Below, piece by piece: positions 1 through 64,000 of a stretch of 64,000 bases of DNA. The notes beneath the pieces were generated by a model, which had not been told where the DNA came from, made no database searches, and worked only from the letters and a program-made list of their open reading frames with translations. Source of the DNA: the human T2T-CHM13v2.0 reference genome, Homo sapiens; assembly GCA_009914755.4 (NCBI GenBank), contig CP068257.2, positions 44,256,001-44,320,000 of the forward strand. The letters run 5' to 3'. Positions within the stretch are counted from its first letter, which is position 1, and each line of letters opens with the position of its first letter. Position numbers and translations under genes: made by a program.

Positions 1-554
1 GTTCGTTAGGCCCCGTTGGTTAATGGTGTTGAGTCCTTCCAAATCCTTTGCTAATTCTCTGCCCAGTGGTTCTTTCAGTTGTTGACAGTAATAAAGTCTT
101 CAGCTGTCGTTGTGGATTTTTATATTTTTCTTTTCACTACTATTAGTTTCTGCTTCACATATTTTACAGCTCTGTTATTTGATTCATACACATTTAGGAT
201 TGCTATTGCTTATTTAGACTCTTTTATCATTATGTAATGTCCTTCTCTGTCTCTGATCATTTTCATTGCTCTGACGTCTATTTTTTCCGATATTAATATA
301 GCCATTCCTGCTTTCTTTTGATTAATGGTTGCACGATACGCCTTTTCCCATTAGTTTATCTTCAGTTTGCTTATATTGTTCTATTTGAAGTGAGTTTTCT
401 GTAGACAGCATATGATGGGGTCATATTTTTAAATCCACTCTGCCCATCTGTGCTTCAATTGGTGTATCTGGACCATTTATACTTAAAGTTATTACGGTAT
501 TGAGATGTTAGGGCTTAAATCTGCCATTTCACCTTTTATTTATCTTTTGTATTT
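1..554 (-). mobile_element. LINE-1 fragment (old subfamily, ORF2 5' region), antisense to the window
   Basis: Residues 100-540 align by eye to the reverse complement of L1 ORF2 start. Compare ...tttaggat..cttttatcattatgtaatgtccttctctgtctc... with the L1 antisense ...tttaggatagttagc..ccattatgtaatggccttctttgtctc..., and ccatttatacttaaagttattac with ccatttacatttaaggttaatat. The fragment is interrupted by the Alu at 555. Confidence 0.55.
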
Positions 555-850
<296 letters not shown>

Positions 851-1009
851 TAATTTTGTTGGCTTTGTTTTTTGTTTCTCTGGTTTTAGTTTTTTCTTTC
901 TTCCTGTGAGTCAGTGTACATTTTTTTGGAATTTTATTTTATCAGTAGCATTTTAGAGTATATATCTGTATGGCTTTCTTTTTTAGTGCTTGCTGTAGGT
1001 AGTATATCA

Positions 1010-1180
1010 TATATATACACACATACTGAATACTAAGTATATAGCATATATATACACACACAAATATATATATGTAGCACATGTATATACACATGTATAC
1101 ATACACATATATAACATACACATATGCAACATGCATGCACATCTAAATATACATATATGTCACGTGTGTGTGCATGTATA
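1010..1180. repeat. Simple repeat (TA/CA/TATGTG-rich)
   Basis: The region consists of atatatacacacatac... and catgtatacatacacatatata. Confidence 0.8.
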
Positions 1181-1185
1181 ATGTT

Positions 1186-1381
1186 TGAGACAGGATCTTG
1201 CTCTGTTGCCCAGGCTGGAGTGCAGTGACACGATCATGGCTCACTGCAGCCTCGACTAACCAGGCTCCAGCCGTCCTCCCACCTCAGCCTCCCCAGTAGC
1301 TGGGACCACAGACAGGCACCACCACACCCAGCTAATTTTTTAAATTTTTTTGTAGAGACAGGGTTTTGCCATGTTGCCCAG
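1186..1381 (-). mobile_element. Truncated Alu, minus orientation
   Basis: The sequence gagacaggatcttgctctgttgcccaggctggagtgcagtg...gcctccccagtagctgggaccacag...gtagagacagggttttgccatgttgcccagg matches Alu. Confidence 0.8.
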
Positions 1382-2673
1382 GCATATATGTGTTACCAAT
1401 TCTACTGCTGTCAACATTTCACCAGTTGGAGGGAAGAAACTGTAACTTCCTTTATAATTTTTTTACTGTCCCTCATTTATGATGTAGTTGCTTTAAATAT
1501 TTCCTAAGCATTCTGTACATATCAGACAATGCTGTAATTTTTGCATCAGTCATCAATCATAGTTTAGAGGACTCGAGAGTGAAGCCTTTCTATGCACTCA
1601 CATGTTTGCCTACTATGTTCTTTCTTCCTTCCTGATATTCCAAGATTTCATCATTATTTCATTTCTGTTTAGAGGACTTAGGCCTTCTCCCAGCGTAGGC
1701 ACGCTGGCAGCAACTTCTCTTCATTTTCCTTCATCCCATAATGTCTTTATTCCTGATTATTTTCACTGGATATATCATTCCAGTTGGCACTTCTGTCCTT
1801 TTCAGCACTGAGCAGTTCGGGGCCACGTCCTCCTGGCCTCCGTGCTTCTCGCCTGAAATCCACGCCATCCGTTGTCTCCCTCCTGTAGCATGGGGTCATG
1901 TCCCTCTTGCTGCTTGCAAGAATTATTCTTTGCCTTTGGTTTTTAGACTCTTGACTACAATGTGTGTTTGTGTGGATTTCCTTGGATTTATCCTGTTTGG
2001 GGTTTACTCAGCTTCTCAAATATGTAGGTTTTTACTTTTTGCCAAATTTGGGAAGTTTTAGCCATTATTTTTTCAAGAGCCTTTATCCCCATCCCCTTTG
2101 TTCTCTTTTTCTGGTACCCTAAGGACATGAATGTTAGGTCCTCCCCATGTCCCACAGGTCTCAGGGGCCCCATCTGTGTGTCTTCGGTCTGTGTTCTCCC
2201 TCTTGTTGGGACGGGGTACTTTCTGTTGTTTTTTCTCACAGCTCCCTGCTTCTCTCCCCTGACTCTTTCACTCTGTTATGGTTCTTTCTAGTTCTGTCGT
2301 TCCCTTTCAGTTGCCTGCATCTCCCATTAGCTTGGTGGGAACTGGCTTCTCTGTGGAGGTATTCTATTCTGTTTTCTCATTTGTTTAAAGAGTGTTCCTG
2401 CTTGTTTGCTGAAGCATTTTTATGAAGGCTGCTTTCACTTCTTTGTCAGAGGATTCCGACAGCTCTGTCATCCTGGGGCTGACACTGTCTTTCATTCAGT
2501 TTGAGATCTTTTGGGTTCTTTGTATAACAGGTGATTTTCTTTTTGAAATCTGGACCTTCTGGATATTACGTTATGAGACTCTGGTTATATAAACCTTCTG
2601 TTTAGCTGGCTGCCTCTGATACTTCTCCAGCAGGGGAAACAAGAAGTGAAAGTCCAGGCTTTCCACTCGGCCT

Positions 2674-3200
2674 CTGCTGGTACCAAGGGCAGAGGACGTG
2701 GTGAGGTGTGGAGGAGGCCTCATTGCCGCTGGTACCAAGGGCAGAGGACATGGTGAGGTGTGGAGGAGGCCTCGTTGCCGCGGGTGCCAAGGGCAGAGGA
2801 TGTGGTGAGGTGTGGAGGCCTCATTGCTGCGGGTGCCAAGGGCAGAGGACGTGGTGAGGTGTGGAGGAGGCCTCATTGCCGCGGGTGCCAAGGGCAGAGG
2901 ACGTGGTGAGGTGTGGAGGCCTCATTGCCGCGGGTGCCAAGGGCAGAGGATGTGGTGAGGTGTGGAGGCCTCATTGCTGCGGGTGCCAAGGGCAGAGGAT
3001 GTGGTGAGGTGTGGAGGAGGCCTCATTGCCGCGGGTGCCAAGGGCAGAGGACGTGGTAAGGTGTGGAGGAGGCCTCATTGCCTCTGGTACCAAGGGCAGA
3101 GGACGTGGTGAGGTGTGGAGGAGGCCTCATTGCCGCTGGTACCAAGGGCAGAGGACGTGGTGAGGTGTGGAGGAGGCCTCATTGCCGCTGGGCAAGGGTG
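2674..3200. repeat. Minisatellite, ~49-52-bp unit, ~10 copies (ctggtaccaagggcagaggacgtggtgaggtgtggaggaggcctcattgccg)
   Basis: Direct tandem copies are visible. Copies differ by cgt/atg/atgt and by the presence of gaggagg. Confidence 0.85.
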
Positions 3201-5224
3201 GGAGCTCTGGGGCCCTGGAGGCCTGTGCAGAAACCTCCCTGCTCAGAGGAGGGGGCTCCCTCATTACTGACCCCGCATTGCCTCCACTGACACCAGGGGG
3301 CAAGGACTCACCACCTGTGGAGATGAGAGCCTCTGTCCCTGCTCAGCCTGCTCTGAAGCCACCCCCGCATGGGGTTCGGGAGCCTCTTGACAGCCTGGTG
3401 AGGGCGGAGGTCTAGGCTCTGTACGCGGCCTTTGCTGCGTGGGTGGGGAAGGGCACCGTGTCCTCCGTGGTGCCTGGTGGAATAAAGGAGCTGCTGCTCA
3501 ACATTTCCAGCCTCACTGTGCTGTCCCTTCACTGACCCTTCGGCTGCAGAAAGCAGACTTTTGTTGAGGCCCTTTTCTTGTCTGTGCCTGTTGGCATTTC
3601 CGGCTTGCCAGCTTTTCCACTTCCAAGTCTGAGAGACATAGAGAAAGCCCAGGGGTTCACCACCACGCTGTTCCCTGTGTGCCCTGGTCCCTGGCTAGTC
3701 TGCCTTTCCTACGCATTTCAGTCTTCTTGTGTTTGTTGTGGATACAATATCCAGGCTGTTTTGTTGTTTTTAGCAGGAAGGATTGGGAAGCACTGTGTGC
3801 TCCATTTCCCAGAAGCAGCAGCCTTGCCACTCCTTTTGTGCATGTGGCATCTGAGAGCACAGATGCCGGAGCTGCTGGGGCTGCGCCAGCTTTGCCCTGC
3901 TCAGCTGCGTCACCAGAGCAGGCCCTCCAGCCTCTCCAGCATCAGTCCTTCCATCTGTAAGACAGGGTGATGGTGGCTCCACACCTCATTCAGTTGGAGG
4001 GACAAGTAAAGGCATCAGCAGACACCAGCTGCTGAGGACAGGCCCAGCCAGAAGCAGACAGGAGCTCTGTGGCATGGGGGACACTGTCACCAGTGGCCTC
4101 GTTCCCCAGCTGTGCACACGTTGGTGTTGGTTTCCACTGGGCACCCAGGCAAACAGCGTCGCCATTCCGGGCACCTACTTTTTGAATGTCTGTGCCTTTT
4201 GTGGGAGAAGAGATTTCTGCAAACGTAATTTCTAGTTTAAAGTTGGCAAGCATTTTAGACTATTGGTGCATCCTGCCAGGTCGCCCTTTATAGAGGCTGC
4301 AACTACTACGCACTCCCTAAGCTTCCCGGAGAGCCCTGGCTTCGTGACGACCTCACTGTTGTCACAGCTGCTCTTATCAATAGATGTCTAGTACCAGCCC
4401 ACGGCGAAGAGAGACGAGCCAGACTCTGGAAGGTTGGGCCGCCTTTCCCTGACCTGCCCTTGCAGCTGTGCTTGCAGCTCTGTCCTCCGGGGATGGCCCT
4501 GCATCGCTGCTGACCCATGGGCATTTCCGGAGGGGGCTAACGGTTCTCAGGGTCTCTCCTCAGGAGCACTGGGGTCCTCACACTCTGCTGGGTACCTGTC
4601 CTGGCCGTGTACGAATCCCAGGGAGGCCGCACAGGGCAGGGGGGTCTGCCCTAGCTGAGCCCTGCTCTGAGCCGGGCCCTCCTCCTGCTCCTGCAGCTCT
4701 TGAGTGTCACCTGTTTCTGTTACTGTAATAATGACATCTCCTTTCTTGGGAAGGCACCTTGCTTACCTGTTTTTCTTCAAGGATAGCACAGAGCCTAAAG
4801 CTTAGTGACTGCCTAGGAAATATTTGTTAAAATAATCAAGTTATTAATTAATAACTGGCGTTACCTCCAGGGTGGATTTCAGTCTGCTCCTTGCATTTAT
4901 GGGTGCCCGCGGGTGGGAACCGGGGCTAGAGCAGCTCACCCTGCTCCTGTAGTCCCACCTCCCACGCCACAGCAGGGTGAACTGGCCCCTCACTCACCTG
5001 GGTCTCCCAGCCGGGGCCACCCACACGCCACCGCACACAGCACCTTCCCCACGGCAGATGCCTGCTCCGGGGCAGGGCCCTGCTCCACAGCGACACAGCA
5101 CGTGATACCACAGGCAGCTATCCTCCCGCCAGCCTCCTGTGTGCAGCTTCAGTGCTTTTAGACCCGCAATTGGAGCTGAATTCTTAAATCCCTGGTGGGT
5201 TTTGAGTGAAGCTGAAATGAATAA

Positions 5225-5495
5225 ACATGTTCCACACGTGGACAGTATCTATACATGGAATGATTATAAAGTTTGCACATCAAATCACACGTGGACAGTA
5301 TCTACATGGAATGATTGTAAGGTTTCCACCTTAAACACACGTGGACAGTATCTATACATGGAACGATTATAAAGTTTGCACATTAAATCACACATGGACA
5401 GTATCTACATGGAATGATTGTAAGGTTTGCACATTAAACACACGTGGACAGTATCTATACATGGAATTATTAGAAAGTTTGCACATTAAATAGCC
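5225..5495. repeat. Tandem repeat with alternating ~60-bp and ~58-bp subunits (higher-order ~118 bp, ~2.3 copies)
   Basis: The motif acacgtggacagtatctatacatggaatgattataaagtttgcacat.aaat alternates with ...ctacatggaatgattgtaaggttt.... Confidence 0.8.
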
Positions 5496-6810
5496 CTTGT
5501 ATGTTAGCTTCCTAAATACACCTTTATGGGCTCAATACCACTTTGCCATAAGCAAGTAAGTAAAGAAAGGAATCTTTCGTTCTGGCCCGTGCACTGTTGC
5601 ATGACTGGAGCTGTGTTGATGCCCTCATCCTGGGTCTGTTTCGTCTGTGGAGACAAAGAGCGATGTGTGTGGGAGTGGGGGTTCAGGCAGGAGCGCTCAC
5701 AGGGGCTTCAGAGACGGTGGAGTGGAGAGAGGAGCTGTTAAATGTAAGTGCCCCGAGCTGCCGTCAGCAGCTGCATGCGGGCCAGCAGCCTCTGATTTGC
5801 CTTCCTCCGACTGCAAAAGTCGTTAAATCACATCAAGCCTGGGGCCTGCTTAGAAGCTGTCAGGACCGTCTTCTCTACTGTTCCCCTGATGCCTCCATTG
5901 TGAAGACCCAGCCCAGCTCTGAATGCAGGGACAGCACCTGTGCTTCCTGGCAGATGCAGCTCAGAGCAGGAAACCTGGTCTCCACCTTGGGCAGACAGCA
6001 ACGGTGCAGGCAGTGTGGTTGCCTGGCACCCCTTCCTCCCCTCCTCATGGCCAGGGCCACGGCCAGCCTCCTCCTCCCTTCTTCTGCAGCCCGCCCTTGG
6101 GAAAGGATGCTGTGGAGTTAGAGGCGGGGAGCTTCAGGCCTGGCTGCGTCTTTCCCTAGCTTGGGGACCTTTGAACAATTCCCGAGTCTCCCTGCCATGG
6201 CTCTTGTGGCAGTACATTGCGGTGGCTACAGATGTTTGTTGCCGTGAGTGCTGCTCAGCCCTCACGTGCTTGTCCATCTGCCTGTGGCACTGGCATCCAG
6301 GGAACAGCTTTCAAGTACATGGAGATTTCACCTGCAGCTTCTGATCCCCCCAGATTCTCTCCAGTGTGACTTTAAGGAAAAGATACTTATGAAAACCAAA
6401 GGGAGCTTTTAGAAGTCAGCGTAGCTCCGAGACGGAGGCCTGTTTCTGCTCTGTCTTGGAGCTGACAGTGGCTCCAGCCAATGACCCCATTCCTCCAGTA
6501 GCCCTCAGTAAGGAGTGCTGTGTCCCTGACCTCAGTACTTGGCCCACGCCAGGGGCTGGGACTGCATCTGTCACTGCCAGGGTGGGAGACGTGGCCTCGC
6601 AGCTGTCTAAGGGGCAGTTTCCAGCAGCTACTCTGCTGCGGGAGAGAATGGAGCAGACAGGTCATGAGGCCAGCATGAGAGCATGGGGAGGGGTTCTGCC
6701 TGGCCACACCCTGCAACTAGACAACACTGCACGCCCGCTGGGCAGCACAGAAAAGGCTGAACAGACCAGCTGTTGGCGGGGCCGTGGAGGAGCTGCAGCT
6801 CTGTGCGCAG

Positions 6811-7635
6811 CTGAGGGAAATGTGGATAACAGAACCTGGAACTCGGTGCACTTAGGGGGATGTGGATAATACAACCTGAAACCCTGCGCTGCTGAGGGGA
6901 ATGTAGATAATAGAACCTGGAACTCTGTGCACTGCTCAGGGGAATGTGGATAATAGAACCTGGAACTCTGCACAGCTGAGGGGAATGTAGATAATAGAAC
7001 CTGGAACTCTGCACTGCTGAGGGGAATGTAGATAACAGAACCTGGAACTCCGCATTGCTGAGGGGAATGTAGATAATAGAACCTGGAACTCTGTGCACTG
7101 CTGAGGGGAATATAGATAATAGAACCTAGAACTCTGCATTGCTGAGGGGAATATAGATAATAGAACCTGGAACTCTGTGCACTGCTGAGGGGAAGGTAGA
7201 TAATAGAACCTGGAACTCTGTGCATTACTGATGGGAATGTAGATAATAGAACCTGGAACTCTGTGCGCTGCTGAGAGGAATGTAGATAATAGAACCTGGA
7301 ACTCTGCACTGCTGCAGGGAATGTAGATAATAGAACTTGGAACTCTGTGCACTGCTGAGGGGAATGTAGATAATAGAACCTGGAACTCTGTGCACTCCTG
7401 AGGGGAATGTAGATAATAGAACCTGGAACTCTGCACTGCTGAGGGGAATGGAGATAATAGAACCTGGAACTCTGTGCATTGCTGAGGGGAATGTAGATAA
7501 TAGAACCAGGAACTCTGCATTGCTGAGGGGAATGTAGATAATAGAACCTGGAACTTTGTTCACTGCTGAAGGGAATGTAGATAATAGAACCTGGAACTCT
7601 GTGCACTGCTGAGGGGAATGTAGATAGTGGAACCG
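6811..7635. repeat. Minisatellite, ~43-bp unit, ~19 copies (gaggggaatgtagataatagaacctggaactctgtgcactgct)
   Basis: Tandem copies are visible. They explain the minus-strand ORFs 6628-7674. Confidence 0.9.
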
Positions 7636-8904
7636 CCGTGCCGCGGTCTTGAACAGTTTCTTAGGAAGTTCCACGTGCTGCTTCCGCAGGATCCAACCGT
7701 TGTGCTCCTAGGTGGTACCTGCAGGAAATGGAAGTGCTTCCATGAGAAGAACTGTGCACAAATGTCTAAAGCAGCTTTACTCGTGTATCCCGCCTTGCAT
7801 ACAGCTCGAATGTTCTTCACTGGTTGAGTGGAAGAGCCAGTGGTGGTTTTTTCCCACGGTGGAATTCTAAACAGAAAAGAACTGTTTATATGCTCAGCAG
7901 CGTGGATACATCTTCTATAAATACTAAGAGAAGCCAGACACAAAAGAATACTTACGACATGATTCCCTTTGTGTCGACTTCTGAAAGTCCAGGAGTCTAT
8001 AGTGACCGCAAGTGGGCACCTGTCGGCGGGCAGTGGCGGGTGGAGTGGGAGCACGGACCACAGGGGACCAAGGACTGCAGGTTCCTGTGAGCCACTGTGG
8101 GACACCCCAGGGGTATACACGGGCAAGATTGTCACACTGTAGACTTGAAGTATGTGCAGCCTATTAACCATCAATGATACCTTTAAAAGGCCATGACACC
8201 ACATTACACACGCAAGGTTAAACGGTGAGTCGGTCTGTGCCACTGCACGGGGCCATCAGAGCTCTCTCTGAGCGCCTCCTCCCCTGGCCCGGCCCCTTCT
8301 CCTGCACAGCCCCGGGGCCTCTGCGCCCCTTTGACCTCAGCCTCCTGGGCTGTCTCAATTGCCCTGTGCCTGTCACCCAGTGGGAGCAGCCCCTGAGTCA
8401 GGACGTCCACACAGCCTGCCTTCCACAGAGCACCACCGGCCTAAAATCACCACAGGGTCAGAATCTAATGTAAGGGGGGTTTATTCAAAGGCAGCTGGAG
8501 GCTGGCCCACCCGGAAACACCAGCTCCAGAGAAATGGAGTCCGCCCTCGGGAGTAGGGAGGGGAAGGGTGCCCTCGGGCAGGCAGAGGCGGAGGCTTTTA
8601 GCAGGACCACGGTGTCCTTCCCACGAGGTGGGCGCTGTCACAGCGTTTGATGGGTGACAGACAGTGCCTGCTTCAGGGAAGGGTGCATTTAACCTGTCAG
8701 AGGGTGCGGCAGTCACCGTTTCCTGTCTTCTGGTCCTTGCTTATCAGGACAAAGGGGAAGTTCCTCTACAAGGGTCATGAACTAAGAAGGCAGGAGGTTT
8801 CTGCCCCTGGCATTGGTTAATTCCCTCCAGTCATCGTGCAGAACAAGGAAACAGAGTGCATTAGTCCCTGGCCTGAGAAAGGGGAGCTGCAAGTGCACGT
8901 GAGG

Positions 8905-9023
8905 GGCGCAGTCCCGTCTCTGACGGGGCGTGGGGGGCGCGGTCCCGTCTCTGACGGGGCGTGGGGGGGGGGGCGGTCCCGTCTCTCACGGGGCGTGGGG
9001 GGCGCGGTCCCGTCTCTCGTGGG
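8905..9023. repeat. GC-rich ~31-bp tandem repeat, 4 copies (gcgcggtcccgtctctgacggggcgtgggggg)
   Basis: Direct tandem copies with variable poly-G. Confidence 0.8.
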
Positions 9024-9427
9024 GCTTCATGTACCAGACCATGTTCATGTTCACACCTGGGAGGAGGGGAAGCAGGCATGGTCTGTGCGGCAGGTCCAGC
9101 CAACCCACAGGGCCTTGGATGAGTCTCTGCAGCTGAGGCTGGCACTGCCAGGGCTGACCCCAAGGCTGTGGCTAAATTGGGCTCCCAGCACTGGCCCTGT
9201 GTCCTCCGTGAGGAGATCTGCACCCCAGGTCTATGCATGGACTGTCCCCACCCCCAGGCCCCAAGCTCAGCTCCCTTCAACCTGTGTGTCCTCAGGGCAC
9301 CTTCACTCCATCCACCTGGGTCTCCCCATCTTAGTGACCGTCTCCACTGTGGGTGCCAGGACCCTCTCTACTTCCATAGCTATGCGTCAGGGCCACTGTG
9401 TGAGCTGGAAATCAGCGCAGGGAACTC

Positions 9428-9497
9428 TGGAGAGGGGAGGGAGTCCTGGGGAGGGGAGGGAGTGCTGGAGAGGGGAGGGAGTCCTGGAGAGGGGAGC
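9428..9497. repeat. 24-bp tandem repeat, ~3 copies (ggagaggggagggagtcctgga)
   Basis: Direct tandem copies. Confidence 0.8.
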
Positions 9498-12400
9498 CGA
9501 TATTAACAGGGAAGCCCCATGAGGAGGGACCATGATGGAGCGAGGACTGAGTGCAGGAAGGAGGGTGTTCTAGGCCCGGGCAGAGAGGGGAGTCTCTAGG
9601 GAGGAGAAGTGCCGGGGGCTTTTACCCTCAGGGCCTATGGCAGTTGTGGGGTGATGGATGAGGCCTTAGACTAAACTCTGAGAGAATGGGATGTGGAGAG
9701 TTGTCTTGAGCAGGGAGGGAGTGGGGAGGAGGGAGGGGGCTCTGTGTTGCTGGTTGGAGGCATCCCTGGCACCTGTCACAGCAGGGGCTGGAGGGTGGGG
9801 CAGGAGCTGGGGGCAGTGGGGGTGGAAGAGGATGCAGAAAAGCTCAGATTGTGCCTCACATGGTGGGTGGGGCTGCTGGGCTTGTTAATGCATGGGATGG
9901 GGTGGGTCAGGAGTCGTGCTGGTCACATATGTCAGATGTGGGTGTCTGAAATCCCCGTGGCCACAGCTGTAGGCTGCATCCCCTGGGAGCTGGGGTGCAG
10001 AGTGTGTTCTGGCCTGAGGCACATCTGCAGATGGTGGTCCACAGACCCCCTGGGCAAGTGCAGACAGTGGGGAGGAGGTGGGGGCCCCGGGTACAGACGG
10101 GGGGCAGGGGGAGGCAGGAGGGGACCCTGGGTATAGACAGGAAGGGAGGCAGGTGAGGGCCCCGGGTGCAGACGGGGGGTGGGGATGAGGTGGGTGGGGA
10201 CCCAGGCCCTCACGGATGACTGTGCCTGTCTCTTCTCCCTGTCCCATTGCATGGGCTAAAATGTGCTAAATCTCCAGCACTGGACGGGACAGAGGGAGGG
10301 ACCTGGATGGACCAGAGCTCTGCCTGTTTCTGGAACACAGTGTGGGGAGGGGCGGGCAAGCCTCAGAACGGGCTCCATTCTGAGAAACGGCCAGTCCCAT
10401 GGGGCCTTGGATGCCAGTGGTCCGAGCATGGGCTGCTGCAGGCTCTACTTCAGCCCTTCATTTCCTGGTAGCCACTGAGCTGCCCCATGGACACTGGGCA
10501 GATGGCCAGTGTTAGCTGGGAAGGACAGCAGCAGCCGCAGAGGTGGCAGCAAGGCCAGGGCACTTTGCAGACGGCATGGACGGGTAGGTGCCTAGGGAGA
10601 GCCAGAGAGTGGTTGATGCCTCGTCCACCCTGGCCTTCCGAGTGGTCTGCAGCTCTGGGAGCTGCTGACTGGAGCAGGGTAGGTCCTCTGGGGCTCTGGG
10701 CACTGAGTCCCAGGTGACCCGCACGGCACAGGATGGCCTCTCACTCATGCTGCCCTTGCAGTGAAGAGAGGCACAGGCTGCAGCTCGCTGGCCTGTGTGA
10801 CTGATAGAGGCTGACAGCCTGGAGCCCCAAGCACCCCTGGCAGGAGCTGACCCACTTTCCCTTCCCTGGGCTGGAAACCTTGACATAACAGATGGCTGCA
10901 GGGCCCTGCTGTCCCTCTGATGGGGAGGAGAGTTTTTAATTAAAAGGGAGGCACAGAGCTCCAGACCAGCCACACCGAGATGCAGTCCATGTGTGCGGGT
11001 CCGTCGGCACCCACAGGTGAAAGGGTACAGCCAGGCTTATCTCAGGGTGCCCATGTGCACACAGAGGTGCTTCTCAGGGGCCACGCCATGCATTTGAACT
11101 GATACTCTGCTCTCCTTTCTGAGATCTGTCTACACGAATGCACTACTTAGAATGAGTCACTGAAGCAATGGTGTGAGCTGTGCTGTCCAGCAGAGCTGTC
11201 CGCGGTGCCAGAAATGGCCTCTCTCTGTGCTTTTCCCCCAGTAGCTGCCGCCGCCCACACGAGGCTGTTTGGCACTTTAAATGTGCTTGTGGATGTTTAG
11301 TTTTAAACTGAAAAAGGCACATGTGGCTGTCCTGCTGCACAGTGCAGCGAGAGCATTCTTATGCAAGGGTGATCTTCGGAGCCCTTTGTGCTACGTGAAG
11401 TCCTCCTTAAATGCAACGTGAAAATCCTTGTCCTTCAAAGTGTCATTTTATTACAAATAATAATGTAATAAAATTACAAATTAATACAAATACTATTACA
11501 GATAACAATTTGTAATAAAATTACAATAATTTTGTGATAGTCTGAGTGTGTTGATGAAGTGACCTATACATGTGTTTTTAAGCACAGGTGTAGACAGCGT
11601 AAGCGCGGGTGTAGACAGCGTGTCACTTTGTCAGTGCAGAGGTGCATCCCTGGCTGTGGCTCCCGTCCACCCCCTGACACCTGTGGCTGCTCTTTGTAGA
11701 TCCTCCTTACACACCACAAAGGCAGTTGGAACGGGCTTTACGTCTGTGTTATCTTTGTGTTTTTCTTTTAGCATATTCTTTTAACAGAACTATTTTATTG
11801 AGAAAAAAGCCCTCTGCCCTGACTTTTAACCCATAGCCGCCTCTTCTGTGTGAACCGGTTGAATCAAAGGGCAGTGTCCAGGCAGCTCGATTATGGTGGG
11901 GGGTGCAGCTTCACAGGTTTCTGTTCCTGGTGGGTTTTACGAGCCAGCCCCCTCGGTGAGGTGTTGCCCTTCAGGGAAGGACTCGGGATGAGGCTGACTC
12001 TGCAGAGCCCAGTACCTCGGAGCAGGGTCCCCACCGTGCCACACAAAGTCACCCTGACTGTTGCACGAGTCCCTCACTTCCACTACCATCATTCTTTGCT
12101 GGTCAGTCATAAAATGAGGCCTTAATTTTGCCCAGTGGGCTCCGTCAACTCACTGAATGATGGCACACAGTAGTGACACGATGACTGCAGACAGCACTGT
12201 GTGCTTGGAAGGCACTTGCCGAGAACTGCCAAGGACACCAGCCGTTTGGCAGCTTGGTTGATGGAGACTAAGTCATATGAGAGCATGAGGGGATGAGGAT
12301 GGCAGGCTTGGGACGTGAAGGGCCGGCTCCCACACCCTGGTCAGGGGACTCTGGCACCCCGTGACTGTGTGTTGAGGCCACAGCAGAAGCAGGGGGCAAA

Positions 12401-12773
12401 GCCCCAGGGCGCTGGGCCTGTGAGCTGCAAGTCCCCTGGGCCTCACAGGGGTAGCTCCTGCCAGTCTCCGGCTGCTGAGAGAGGTGCTTCCGTGACCCTG
12501 GGCAGATGCAGACCTCGGCCAGGGGCTGCGGTGGCCTGCCCAGCGTCAGGAGGGAGGCAGCCGTGGGGCCTCCCTGGAGACCTCTCCCAAGGCCCTCCCC
12601 TGAACTCCCGTGCACCCTGTGCCCAGCAGGCGAGGCCTGGTCAGCACATGGTGGGTGGGCAACCCCATTCTCCTGCCACCCGGGAGGCCGGAGTGGGAGC
12701 GGCCCAGGACACCCCTGGATGTGCGTGGTCCGTGAGACTCTTCTCTAGCAGCAGCTGTGCCTTCTCTCTCCAG

Positions 12774-12928
12774 GTGACGCCTTCTGGGCCCCATCTGTCC
12801 TTCCTCACAGCACCCTCAGCACCTTAAGCCACCACCCTCAGCCACAATTTGGCAGAAGGATGGAGTCCAAGGTCTCAGAAGGTGGCCTGAATGTGACCCT
12901 CACCATCCGCCTGCTGATGCATGGAAAG
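12774..12928 (+). CDS. PCBP3: PCBP3 coding exon (first in window). It begins at acceptor ctctctccag|GT and contains the internal ATG at 12860 (MESKVSEGGLNVTLTIRLLMHGK). The upstream part, G-DAFWAPSVLPHSTLSTLSHHPQPQFGRR, is coding only in the long isoform.
   Basis: Polypyrimidine tract plus AG at 12772-73. An in-frame stop (TAG 12746-48) lies just upstream, so the ORF cannot extend further 5' without splicing. The GT donor at 12929 (aag|gtaagagg) joins in frame to the next exon. The translation matches the KH1 N-terminus of the PCBP family. Confidence 0.85.
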
Positions 12929-12937
12929 GTAAGAGGA

Positions 12938-14130
12938 GCCGCCATTGTCTCTGTAGGAAAGGCGGCCGCGGCAGACAGAACCAGAGATGCACTGCCCGGG
13001 CCATTGGCACTGTAGGAAAGGCAGACATGGCACATAGAACCGGAGATGCACTGCCCGGGCCATTGTCTCTGTAGGAAAGGCAGACATGGCACATAGAACC
13101 GGAGATGCACTGCCCGGGCCATTGTCTCTGTAGGAAAGGCGGCCGCGGCACATAGAACCGGAGATGCACTGCCCGGGCCATTGTCTCTGTAGGAAAGGCA
13201 GACATGGCACATAGAACCGGAGATGCACTGCCCGGGCCATTGGCACTGTAGGAAAGGCGGCCGCGGCACATAGAACCAGAGATGCACTGCCCGGGCCATT
13301 GTCTCTGTAGGAAAGGCAGACATGGCACATAGAACTGGAGACGCACTGCCTGGGCCATTGTCTCTGTAGGAAAGGCAGACATGGCACATAGAACCAGAGA
13401 TGCACTGCCCGGGCCATTGTCTCTGTAGGAAAGGCGGCCGCGGCACATAGAACTGGAGACGCACTGCCCGGGCCATTGTCTCTGTAGGAAAGGCAGACAT
13501 GGCACATAGAACCGGAGATGCACTGCCCGGGCCATTGTCTCTGTAGGAAAGGCAGACATGGCACATAGAACCGGAGATGCACTGCCCGGGCCATTGTCTC
13601 TGTAGGAAAGGCGGCCGCGGCACATAGAACTGGAGACGCACTGCCCGGGCCATTGTCTCTGTAGGAAAGGCAGACATGGCACATAGAACCGGAGATGCAC
13701 TGCCCGGGCCATTGGCACTGTAGGAAAGGCGGCCGCGGCACATAGAACCAGAGATGCACTGCCCGGGCCATTGTCTCTGTAGGAAAGGCAGACATGGCAC
13801 ATAGAACCGGAGACGCACTGCCTGGGCCATTGTCTCTGTAGGAAAGGCAGACATGGCACATAGAACCAGAGATGCACTGCCCGGGCCATTGTCTCTGTAG
13901 GAAAGGCGGCCGCGGCACATAGAACTGGAGACGCACTGCCCGGGCCATTGTCTCTGTAGGAAAGGCAGACATGGCACATAGAACCGGAGATGCACTGCCT
14001 GGGCCATTGTCTCTGTAGGAAAGGCGGACATGGCACATAGAACCGGAGATGCACTGCCCGGGCCATTGTCTCTGTAGGAAAGGCGGACATGGCACGCAGA
14101 ACCTGACACTGCCTGGGTCATTGGATCATT
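12938..14130. repeat. Minisatellite, 59-bp unit, ~20 copies (gtaggaaaggcagacatggcacatagaaccggagatgcactgcccgggccattgtctct). It begins 10 nt after the exon donor at 12929.
   Basis: Successive gtaggaaagg occurrences fall at 12953, 13012 and 13071. Copies alternate ggcggccgcggc and gcagacatggc variants. Confidence 0.92.
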
Positions 14131-14787
14131 TTTTAATCTTATTTTAAGCAATCTCAAACTTACAAGGCAGTTATAGGTACAGCCCCTTTGAGACAGTGCC
14201 AACCTGATATCTTCTGCGTGTTTCCTACAAACAGGGACCTTCTCCAGCACAACCACACACAGCCATCAGTGTCAGGGCACCCACACGGATGCGTTCCCAC
14301 CACTGGCCTCCCTTCACAGCGGCCGCAAAGCATCCCCTGGTCCCCTGTCTCAAGTCCCTTCCACCTGGAGTAGGTCGTCGGCTTTGACTGTGCAGTCGGC
14401 ACTTTCTGCACAGCGTGTGTGGAGCACCCATGCCTTGGTCTAGGTCTCCTGGCCGTTGGCAGGAACGTGGCAGCAGCTCTGTCCCGGGGTGTGCCTGTCA
14501 GCCGCTCCCAGGAACCTGTCCTCAGACTTTCAGAGCATGTGTTTCTATCCTCTGGGAGTCAGGTTGCTATGTTGTTCCCCGGCTTTTCCTTCCATGACCA
14601 CGTGATTTGCTCCGATGCCCTCGCTGCCCCTGCTTTGGCCAGAACCCCAAGGCCCGACGAGTCCCTGTTCCTATAGCCCCATCCTGCTCTTTGCTCATCT
14701 TGTCTTCCTTGTCCCAGTCCTGGAACCAGCCACTGCCCCAGCAGCTCCTGTGTGTGGTGGCATGTTCTGGAAGCCAGGATGCATGGT

Positions 14788-14850
14788 GCTCCTGGGCTGC
14801 TGTGGGTCCTGGGCTGCTGTGGGTCCCGAGCTGCTGTGGGTCCTGGGCTG
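14788..14850. repeat. 18-bp tandem repeat, ~3.5 copies (ctgggctgctgtgggtcc)
   Basis: Direct tandem copies. Confidence 0.8.
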
Positions 14851-15295
14851 CACCCCTGCAGAACACTTCCTTCCATGTTCAGCTCCCTATATGGAACCCC
14901 AGTTCCAGCCCCACAGCACAGGGTCCCCCAGTTCTTCCTGCCTCAGGTGTGCACCACGAGGAATCCAACTGCCAGTATCTGTGCGTGGCCTCCCGCCGGG
15001 AGGAGGCTGGCGGAGGCTCTGAGCTCTAGCCCCACAGCACTGGCACATCCTAGATTTCCGGGAAGACACGGCCTCCTCCCCAGGGGAAGGTGGTGGTGCC
15101 CACACCCAGAGCATTCATTCCTGCAGTGGAGACAGAGGGACCTGCCTCTCCAACTGTGGGTGGCAGGAGCCAAGGCGCATGGTAAATGGGGCTCTCTGTG
15201 AGGCCAGGTGCACGGCCCCATCTCCAGCAGCAGCGGCCATGCCACCCAGCTGCACTCTGTGGGGGAGGTGCCATGATTGACGGGGGCCCCTCCCT

Positions 15296-15960
15296 GTGTC
15301 CAGTGTCCTCCTCCCTCCACGGGCCCCTCTGCACACCGTCCTCACAGCCTCCCTCTACACACCGTCCTCACAGCCTCCCTCTGCACACCGTCCTCACAGC
15401 CTCCCTCTACACACCGTCCTCACAGCCTCCCTCTGCACACCGTCCTCACGGCCTCCCTCTGCACACCGTCCTCACAGCCTCCCTCTGCACACCGTCCTCA
15501 CAGCCTCCCTCTGCACACCATCCTCATGGTCTCCCTCTCCTTCCACAGACCCCTCTGCTCGCCATCCTGACGGCCTCCCTCTCCCTCCACGGACCCCTCT
15601 ACACACTGTCCTCCCAGCCTCCCTCTACACGCCATCCTCACAGCCTCCCTCTCCCTCCACGGGCCCCTCTACACACCGTCCTCACGGCCTCCCTCTCCCT
15701 CCACGGGCCCCTCTGCACGCCGTCCTCACGGCCTCCCTCTCTCTCCACGGGCCCCTCTGCACGCCGTCCTCACGGCCTCCCTCTCTCTCCACGGGCCCCT
15801 CTGCACGCCGTCCTCACAGCCTTCCTCTTTTTCCACAGACCCCTCTGCACACCGTCCTCACGGCCTCCCTCTCCCTCCACGGGCCCCTCTGCACGCCGTC
15901 CTCACGGCCTCCCTCTCCCTCCACGGGCCCCTCTGCATGCCGTCCTCACAGCCTCACCGA
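15296..15960. repeat. Minisatellite with a 30-bp unit (cacaccgtcctcacagcctccctctg), grading into a 60-bp unit (ccctctccctccacgggcccctctgcacgccgtcctcacggcctc); ~15 units
   Basis: Tandem copies are visible. They give a spurious 334-aa Pro/Ser-rich + strand ORF. Confidence 0.88.
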
Positions 15961-16574
15961 CGTCACCATTGCTGGCCCCGCTTCAGGTGACAGGCCACAG
16001 TAGCACCTGTCAGCTCTGTCCCGCTGCTGGACAGGGAGATACTGGGCCACTCAGCCCAGCGGGGAACGTGTGTCCCGAAACTGCCTTGGGCTCGCCATCA
16101 GAACTGTGGCAGCATCTTCCAGCGTTCCTTTTAACAGGCTGCCGTTGGAATAGGAGTCACGGAGCAATTGCAGTGCTAAGTTTTCTTTAAGTCACACAAT
16201 TGAAGGAGGCTTTATTTTTCACACATTTCTTCCAGAGTTTCCTGGTAGCCTGAGTGCATGGGTGATGCCCCCTGAGTTATTTATCAGGGGCAGCCAGCTG
16301 CCCTCCCCCGGGGCACTTACAGTCAGCCCATCTCTGTCCTGGTCAGGTGGGCGCCAAGGAAGACCCGGCTCAGGGCCTCTGTATGGGCAGCCTGGCTTGT
16401 ACACACACCCCTCCCCACCAGCAGATTCTGAATTCTCCCTTCTTCATGCACACCGGGAAGGTCCCTTCTGCACTCATACCGGGAAGGTAGGCAGGTTTCG
16501 GTAGTGTCTGCCTCCAGTGTTTTCCTCCTCCTGCTCTATGACATCATCTTTCTGTGATTTTTTTTTTCTTGCAG

Positions 16575-16598
16575 GAAGTTGGAAGCATCATCGGGAAG
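16575..16598 (+). CDS. PCBP3: PCBP3 micro-exon EVGSIIGK (KH1 GXXG loop region)
   Basis: Acceptor tttttttcttgcag| and donor |gtaattat. The 24 nt keep the frame, and IIGKKG is the KH GXXG motif when joined to the next exon. Confidence 0.9.
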
Positions 16599-17566
16599 GT
16601 AATTATTGATTGAATCTCTGCCTCTCCTGGGGTCTCTGTAAGGGGATGGTGAGGATGGCAGCCTCCCTGGGTACTAGGTGGCACCCAGTAGGTGCGCCTT
16701 TCCCAGTTGGTGGGTGGTCTGTGTTCCATGAAGACAGGACCCCAGAGGTGTCGCCTTTATGCTGTATGACATTGAAGCTGGTCCCTGGCTCTGCGTGGCC
16801 TGAGGGGAAGGGGTTCACTCCAGCTGGTCGCCTCGCTGCCCCCTGCCCGTGGCCTTGGTGGCCAGTCCTTCTTTCCCGGTTGAAGACCCCACGAAGAATG
16901 ATTTCTCACGCCTTCTTCAGCCGGCTGTGTAGTCTGGGTGGTCTCCAGGAGTGCCAGTGGAGGCAGCAGCCCCCAGACAATTCCTTTCCAAATCAGGGCT
17001 GGCCCGGGGGAAGTAAGGCCCAGTTTGGAAGCCTGCTGCCCCGGGAGGCCGAGCAGTGAGGGCCACCTCCCTGTCTTCATCACATTTTCACCGCTTCCGG
17101 GGGTCCTTCCCCTCAGTCCCACCATGGGGGCGCCTCTAGTAGCTCATTGTCCCGGCTTCCTCCCAAACGCTTGAGAGGGCGCGTCTCTGAGAGTCACCAC
17201 CTCCGGGAGGCTGAGCCAGAGTGTAGCCGGCAATGCGGGGCGCCTGAGGGCACGCACACTGCCATGTGCCATGAGTGAGCTGCCATGGGGAGTCAGGTCA
17301 GACCTGCGCCACCCTTGCCAGCTGTGTGCCTGTAGGTGGGTGCACTTGCATTCCTGGGCCTCAGTTTCCCATCTGAAATGTCTGCCAGGGTGTGGTGGGC
17401 ATGGAGCCTGGCCTTCTTAGTGGAGAGGCTGGTTTGCTCCTCCAGCACAGGCAGGAGGCTCTGCTGTGTGGGCGTATGGGCCAGGCTGCTCCCCACCCAC
17501 CATGGGCCGCGCCGTCCTCAGAGCCAGAGGGATACCTTTTCCTTATTGTCTAAATCTTTATTCCAG

Positions 17567-17599
17567 AAAGGAGAAACTGTGAAGAAGATGCGTGAGGAG
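17567..17599 (+). CDS. PCBP3: PCBP3 exon KGETVKKMREE
   Basis: Acceptor ctttattccag| and donor gag|gtgagtgt. The exon stays in frame. Confidence 0.9.
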
Positions 17600-17972
17600 G
17601 TGAGTGTGGTGGGTCCCCACCTGTCCGCAGCCATTCCCGGGTGGGCGGGGTGGGTCCCCAGGCTCTGCCCCTGCCGACGTCCTGCCTGTGCTCTTGGCCA
17701 GCCGGGGTGTGTGGGGAGTGCAGTGCGGGGCCTCTTTTCCCCTACTCAGGCCTCCTGTGCTCCCCTGTGGGGAAGGAATCTGTTGGATTCCTTTTGCTAG
17801 TTAAAATTTCATTGTAAAGGAGATTGTTGAGAAGCATTTTACTGTTCATTCATGGTTTCCGTCAGCAGACAGAGGCATGTGTTTGTGTCAATTGTCAACG
17901 GACTTGCGGCCCCCGACCCACTGGCCCAAGGGTTTTAATCAGGTCGCTGGGGTTTCTCTGCTCTCACCTTAG

Positions 17973-18419
<447 letters not shown>

Positions 18420-18611
18420 TGACCCTTGGGCCACACCAGCACCTCCAGCCTCCAGCCAGCTCTGCCACATGGCTCTCGATGAAGCCCTGGCTGGCACAGC
18501 CCTGGTCCTCAGCCACACAGCACCATGCCTCTGGGGCCCCCGTGACAGCTGATGTAGCCTGGCTGAGATACGGACGGTAAAGGTAGAGGCCATCCGTGAT
18601 AGTGGATATGA

Positions 18612-18810
18612 GACAGAGACAGAGAGAGAGACAGAGAGAGAGAGGAAGACAGAGAGAGACAGAGAGATGAGAGAGAGAGAGGAAGACAGAGAGAGACAGA
18701 GAGATGAGAGAGAGAGAGGAAGACAGAGAGAGACAGAGAGATGAGAGAGAGAGAGACAGAAAGAGAGAGAGACAGAGACAGAGAGAGAGCGAGGGGGAGA
18801 GAGCAGCACT
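18612..18810. repeat. Purine-rich (GA)n / (GAGAGACA)n simple repeat, ~200 bp
   Basis: The region consists of agagacagagagagagacagagagag... as a homopurine tract. Confidence 0.9.
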
Positions 18811-21246
18811 TCTGTGTATTCTGTCATTGAATGAAATTTTAATGTCTTTATGTGTTTCTAATTTTCTTGAAATTGCTGGAAGTTAGAGATGCATTTAGTG
18901 TCTTTGAGGAGTGACCATTAAGTAATGAGGTGCACTTTGTGGGAATAAACAAAGACCCCTCCAAGGGAGAATGGGCAGAGGCTCTTTATTATCCAAAGCT
19001 GGCCATGGTGGGGGTCGGCGCCATCTTCTGTGCTTGGCAGAGACTCAAAGGCAGGCAGGAGGGGGAGCTTGGGAGTGGGAGAGAAGAGGAGAGATGTGCC
19101 CTGGGGCCAGCAGTAGGGCTAGAAGTGGGGCATCCCATGTGACTGGTTGGAGGAGTGTGCGAGGCCTTTTCCAGTGGGTCCTGAGTTGGAACTGGGGATG
19201 CACATGAGGGAAGCTGACTGCCCAGAGCCGACTGCAGCAGAGCCTGTGGCCTGGCCTCCAAGGCTGGACACTGCAGACACTGGGGCCAGTGTTCCCCTAT
19301 CGTAGGTGGCCTGGCCACTGTCTGTAGGTTGTCTCTTAGTTTCCCCTTTAAGCCACTCTCTCATTTGCAAGAGGATAGACAGTTCAGGAAAGGCTAGAGA
19401 GCCAGGTCACGCCGCTTGGGGATGGTTTAGTTGCCTTTTTGGTCAGCTGTGCTTCAGGGTCCTCTGGATCTTTCTGTTGCTGAGTCATCCTGGCCGTTGT
19501 CTGATGGGAGACTGATGGAATACAGCAGACCAGCATCATGACACCAAAACAGAAACAAGAACAACCCAGTCCCCGGATGGTGGTGAGACCAAGAGCGCCG
19601 TTACCCAACCCAAGGCAAGAGGACACATCCCATAGCCATGAGGACCAGCCTTGGAGAGCCTCATAGCCGCTCCTTAGGGTGCTGGGCAGCCCACTCCTGG
19701 GACCTTCGCTCTGCAGGTAACATGTGCAGTGGCACAGACGCCAGCATGGCTGGCCAGCAAGAAACTGGAGAAAAGCAATCACCCACCGCTGCTTGTGCCA
19801 ACACGTCTTCCACCCAGGGCAGGCGGTGTCCCGAATAACTTCTGCTGGAGTTGGCGATGGGTTTCTGACCGCACTTTCTGCCTGTGTGATTCCCACTGTG
19901 GGGGACACTCAGTCATCCCTTCCACGAGTACACAAATAATCACAGGTGGCCTCGTTTTGGAACTCGAGTTTGAGTCAGAATTTCCAGCTGTGGAGATTAT
20001 AGAATTAGGGTCTTTGTACACAGAGAAGTCTCAGGATACCATTCCTAAGATGTCTGAGGTATTCATCTGAGGCCAGCAGGGCCTGGTGACTGGTCCCAAG
20101 GAAGCAGTGTCTGGTGGAGGCATATGGAGACTGGGGAAGGGCTGTTGCTCAGGACAAGAGGTTGGAACCAAGGCCTGTGTCCTCCAGCTTCAGTTGGGAC
20201 CTGTTTTAGTTTCTCCCTCGTGGCCAGGGTTTCGTGGCCAGTTGCCCCATGCAGGTTGCTGAATTTAAGTTTTGAATGACCTAGGGACCGATCAGTAAAC
20301 TTTAATAATTGGTTGCTTTTCTAGGAGAAAGGGACGCTAGCAAAGTCACAGGCAATTTGTTTAGAGTCAGTTGTCCACGTAGATGCAAGCAGAAAGACCA
20401 TCAGCTGTCATTCCCCAGGGTCCCATTTGATGAGACTGGCATGTCTAGAGATGTGCATCCCTGGGGCCTGGTGGTGGGCGGTGTGTCCAGTGGTCAGTGA
20501 GAGTGAGGGCAGTGGTTACTGTTTGGGATAATCAAGAATGGCACTAGAACGAATATGTGCTAACATAACAATTATCATAAAGTGAAAAGAAAATAGAAAA
20601 GGGACCATCAACAGAGGTGGATGACAACCAGGGGTCCATGGAGAATAAGAGGGAGAATGATTATATATAAGCAGATGAAAAATGAAACAAATCAGACAGA
20701 GGTCTTGTCAGGACATCTGAGCAGACATTGTCCCTTGTCCAAGGTCTTCATCTTGCAGGAAGGTCTGAGATCAGCCGTCTGTTTATGAAGAATGGCTGCC
20801 TCTAGAGGATCTCAGAGAACCTCAGTTTGAGGTCCTGTGTGGGAGTCTTTTTCTAGTTGTGTGGAATTCTGAATCGCTGCTTTGGCTGTGAAATGTGAAA
20901 CCAAGGACTGATTCCTTGGAGTTTCACTGCTGGATTTGTTAGCAATACTTGTAAGACCCCTTGCAATGAGTTTAGAGAAACAGATTTTCTCTGACGTCCC
21001 TTCCAGTAGACAAAATCTCCTGGTTGAAGGTCCTAAGGAGGATGTTTGGGAAGATGTCATGGGAAGCAGCCGTAACCTACGCTATTACGTAGGTTATGTA
21101 GGGCTGTGCTGAGTCCTCTACAGTCATTTGTCATCTCTGCCGCAGCAGGGCAGAGTCGAGTATCAGGAATTCCTAAAGGTACAAGCCTTCCAGTCATCAG
21201 TCCATGGAGGAAGAGCTGAGATGTCTCCAAGCGCGCAGACTGTATG

Positions 21247-21466
21247 GCCAAGGAAGCTCGAGGGATTCGGACAGTTTTCATCTTTTGGTCCTTCGGTTTT
21301 TCCAGAAGACTGTGGATGCTCAGGAAGCTCGAGGGATTTGGAGTTTTCATCTTTTGGTCCTTTGGTTTTTCCAGAAGACTGTGGATGCTCAGGAAGCTCG
21401 AGGGATTTGGAGTTTTCATCTTTTGGTCCTTCGGTTTTTCCAGAAGACTGTGGATGGTCAGGACAG
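21247..21466. repeat. 69-bp tandem repeat, ~3.2 copies
   Basis: The unit is ggaagctcgagggatttggagttttcatcttttggtcctttggtttttccagaagactgtggatgctca. The 69 = 3x23 bp unit yields the repeated 23-aa pseudo-ORF on the minus strand. Confidence 0.88.
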
Positions 21467-24400
21467 TGTTGTTCTTGAGTAAGGGGTAACTACTCAGAGA
21501 GTTCTGTTATAATGGTTTGTGTAAAATGTATTTCTCAATCACTTCATGTAAAAGTTGGTATGCTTCAGGTTGGAAATGCAAAATCAAGGAATTTTTTGGC
21601 AACTTTAAGGACCGTAGCTTTTAAACAAGGAAGTGCTTCAGCCCATCCTGAAAACACACACATAACAGCGAAAGTATTTCCAGTCCCAAGTGAACACTGG
21701 TTAAAATCTACCTGAAGGTGCTCAGAGGGCCCTTGAGTCGTTGCTCTGGGGCCGTGTCTCACCCTCACACCATGTCACGATTGTGCTGGTGACGGATACC
21801 TGGCCTTAAAAGAACCTCAGCAGTCTTTGTAAAGCTTCCCACCAGTGTTGACTGGAGATATTCATCCAGTCTTTGTAAAGCTTTCCCACCAGTGTTGACT
21901 GGAGATATTCATCAATTTGTCTACAGCATGATGAGTAGTTTCATGGATTGACTTAGCGAATATCTGTTTGAAATCATCTGGTACCACAGCCAGCTGAGAG
22001 CACCAGAGATTGAGTAAAGGATACAACCAGAATTTTCAGAATTTGTCCATTCTTCCTTTTCAAAATCAGGGGCGAAGTGTTGAAATCTTACAATGGCCTC
22101 TTGGCTTGCCTCCAGAGATCCAAACTTCGAGGCTTAGCTGGAGTCAAGCTGTGGCTAAAGCACTAGTTGGGCAGAATGACCCCCCAGAGCACCTCCTCCA
22201 ACGACCGCATCTCCGTCTGCACTGGCCTCGCATCTGCAGTCACCACCTCTCTAGGAAGAAGTGTGCCCAAGAACTCAGCACCCGGCCCACGTAGGGTGGG
22301 CTTCCAGCAGAGCTAAAAGCCCCTCTGTTTCCAGAGCATCCACCGCCATGGGCCCTTGGTTAGTTGACAAGTGCTGGCAAGTGTGATGAGTTCTGCATCT
22401 GGCAGACTTTCTGCACCACAGAGGACTGTGCCGAAGGAGAGAGCCAGGTCAGCGGCAGCACACTGTCCCAGCCTGCTTGGGCTGCCATTGCAAAATGCCA
22501 TGACTGCGTGGCTTACACGGCAGACGCTGGTTCTCTCACAGTCCAGGAGGCTGGAAGTCTCAGATGGAGGTGCCATCAGGGCCGGTTCCTCTGAGGCCTC
22601 TCTCTTTGGCTTGCAGATGCCGTCTTCTTCCTGGGTCCTCACAGAGTCACCCCTCTGTGTGTGTCAGTTCCTTGTCTCCTCTTACAAGGACACCAGTCAG
22701 ATTACATTAGGGTCTACTGTAGGGACCCCATTTTACCTTAGTTACCTCTGTAAAGCCCCATCTCTAAACACAATCACACGGAGGGTCAGGGTTTCAGTGG
22801 ATGAACTTGGTCCGGTTCTGCAGCACAGGCCCTGCCTGATCACCTCCAGCTTCAGTTGTGAAGTGGGATGTTAGGCCGGGATTCTCGACAGAGTCCACTA
22901 AGGCTGCAGGTAGGTGGGGTCCTCCACAGACTTCCTCGTCTCTGAACAAAGAGGGCGTCACCACGATGTGTCAGAACTGAATCGCTAGGGAGATTTAGGT
23001 CTTCTAAGTCTTAATGAGGACCTGGAAAAAGCAGGAGGAGACTTCAGTGACCCCCAGGGCGTGGCTGTCCAAGTTCATCATTGTCCTCCCCATTGAGGGC
23101 AAAACATGCTCACTCTCCTGGTCTAGCGGCAGCCCTGGAGGGGCAGCGTGAACACCCACCACCATGAAGCACGTGGCTTTGGGAAGAATGGACAGCAAAG
23201 TTGTGTTTCGGTTCAGTACCCCTAGGAAGTAAGGGAGAATAATTTTGTTGGTGGCCCTGAGGTCTTCGGCAGATCAGTATCTTGGTATCTGTACTGGCAG
23301 GACAGGCGTGTCACAGGGGCTGGGGTCAGGTCAGGAAGGCCTTTGGGTAGGAGCCGTAGGGGTGGGGTCGGGCCGGGGAGGCCTTTGGATAGGGGCTAGG
23401 GTCGGGTCGGGAAGGCCTTGGACAGGGGCCGTTTGTCTGTAGTTTGAGCCCTTCTTTTGGATTTGGGGTCACAGGATTGTGGAGAATTTCGGGTCATGTT
23501 TTGGTGGAACCTCTCGGAGCCTTTAGAGGCTCTGCCCCGGTCATTTTGCCTGTGTTAGTGGGATTGTGTCAGGTGCAGCGTCAAGACCCTTACCCGGAGT
23601 CTACACCCACCTCATGAGGCAGGGGTCTGCCCAGAGCCCACACACTTGCCGGTGGGCCGAGGAGTTCTCCGGGAGCTCAGGAAACAGTGTCTCTGATGTA
23701 CATTTAAGATGCCATCCCGTTTTCAGGCAAAGTCTCTGCCTACTAAATTTTCAGGGGTGGAGTCCCAGAGCAAGAATGAATGTTTTCCAATCAAGGGCCC
23801 AAGGGTTACAGTTCAGGGCTGGAAAATAGGGAGAGAAAACACGGCGGGTGATTTGAAACGCCTCCCAGGGTGTGGTGTACCTAAACTGAGGAGGAGGATG
23901 ACGTGAGACCTTTCTGCAGGTCGGATGCAGGAAGAGCCGCAGTGGCCACCAGGAGGATGAGGAAGACCACCTGCGTCCAGTGTTAGTCACCCTGAGAGCT
24001 GAAGGCCAGGCGGAGGCCGGCCGCCCGTTCCTTCCTCGGGCTCCCTCACTGCCTGGACCCAGGATCTTTCTATGTCTCAGTTGTTCTTTCTGGGGATGGG
24101 ATCATCTTTTCTCTGGTGTCCTTTCTGAATGCAGCAGCTATTACATGAGTGTGCTTGTTGGGTGCTGGGGCTGGTGAGGGGCGCCTAGCTCTCTGGTCTG
24201 CAGGAGTCCTGGCTCATTTTTGTTCCAGAGCTTTTTCAGTGTGTTCTGCCAGTGGCTGTCATTCAGCAGAAGGGCTATTCCCATCCCTACTTCTGCGTTC
24301 GAGTGGGGTTTCACTCCACTGACCTCATGGGACGAAAGGGCTGCCCTCACGCCAGCGCCTCCCTTACCTCGAAGGGTAGAGACAGTCGAGGTTGTCGGAA

Positions 24401-25532
24401 GGGACTTTCTAGTCTGTCCCCAGATCTCCAGTTGTTTCATCTTACGTCTGTCTTTGTGCTTGTTCTAATCAGTTCCTACTGGAGATGTTTTAGGGGTGGC
24501 ATTTAGGACTTTGCTATGGGACCTTTTTTGACCCTCGGGTTCATTTGTTGACAGAGTTCAGGTAACTCTGGGTCATGTGCAACCGAAAGAATTCTAAATT
24601 CTTCTGTTGGTCATTGCAGGTCTTGTCTGGGTGTAGGGAATCTGTAAGTGTGGCTCTGAATTCAGCTCCAATCCAAGGTTTAGCTTCTGGAGTTGCCTAT
24701 TCGCCTGGCTCTCGGGGGATGGGTTTTTACAGGCAGCTGGCATTTGGGGGTTTTAGGAGGGCTGGAAAAGATAGAGGTAGAGTCGATGGAGGAGCTGGAA
24801 GGGAAGGACGGGGCGGGGGGAGTGCTGGGCAGGGGCAGTGAGAGGAAAAGGAGGGAGAGCTTACGAGCCTGGGGGTCTGGTTTGTTGCCGACGTCTGCCA
24901 GGTTGCTGACTAGCTGTAGCCAAAGAATGTTTTAGTGAAACTATTTTTAAATGAGAAGTTCACTTGAAGGCCTCTTCATACCAATCAAAAAATGCTGCCC
25001 ATTGGGCCTGAAAAAATCTTATTATCTTTCTTTTTTAAGGTGCCTCTGAATGAACAATTTCGTTAAAGTCAAATGTTCCCCCAGGGCAGCCAGTGAGGCC
25101 CAATCATCCTTGGGGAATTGAGGCCACTTGGAGAGACAGGCACCAGAATTCCAGTTGCAGTGACTCCATTCAAGGAGTTTTCCTGGGAGAGGAGGGGATT
25201 GAGACATGGCCCCATGAGAGCGGGTGGCAGGAAGTGGGAATTTAGTGTCCGTGCCTGTGCCTCAGGTCCCTAACCCGACACCTTGACACACAGAGCCTCT
25301 CCCCAGCCTCACCAGAAAGAACGCTCTGTGTGGGTCAAAGTCAAGCTCTCAGCACAAAAAATAGACAAAGGGGACACCATCCTATTTCCTTGCTAGTCTA
25401 TAGCAGTTTGTCCAGGCACACACTGACCAAGCCTTGTTTCTAAGAAGAGGGCACTTTTCGTGGAGAGCAAATCCTGTTGCCCTGAATCGTAGCTCAGGCA
25501 TAATGGATCCAGAGCTGGGGGTGTCCTGGGGG

Positions 25533-25653
25533 TGCTGCCCTGTCACTGCCTCTGCCGCGCTGTCCGCCACGCTCTGCAGCGAGCTCCGGAGCTGCCCTGT
25601 CACTGCCTCTGCCGCGCTGTCTGCCACGCTCTGCAGCGAGCTCCGGGCCACAG
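25533..25653. repeat. 60-bp direct duplication (2 copies)
   Basis: The unit is ctgccctgtcactgcctctgccgcgctgtc.gccacgctctgcagcgagctccgg. Confidence 0.85.
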
Positions 25654-26311
25654 CCTGGACACGCCCCATGCGGCTGACAGAAGCCCTGTCCCCCACGGGT
25701 TGCCAGCCTGAACCCAAAGCCCAGCTCTGTCTCCTGGGTGTCAGGACCATGAGCCAAACCAGGCTGCCCAGGAGGGTGGGCACAGGCCGCCCCCCACCTC
25801 AGCCTTCTCACGCTTCTACATTAACCACACATCTCCTTCCCTAGGCCAGACACCAGGAGCCATTCTCTGCCCCCGTGCCCTCCACACCCAGTCGTGGCCT
25901 GTCCCCGACATCCCTGCCTTACCTGGCTCTGGGCATCAGACCCAGCCCCCAGCTAGTCTCCAGCCTCCATTCTCCCCTCCCCTTAGGCCAGCACCCACAC
26001 TTCCTGTATCAGCCTGTCTGTCCACACCCCCTGCCCACCAGGTCTCCACGACCAAGGCCAGACCCGCCCCAACCCCACTGCGGCACGGTGACCATCCTGC
26101 CTTGCCGTCTGTGTGCCCTGCCAGCCTGCCCATCCATTTCAGCGACGTCTCCTGGTCCTCCCTGGCCTGGCCTGGCCACTTTGTCCTCGGCTGTGCATGA
26201 CAGGGGCTCTGTGGGCTTCTGAGTGTGGGAAGTCAGGACACACCCCCTGCCCTCCTGCTTTCTCACTGCACGACGCCTGAAGTGCTGCCAACACACGTGT
26301 CTCTCCCCTAG

Positions 26312-26482
<171 letters not shown>

Positions 26483-26635
26483 TAGGCGGGCTGCGGGTGG
26501 TGGCCACAGGCCAGGCAGCCTTCCTGAGCCTTGTCCCTGCTGTCTGCAAGCCCAATGCTGGCCACGCAGACCCCACAGCTCAAAGTGCGAGACAGGAACA
26601 CAGGACCCATGAGCAAGCACAACTGCACTGCAGGG

Positions 26636-27995
26636 ACCCAGCCCACCCACTGCCCAGATACGGACCCGGCCACCCACTGCCCAGATACAGACCTGGCCCA
26701 CCCACTGCCCAGATACGGACCCCCCCCACCCACTGCCCAGATACGGACCCCCCCCCCACCCACTGCCCAGATACGGACCCCCCCCACCCACTGCCCAGAT
26801 ACGGACCCCCCCCCACCCACTGCCCAGATACGGACCCGGCCCACCCACTGCCCAGATACGGACCCCCCCCACCCACTGCCCAGATACGGACCCCCCCCCC
26901 GCCCACTGCCCAGATACGGACCCCCCCCGCCCACTGCCCAGATACGGACCCGGCCCACCCACTGCCCAGATACGGACCTGGCCACCCACTGCCCAGATAC
27001 GGACCCGGCCACCCACTGCCCAGATACAGACCCGGCCCACCCACTGCCCAGATATGGACCCCCCCAACCCACTTCCCAGATACGGACCCCCCCACACACA
27101 CTTCCCAGATACGGACCCCCCCACACACACTTCCCAGATACGGACCCCCCTCACCTGCTTCCCAAATATGGACCTGGCCCACCCACTGCCCAGATATGGA
27201 CCCCCCCCACCACTGCCCAGATACGGACCCCCCCCCACCCACTGCCCAGATACGGACCCCCCCCCGCCCACTGCCCAGATACGGACCCCCCGCCACCCAC
27301 TGCCCAGATATGGACCCCCCCCCGCCCACTGCCCAGATACGGACCCCCCGCCACCCACTGCCCAGATACGGACCCGGCCCACCCACTGCCCAGATACGGA
27401 CCCCCCCCCCACCCACTGCCCAGATACGGACCCGGCCCACCCACTGCCCAGATATGGACCCCCCCCCGCCCACTGCCCAGATACGGACCCCCCCCCCACC
27501 CACTGCCCAGATACGGACCCGGCCCACCCACTGCCCAGATATGGACCCCCCCAACCCACTTCCCAGATACGGACCCCCCCACACACACTTCCCAGATACG
27601 GACCCCCCCACACACACTTCCCAGATACGGACCCCCCTCACCTGCTTCCCAAATATGGACCTGGCCCACCCACTGCCCAGATATGGACCCCCCCCACCAC
27701 TGCCCAGATACGGACCCCCCCCACCACTGCCCAGATATGGACCTGGCCCACCCACTGCCCAGATACGGACCCCCCCCCACCCACTTCCCAGATATGGACC
27801 TGGCCACCCACTGCCCAGATACGGACCCCCCGCCACCCACTGCCCAGATATGGACCCGGCCCACCCACTGCCCAGATACGGACCCCCCCCCCACCCACTG
27901 CCCAGATACGGACCCCCCACCCACTGCCCAAATATGGGCCCTTTCCACCCACTGCTCACCTATGGATCCTGCCCACCCACTACACTCCTATGGGC
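26636..27995. repeat. C-rich minisatellite, ~28-34-bp unit, ~45 copies (cccactgcccagatacggacccggccacc). It carries variable poly-C runs of 6-12 and starts ~190 nt after the exon donor at 26444.
   Basis: Tandem copies are visible. They explain the overlapping 459-573-aa ORFs on both strands, which show PLPRYGP and GPYLGSG pseudo-peptide periodicity. Confidence 0.92.
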
Positions 27996-28349
27996 CGTGC
28001 TGGGGACAGGGAAGAACTAGCTGGTCACATGGTTCTGGGCAAGGGAGGCCCTGGGCACTGGGTGCTGTATCTACTCCCTGTGAGGGGCCTCCAGGGCACC
28101 TGGAGACAGCCCTGAGCCATCGGCCTGTCCCAGTGGGCAGAGTTTGCAGATGTGAACTTCACATCCACACGTTTGTCCCATTTCAAGGAAAGCCTGAATC
28201 CTTGCCCTATGCAGCAGGGCAGCTGCCCCAATCTTCATTTCCTTTCCCATGACCAGAGTCCACCTTTCTCTGTGACCTAAAACTCCACAGAGGAGAGAGG
28301 ATTCCGTGTATTTGAAAAGAGTCGTTTGTCTCCCTGAAAATGCCTCTGA

Positions 28350-29027
<678 letters not shown>

Positions 29028-31653
29028 TGAGGGGTCTTCTGCACTGAGTTGGAGCTGCAGAAACAGTGCTCTTTACGTTGGAGTCAGGCCTTGGGGGGCA
29101 GCTGGGGGTGGGAGGGAGGCAAAGGCAGGAGGCTCCTCTGCGCATGCAGTTCTGCAGAAGGAGGCGTCAAACCACCGTGGAGGAACAGAGGTCAAAACTC
29201 GGGAAAACATACAAAACTCATGCAGAAGTAGAGATGGGTGAACAAAAGCATTAAAACGGAAAAGCAGAGAAGAACCCGCTCAGAGCAGACGCCTCTCTTG
29301 AAGTTTCGGGGGGAGGAAAAAACTCAGAAGTATACTCAAAATTCATGAAGCTATCAACAGTTGCCAGTCTTTCCTGAAGCAAAAATGAAGAAGCCTCGCC
29401 CCAGATGGAAAGTTCTAGCAGCTCTGCAGGGTCAGCCTCCAGCCCCTCCTGCAGCCCAGGCTCACTCCTCTCTCGTACTTGGCTTGGGGTTCAAACCCCA
29501 TGTTTGACTCTTTAAAAAATGTTTGCGTAGTTGTTGTTTCCCTGAAGTTTGATACTTTGTGAAGTGAAAAATATTTTTCAAAATATTCTTGTTCTGAAAT
29601 CTTCCCCACTCCCTGGTTAGGGCGAAAGTGCCATGCTGGTCTGAGCTATCTGTTCAACTCTCCAGTCTCAGGCCCTGGAGGCCCTGCGGGCCGAGGCTCA
29701 GGAGCAGCCAGTGACACGAACAGTTCTAGGAGGGACATCCCTAATGGAGGGCCGAGGTCCAGCTCCTCAACAACACGTGGGTCTCGTCAGCGTCACCCAG
29801 TGCCTCTGCTGCCTGCGTCCCGGTGCAGTGCCAGGTGCAGCTCCACAGATGCAGGTGCACCCGCTGCCCCAAGGCTGCCCATGCCCCCAGAGCCATCATC
29901 CGAACCACCCTATCTCCTTCCTGGGCAGGGAGGTTTGAGCAAGACAGGGAGCTCGTAGCAGACATGGCCGGTGAAGATGGCCAGGCAGCTGCTCTCACTC
30001 CCGCTGGCTGTGCTGCATCCCAAGTCCCAGGGGCCATCATCCCAGGGAGGAAGATTCATCACACCTGGAAACAGCTGGGTCCGCCCTCAGATGAAGAGTG
30101 ACTGGAAAAATAAAGCCAAGGATGCCTTAAAGACCCTCCTGGTTGATTGGAGGACTTCTGGGCTTGGTAGTGGGCATGCCTCACCTCACACCCAGGAGAT
30201 GACGGAGGAAAGGGCTGCCCAGGGTGCCATGAGTCTGGGTGGGGCCTGCTGAGAATACAGACATCGCCACAGATGGTGCCCTGCCCACCCAGGGCCCAGC
30301 ACCCTGTACCCAGTGCAGGGAGGCTCATGCAGTCCCAGGGGAGGCCAGCAGGCCCTGTGCCCAGAGAAGAAGTGGGAATCACAGGTCAGGGTCAGCTGGG
30401 AGCTCCTGTGCCTGGGTGGGGGTCGAGGGCCCATAGCACAGGGGCACTGGCCCGAGGCTGGGCATCTCCAGGAGCCGGGGAGGGCAGCGGCGGCTCCCGT
30501 CTACCTCAGTCAGTTCCTCCCACCCCAGGCCCAGCTCGAGTCAGCCCAGACCCGCCCCACATCCCCTTCCCCACAGTACTTGAGGTCACACCCCAGGGCC
30601 CTGGCGCTGCGGATCCAGCCACCCACTCCCCATCTTGGGGCTTTGAGTGTGAGTGGCGCTCCCTGAGTGCTGGGCTGGCCCTGAGTCAGCCAAGGCCCCA
30701 GAACTCCCAGCAGGACAGGCTGCCCCCTGCCAGGAATGGCTCATGGGCTCCAGCCCCCACCTCTTCCTGCTGGACCAACCCCAGCTGTGGTGCCCCCCAG
30801 GCCCAGGACTTCTGCCTCCTTGACCTGGGCCCTGGGGACAGTTAGACAGGGGACTCACCCAGGAGAAGGAGGGCAGGCTAAAAATGCTGGCGCTGGAGAA
30901 TGTTAATCCTGTGTTTCCGACAGAATACCCAAGGGAAATTAAGGCAAACCTCATCGTAACTATGGGATTTTTTCCTCTGGAGTCTATAAGCACTTTAAAC
31001 ATGCTTTTTCACATAGTGAAGTGGGATGTTTCCAAGTCTCCTGTGGAGATCTCTGCTGACTGTCACCACGGGCCAAGCCAAGCGCTTTGGATATAGGTCC
31101 CGGTGGAGTCCTACAGGGCTCAACTTTCTCCAGAACATTCAAGAGAATTGCTCCAAGGGGCAGCTCCCTGTGAAGCCGTGCAGCCAGGCCTGCAGGGCCC
31201 TGCGCATCCCAGGAGGGGCCCCGGTGGAGGGGCCAGCACCGCAGGGGGCCGTCTGGGTTGGCGGCCAGCCCTTGTCCAGCAGGGTCTTGTGGGCAAGGGA
31301 CCCACCCCAGCTGGCCTCCCACAATGGGACTGACCCTCCGCACTGCCACAGAGCCTCCCAGGGATGTTCGGGGCAGGCGGTACTCTCAGGAGGCCGGTGT
31401 GTGGCAAACTGCAGCCCAGGGCTCAGCAAAAAGGAGCCCTCTGGAGGGACAGGCCATAAGACAGCCACACAGAGGGTGTGGGGGCTGGAGGTCTTCACTC
31501 CCCTCCCCCAGCACTGCTGCGAAACTCGGGGAGGTGTGGGGAGCGTGGAGCTGGTGCAGGGGGCTGAGTGGGGTGGGCCGGGGCACGCCTCCCCATTGCC
31601 AGGCTGCGAAGCTGCTCTAACGCTCTCTCTCCCTCTCCTGTCCCTTTTCCTAG

Positions 31654-31728
31654 TCCCCACCGAAAGGTGCCACCATTCCCTACCGCCCAAAGCCCGCCTC
31701 CACCCCTGTCATTTTTGCAGGTGGTCAG
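31654..31728 (+). CDS. PCBP3: PCBP3 exon SPPKGATIPYRPKPASTPVIFAGGQ (KH2-KH3 linker)
   Basis: Acceptor cccttttcctag| and donor tcag|gtaagagc. Confidence 0.9.
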
Positions 31729-34700
31729 GTAAGAGCCGATCCGCTCGCGGCCTCCACTGCCAACCTCAGCCTTTTACTGCAGCACCCGCCGCTGCCCGTT
31801 AGTGCACTCAGGTTTTCTCGCCTTCTCACGTGCACGTCTCCCACCCGTGCTGGAGGCAGAGCTCTTCCACCTACACCCAGCACCAGGCGGACGCAGGGGG
31901 CCTTCAGAGCGGCATTCCCCCACAGAGACGGCCCCACGGAATCATGTTCTCCCTCCCTGACCCGGGCAGGAAGATCTGGCTCTGCCTAAATCCAGTTCCC
32001 AGAACTGGGTGTTTTTAGGAAGCTTAGATAGCCGGCGCGCAGGCGCTTTCTAGGTGATTTTACGACTCACGTTGGAAACAGCACGATGAGAACCAGGGTC
32101 TTGTTTCCACTGACATCCGTGTTCCCAAACTCCCAGGATGTGCTTGTAGCAGGGACGTGCGAGAGGAGGGAGCTCTGCACTGAGGAAGGATGCATGGCCC
32201 GATGACCGGGCGTCTGTGCCGCTGTGTCCGGACCTCCGTCTGCTGTGAGCAGGGGCCTCACAGGCGCCCCATACCCCATACCCAGTCTGCAGATCTGGCT
32301 CTTTTGGTTTCAGCCCTTGAGCTCTGTGTTCTCCCGCCAGGGATGGCAGCACCTCTGCAGGAGAGTGGAGGAGGGGAGCCCTGCCCCAGCCCCTCACCTG
32401 AGCCCAAACCCTGGCCAGGGCACAGGGAACACCCACCCACTCAGGGCCAGTCTGTGGCCAACAGACTTTGAAGGTGTCCGGCGGGGGTTGGCCTGGAAGA
32501 GCTCTGTGTCCAGTCGGCCGTGATGTGTGTCTTTGTTCAAGGGAGAGTTGAGACAGACGTTCCCACAGGTGACCCTGGCAGGGCAGAACAGGCCTGAGGT
32601 TTGACTTTACCATCAAAAAGGAGAGAAGGGGCAAATGTTAGCACTTTTCCTGGTGCTTTTCCTTACGGTGTAAAGGAATCTTATCAGATCTCCCAGTTGT
32701 GGCCCGTGTTTGAGGGAGAGACAGGGAGTGTGTGTCCATCCCTTCCCTCCCAGGGTCCCGTGTGCTCAGGGCAGGGTATGCCTTTTCCCCACACTGGCCT
32801 CGTCTCCACAGCCTGGCACACACCCCTTCCTGTCTTGCTGTGGTCAGGGAGCCCCCACATGCACATGCCATCCTTACAGCAGCCCCAGGGCATGGCACAC
32901 CCCCATTTTATAGCCAGGAAACTGGGCCTGGCTAGCCAGGGATTTGCCTGGTGTCACAGCCCTGTGGGCAGCAGGACATGTCCTTACCTCGCCGACCTAG
33001 GGGGCTCAGGTCACAGGGTCACACGGAGTCACACGGCGGGAGAAGTCCCTGTGCAAAACTCCATTTCGCTGCTTTCCCCAAATTCATGGTTAGGTAACCG
33101 GTTTAGTAACCTCTGTGGACTCCACCTTGATGTTTAAACAAATCCATGATGATATCATGTGGTAAAAGGTAGGATTTTTTTCAAAAGGAAGGTGTGTTTA
33201 TACAAACACATGTGGGGTCTTAAAGCCACTGGGGGAGGAGTCACAGCTCCAGGGAAGAGGGGGTGCAGCTGAGCCCTGCTCAGCCACCGGCCACACACCT
33301 CTCACTCCTGTAAAGAAGGCAGTAGCACGCCCTCCCTACTGCAGCAGGTGAAGGGCCCTGTGCAGTGGGTGCTGTCCGAAGGTTGATGCTAGAATGTCAG
33401 CCCTTTGAGAGCTGGGCCCTGGGGCCCTGGGGACAGTCTGGTCTGGCCAGTGGTCAGCCTTGGTGGTGGAGGACAGAGTCGCAGGGAGTTACCCACCCTG
33501 AAGTAACCCAGGGGAGCTGCCGAAATGCAAACCCAGAAGTGTGGGCCGGATACCTGCAAGGCCACTGGCGTCTCCTTGACGACTCAGACCCACAGTGCCT
33601 AGATTAGGACACACAACCCAATACAGACCCTAGAGAGCTAACCTGGAGGGCCCATCCACTTTATTTCTGTCCAGTTGGAGAAATCAGGGACCTGGAAGAT
33701 GCCCCACCACTGTGAGTGCTCTGGGGGCACCCAGCAGCAGCTCCTGTCAGCCACCACCGCGTTTCTAGCACGACATGGTCGTGAGTTAAATCAGCAGAGC
33801 CTGCTAAGGGACGAGCAGATAGAAAACATAACAGTAAGAAGATCAGTCAGAAAACTCGCGTGGCCCAGGATGCAGGATGCTTGAGCTCTTGTGGTTCAGC
33901 TCAGACAGTTGGGGCTGACCTGGGACCCCGTGCGCTGAGGGGGCGGCTCCCAGCATGAGTTCCAGGGCCCCTCACCTTCGGTGACACATGGGAACGTGCC
34001 TCTGGCAGCACCTTTACAAAACACTTGCAGGTGGCCCTCAAGACACTTTGTACAGGACAGTGAGGTCCTTGGTTCCTGCTCTATCTGATAAGATTCTTTT
34101 ACTTCCTCAGCTGACGCAGCACTGTGGCCTCACAGCCCTGGGGCTTGTTTCAAAGCTGGGCTGCAGCCGGGTCCCTGTCTGGAGGTTGACTGGCCTTTAA
34201 CTCCGAGGATTGGGTTGTTTATGATGAAAACTCTTGGCAGATTCAAAACCCATGGGAGGGTTTGGGCTGCACAGAGGTGACACACATCCTTCCCTGAAGT
34301 GTCCCTCTCTGGTGCACAGGGTCCCCCCACCCCCACGTGTGGTCACCGCGAACACCGATACCACGGGTCCTCATGGGAAGTGGCGTGGGGCCCGCACAGC
34401 CAGGGGCTGGTAGCCGCTCCCTCCACCCCCAGGCTGCCACCAGGCCTGGTGCAGCCCTGTCCATGTCCCGAGTCCTGACAGCTGTTCGTGGTCTTCACTC
34501 TCCCTTGACTCTGTGTGGTCCATTTGTTGTCTGGCCATGAGTTTCTGAATCACCTGAAAGCGTCTCCACTGACGGGACCTGTGGGGCAGGTGGGGCCTCT
34601 CTCACCTGCCCGGATTTCAGAGTCAGGGTGGGTGGGAAGAGGCTGCAGGTCGGAGTCACTGTTTTGAAGGCGAGGGAAATACTGAAGCCAAAATGAGGCC

Positions 34701-35288
34701 TCAGGAGCCCCACACGATGGCTTGGGAGGGGTGTATTGCTGCCCCCACGTCAGGAGGGCCACCCCCTCCCTGTCTTCAGGGCGGTCATGAGAGGCAGCAA
34801 GCTGTGACTGACGTAGACCCGCTTCCTACGTAGACTGGCTTTTGGTGAATTGGTTTTGGTCACCTTTTAGAGCTTTCTTTTGTTGTTTGGACTTCTTGGG
34901 GTAAATTATTTCCCAAAAGTATTTACTCAGATGACTGATTAAATTTTCAAAACCGTAATAATTAGTGGACCTCTTACTGGGCAGATCACTCTTCGATTCT
35001 TTTGCTTTAAGAAACTTGGAGTCGGAAGCATCAAGGCTGAACTGTTTCCCTCCCACCCGCTGAACTGGCCAGCTCAGCTCTGCCCGCCCAGAGGAAGTGG
35101 GTGCGGCTCCCCTGGGGCTCCTGGTGCCCTGGGAGGGTTGGCCCTTTGTCCTAGGATGGGGACAGGTGGAGAGGCACACGAGGGGGAAGCTTCTACCGGA
35201 GGGTCCTTGTCATGCTGGAGGGTGGCGGCGGGTGCTGAGCCGTGGTGCAGCCAGGTTGCAGTCTGACGGGGTCTCTCTCTCTCTCTAG

Positions 35289-35330
35289 GCCTACACAATC
35301 CAGGGACAGTATGCCATCCCTCACCCGGAT
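35289..35330 (+). CDS. PCBP3: PCBP3 exon AYTIQGQYAIPHPD
   Basis: Acceptor tctctctctctag| and donor ggat|gtgagtct. Confidence 0.9.
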
Positions 35331-35981
35331 GTGAGTCTTCACTTTGTCTTCCTCTCACCTTTCTCTTCTCATGGTTGTTTACCTACCTGCATGCTGCTGT
35401 TAATTGCTACTAACATTAATATTACACAATAATATTAATCAACTTCTCAGCGTTCCTGACCTGTGTCGTATCCATATGACCTCGAATAACCTTTTAACCT
35501 CTTAGCACTAATTCTGCTTGTGTTGAGGACTTGGCCTGATGTCAAATTGTCTCAATTCTGCCGCAGTCCTGGGTTTTCCTCCCTCCCACGGGGCCTGGGA
35601 GGGAACTGAGACGGGCTCTGTCCCCGTGCAGGGCAGTGAGGATGTGCTCACCCGCCACAGGCAGGCGTCAGTGATACTTTCTCTGCGCCTAAGAAGTTGG
35701 GTGACATTATCAAACAGGCCACAAAGATACCTTGGCAAGCACATTTGAGGGCCTGGTGAAATTAACTCCCCCTTTCAGAGTCCACATGAAAACGTAGGGT
35801 CCATCTACACACACAGATCCAGGCTGTGGAAAGCCAGTGGAATAGGCCTTTGTCTTCATTCCAGAATCAGTGGGATGCCAGGCGGGCATAGCGTCCTTGG
35901 CTCCGCCCGGGCCATGCGGAGCTGGGTCCCATGCAGCTCCATGACCGGGGGCTCCGACACCTCTTTTCTGCTCCTGCTGGG

Positions 35982-36605
35982 TCTAGGTGTAATTCCAGTG
36001 CTGGAGGAAGAAGTTACCCTCAGATAAACGGTCGGTGTAATTCCAGTGCTGGGGGAAGAAGTTACCCTCAGATAAACCGTCGGTGTAATTCCAGTGCTGG
36101 GGGAAGAAGTTACCCTCAGATAAACCGTCGGTGTAATTCCAGTGCTGGGGGAAGAAGTTACCCTCAGATAAACCGTCGGTGTAATTCCAGTGCTGGGGGA
36201 AGAAGTTACTCTCAGATAAACCGTCGGTGTAATTCCAGTGCTGGAGGAAGAAGTTACTCTCAGATAAACGGTCGGTGTAATTCCAGTGCTGGGGGAAGAA
36301 GTTACCCTCAGATAAACCATTGGTGTAATTCCAGTGCTGGAGGAAGAAGATACTCTCAGATAAACCGTCGGTGTAATTCCAGTGCTGGAGGAAGAAGTTA
36401 CCCTCAGATAAACCATTGGTGTAATTCCAGTGCTGGGGGAAGAAGTTACCCTCAGATAAACCGTCGGTGTAATTCCAGTGCTGGAGGAAGAAGTTACCCT
36501 CAGATAAACCACTGGTGTAATTCCAGTGCTGGAGGAAGAAGTTACTCTCAGATAAACCGTCGGTGTAATTCCAGTGCTGGAGGAAGAAGATACTCTCAGA
36601 TCATC
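35982..36605. repeat. Minisatellite, 48-bp unit, ~13 copies (gtcggtgtaattccagtgctgggggaagaagttaccctcagataaacc)
   Basis: Tandem copies are visible. The 48 = 3x16 bp unit is stop-free, giving 246/250-aa pseudo-ORFs on both strands. Confidence 0.92.
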
Positions 36606-37464
36606 CATCGGAGGGGAACCCTGGGCGGCTCTGGGCTGTGCGGCTCAGACCCCTTAGGGGCCAAGAGATAAAAGGTGCAAACTGTGAGCAAAGGGCCTCT
36701 CTGGAGGCGGCTTTAGGGCCCCCAGGGAGTGACGGCCGCACTGGCAGGCACTGGGGAGAGGAGAGGGGAGAGCAACAGAGAACGAGAGACGGCCCCACCG
36801 GAAGTGCTTCGTGCTGTCAGCAGATGGGGCAAACCTGGAGTTGGTTCTGAGGAGGTTTCTCTTCTCTAAACCATTTTGAACGTTTGCCCAGCTCAGTAGC
36901 TGCTCCTCGTAACGCAGTTCCAGTCTGTGTGCTGCTCCCTCTGAACTGCGAGAGGCGCCTCTGAGCTGGTTGGGAGGTGGCCGCCAGGTGAGCGGGCTGC
37001 TCCAGAGCCTTCTGCAAACCCTGATGCTTTTGAGTTGGGGGCAAGGACGTCCATCTGAGTGAGATGAGAAGGCAGGTCAGGAGTGTTTTTAAGAGTTAAT
37101 GATCATTAAATAAATCTTTGATATAGAGATGCAATTTACTATCATTGCAGGAAAATTTATATTGAATGGAGAATAGATAACAATAGTTATTCCATTAAAG
37201 GCAACACATGAATCAAATGGTAGAGAAACGCTGATCAAGAAAAGCCTTTCCCCACCTGCCCCAGAGGCCGTTTTTAGTGGTTCCTGGCGTCAGACCTTTG
37301 GTGATGCTGCTGTAGCTACATCAAGGACATCTCATCCTGGGGTCAGCTGTAGACACCAGTGCCTGACCCCACTAGGAAGCCGGGCTGTGGCCACCACACA
37401 CCGGAAGGCACTGTTGGGGCTGCCCCAGCCTGCGCCCAGCAGCAGCGTTGGGCAGAAGCAGAGG

Positions 37465-37495
37465 TGTGTGTGTGTGTGTGTGCGCGCGTGCGCGT
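37465..37495. repeat. (GT)n / GCGC microsatellite
   Basis: The region consists of gtgtgtgtgtgtgtgtgtgcgcgcgtgcgcg. Confidence 0.85.
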
Positions 37496-38312
37496 CCCCG
37501 TGCATGTGTGTGGCAGGGGTGTGGGGGGCAGGTGTGATGTGTCCTAACAGAAAGCCTGTGTGAAGGAAGATGAAGATGGAAGCCAGGGGAGTCAGAGGCG
37601 ACTTTCTGGGGTGGCCCAGTTCCATTAAGGACTCAGGACAGGTGGTCACGCACATCTAGAGATGCACGTGTGCAGAGGCAGGTTCCAAAGGGGGGGGTCA
37701 CTTGACTTTGCAAAGCTCTGGAACCCAAAGGAAAGGCAGTGTGCGGTGCCCTTGGTAAAGGGAAGGTTAGTCGATGGGGTCAGGGTTTGTGTTTACCCCA
37801 GACAGTCGCCCTGAAGTTGGATGCTCAGACCTGCAGGGACCCTCTGGTGACACCTTACGGATTTCCTGTGGCCACAGAGCCTAACGTTCTCACTGTGGCC
37901 TTTGGCTGAGCACCCGTCTGAGCCAGAATGCTTGTGGTCTGAAATTTCCAGAGGCCGTGGCTGTGTGCCACGGTGGGACTGCAGGACCCTGATGTTTGGT
38001 GATTGGCTTTTACTTCGATTGGTGGCTTTGCTCTTTCTCATGTGACTTTCTCAGTATCTCTTAGAAATGGGTAGTTGTGCAGATTGTTTCAAATTAGTTT
38101 AATGTATAACTAACTGTTAAGAGAACTGCCTCAGTGCATGTGGTAATGATTTGAGATACCTGGTGCTATGGTTTAAATATGTCTATTCCTCCACAATTTC
38201 TCTGTTGGAACCTAATCACCAAGGTGACAGTATTAGAGGGTGGGGGGTCCCAGGGCTGGGGAGTGATTGGGTCATGAGCGCTCCACCCTCGTGAACAGCA
38301 TTGGTGCCCCTA

Positions 38313-38362
38313 TAACAGAGGCCTCAGATAACAGAGGCTTCAGATAACAGAAGCTTCAGAGA
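38313..38362. repeat. 17-bp tandem repeat x3 (cagataacagaggcctc)
   Basis: Direct tandem copies. Confidence 0.75.
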
Positions 38363-39141
38363 GTGGCCTCCCCTCCATCCCTCCTGTCATGTGAGGACAA
38401 GAGCGTTCAGGCACCATATTGAAAGCAGAGACTTGGCCCTTCCCATACACCAAACCAGCCAGCACTTTGATCTCCAGTTTCCAGCCCCCATAACTGTGAG
38501 CCACACATTTATGCTGTTTCTGAATTGCCCGGTCTAAGGCATTTTGTCATAGCAGCAGGAGTGGACTAAGGCGCTTGGTTCTTTACTGTGAAGTATCTCT
38601 CTGTGGAAGACATTCTGTTTCTACATCGGTGTCATGAGATTTGCAGAGCAGCTGTTATTAATAGAAGACTGGAAGCTTCCATGGTGCTTTTCTTGCAGAC
38701 GTGTAAAATTGAAGACTTGGACAATCACTTAATCATTAAACACAAAAATAAAATGATTGTTTAGTGACATAGGTAACAATAGTCAGGAAGCAATTTGTAT
38801 CTGAGCTTGGTATTTAGTAGAAATTTTTAAAGCATCGGTATTTTGTAGAAATTTTTAAAGCTTCAATTTCTTACTATATCAATATAATTATAGAATATGT
38901 TGTTTTAATTTATAATGTAATTGAATACAAAGTTTATTTATACCACAGTGCCGGCTTATATACAGATACTAGAGTCATTTTTTAGGAACGTGATATTTGA
39001 CCTGGATGTGTGGGCCCATGAATAAGAAACATCAAGCATAAGAAAATACATTCCTTAGGTTTGAGTATTTCTTTATGTAAAACTAAAATATGCATGTGTT
39101 TTCTGTGCCCAGTTTTAAAAAGTGTTTTTAGCTTGTTCTTA

Positions 39142-39474
<333 letters not shown>

Positions 39475-39914
39475 TCATCGGCACTGATCTGCCTTCGCCT
39501 GCTTTTCTCCAGCTCCTCACACGCCACATGCATCATTTTACCCACGTCCTCCTCGAGGCTTACTGTGCTCTGGATGTGCAGGTGTTTTGAAGAGGCACAG
39601 AGCTGCTCGACAGGGTGAAGGACTTAGGAGGACTGAAGTCAGGCTCTCCAGTATGGCCACTCGGCAGCCCTGGAGACTATCCATGTGCCTCTGTGTGTCC
39701 TGCCTGGGTCAGACCAAGTGCAGTTTCAGAAATGAGAAAGAGAAACAGCACCTGAGACCTGGGACCTGAGAGCAGAGCCGAGAGCGCCCACACCTGGACA
39801 GACTGCTTGACTCTCACCCAGCACGTCTGCACCTTTAATTACAGTGGGGAAGTTACACCAGGAAGGAATTGTTTTTTCTGGAAGAAATGAGTGAACTTCA
39901 AAAATACCCTCATA

Positions 39915-40212
39915 GGCCAGGTACAGTGGCTCTCTCCTGCGATCCCAGCACTTTGAGAGGCCAAGATGGGAGGATTGCTTGAGCCCAGGAGTTGGAGACC
40001 AGCTTGGACAAAAGAGCAAGACCCCATTTCTACAAAAAAATACAGAAATTAACTGGGTGTGGTGGCACACACCTGGAGTCCCAGCTACTCAGGAGGCTAA
40101 GGTGGGGCAGTTACCTGAGCTCCGGCAGTCGAGACTGTAGTGAGCAGAGATTGCACCACTGCACTCCAGCCTGGGCGACAGAGCAAGACCCTGTCTCAAA
40201 AAAAGAAAAAAT
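39915..40212 (+). mobile_element. Alu SINE, plus orientation, flanked by a 14-bp target-site duplication (aaaataccctcata)
   Basis: The element runs ggccaggtacagtggctc...gcactccagcctgggcgacagagcaagaccctgtctcaaaaaaagaaaaaa. The TSD aaaataccctcata lies at 39901-39914 and again at ~40208-40221. Confidence 0.9.
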
Positions 40213-41411
40213 ACCCTCATATATACAAATCTTTATTTCTAGTCTTCCAGGTCTCCTAATCACTCCCTTACTTAACGTCCCCATCATTTAAAGGGGATGT
40301 TGAAAGCAAGCAAAAATAAAAACATGTTAGAGTTGACGAAGAGTTTGCCATGTAGGCGATTTTAGATGAGCCTTTGCACCAACCCTGTGAGGCAGATCTC
40401 AGGACCGTGGGGCCAGTTCCACACACGAGGAAGTGGAAGCTCTGAGAGGTGCCTTGGCCAGAGCTAATGAGCCAGGGAATGGGAGGGCTTGGCACAGCCG
40501 CCCAGGCAGCTGGACGTGAGTGGCAGATGTGCAGCAACGCTGGGAATCAAGCGGACACCAGTGTCTACTAAGAAGCTGGTTCTTCAGTGAAAGAGTCGTG
40601 GGGAAATTGTAGAAATGTGTCGTAAGTGGGAGCCAGGGATGGGAGGCACGACCAGATCCTGTGCTGGATGCGGCCCTTCATCCCAGCTGTGCAATCCCCG
40701 GGACTCTGTCGGTGCCACGCATTTCCCCTGGACACATGAAGGGCACGCGTGGGCTCTTGTGACAATCTCATGCACTTGCAGAGATTTGGGCAGATTGTTG
40801 CAGAGTGCTTTCTCCTCCCACTTGTTCTGTGTCTCCCTCTGGAACCCTGTGGGGAGGTGGGTGAGGGGTCCCCTCACTGTAGTGAGAGAGTAGTCAATGC
40901 CGCATGCTCTGGGCACATGCCGAGGGGCCCAGCCTCTCTCACTCTGAAGCCTGGCACCTTCCAAGACCTTGCAGCTGCAAGTGGTGCAGCGGCTTGCCCA
41001 TGGCCCCACCTGCTGTCAGAGCTGTGCTACTGCAGCCACTCCTTTCATGAAACAAGAGGCCCAGGCAACCCTCACTGCTGGCTGGAGTTCCATCTTTCCT
41101 TGCTTGGAACACCGCACCCTCTGCAGGGCCCCAGTGGCACGGCTCTCACATGCTGTTCCTCCCAGCTTGCCCTTCTCAGAACGAGACTTTGCATCTTTAC
41201 AGGACCCTCGGGCGACTCACTGGCCCGTGGAGGTCTAAGAAACACTAGTCAGGAGGCCTGAGAAGGAAGAACATGCATCCAGTTGGAAGCCCAGGGGAGA
41301 CATGGAATGGAGAGAGAAAATTCCAAGAGACACACAGAGAACCTTCCAAAATTAGAGAAACCATCAACAATTCCCAAACAGGATAAACAAATAATACAAA
41401 TAAACTCGACC

Positions 41412-44400
41412 TGGAACAGTCGAGTGGATAGAAACAGCACACGTAAGATCGGGTGTGCACGAGGAGATGTGAACACTGGGAACAGTCGCGTGGATAGAAA
41501 CAGCACACGTAAGATCGGGTGTGCGTGAGGAGATGCGAACACCGGGAACAGTCGAGTGGGTAGAAACAGCACACGTAAGATCGGGTGTGCACGAGGAGAT
41601 GTGAACACCGGGAACAGTCGAGTGGATAGAAACAGCACACGTAAGATCGGGTGTGCACGAGGAGATGTGAACACTGGGAACAGTCGCATGGATAGAAACA
41701 GCACACGTAAGATCGGGTGTGCGTGAGGAGATGTGAACACTGGGAACAGTCGAGTGGGTAGAAACAGCACACGTAAGATCGGGTGTGCACGAGGAGATGC
41801 GAACACCGGGAACAGTCGAGTGGGTAGAAACAGCACACGTAAGATCGGGTGTGCACGAGGAGATGTGAACACTGGGAACAGTCGCGTGGATAGAAACAGC
41901 ACACGTAAGATTGGGTGTGCACGAGGAGATGTGAACACTGGGAACAGTCGCATGGATAGAAACAGCACACGTAAGATCGGGTGTGCGTGAGGAGATGCGA
42001 ACACCGGGAACAGTCGAGTGGGTAGAAACAGCACACGTAAGATCGGGTGTGCACGAGGAGATGTGAACACTGGGAACAGTCGCGTGGATAGAAACAGCAC
42101 ACGTAAGATCGGGTGTGCACGAGGAGATGTGAACACTGGGAACAGTCGCATGGATAGAAACAGCACACGTAAGATCGGGTGTGCACGAGGAGATGTGAAC
42201 ACTGGGAACAGTCGCATGGATAGAAACAGCACACGTAAGATCGGGTGTGAGTGAGGAGATGCGAACACCGGGAACAGTCGAGTGGGTAGAAACAGCACAC
42301 GTAAGATCGGGTGTGCACGAGGAGATGTGAACACTGGGAACAGTCGCGTGGATAGAAACAGCACACGTAAGATCGGGTGTGCGTGAGGAGATGCGAACAC
42401 CGGGAACAGTCGAGTGGGTAGAAACAGCACACGTAAGATCGGGTGTGCACGAGGAGATGTGAACACCGGGAACAGTCGCGTGGATAGAAACAGCACACGT
42501 AAGATCGGGTGTGCACGAGGAGATGTGAACACTGGGAACAGTCGCGTGGATAGAAACAGCACACGTAAGATCGGGTGTGCGTGAGGAGATGCGAACACCG
42601 GGAACAGTCGAGTGGGTAGAAACAGCACACGTAAGATCGGGTGTGCACGAGGAGATGTGAACACCGGGAACAGTCGCGTGGATAGAAACAGCACACGTAA
42701 GATCGGGTGTGCACGAGGAGATGTGAACACTGGGAACAGTCGCGTGGATAGAAACAGCACACGTAAGATCGGGTGTGCGTGAGGAGATGCGAACACCGGG
42801 AACAGTCGAGTGGGTAGAAACAGCACACGTAAGATCGGGTGTGCGTGAGGAGATGCGAACACCGGGAACAGTCGAGTGGGTAGAAACAGCACACGTAAGA
42901 TCGGGTGTGCACGAGGAGATGTGAACACTGGGAACAGTCGCGTGGGTAGAAACAGCACACGTAAGATCGGGTGTGCGTGAGGAGATGCGAACACCGGGAA
43001 CAGTCGCGTGGGTAGAAACAGCACACGTAAGATCGGGTGTGCACGAGGAGATGCGAACACTGGGAACAGTCGCGTGGATAGAAACAGCACACGTAAGATC
43101 GGGTGTGCACGAGGAGATGCGAACACCGGGAACAGTCGCGTGGATAGAAACAGCACACGTAAGATCGGGTGTGCACGAGGAGATGCGAACACCGGGAACA
43201 GTCGCGTGGATAGAAACAGCACACGTAAGATCGGGTGTGCACGAGGAGATGTGAACACCGGGAACAGTCGCGTGGATAGAAACAGCACACGTAAGATCGG
43301 GTGTGCACGAGGAGATGTGAACACCGGGAACAGTCGCGTGGATAGAAACAGCACACGTAAGATCGGGTGTGCACGAGGAGATGCGAACACCGGGAACAGT
43401 CGCGTGGATAGAAACAGCACACGTAAGATCGGGTGTGCACGAGGAGATGCGAACACCGGGAACAGTCGCGTGGATAGAAACAGCACACGTAAGATCGGGT
43501 GTGCGTGAGGAGATGCGAACACCGGGAACAGTCGCGTGGATAGAAACAGCACACGTAAGATCGGGTGTGCGTGAGGAGATGCGAACACCGGGAACAGTCG
43601 AGTGGGTAGAAACAGCACACGTAAGATCGGGTGTGCACGAGGAGATGTGAACACTGGGAACAGTCGCGTGGATAGAAACAGCACACGTAAGATCGGGTGT
43701 GCGTGAGGAGATGCGAACACCGGGAACAGTCGAGTGGGTAGAAACAGCACACGTAAGATCGGGTGTGCACGAGGAGATGTGAACACCGGGAACAGTCGCG
43801 TGGATAGAAACAGCACACGTAAGATCGGGTGTGCGTGAGGAGATGTGAACACCGGGAACAGTCGCGTGGATAGAAACAGCACACGTAAGATCGGGTGTGC
43901 ACGAGGAGATGTGAACACCGGGAACAGTCGCGTGGATAGAAACAGCACACGTAAGATCGGGTGTGCGTGAGGAGATGCGAACACCGGGAACAGTCGAGTG
44001 GGTAGAAACAGCACACGTAAGATCGGGTGTGCACGAGGAGATGCGAACACCGGGAACAGTCGCGTGGATAGAAACAGCACACGTAAGATCGGGTGTGCGT
44101 GAGGAGATGCGAACACCGGGAACAGTCGTGTGGGTAGAAACAGCACACGTAAGATCGGGTGTGCACGAGGAGATGCGAACACCGGGAACAGTCGCGTGGA
44201 TAGAAACAGCACACGTAAGATCGGGTGTGCACGAGGAGATGTGAACACCGGGAACAGTCGCGTGGATAGAAACAGCACACGTAAGATCGGGTGTGCGTGA
44301 GGAGATGCGAACACCGGGAACAGTCGAGTGGGTAGAAACAGCACACGTAAGATCGGGTGTGCACGAGGAGATGCGAACACCGGGAACAGTCGCGTGGATA

Positions 44401-44975
44401 GAAACAGCACACGTAAGATCGGGTGTGCGTGAGGAGATGCGAACACCGGGAACAGTCGTGTGGGTAGAAACAGCACACGTAAGATCGGGTGTGCACGAGG
44501 AGATGTGAACACCGGGAACAGTCGAGTGGGTAGAAACAGCACACGTAAGATCGGGTGTGCACGAGGAGATGCGAACACTGGGAACAGTCGCGTGGATAGA
44601 AACAGCACACGTAAGATCGGGTGTGCACGAGGAGATGTGAACACTGGGAACAGTCGCGTGGATAGAAACAGCACACGTAAGATCGGGTGTGCACGAGGAG
44701 ATGTGAACACTGGGAACAGTCGCGTGGATAGAAACAGCACACGTAAGATCGGGTGTGCACGAGGAGATGCGAACACCGGGAACAGTCGAGTGGGTAGAAA
44801 CAGCACACGTAAGATCGGGTGTGCGTGAGGAGATGCAAACACTGGGAACAGTCGAGTGGATAGAAACAGCACACGTAAGGTCGGGTGTGCACGAGGAGAT
44901 GCGAACACCAGGAACAGTCGAGTGGGTAGAAACAGCACACGTAAGGTCGGGTGTGCGTGAGGAGATGCGAACACC
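41412..44975. repeat. Large minisatellite (VNTR), 66-bp unit, ~54 copies, 3.6 kb. It is CpG-dense (~7 CpG per unit).
   Basis: The unit is gggaacagtcgcgtggatagaaacagcacacgtaagatcgggtgtgcacgaggagatgcgaacacc. The 66 = 3x22 bp unit has no stop in any minus frame, which produces the spurious 1224-1241-aa ORFs. Confidence 0.95.
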
Positions 44976-47003
44976 CGCAGGTCTCTGTCTCATTCCACTA
45001 GAGGGAGAAGACACTGAGTGTAGACTCTCAACGCACATGTTAAAGTTTCAATGACCACTAACAACAAAGAAGTCCGATATGTAACCTCTGTGACAGGAAA
45101 CAAGTGAGGGGAAAAATTATTAATCCAACAGAAGAAAAGGAGTGAAATAAAAAAGAAACTCTGGAAAAGCAGGACAATTAGAAAACAAGTGTCAAAAATT
45201 AGTCTAAATATGTGGATGATTGTGATCAAAGTAAAATTATGAAATTCCAGTTAAGAAGCAAAGGCTGCCAGACTATATTTTTAAGCTGAACAAATAGGCA
45301 AGCAAACAAGCAAAAAATAATTTTTTTGTTTTTTTTTCTTTCAAGAGACACACCTAAAGCATAAGAACCCAGAAAAAATGAAAGAATGGGAAAAGGCTAA
45401 GGAATATGCAACAAAATCAGCTGGTGTACCAATATTAACATCAGTAGGGGGAAAAAAACAAGACTTTAAGAGAAAAACTTTAGTCATTACATGTTGATAG
45501 AAAATTCAGCTCACAAGAAGATATAATTCAAAATTTATACGTGCCTAAAACATAGCTTTAAAATATATTTTAAAAATTGACAAAACATAGATAATTTGAC
45601 AGACATTATAGCAAAAACTTGGCACACCTCTCTTTCCATGAGTGATAGGCCAAGTAGACAAGTGTGAAGAAGGCATCAACAGAACCACCCGTGATCCTGA
45701 CGTGATTGCCGTACCTTGAACGTTACACCTGCCACAGCTGTAGAATTCATGGAGACATTTACAAAACCTGATCACATACCAGCCCATAAAGCACATCTCA
45801 TCATCTTTCAAAAATTGGAATCGTATCGACCACACTCTCTTAGCACAAAGCAATTGCAGTCATGCACCACATGACGGTTCAGCCAACATCAGACCACACA
45901 GACGATGGTGATGCCATGAGAGTATAGTGGAGCTGAGAAATTCCTGTTGCCTGGTGACCTTGCAGCTGACCTGAGGTTGCAGTGCAGCACGTTACCCCCA
46001 CGTGTGCTGCTGGTGCAAACCCACTGCACTGCCAGCCGTCTAGCCATCTAGCACCTGCCGTTAAGCACAGCTCGTCATTCTAAATGACGCTGATAAACAA
46101 CTGTGTTACTGGTTTGTGTATTACTATGCTTTTTATCATTATTTTAGTGTATTCCTTCTAATTATCTAAAAAATGTTAGCTGTAAAACAGCCTCAGGCAG
46201 GTCCCGCAGGAGGTGTCCAGAAGGAGGCACTGTGATCATCGGAGATGACTATGTCAAACGGTGTGGTTTTGGTGCAGTGGGAGACAAGTAGACTGGATCA
46301 GACATGAGAGCCCAGGATCCCTCACACAGGAAGGAAGCCGTCTATGAGACTTGGACAGGACAGAGCTGCCCACGAGAGCCTGGGAGAGGGCAGATGCTCC
46401 ACACAGTGCCAGGACGGTGGGTCAACCACGTGGGGAAATTGATCTTTACTTCCTGCCATAAACAAAAATCATTTCCCATGTGTCAAGAACTCCAACACAA
46501 GACAGAAGAATTTAGCAGTTTTAGGAGAAAATATAGAAGAATGTCCTATTCTGAGATCAGGGGACGATTTCTTAAAACGTAAGCACAGACTGTAAAGGAA
46601 AATACTGGTGAGTTCAACTTTGTGAAATGTTGGAATACTGTTTCTCATAAGACACCATGGGAGAGCGGGGAGAAGATCTGTGCAGCAGGAGTGACAGACA
46701 GGATGGCATCTGAAATGCTGGGGTGCTCTTGAGAAGTCAGCAAAAATCAAGCAATAAGAAACATGGGCGAATGACAGAAACAGACATTTTGCTGGAGATG
46801 AAATAGAATGCAGGTTAGAACCACTGTGCTGGGGGCCTGTTTCTTGGCCTGAGTGATAGTTGTATGGGTGCATTCATTTTGTGATCATTCATTGAGTTGC
46901 ATCTTAAATGCTTGTAATTTTAGTAGTTGTCTATGTGTTACATTCTGAAACAATGTGAAATAGAAAAGACAGTTTACAGAGAAACATCAGTAATGGGATA
47001 CAT

Positions 47004-47508
47004 CCCCTGCCCATCCTCCTACCCTCCTCTCCCTCCCTCTCCCCCTCCTCCCTCCCCTCCCCTTCCTCCCTCTCCCCCTACATCCTCCCCTCCTGCCCTC
47101 CTCTCCTTCACTCTGCCTCCTCCCTCCCCTCCTCTCCTCTCCCTCCCTCTCCCCCTCCTCCCTCCTCTCTCCTCTCCCTCCCTCCCTCTCCCCCTACTTC
47201 CTCCCCTCCTGCCCTCCTCTCCCTCCCCTCCTGTCCCTCCCTCCCCTCCTGTCCCTCCCTCCCCTCCTGTCCCTCCCTCCCCTCCTGCCTTCCTCTTCCT
47301 CCCTCTCCCTCCCTCTCCCCCTCCTCCCTCCTCTCCTCTCTCCCCTCCCTCCCTCTCCCCCTCCTCCCTCCTCTCCTCTCCCCTCCCTCACTCTCCCCCT
47401 CCTCCCTCCTCTCCTCTCTCCCCTCCCTCACTCTCCCCCTCCTCCCTCCCCTCCTCTCCCTCCCTCCCTCTCGCCTGCCTACCTGACTTTCTTCCTCTTT
47501 CCTCTCAG
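47004..47508. repeat. Polypyrimidine (CT/CCCT-rich) low-complexity tract, ~500 bp
   Basis: The tract runs cctcctaccctcctctccctccctctccccctcctccctcccctcc.... It is homopyrimidine on the + strand and is the source of the P/S-rich and E/R/G-rich pseudo-ORFs. Confidence 0.9.
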
Positions 47509-50029
47509 TGGTTTGGAGGTACTGGTGAGAACCAAAAGCCTCATTTTTTCAACAGGGCAGAATTTTCCCAAAAAGTGGAAGGCCCCTTGGCACTTAGTCC
47601 TGTTCTCTCCTTTAAAAAATGTGGAAATTGAGTCCAAACGAGGTGCAGTGGCCTGACTGATCCCGGGCAGAGCTAGGGTGAGCACCCGCCCATCCTCTCC
47701 ACAGATGCTCCCCCAGCACCGCCCAGTGCTAGTCCAGGCCTCCCTAGGACGTCCCCTACATTTGTAGGTGGGGAGAAGAGAGATTTGTTTGCTAGTGTGG
47801 TCATTTCATCATAAAAAGCCCAAAACGTATCAGGAGACATTTTTGTCATCCGCAGCCACAGCTGCTGCTCACTCACATCCATTCCCCCACTTTATAGTCA
47901 AGGAACTGAGGCCTGGAGACACCAGGCCTTCCTGTCGCCACGGCCACAAGCTGAGCCATCTTGGAGCCGACTCCAACCCCTGTAGAGCCCAGGGAGCGCC
48001 CCTCCCCGTGCCCCATTCCCTGGCCATGGGGCAGCTCCTGAGCCCCACTAGGAGTCGGGGGTTTGCGGATCCCATCTGTGCCATTCAGCGTCCTGTGGCT
48101 GTGGATGAATTTGCCAGGAGTGTCTCACCCCGCCGTGGGCGATCTTGCCTGCAGCTCTCCTACCCGGCCTGGGACACTTGCGGTCTTTCCTGACGTGCCC
48201 CGTCCAGGTGGGGCGCCTTCACTAGGACCCCAGATGCGCCTGCTTCCTCCTCCTGCCCCCGCAGGGCCTCGTGTATCTCCGGGAGGTAGACTGTCCCGGT
48301 GACTTCAGCTGGTGTCCTTGGGACAGGATGTCCCCCACAAGCTCTCCTGGCACCCTCGTCAGGGGCTTCCACACACATCCCCTCAGATAACCCGGCACAC
48401 CCGTTCACGTTACATCATGGGGCAGCGCAGATGCCACAATGCCCTGCCCCCCAGCCCAGACCTGGCTGCAAGGCCAGGGGTTGGGGAGGGGCAGGGCTGG
48501 GGAGCAGGCCCCCCGATCCTCCCAGGGTACTAGGTACTGAGGAAGGAAGGGCCTTTATCTTGACTCTGGGTGAACTCTTAGGGGAGGGCTCCCAGCTCCT
48601 GAGAGGCCAAGTTCAAACCCACCCAGGAGCACACAGCTGGGAAGGCGCTGGGACCACAGTCGCCGCATTCCTGACTGTGCTCCCTGGTGTCAGGGAACCC
48701 AGGTGCCAGGGGTGGCCAGGGCAAGCATGGGGGTCTGGTCAGGTGCTCAGCAGCCGGCCTTCTCACGTGCAGATGGCAGCTCTGCTCCGAGCGCCCACAC
48801 CCCCCAGCATTGGTGGCCTCTGTGGCAGCTTCTGCCACCCATACCCTGTGCAGTGAGGAAGCTGAGGTGCCTGCCTGGCTGTGGGTCGCAGGAGTCCACA
48901 CACAGCCACGCTGGGATTTATTTGGGTTGAATGTTCTGAAGGGAAAATGCTGGGGAGGTGGTGCCCTCCCCAAATGTGCCACCTCCCCTGCCTGCTGGGC
49001 AGCACCACAGAGGAGCTTTGCCCAGTGTCCTCCTGAGCCCCAGGACACCCTCTGCAGCACCCAGCCTTGACAGCCCCACTGGAGGCCTGTGGCTCCTGGG
49101 AAAGCCAGGCCTGAGGAGCACCATGCCCTCTGCTGAGCAGCCCTGGGCTCTCCAAAGGGTGGAAGAATTATGAGCCTCACCTTGCCACGTTTACCATTAT
49201 CTTCTGCTATTTTTAGTTTTTATTTAAGAAATGAGGCTCAGGTAAAATAACTTTAAAAATGGCATCAAAGCCCCCTTGAAAAGTCTTGTGGCCCGAGGAT
49301 GGGAGGAGAAGGGCTGGGGGCAGCCTGCAGGGACCGGGGACACAGGCGGCTCCCAGCTGAGGGCCCGAGGCGTCCCTCCCTCATGCCTTCCACAGAACCT
49401 TCTAGCACTAGTGTTCTGTAATCCCAGGAAAGGCAAGACGCTTCTGGAGGTGACTAAAAGGCAGATGTGTGGCCCCTCAGGTGTTCCCCCCACCCCAGGT
49501 CACCTCATGGGTAAAGCAAGGCCCTGCAGGGGAGGGGAGTGGGCCAGGCCTAGCACAGGGTGAGACCAGGGCGAGGTTTGCAAACTCATGCCTCTGTGGA
49601 TCCCACAGGGGCTAGGCTGATTTTAGTGACTAGTGACTCGGCCTTGAATCTCCTAGAAGTGCAGCTGGTCTTCATCTGTGGCTCCTGGACTCCCCCAGAC
49701 TCTCCATGGCCCACTGGCCCCAGCCTCCTGTCCACACCAGCTGGTGAGAGGGAGGCTGGGCCGGTCTAGGCTGGAGCTGCCGGGGAGCCAGGGAGAGAAG
49801 ACAGCGGCTTCCGGAGCTGCCTTCTGCACGCCGGGCATTGGCCTGCTCACAGCCTGGACTCCATTGGCTTCCCCCAGGCCAAGTCCTTGCGTTCTCTTGC
49901 ATCTGCCATGTGTCCGCATGGCCCTCTTTCTATCTATCTGTGCAAAGTTCTGTTACTGCCGTTTTAATTTGGTGTGACTTGTACTCGATGACAATAACCT
50001 TCTTAGCTCTCGTGTCCCTCCTACCCCAG

Positions 50030-50108
50030 CAGTTGACCAAGCTCCACCAGTTGGCCATGCAGCAAACCCCCTTTCCTCCCCTCGGACAGACCAACCCCGC
50101 TTTCCCCG
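50030..50108 (+). CDS. PCBP3: PCBP3 exon QLTKLHQLAMQQTPFPPLGQTNPAFP(G). The acceptor is a NAGNAG (cagcag), so an alternative start at 50033 would drop the Q.
   Basis: Acceptor ctaccccag|cag|ttg. The donor ccccg|gtacgtac leaves a phase-1 split Gly codon that the next exon completes. Confidence 0.85.
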
Positions 50109-50898
50109 GTACGTACCCAGCCCTTTTCTCACCTCCTTCTCTTCTCACCTGGGGACTTTCTCTTTCTGAGCTGTGTTATTCGGTGCAGTGCATAGAACAG
50201 GTGCAGTTGGATTTGTGAGTGCCGGTGCTGCGGCGTTCACATGCAGCAGGCTTGCTGGGGCTGGGGCCGGGGACAGGGTGGGGGCGGGAGGTGGGTCTCG
50301 CTCCCACTGTTGGGGGCTGGTTCACCTTACAGCTGGCCTTGCCATAGCCTTGCTTGTGAAGAGACGTCTGCCCACCGAGGGTCTGCACTTGCTGGGCAGT
50401 GCCCTGTGCTGCCCGCAGTCTGTCCTGGGTGGCCCTTCCTGCTGAGCGTACCCACTGGGCCGCCCTGGAGGCTTTTCTCTCCAGGAGCAAGAGCACAGCT
50501 GACGTGGATGCTCTTCTGCAGGAAGCCACTGCGTATCCCAAGGTGGCACCCAGCCCTGCCCCAGGAGAGCAGTGACCCGAGTCAGCCCTAGCCCAGTCGC
50601 TGTCATGAGGCCATCAAGGGTGGCCATCCGTGGCAAGCCCACCCTGCCCCTGGCATGCCTGGCAGTTGGGTGTCCCTCCCTGCAGAGGCAGCGCCATGCC
50701 TGTGGACAACCCCCCTCTCCCCCTGGCGTGCCTGGCAGCTAGGTGTCCCTCCCCACAGAGGCAGTGCCATGCCTGTGGCTGTGGCCAGAGAGAGCGCCGG
50801 TGCGTGCGCCAGTCATATTTTGAGCTTCCCTAGTTGAAGGGACCCTGCTTATCTCCTTGAGGGCAAAACATTAAACCTGTCTCTTCTTTGCTCTCCAG

Positions 50899-50958
50899 GA
50901 GAAAAGCTGCCTTTACACTCCTCCGAAGAAGCTCAAAATCTGATGGGCCAGTCATCAG
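50899..50958 (+). CDS. PCBP3: PCBP3 exon (G)EKLPLHSSEEAQNLMGQSS(G)
   Basis: Acceptor ttgctctccag| and donor atcag|gtaacac. The exon enters and leaves in phase 1, consistent with its neighbours. Confidence 0.9.
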
Positions 50959-51736
50959 GTAACACAAAGCCACACTGACAGGAGAACAGGCCAGAGCAGC
51001 AGAGCAGAGCCCCAGTGGGAGGAGGTGTGGGGGCCCTGCCGCTGCAGCAGTTTCCAGCTTCCATGGGAGGCTGTGGGCCAGCCTCAGGTGCTGCCAAGGG
51101 CGTGGGTGGTGCCATGCTGCCACTGTGGCTGGATGGTGGGGCCTGAGGTGCTCAGAGCAGGGCACCCCGGCCATGGGAGGCGGCCGTGGGAGCAGGAAAT
51201 AGAGGTCTCACCATGGTGTGCTTTGGAAATGGGTTTTGTAGGACTACAAGCAAACCCTTAAGGAGGAAGATCAGTCTGTGCTGGATTTGCCTGCACCCCT
51301 CCCGACTTGCATTAAAATGTTCATTCCTCAGATACTGTGGGGTAGCACATAGATTTGTAGATTCAGTGACCAAGGCCATGAAACAGACACAGTTGTTTGC
51401 CTGGGGCTTAGCAGGTTCCTAGGTGCCCGTGAAGAAGATGCCACACACGCACCACACCTTGTGGCTCCATGTGCACATGGCCGGTGCCACAGTGGCTTCC
51501 TGGTGGCCAGGCAGGTGTCCTGTAATGACCCTCCCCTCACCAAGGCCCTGAGGACTGCAGTGCACACACATGCCAGCCACAGCAGGGTTAAATTGGGTGG
51601 GCAGCGATGGGAGGTGTTTGTGGCCTCTTTGAATGCTGCGGCCAGGAGACTTCCAGCGTGGGCTTGGACTGCAGGTTGGGGCAGCCTCCTTTACCCCTGG
51701 TACCTGGAATGTCGTCATCTTCATAAGAAACAGACT

Positions 51737-53460
51737 CACCTGGGCCGTGCTGTCCTGAGATGAGTGAACACGTCGGCCATGCCGTCCTGAGATGAACAAA
51801 CACGTCGGCCATGCTGTCCTGAGATGAACAAACACGTCGGCCGTGCCGTCCTGAAATGAATGAACACATCAGCCATGCTGTCCTGAAATGAATGAACACA
51901 TCGGCCATGCTGTCCTGAGATGAATGAACACCTGGGCCATGCCGTCCTGAAATGAATGAACACGTCGGCCATGCCGTCCTGAGATGAATGAACACATCGG
52001 CCATGCTGTCCTGAGATGAACAAACACCCGGGCCATGCTGTCCTGAGATGAACGAACACCCGGGCCATGCTGTCCTGAGATGAACGAACACCTGGGCCAT
52101 GCTGTCCCGAGATGAATGAACATGTCGGCCGTGCCATCCTGAGATGAATGAACACAACGGTCATGCTGTCCTGAGATGAATGAACACCTGGGCCATGCCA
52201 TCCTGAAATGAATGAACACATTGGCCATGCTGTCCTGAGGTGGATGAACACCTAGTCCATGCCATCCTGAGATGAATGAACACATCAGCCATGCCGTCCC
52301 GAGATGAATGAACACATCGGCCATGCTGTCCTGAGATGAACGAACACCTGGGCCTTGCCGTCCTGAGATGGATGGACACCTGGTCCATGCCGTCATGAGA
52401 TGAATAAACACATCAGCCAAGCTATCCTGAGATGAATGAACACATCAGCCATGCTGTCCTGAGATGAGTGAACACCTGGTCCATGCCATCCTGAGATGAA
52501 TGAACACATCGGCCATGCCGTCCTGAGATGAATGAACACATCGGCCATGCTGTCCTGAGATGAACAAACACCTGGGCCATGCTGTCCTGAGATGAACGAA
52601 CACCTGGGCCATGCCGTCCTGAGATGAACGAACACGTCGGCCATGCCGTCCTGAGATGAACGAACACCCGGGCCATGCTGTCCTGAGATGAACGAACACC
52701 TGGGCCATGCTGTCCCGAGATGAATGAACACGTCGGCCGTGCCGTCCTGAGATGAATGAACACAACAGTCATGCTGTCCTGAGATGAATGAACACCTGGG
52801 CCATGCCATCCTGAAATGAATGAACACATTGGCCATGCTGTCCTGAGGTGGATGAACACCTGGTCCATGCCATCCTGAGATGAATGAACACATCAGCCAT
52901 GCCGTCCCGAGATGAATGAACACATCGGCCATGCTGTCCTGAGATGAACGAACACCTGGGCCTTGCCGTCCTGAGATGGATGGACATCTGGTCCATGCCG
53001 TCATGAGATGAATAAACACATCAGCCAAGCTATCCTGAGATGAATGAACACATCAGCCATGCTGTCCTGAGATGAGTGAACACCTGGGCCATGCCGTTCT
53101 GAGATGAATGAACACATCGGCCATGCTGTCTTGAGATGAATGAACACATCAGCCATGCCGTTCTGAGATGAATGAACACATCGGCCACGCCGTCTTGAGA
53201 TGAATGAACACATCAGCCATGCCATCCTGAGATGAATGAACACATTGGCCATGCTGTCTTGAGATGAATGAACACCTGGGCCATGCTGTCTTGAGATGAA
53301 TGAACACCTGGGCCATGCTGTCCTGAGACGAATGAACACCTGGGCCATGCTGTCTTGAGATGAATGAACACATCAGCCATGCTCTCCTGAGAGGGATGAA
53401 CACCTGGGCCTTGCCGTCCTGAGATGAATGAACACATTGACCATGCTGTCCTGAGATGAT
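51737..53460. repeat. Minisatellite (VNTR), 32-bp unit, ~54 copies, 1.7 kb (gccatgctgtcctgagatgaatgaacacatcg)
   Basis: Successive unit starts at 51781 and 51813 give a 32-nt period. The stop-free unit yields minus-strand pseudo-ORFs with 32-aa periodicity (MADVFIHLRTAWP.CSFISG.HGPGVHSSQDS). Confidence 0.95.
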
Positions 53461-55365
53461 TGTCCTGGTTATGCAGACATTTCTTTATATTATTTGCTTA
53501 ACTTTAATGCCCTCCTAGGAAGATTTCCCATACTTTCCTCCCTTCAATCAAAATATCCCAAGTTCAACAGGTCTGGCTCACTCCTCTCTATTCATCTAAG
53601 GTCTACTTTGTTCAGGAATTTCTGTCTAGGACTCAGGCAGGACCAAGGAAATCTTTTCAGTGACATTTTAAATATCACTGTTTATGGAATGTGTATAGAT
53701 AACTGAATAACCAAATAAGTGTTGTTTTGAAAGTATCTTTATTAAAAGAATATAAAGAACAGAAACTCTAGGCTTATATATGCAAAGGAAAAATAATGGA
53801 GAATTAGAGATGAATTGGTTCATTCAGCACCAGCTGATCCCCTCCTGTGCTGGACGGTCCCACAGGACCACGTCTGCCCTGTGGGGTCACTCCCTGCCAG
53901 GGAGACTGGCTGGCCACAGTGAGAGGTGGTGCCAGTACCATAAGACAAGATGAGAGGTGGCATTGTGGACAAACTGCCCCACCCAGGGCCCAGGGAGGGT
54001 GTGGCTGGCAGGGACGGGGGGCAGGGCAGAGGTGGTGGGGAGGAACAGGAGCTGTGTGGCTTTAACATGGAGTTGGGGGGCACAGGAGGCGCCGTGAGGA
54101 AGTAGGAGCTCATTGGGAGTCTCCAACCATTGGAGGTGCATTTTGGGGACCCCTCTGGTCTGTCTGGAACCTAGGCTGAGGGGCACAGCAGAGGCAGGAA
54201 CCAGCAAGAGGGAAGCATGGGGGTGGGAGGAGGGCTCCCCAGTCTGGGGTATTCTGAAGGTACATCAGCTGGGCCTGCGATGGTTAGGAGGGGTGGATCC
54301 TGGGGTCTCCAGGGCCCAGGCTGAGCTGCAGAATCCGAGTTACAAGAACCACGTGGGGCCTGCAAGGGGAAGAGCAGAGTGTCAGCGTTAGACTTGCAGG
54401 TTGGAGCCGCCACTTGTCCAGGAAATGGAAATGCTGAGCACGAAGAGCAGAGCAGCCTCTGGCCCCTCCTGTGCCAGTACTCATGGGGCTTGCAGCTTCC
54501 AAGCAAGAGCAAATCATGGACTTGAACTCTGAGAGGTTGTCTTTTATCTGATGGTACTAAGTGGAGATTTGTAAATATAAAAGCTTAGGCTTGATGATCA
54601 ATTAGACCCATATTGTCACTCTTCAACAAAGAAAGGTATCTATATAGAAATGTGCAGCTTTTCATTGGCCCTAGCACTTCATTTTTGGCTCAGTGATGCC
54701 ATTAGGTCTCCTTGCTCCAAATTGGAAGAACTGCCTGGTGGGCCTGAGCTGTCTGAGCCAGGCTATGTGCAGGGGCCTCTGGACAGTTACATCAGAATCA
54801 GAATGAGAGGCAACTTTGCATGCTCTGCCATCTGCTGTCCCCTGCAGGAGGCCGGGGGGTGTCACAGGGAGGTGGGGCACTGTCGGGTAGAGCCGTGTGG
54901 GCCTCAGAACCAGTGGTGTCTCCTGAGAACTAAGGGAAAATGGGCACTCAGCATCAGTGTGACCAGCATGGCCTGTGCCCTGGGTGCTGCACAGAGACCC
55001 TGAGACATGCTGGATGGCCCTGCCCTTCAGCCAGGGGCCCACCAGGGTGGCTTTCCAAGGTGTCACAAGAGAGTATACAAACATAACAGGGGAGTGAAGT
55101 CACGCTGTGCACAAAATGAAAAAAACAAAATGTCCTGCTTGGGTTTCTCTTTCCTTCTTTTGAGAGAGGTTGGGACTAAGGAAATTGGGTGGCAGTTTGG
55201 GACTGAAGCTCACAGGGTCCTGGCCCTCTGGGCTGTGCTGACCCTCACACTTGGGCCAGCTCTACAGCCCTGTCTCACTTGACCCAGGAGAGTGAGGGAC
55301 AGGCACTGGAGTGTGACTGTTAGCAGCCTTCCACCAGCCTAACCATGTCCCCTTGGTATACCCAG

Positions 55366-55418
55366 GTCTGGACGCCAGCCCACCGGCCAGCACTCATGAG
55401 CTCACCATTCCCAATGAT
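55366..55418 (+). CDS. PCBP3: PCBP3 exon (G)LDASPPASTHELTIPND
   Basis: Acceptor tatacccag| and donor aatgat|gtgagtat. Confidence 0.9.
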
Positions 55419-58400
55419 GTGAGTATGCCCGCTGTACCTGCCTGTCCCTGGGTAGAAACACCAGGCACAAGTGGCTGTCAGCTCTGCTGTCCTTTGGGCA
55501 GAGGGACCCACTGCTTGGTAATGCCTTCACCACCCCAACCCCACTGTTTGATCTGTGTCCTCCCTCCTTTCCTTTTTAAAGTGGGTTTAATGCCCATAAA
55601 AAGTTATGTGTTTTTACATCCCTAAGATGTTGAACAAGCAACAGGCTAAAGGGGACTTCAGATATTAATCAGTAGTCAGATGAGAGTTGGGCTGAGAACC
55701 TATGTTGCTGTGGAGGCACTGCCCTGGTGCGGGCCAAACCTTGAAGAACAAGGTGGCCCAGGAATGCTCTAGAGTGGACCCACCTGCAGTATTATCTCCA
55801 TGGGCCCTGGCCCCTCAGGAGGTTTGGGATTCTCCATGAGTTGGCTCCAACAGACTTGAAGCTGGTTGGATGTCACAGACTTGTCTAGATTCCTTCTAGC
55901 ACTCGTCAGTCTATTCATGCCTTCAGCATACCTGAGGGTGTGGCCTTACGAGCTCCCCTCAACACACACAGTCCTCCCCAGAGTAAGCACGGGTCTTGAG
56001 GATAGAGAGGACTATTCTCTGAATGCTTGACTTATCCAGAAACTGAGAGACCAGGGAGGGCATGGGCCACATGTCCTTAAGGGATAGCTGCCAGAGCAGC
56101 AAGCAGAGTCCCTGTGTGGGCTGTGGAGGTGGCTGCCCCACTTACAGCTCAAGTGTCCAGGAGGCTTTTCTGCCCTAGAGCTGTGGACTTTGGGAATCTT
56201 CACTGTTCTGCCCCTTTACACCTGCTGGGCAGGAAATCTAAGCCCTGTTCCTTCCTTTCATACAAGTTGACCATAGGAAGCACAGATTTGGCAGTTCAGG
56301 GAGATCACCAGTCCTGTGTGTGGAAGATGGACAGTGGAGCAGGAGAAAAAGAGGCAGAAGAGAGCAGGGTCGCCAGAGGAATGGACCATGAGGCTGTCTG
56401 GCTGGTGCCACTGACCCGCCTGAAGAGCCATCTTCATTTGAGCCCCTCATGGCAATGTGCACTCTAGGCCTTCTTCTATCCCGGTTGCTGGTCAGGCACA
56501 GAGTCCCCATGTCTGCTAAAAGAAGCTCAGGACACTCACACTCCAGGCAGCATTGTGGTCCAGCCTTCTGGCATCCCCAAGGATTTCTGAGGTTGGCCCA
56601 ACTTGAAAGGCAGCAGCACAGAGCCATCTCCCCAGGTGTGGGGTGGCACAGCCAACTGGTCCCTGCATTCTTGGATGGAGGGGATTTTTCCCCAACCCTT
56701 TCCCTCACTGCAGTGGTTCCTTCAGCATTTGGCTTCTGGCATCCTCCTGAGTCTTTTCCTCCAGGTAGTAAAGCCACCAGGCTTTTCCTGTGGGGTTTTC
56801 CTTCTTTGGTGAGTCAGTGCTCACTAACACCAGGTTTGGTGCTCTTATCCAAACACTCATTTAAAATGGAAATGAGCTTTAAGAGAATGAGACATCTTTG
56901 GAGAGTTGGTCAACCTGTTTCCTGGGGTCTCCTTTGTACAGATGGATGCTGGTTTTCCCAGCTCTTCATCACTCACTTCCCATCCTCCTCCTGGGGATCT
57001 TCCTAGGGAAGAGACCCACTTCTCAGAAGGAAGGCAGCTTCCTCTTATCCCAGTGCCTTTGGGTACAGCCTTCCATGCTTCTTCATGGAAAAGGCTATTG
57101 ACGACACTGTCAGGGGGCTTTCACCAGCACCCCCAGATTTTGTGGGGGATGTATCTGGGCTGCACCAAAGCTGATGTTCCTCACATGGTGGCTGCCTGCT
57201 ACCTTCTTGGAGAAAAGGAAAAAATAAAATGGGCGTGCTTGTTCTGAACTTGCCTGTCATCTCGTCCACGTCCGTCTCTTGGTCACAGTTGGATCATGCT
57301 GCCTCAGCGTTCCTGCAGAAAGACACTGCTTGGAGGCAGGGACTCCTGAGACTCACAGGCTCCCCAGCACGGCCACTGGGGACACAGGCCAGTCCAGGGG
57401 CCCCAGCCCTTTGGTTCCCTTTCTGACGATCACTGTGGGCCTCCCTCACCACCTATTTCAGTCCTTGCTCTTGGTCATGCAGGCACTGGTGCCTGTGGTC
57501 ACCCCTACTCTGCCCTAAGCAACAGTCACCCACCCACCAAGGCTCATGCCCCTTTCCTTGGTTCTTAGCTGCAGAATCAGCCAGGCCTTCTGCTGGGGAA
57601 AGGAATCTAAGGTGTCCGACAGTGGTCTCTAGGAGGAGAGGCTGCAATGGGAGTTGTTACTGCAGTTCCCGTGGAATTTGGCATTGACATCTGATTAGGA
57701 GGGGCCACATTATTTCAGAATATTTCTATCGTTCTTCTTTGAATTTGCAATGGAGGCACACAAGGGTGAGGAGAGAGGAGGAGAGGAGTCTGCTAACTGC
57801 TGGCAGGGTTTGCAGGTGCAGGTGGGGCCAGGTGGGAGGTGCCCTTGGGCTGCAGGGCTCAGCCTAGAAGGCATCCTCCCCTGCACTGAGCCAGCTGGCC
57901 TAGGGCAGGGCAGGTGAAGGAGGTCCGACCTCCCCACATTCCCTTCTCATGGCAGAGAGTGCCAGTATAGAAGTCACAGTGCTGTTCACCTTGGCATTTG
58001 TGGTTAGGCGGGCATGCCCTGGCTGCTCAATGATGTCCCATCAGCATTCAGACCCCACAGCTGTGTGCAGAGGAGGGGAAAGGCCTGTGGCAAAGGCAGC
58101 ACCCTCCAGAGCCTGGGGAGATGGGCACCCTGAGCAGCACATTGCAGGGAGCAGAGGGAGAGGGCGGGGTGAGAGCAGGAGGGGGATGCGTGCCAGAGCA
58201 CAGCTGGAGCGAGGCAGTTAGAAGACAGGGGCAGATGGTTAAGAGAAGAGGGTAGGCCCTGTTTGCAGGAGGGGCAGGGAGATACTTCCTCCAGCAGGCT
58301 CCGAGGAGAGATCCAACAGCACATGTGCACAAGGCTTTCCGTGCTGTGCGCTTCAGCAGACACCACGCGCTCCAGCGCAGAAAGTGTTAGGGAGGAAAGC

Positions 58401-58720
58401 GGCTGCGTGCTGGCCAAGGAGGGGTATAGGAAGTGGGGCAGTGCGAAAGCCCAGGAGCTGCTCTCCCTCCTGGATGTTGGCATCTTACAGGGACCTGTGG
58501 TCATGCTGCCGAGTCAGCCATGTTCCCCCTCCCCATGCGGGCCGTGCTGCTGTCCCTGGCCCCCATCAGAGATGAGCCCTTCAGATCTCTCTGCCACCAG
58601 GGAGGAAGATGCAGCCAGGCAGGTGAATGTGGCCATGTGCCAATTAGGAAACCACCCTCCTAACCCCAGTGGCACACTCAACACCACACACAGGTGTGAG
58701 CAGGGAGAGGGCTGGACTGC

Positions 58721-58790
58721 GGGTGGGGCCTTGGGAGATGTGGGTGGGGTCTGGGAGATGTGGGTGGGGTCTGAGAGGTGTGGGGGAGCC
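58721..58790. repeat. 24-bp tandem repeat x3 (gggtggggtctgggagatgtgggt)
   Basis: Direct tandem copies. Confidence 0.75.
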
Positions 58791-60142
58791 CAGAGATGCA
58801 GCAGGAGATAGAAGACTCCCAGCAGCCCTGGATTCTCCAGAGTGGGGGTCTCTGTGGATATCTACAAAGACTGAGGGTTCTGTAGTCCAGTGAGACAGCT
58901 GTCATTTCCTTGTAACCAGCAGAGATGGCCTCTAAGGTGAGCAGAGTTGAGACACCATAGGTCTCCTCAGGGACAAGGGCTGGCTGGCAGGGCACCTGTG
59001 TCCCACCATGGAGCTGCTGCTCACCCCACAGACTGAGCCCCTTCACGCTTGCAAGTGGACGTCCCTCCTGCATGCCGCCACATGGCCCAGCCCAGCCCTT
59101 CCATCCAGCGTCTTACTGGTGTAAGGACAGAAACCTGCTCCTGTCACTCAATTTCACCACCGTTCTGACACCCCAGCAGCCTCACGGGAGGTGGGAGTGG
59201 ACTCTGCCTCAGGGCCCTCGGGGACCCATGTGCCCAGCTGCCCTCCTGGTGCCCTGTGCCGGGCACCCTCCAGTCTGGGGCTTTCTCTGCCACAGGTCTG
59301 GCCACGTCTCTTTCCTGTCCAAGCTCCAGAGCTCTCATCCGTGGCCTATGCGTGCATGAAGGGACTCCGTTCCATCCAATGGTGGGCATTGAGAGATGCC
59401 ATTGGCTCCTGTGCAGTCTTCTCTGGGGGCCCGAGTTGTCCCCGACGCCCCTCATGGCTGCCCCATAGGCCCCGCCCTCCTCCCTCAGCTGCTTCAAGGA
59501 GCACCCTCATTCTTGATGACTGCCTTGGCCAGAGGCCACTGTGTTCCATCTTTAAACAGGGGTCCCAACAGGGGAATGAAAGGAGGCACCCGAATGGCCT
59601 CAGAGTTTAATCTAAGTTCAGCAAAAGCTAAGTTTTAGGCAGCAGTGAGCTTTGCTGTGGCTTCAAGCACACGTTTCTTCTTGAGCATTTGTGATGCTGC
59701 CTGTCTGGGCAGAAGGGGTCTCCCTGGGATGTGGCCAAGAAGGTGCAGACACCGCTGGGCCATGGTGGAGCCTCCCTGCTCAGCTGCTGGCTGCCACCTG
59801 TGGGTCGCTCCTGGACCCCGGGGTGACCAGTGTGGAGCACCCAGGCCGAGTGACTGTGCCTCTTGGCTGGGTGGGCCTCCTACAGGAGTGGGTAGCAGGG
59901 CGGGTCTGAGAGGGGCCAGCAGAGGCACAGGTGCTCTCAGCCTGACCTCGGGCAGGTGGCCTGGATCAGGCACCACCTGCAGGCAGGTGTGGGCGGGGCC
60001 TCTCCGGGGTGTTGAGCTCAGGTCTTGGGGCAGAGTCCAAGGCTGGCGGCCCGTCCCACCGGCCCCCTCGGGCGCACTGCCCACAGTCTTCAGGGGCTGG
60101 CTTGGGCTGTTCTCTAAGAAATCCCCCCGTCCTTGTTTCTAG

Positions 60143-60313
<171 letters not shown>

Positions 60314-60844
60314 TGAGCATCTCCCAAGGGTCTCTGAGAGACGCCCGGAAAGGGACGCGCCAGCCGGCGTTACATCACCTGGACGGTCGGGGGGTGGGAG
60401 GAGGCACAGTCTGGGCCACACTCTGCCTCCCCTTCTGTCCCCTCTGCTCCAGGCTGGATGGTGGGGACAGGATGGGATGGTGACAGCCTCCATGTAGACA
60501 CGGGGCCACCTCACTCTCCCGACCTCCCACCCGAAGTGTCTCCAGGGACAATCCCGGAGGCTAGAGAGGAAGGCAGGTGCTCCTGTGGCCTCAGACAGGT
60601 GGCCAGAACTATCCTGGAAGGCCTGACTCTTGTCCGCTCAGAGGTCTCCAGAAAGACCAATGTTTGGGGACTTTGCTGTTTTGCCTCCTTTTTCATTCTC
60701 ATGGAAACGTGTAGGGACGGGCAGGACAGGACTCTGCAGGCCGCTTCCTTCCATGGGTCCCTGTGCACATGGGAGGGTCTGAAGCCACCTGGGTCCCTGT
60801 GACTGCACCCCACTCGGCCTCAAGCCAGTGCCCCACCCCCGCCA

Positions 60845-60960
60845 AGCACACCATACCACCAGTCCCCCCGCCAGGCATGCCGTACCACCAGCCCCGCCAG
60901 GCACACTGTACCACCAGCCCCCCAGCCAGGCACGCTGTACCACCAGCCCCGCCGGCCTCT
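60845..60960. repeat. ~28-bp tandem repeat x4 (caggcacgctgtaccaccagccccgcc), in the intron between the last two coding exons
   Basis: Direct tandem copies. Confidence 0.8.
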
Positions 60961-61783
60961 GATGTAAGGAACATCCGTCCTCTCTCCCCAAGGATGTCCT
61001 ACTGCAAGAGCCCTGAGCTGGGCTTGTGGGATGGGACGGGACGGGATGGGACTGGAGGGGAGGAGAAGGGAGGGGCCTCTAGGTGGACACAGCCCTGCGT
61101 GGGCCCTGGAACCCCTGTCCCGGTGACCCTTCTCTTACCTGCACGCCCAGTGAGTGGGTGAGAGGCTGCCTGGAGAGGACGAGGACACCCCCCGACTTTA
61201 CCCACTGATGCCCCGCTGGGCTTCTGCCTCGATCCAGAGCCAGGTTGGGCCTCTTTCCATCCCTGTGGCCACAGGCCCATGGGCAGGAGGCTGGGCAAAG
61301 TGCAGCATTGGCAAACCCAGGGCGAGCCTGGGGATGGGGCTTGTCAGGGAGGTTCCCGCCTGCCAGACCGCATTACTGACAGCCCCACTGGGACCCGTGC
61401 TTGGGGCCAGATGGCTCTTACCCACATACACTTACTCCTGTGGCAACCAAAGCCCCTTCTCAGATGCCAGGTGTGAGGCTGGGAAGGCCCTGAGCACCCC
61501 CAGGGGCCGACCCAGGGCTGTGTAGGGGGCTCCACATGGGGAAGGCCTCAAGCCCCCATGCAGGGCTGGCTCACACACCTGACGTGGTGATGGGCATGGC
61601 GGGGACCAGGGCGGGGAAGAGGCCTGTGTGCTCTGCTGTGGTCTCCAGCTCAGGACCTCCTGAGCTGACCGGGATGGCCTGTCCCAGCGAGCACAGAGGC
61701 CACACAGCCCGGCCTCACGTCTGCCCACTGATGAGGGCGTTGGTTGTGACCGTCTCTCCCTCTCCTGCCTTTGTCTGTTCCAG

Positions 61784-61820
61784 GCTGACGTCCGAGGTCA
61801 CCGGGATGGGCACGCTGTAA
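61784..61820 (+). CDS. PCBP3: PCBP3 terminal coding exon (R)LTSEVTGMGTL with TAA stop at 61818-61820
   Basis: Acceptor ctgttccag|. The exon is in frame with the previous one and ends in a stop codon. Confidence 0.9.
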
Positions 61821-62575
61821 TCCTACCCAGCACCCTTCCCCCGCGTCACCCACCTGCCAGAGCCTAAGGCCCCCGGCTCTCGCACTCTGTACAGCCCACC
61901 TTCCCTGCCTCACAGATACCAATAGAGAGGTTTTCTTAATTAACAAAAGGACGTATGCCATGGAGAAACACACCCGCGCACACAGCTGCTCTCTACAGAG
62001 GCTGCAGGCTCCGCCGAGTCCCCCCTCAGTGTTATTTTATTTATGACTTACGCTCCCGTCTGCCCATGCACCGGCATGCAGTGGTAATTATTTTAGAAAT
62101 ATTGTTCCTTGGTGTCAGCGTAGCTGTCTGTCTTAGGAGCTGGGTCGGCGTTCCGACAGCACTTCCTGTCCGCCCTTCTCCTCTGCCATCCAGAACCGTC
62201 CAGAACTGTTGCCTGAGACCCCTCCTCTCTCACACAGCCCTGCCATGCTGACTCGGTTTCCCCTCAGAGCCATTGTTGTCTGGGCTCGAGTTTCTGCCCC
62301 AGGTTGTGTGCTGGAATCGGGGGGTGGCTCTCCTGCCACCCATGGGGAGCGCCAGGAGAGGAGGGTCATGGAGGATGTTGGGGCTCTGACCCCAGGAGTG
62401 GGGTGGAGGGCGGAGCCTGCTGGGGGCCCTGCCTTCACAGAGATGCCGCGTGCTGGGAAGGCTCTTGGGGTCCCCTGAGCGTCTTCCAGGGTGGCTGGAG
62501 AGCACAGACGCGCCAGGGAGCCCCCTCTGTGCTCCTCAGAGTTCAATAAATGTCGTGGCCCCTCCTCACCGGCTC
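61821..62575 (+). other. PCBP3: Putative PCBP3 3' UTR (its extent is uncertain)
   Basis: This is contiguous sequence after the stop codon. An AATAAA hexamer lies at 62545-62550 with GT-rich sequence downstream. Confidence 0.4.
62545..62550 (+). terminator. Candidate polyadenylation signal AATAAA
   Basis: The hexamer is in gttcAATAAAtgtcgtgg, about 725 nt after the stop codon. Confidence 0.35.
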
Positions 62576-63857
62576 TGGCTTGTCTCTGCGCCCCCCAATG
62601 CACCCAGGCCCCGGCACTTCCTTCCCCTGGGGAGACATTGCCCTGAGCCCAATGCTTATCGAGAAGCCTGGGTTTCTTCTCACACACAGATACCATTTCA
62701 TTCCCCCTTTCCACAACACACATAAGCACTTCTATTTGTACTTTGGCAAAACTACTTAAAATGACAAACACAGAAACACCATTCCTGCCCGGGCACCAAA
62801 ATGCCAGTTCCTAATTTGTGAGACTTACTCCCTTATAGCCGTTATGGGTACCAGAGGCCATGCCCGGTGACCCCCAGTGCTTCCACAGGTGGAGCCTATC
62901 CGCCTCACACCTGCTTGGGGACAGTCCACGTGGCTCACTTGGCAGCCTGTGCTCACCTTAAGAAGCCTGGCTCTGCCCCTGCTCAATCCTGAAGCCCTGG
63001 GTGTGACTCAGGCCCTCCCCTCAGGTGATTAATCCCTAACCCAGGCCCAGGGAATGGGGGGAGCCCCCAGGTGATTTATCAGGAAGGACAAGACCCGGGA
63101 TGGATGGGGAGCCAGGCACCGGGGAGGGCAGGACTCGGGGGCTCCTGTCCCAGCTCTGCAGGCTCAGGGCACCACCTCCACACCTGGATCCTGGTGTTCA
63201 CGGGATCTTCTAGAAGGTGGTGGGCCTGGGATGTGTGGACAGACATGGCTCACTGACCCCTCACTGGAGGTGTCTGTCAAGAGTCAGCAGTTCCAGGAGG
63301 ATGGGAGTCTGGCCAGAACCTGGGGAGCCTCCAGGGGCCCAGGACAGCCTGCCCCAGGCTCCTAGCCAGCCACAAGGCACCCGCTCACAGGAGCCCCTTC
63401 CTGCCTGATCAGGCAGAAGCCGGCCTGTTTCCCAGACTCCACCTGGCCTGCCTCAGCCACCTGGCCCGTGTGCCGGCCTGGAGGGCCCCGACTCAGCCTC
63501 CTGGACACACTCCTTGCCCACCCTCTGCCCCTGGGAGGAGGCTCACAGGAGTGAGCCCAGTGTGGCACGTGGGCACACATGCTGGCACCTTAGGACTGGG
63601 GTTCCCGCCGGTGGGGCCCAGACACCAGGATGCGGAAGACACAGGCCTTCCTCAGCACCCGTGTCAGTGGAGATGGTCAGTCAACAGCGTGGGTACAACT
63701 GACAATGACAGACGCCCTGGAAATGAGACACCACGAGAAGAGAGGAATCAAAATGGGATGATCATGGAAGGATCCCTAGAAAGTGCAGGCTGGGCAAGAC
63801 CTAAGAAGGTAAGCGGTTAGTTGCTCACTCACCTGGAGGAAGAACAGCAGGCAATGG

Positions 63858-64000
63858 AGCACTCCTGGTGGTGGGGGGCACTGCAGGTAGAGGGAGCACT
63901 CTGGGTAGAGGGAGCACTCCAGGTGGGGCAAAAACTCCAGGTGGAGGTGGGGAGCACTCCAGGTGGGGGAGCACTCCAGATGCGGAACACTTCAGGTGGG
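63858..64000. repeat. ~17-20-bp tandem repeat (gggagcactccaggtgg), ~7 copies, running off the window end
   Basis: Direct tandem copies. Confidence 0.8.

What the first reader, a model, noticed from the sequence alone, without database searches (positions are those of the whole stretch)
12929..14130. A 59-bp x ~20 VNTR begins 10 nt downstream of a 5' splice site
The donor aag|gtaagagg at 12929 is followed almost immediately by the 1.2-kb minisatellite, whose first unit starts at 12938. Each unit contains gtaggaaagg, which resembles the exon/donor sequence atggaaag|gtaag, together with CpG-rich ggcggccgcggc variants. Copy-number polymorphism here would change the sequence context and spacing right next to a constitutive donor. 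The repeated GGAAAGG motifs are also purine-rich elements of the kind that act as splicing enhancers or decoys.
Basis: seen in the sequence. Interest (0 to 1): 0.6.

Follow-up and report, generated by a model that had tools for sequence, protein, structure and literature searches.

The report
Human-expanded intronic minisatellite in PCBP3
A real 59-bp x 20 tandem repeat starts 12 bases after a strong splice donor in the human PCBP3 gene; it grew from a single copy in monkeys to 3-36 copies in apes and humans, and nothing in the sequence suggests that it interferes with splicing.

Summary
A 20-unit array (19 x 59 bp plus one 55-bp unit, 12941-14116) begins at intron position +13, after the donor AAG|GTAAGA of the PCBP3 exon that carries the MESKV start codon. 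The host intron (12929-16574) ends at a 24-nt micro-exon.

Orthologous loci show how the array grew: baboon and mangabey have 1 copy, T2T chimpanzee 3, Sumatran orangutan 7, human 20 and Bornean orangutan 36. All share the same 12-nt spacer, first unit and last unit. Eighteen of 20 human units carry a substitution absent from apes. The array is organised as about 2.5 copies of an 8-unit (472-bp) higher-order repeat. It is therefore a young, fast-evolving VNTR that expanded in the human lineage, like its neighbours in this repeat-dense gene.

The splicing interpretation is not supported:
- The GTAGGA in each unit scores as a background GT, while the true donor is the best of 3,619.
- The shared GGAAAGG is chance-level.
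- The first 71 intron bases stay about 95% identical whatever the copy number.
- There is no G4 potential, no RNA structure and no Rfam match.
- The weak acceptor-like TCTCTGTAG|G is outscored by at least 17 other sites in the same intron.

Human polymorphism and any effect on isoform ratios could not be tested here.

The parts
12774..12928 (+). PCBP3 coding exon (GDAFW...MESKVSEGGLNVTLTIRLLMHGK). The internal ATG at 12860 is the start codon of the shorter isoforms. The exon encodes the first strand of KH domain 1.
   Evidence: tblastn of human PCBP3 isoform X21 (P0061) gives 100% over the exon. Acceptor ctctctccag|G and donor AAG|gtaaga. All best protein hits are poly(rC)-binding protein 3.
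12926..12934 (+). Authentic 5' splice site AAG|GTAAGA (intron +1 = 12929)
   Evidence: Approximate PWM score 11.57, the highest of 3,619 GT dinucleotides on this strand of the window. Identical in human, chimpanzee, both orangutans, baboon and mangabey.
12929..12940 (+). 12-nt unique spacer GTAAGAGGAGCC between the donor and the array
   Evidence: Present in all six primate loci (one substitution in Pongo pygmaeus), whatever the copy number.
12941..14116 (+). Minisatellite of 20 units (19 x 59 nt, then a 55-nt ancestral-type terminal unit at 14062-14116). There are two main unit types: GGCGGCCGCGGC (7 units, each with a NotI site) and GGCAGACATGGC.
   Evidence: TRF; unit table. 12 of 59 columns vary, and 7 of those are CpG transitions.
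12941..13884 (+). Two full copies of an 8-unit (472-bp) higher-order repeat (units 1-8 and 9-16, type pattern NaaNaNaa). Units 17-20 (13885-14116) are a partial third copy.
   Evidence: Mean unit identity is 98.2% at lag 8 against 90.6% at lag 1.
14117..14124 (+). GTCATTGG, a partial extra unit start at the 3' edge. In monkeys the single copy is bracketed by ACCATTGG ... GTCTTTGG.
   Evidence: Its role as a slippage seed is an inference.
12929..16574 (+). Host intron (3646 nt). The 59-bp array fills about 32% of it.
   Evidence: Gene model from exact exon coordinates with a clean 362/339-aa translation. The orthologous intron is 2200-2285 nt in baboon, mangabey and chimpanzee, 2532 in P. abelii and 4185 in P. 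pygmaeus.
15325..15955 (+). Second minisatellite in the same intron, C-rich with 26/44-bp units. It is also present in monkeys (44 bp x 9-10).
   Evidence: TRF on the window and on the orthologous introns.
16575..16598 (+). 24-nt micro-exon (EVGSIIGK) that closes the intron, with a very strong acceptor (t10 tract)
   Evidence: Peptide search and splice context; acceptor PWM 17.8.

Best explanation
The feature is an ordinary but very dynamic intronic minisatellite (VNTR) of the human PCBP3 gene.

Origin and growth: a roughly 55-nt stretch of poorly conserved intron happened to lie at positions +13 to +67 after the donor. In the ape lineage it was duplicated in tandem, and it has since grown and shrunk by multi-unit duplications and deletions (unequal exchange or replication slippage). 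It expanded independently in the human lineage (20 units, from a founder unit carrying a derived C>T change) and in the Bornean orangutan (36 units).

Position: its place next to the donor is a historical accident of where the progenitor lay. The exon, the donor and the 12-nt spacer stay fixed, as expected if changes there are selected against, and growth is internal to the array. The splice-site core and the first ~70 intron bases are therefore the same at any copy number.

Effect: the array most likely has no specific function, and at most a small length-dependent effect on removal of this intron.

What is shown and what is inferred: the anatomy, the gene context, the copy-number series, the conserved edges, and the absence of donor-like, G4 or structured-RNA features are shown. 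The mutational mechanism and neutrality are inferred.
For: - Identity and anatomy.
- Gene model (PCBP3, 13 exons, full CDS).
- Copy-number series at the same site, with identical spacer, first unit and last unit: Papio and Cercocebus 1, Pan T2T 3, Pongo abelii T2T 7, human 20, Pongo pygmaeus T2T 36.
- Lemur, pika and seal have no alignable sequence at that position, so the unit is not conserved.
- 18 of 20 human units carry CACATAG, where all ape units have CACACAG.
- 8-unit higher-order repeat: lag-8 identity 98.2%. This matches the block duplication/deletion mode described for human VNTRs (PMC8327921).
- All seven large arrays of the gene change copy number between primates, and 18.4% of the window is tandem repeat.
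- No donor-like sites in the units, and the exon end is not a degenerate unit.
- The array's pseudo-acceptors are unremarkable, and the 59-nt unit lacks a branch-point consensus.
- G4Hunter maximum 0.60; RNA fold z = +0.83; no Rfam family.
- 210 of the 272 PCBP-family proteins fetched read HGK|EVGSIIGKKGET across this intron. The exceptions are PCBP2-type sequences or annotation artefacts.
Against: - Neutrality is inferred, not measured. No RNA data, no population data and no second human allele were available.
- The human expansion preferentially amplified the more pyrimidine-rich TCTCTGTAG|G unit type (17 of 20 units, against 1-2 units in each ape), so the human pre-mRNA carries 17 weak 3'-splice-site-like elements and 20 UAGG motifs within 1.2 kb of a donor.
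- The downstream exon is a 24-nt micro-exon, a class known to be sensitive to intronic context (general knowledge).
- An array edge 12 nt from a splice site arises by chance in only about 6.6% of random placements.
- The polarity of the change (gain in apes versus loss in monkeys) rests on two closely related monkeys and an unalignable lemur.
- The splice PWMs are approximate textbook matrices, not MaxEnt or SpliceAI.
Confidence: 0.75

Rival explanations
1. Copy-number-dependent splicing modulator. The ~20 reiterated UAGG/GGAAAGG and TCTCTGTAG|G elements bind splicing factors such as hnRNP A1 or U2AF/PTB-type proteins just downstream of the donor. Longer alleles then change the efficiency of the donor, intron retention, or inclusion of the downstream 24-nt micro-exon.
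For: - The array starts at +13 of a constitutive donor, and the intron ends at a micro-exon.
- The human units are enriched for the more acceptor-like TCTCT type: 17 of 20, PWM about the 91st percentile of AG sites.
- Intronic tandem repeats that regulate splicing are an established class: TERT VNTR6-1 (PMC11830802) and the spl-TR catalogue (PMC10078293).
Against: - No donor-like site in the unit, and the GGAAAGG match is chance-level.
- The donor-proximal 71 nt do not change with copy number.
- The same exon junction is annotated in species with 1 to 36 copies.
- At least 17 other AG sites in the intron outscore the array's acceptor-like sites, and the human unit lacks a yTnAy branch point.
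- No G4 potential, which is the TERT mechanism, and no RNA structure.
- In F7, even identical pseudo-donors are silent.
- The unit sequence is not conserved outside catarrhine primates.
Confidence: 0.12
2. DNA-level regulatory VNTR. The CpG-dense units (56 CpGs and 7 NotI sites in human) form a length-variable, methylation-sensitive element close to the first coding exon. It would tune PCBP3 transcription or alternative promoter use (an expression-associated VNTR) rather than splicing.
For: - CpG count rose from 8 (chimpanzee) to 56 (human) at this site. The array has GC 0.58 and CpG o/e 0.56, close to CpG-island criteria.
- 7 of 12 variable columns are CpG transitions, the signature of germline methylation.
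- VNTR length effects on expression are well documented in general (papers listed).
Against: - CpG o/e falls below the usual 0.6 island threshold.
- The CpG-decay pattern implies the array is methylated in the germline, which is not typical of active regulatory CpG islands.
- No chromatin, methylation or expression data are available here.
- Neighbouring arrays show the same dynamics without any need for function.
Confidence: 0.1
3. Assembly or alignment artefact: the array or its copy number is not real.
For: None specific. Short-read assemblies can collapse repeats, which could affect the mangabey locus (GCA_000955945.1).
Against: - The array is clean, in register and free of indels.
- Homologous arrays occur at the same site in three independent T2T ape assemblies.
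- The single-copy state is seen in two separate monkey assemblies, and neither intron contains any N.
Confidence: 0.01

Closest known systems
Human-lineage-expanded intronic VNTRs, e.g. the 66-bp VNTR in PCBP3 'intron 11' (Course et al. 2021, PMC8327921; Sulovari et al. 2019 cited there)
   Same: Same gene and same window (the published array is 41409-44975). Both are expanded in human relative to chimpanzee: 19.7 vs 2.7 copies here, 54 vs 8 there. Both have patterned unit variants and grow by multi-unit blocks.
   Different: This 59-bp array is not the one described in that paper, and no searchable paper names it. It is not uniquely large in human, because the Bornean orangutan has 36 units. 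It abuts a splice donor.
F7 (coagulation factor VII) IVS7 37-bp minisatellite (Borensztajn et al. 2006, PMC1557585)
   Same: A minisatellite at the very start of an intron, directly downstream of a constitutive donor.
   Different: In F7 the first unit spans the exon-intron boundary, so every unit repeats the donor exactly. Here the array starts at +13, the exon end is not a unit (11/59 identity), and the units hold no credible donor. Even in F7 the pseudo-donors stay silent.
TERT intron 6 VNTR6-1, 38-bp unit (Florez-Vargas et al. 2025, PMC11830802)
   Same: An intronic, copy-number-polymorphic minisatellite in a GC-rich subtelomeric gene. It is proposed to tune splicing of neighbouring exons.
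   Different: TERT VNTR6-1 acts through an expandable G-quadruplex. The PCBP3 array has no G4 potential on either strand (G4Hunter -0.44 to 0.60), and no functional data exist for it.
Splicing-associated tandem repeats (spl-TRs; Hamanaka et al. 2023, PMC10078293)
   Same: The general idea that repeat length near splice signals can change splicing, for example by binding RNA-binding proteins or altering spacing.
   Different: That catalogue was built with a short-read STR genotyper and does not cover a 1.2-kb array of 59-bp units. No association is known for this locus.

Membership tests
Minisatellite / VNTR | Head-to-tail tandem units of roughly 10-100 bp in many copies | tested here: met
   59-bp period, 19.7 copies, 90% matches, no indels. 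Register table.
Minisatellite / VNTR | Copy number varies between genomes | tested here: met
   Between species: 1, 1, 3, 7, 20 and 36 units at the orthologous site in six primate assemblies.
Minisatellite / VNTR | Copy number varies between human individuals | not testable with these tools
   Only one human allele (the window) was available. Attempts to obtain another failed.
Human-specific VNTR expansion (sense of Sulovari 2019 / Course 2021) | Longer in human than in non-human primates | tested here: inconclusive
   Human 19.7 copies against chimpanzee 2.7, P. abelii 6.3 and monkeys 1, and 18/20 human units share a derived base. But P. pygmaeus has about 36 units from an independent expansion. 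Gorilla, bonobo and gibbon were not obtained.
F7-IVS7-type donor-spanning VNTR with reiterated pseudo-donors | The first repeat unit spans the exon-intron boundary | tested here: not met
   The array starts at intron +13. The preceding 59 nt match the unit at 11/59 in register, below the random mean of 15.
F7-IVS7-type donor-spanning VNTR with reiterated pseudo-donors | Each unit carries a copy of the 5' splice site | tested here: not met
   Unit GT sites score -3.5 and 1.5-2.9 bits against 11.6 for the true donor. They lie at the 22nd to 80th percentile of all GTs.
G-quadruplex-forming intronic splicing switch (TERT VNTR6-1 type) | The repeat forms an expandable G4 on the transcript or template | tested here: not met
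   G4Hunter mean 0.14, maximum 0.60, minimum -0.44. No 25-nt window reaches |1.5|.
Splicing-associated tandem repeat (spl-TR) | Repeat length statistically associated with a splicing phenotype | not testable with these tools
   No RNA or population data here. The published catalogue does not cover this repeat class and its supplements are not held.
Cryptic exon / recursive splice site array | A usable 3' splice site (branch point, pyrimidine tract, AG) paired with a downstream donor, or an AG|GT juxtaposition | tested here: not met
   TCTCTGTAG|G scores 4.5-5.4, below at least 17 other AGs in the intron and below 12 of the 13 real acceptors. The 59-nt unit has no yTnAy. AG is followed by GAAAGG, not GT. 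There is no donor above 2.9 bits inside the array.
Structured or known non-coding RNA | Match to an RNA family, or folding better than shuffled sequence | tested here: not met
   No Rfam hit at gathering thresholds in the whole window. Fold z-score +0.83.

The most novel reading that the evidence does not exclude
The human-lineage expansion, which amplified the pyrimidine-rich TCTCTGTAG|G / UAGG-bearing unit type from 1-2 to 17-20 copies directly after the donor, may have made splicing of the first coding exons of PCBP3 depend on copy number. The effects could be on donor efficiency, intron retention, or inclusion of the 24-nt micro-exon that forms half of the KH1 GXXG loop. This would give human-specific and individually variable PCBP3 isoform ratios in brain.
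Probability: 0.08. Interest if true: 0.6.

Novelty: new member of a known kind. Interest (0 to 1): 0.28.

Why it matters
As it stands, this is one more fast-evolving subtelomeric VNTR, and it mainly serves to correct the splicing-decoy reading. Its modest value is as a clean natural series: 1, 3, 7, 20 and 36 copies, with fixed edges, 12 nt from a strong donor and upstream of a micro-exon. That makes it a convenient test case for asking whether intron-proximal repeat length alone affects splice-site use. It also adds a second array expanded in the human lineage, beside the published 66-bp one, in PCBP3, a neuronal RNA-binding protein gene. If array length did affect PCBP3 isoforms, it would be a human-variable regulator of a post-transcriptional regulator.

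Tried and rejected
- Decoy-donor idea: rejected by PWM ranking and by the F7 precedent.
- 'The array derives from or spans the exon end': rejected (11/59 in-register identity; the GGAAAGG match has P about 0.12).
- Acceptor-decoy / cryptic-exon idea: considered after noticing TCTCTGTAG|G. Found weak: at least 17 better AGs in the intron, no branch-point consensus in the human unit, and no usable donor in the array.
- G-quadruplex mechanism, as in TERT: rejected.
- Structured RNA or a known RNA family: rejected.
- Coding potential or exonisation of the array: the longest stop-free stretches are 31-47 aa. The only protein carrying array-encoded peptide is a gibbon projection model that replaces the 8-aa micro-exon with 8 aa of read-through, which is an annotation artefact.
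- Dispersed copies of the unit elsewhere in the window: none.
- Short isoforms of gibbon and rat are not indexed.
- Supplementary tables of Course 2021 and Hamanaka 2023 are not held.
- A literal motif search in papers found nothing.

Full report
**Observation.**
TRF reports 12941-14103, period 59, 19.7 copies, 90% matches and no indels. Laid out in register, it is 19 units of 59 nt (12941-14061) plus a terminal 55-nt unit (14062-14116). A 36-nt core of the unit matches 13 times in the window against 0 expected from shuffles, and only inside the array. All 20 units contain GTAGGAAAGG, and 7 contain GGCGGCCGCGGC. The exon upstream ends ...CAT GGA AAG at 12928, and the intron begins GTAAGA at 12929. 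The array therefore begins at intron position +13, after a 12-nt unique spacer (GTAAGAGGAGCC), not 10 nt after the donor.

**Gene context.**
The exon translates to MESKVSEGGLNVTLTIRLLMHGK. A search with the concatenated KH-domain exons of the window returns poly(rC)-binding protein 3 as every top hit. The human isoform X21 (P0061) maps at 100% identity to the window exons.

I rebuilt the whole coding region from 13 exons with canonical GT-AG boundaries. It gives 362 aa, or 339 aa with an alternative donor, and ends at a stop codon at 61818-61820. The exon in question is 12774-12928. It also codes in the longer MGEG... isoforms.

The host intron is 12929-16574 (3646 nt). It ends at a 24-nt micro-exon (EVGSIIGK, 16575-16598), which is followed by a 33-nt micro-exon (17567-17599). 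The 59-bp array fills about a third of this intron, and a second, C-rich array sits at 15325-15955.

The window is extremely repeat-dense: 18.4% lies in arrays of at least 100 bp. The 66-bp x 54 array at 41409-44975 corresponds to the published human-specific PCBP3 'intron 11' VNTR of Course et al. 2021 (PMC8327921). That is a different array from the one in the finding. No paper in the searchable library names the 59-bp array.

**Internal structure.**
- Twelve of the 59 columns vary, and seven of those are CpG transitions.
- Two main unit types alternate: 'N' (GGCGGCCGCGGC, which contains a NotI site) and 'a' (GGCAGACATGGC). They follow the pattern NaaNaNaa NaaNaNaa Nag.
- Mean identity between units is 98.2% at a lag of eight units and 90.6% between neighbours. 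The array is therefore about 2.5 copies of a 472-bp higher-order repeat.
- This indicates recent growth by multi-unit block duplication, the mode Course et al. describe for human VNTRs in general.

**Comparative evidence.**
I fetched orthologous PCBP3 loci through the longest annotated isoforms. In each I located the same exon and micro-exon.

| Species (locus) | Units after the donor | Intron length (nt) |
|---|---|---|
| Baboon (L007) | 1 (55 nt) | 2200 |
| Sooty mangabey (L001) | 1 (55 nt) | 2242 |
| Chimpanzee T2T (L005) | 3 (59, 59, 55) | 2285 |
| Sumatran orangutan T2T (L006) | 7 (59, 59, 55 x 5) | 2532 |
| Human (window) | 20 | 3646 |
| Bornean orangutan T2T (L008) | 36 (49/53/55/59-nt types, about 1.9 kb) | 4185 |

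- In every primate with the sequence, the intron starts with the same donor and 12-nt spacer.
- In all four apes and human, the first unit is the GGCAGACAGAACCAGAG type.
- In all of them the last unit is the 55-nt ...AGAACCTGACACTGCCTGG type, followed by GTC[A/T]TTGGATCATTTTTT.
- The first 71 intron bases are 67-68/71 identical between human and the three apes, despite 3 to 36 copies.
- Eighteen of 20 human units carry CACATAG where every ape unit has CACACAG. The human expansion therefore started from a unit that mutated after the human-chimpanzee split.
- Lemur, pika and grey seal have no alignable counterpart of the unit next to the donor, so the progenitor sequence is young and unconstrained.
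- All seven large arrays of the gene change copy number between these primates. The 59-bp array behaves like its neighbours.

**Tests of the splicing interpretation.**
I scored splice sites with approximate textbook position-weight matrices, calibrated on the 12-13 real PCBP3 sites and on all GT/AG dinucleotides of the window.

1. Donors. The true donor AAG|GTAAGA scores 11.6 bits, the best of 3,619 GTs. The two GTs in each unit score -3.5 and 1.5-2.9 bits, which is the 22nd to 80th percentile.
2. Resemblance to the exon end. The 59 nt before the array match the unit at 11/59 in register, against a random mean of 15. The only shared word, GGAAAGG, is expected by chance in about 12% of shuffles. 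So the array does not span the exon boundary, and the 'resemblance to the donor' is not meaningful.
3. Acceptor-like sites. The human expansion amplified this unit type (17 of 20 units, against 1-2 units in each ape). But at least 17 unrelated AGs in the same intron score higher, and 12 of the 13 real acceptors score higher. The 59-nt unit has no yTnAy branch-point consensus, whereas the ancestral 55-nt type has CTGAC. No donor above 2.9 bits exists inside the array to close a cryptic exon.
4. Other mechanisms. The array has no G-quadruplex potential (G4Hunter -0.44 to 0.60). It folds no better than shuffled sequence (z = +0.83), and nothing in the window matches Rfam.
5. Annotated proteins. 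No credible protein carries array-encoded peptide. The single case, gibbon P0218, swaps the 8-aa micro-exon for 8 aa of read-through, a typical projection artefact also seen in dingo P0057.
6. Chance proximity. Random placement of the gene's ten arrays puts an edge within 12 nt of a splice site in about 6.6% of trials. That is mildly unusual for one gene and unremarkable genome-wide.

**Comparison with known systems.**
- F7 IVS7 is the closest positional precedent. There, a 37-bp minisatellite spans the exon 7 donor, so identical and functional pseudo-donors follow the real one. They still stay silent, because the most upstream site is chosen (PMC1557585). The PCBP3 array fails both defining features of that type, and the F7 result argues that even true decoys would not compete.
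- TERT VNTR6-1 shows that an intronic VNTR can switch splicing, but it works through an expandable G4 (PMC11830802), which is absent here.
- The spl-TR catalogue establishes repeat-length effects on splicing as a class. It used an STR genotyper, and no PCBP3 mention was found in it (its supplements are not held).
- The best-fitting family is the human-lineage-expanded intronic VNTR of Sulovari/Course. One caveat applies: the Bornean orangutan expanded the same site independently and further.

**Most likely explanation (confidence about 0.75).**
This is a neutral or nearly neutral minisatellite. It was born by tandem duplication of a roughly 55-nt intronic segment that happened to start at +13. 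It grew by unequal exchange or slippage in a recombination-active, repeat-rich subtelomeric-type region. The short direct repeat ACCATTGG...GTCTTTGG that brackets the single copy in monkeys is a possible seed for the first duplication, but that is an inference of low weight. The exon, donor and spacer stay fixed, as expected if they are under selection, so the array can only change internally. Copy-number change therefore alters intron length (2.2 to 4.2 kb across species) but not the donor's immediate context.

**Rivals.**
- A copy-number-dependent splicing modulator acting through reiterated UAGG or pseudo-acceptor elements, possibly on the downstream micro-exon (about 0.12).
- A methylation-sensitive DNA-level element: 56 CpGs in human against 8 in chimpanzee, with CpG o/e 0.56 (about 0.10).
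- An assembly artefact (about 0.01).

**Limits.**
Human polymorphism, RNA phenotypes and protein binding could not be tested. Only one human allele was obtainable. The polarity of the single-copy state rests on two related monkeys and an unalignable lemur. The splice scores are approximate PWMs, not MaxEnt or SpliceAI.

**Verdict.**
It is a new member of a known kind, and interest is modest (about 0.28). The main value is the clean 1-3-7-20-36 copy series as a natural test bed.

Noticed in passing
window 41409-44975: The 66-bp x 54 array corresponds to the published human-specific PCBP3 'intron 11' VNTR (Course et al. 2021). Copies: human 54, chimpanzee 8, both orangutans 2, baboon 3, mangabey 4. 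CpG o/e is 1.27, the highest of the window's arrays.
   Followed up: partly
window 51733-51795 (array 51743-53459): The C-terminus DSPGPCCPEMSEHVGHAVLR* of predicted human isoform X21 (XP_054180608.1, P0061) is encoded by an alternative terminal exon. It starts at acceptor aaacag|AC, 10 nt before the 32-bp x 53.7 array, and reads into the array's first two units. So a VNTR in this gene is annotated as exonised.
   Followed up: partly
window 26634-27981; also 15325-15955 and 47018-47472: Strongly C-rich arrays lie on the sense strand of a poly(rC)-binding-protein gene. The 28-bp unit has a C8 run, is present in 47.6 copies, and starts 190 nt after the donor at 26444 (G4Hunter mean -1.32). Copies: human 47.6, chimpanzee 23.6, orangutans about 11. 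These could be PCBP binding sites in the gene's own pre-mRNA. Not tested.
   Followed up: no
window 16575-16598 and 17567-17599: Two micro-exons (24 and 33 nt) split the KH1 GXXG loop (IIGK|KGE). Many automatic annotations mis-model them, either reading through the 12928 donor into the intron (gibbon P0218, dingo P0057) or skipping them (fish and bird models).
   Followed up: partly
window 12941-14116: Seven NotI sites (GCGGCCGC) and 56 CpGs are clustered in 1.2 kb. The chimpanzee orthologue has 1 NotI site and 8 CpGs. Most unit-to-unit differences are CpG transitions, which implies germline methylation.
   Followed up: partly
L008 (Pongo pygmaeus) intron positions 13-1926 vs L006 (Pongo abelii) 13-411: The two orangutan species differ five-fold at this site (36 vs 7 units). 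The Bornean array contains novel 49- and 53-nt unit types that start GTCTTTG, apparently recruited from the 3' flank.
   Followed up: partly
window 31654-31797: Alternative donors at 31728 (CAG|GTAAGA) and 31797 (CCC|GTTAGT, very weak by PWM) add the 23-aa VRADPLAASTANLSLLLQHPPLP insert, giving the 339-aa and 362-aa products.
   Followed up: no
window 2679-3188, 6799-7634, 35986-36601: Other large arrays also vary between primates and are not always largest in human. The 48-bp array has 12.8 copies in human and 61 in chimpanzee. The 43-bp array has 19.9 in human and 54 in P. abelii.
   Followed up: partly
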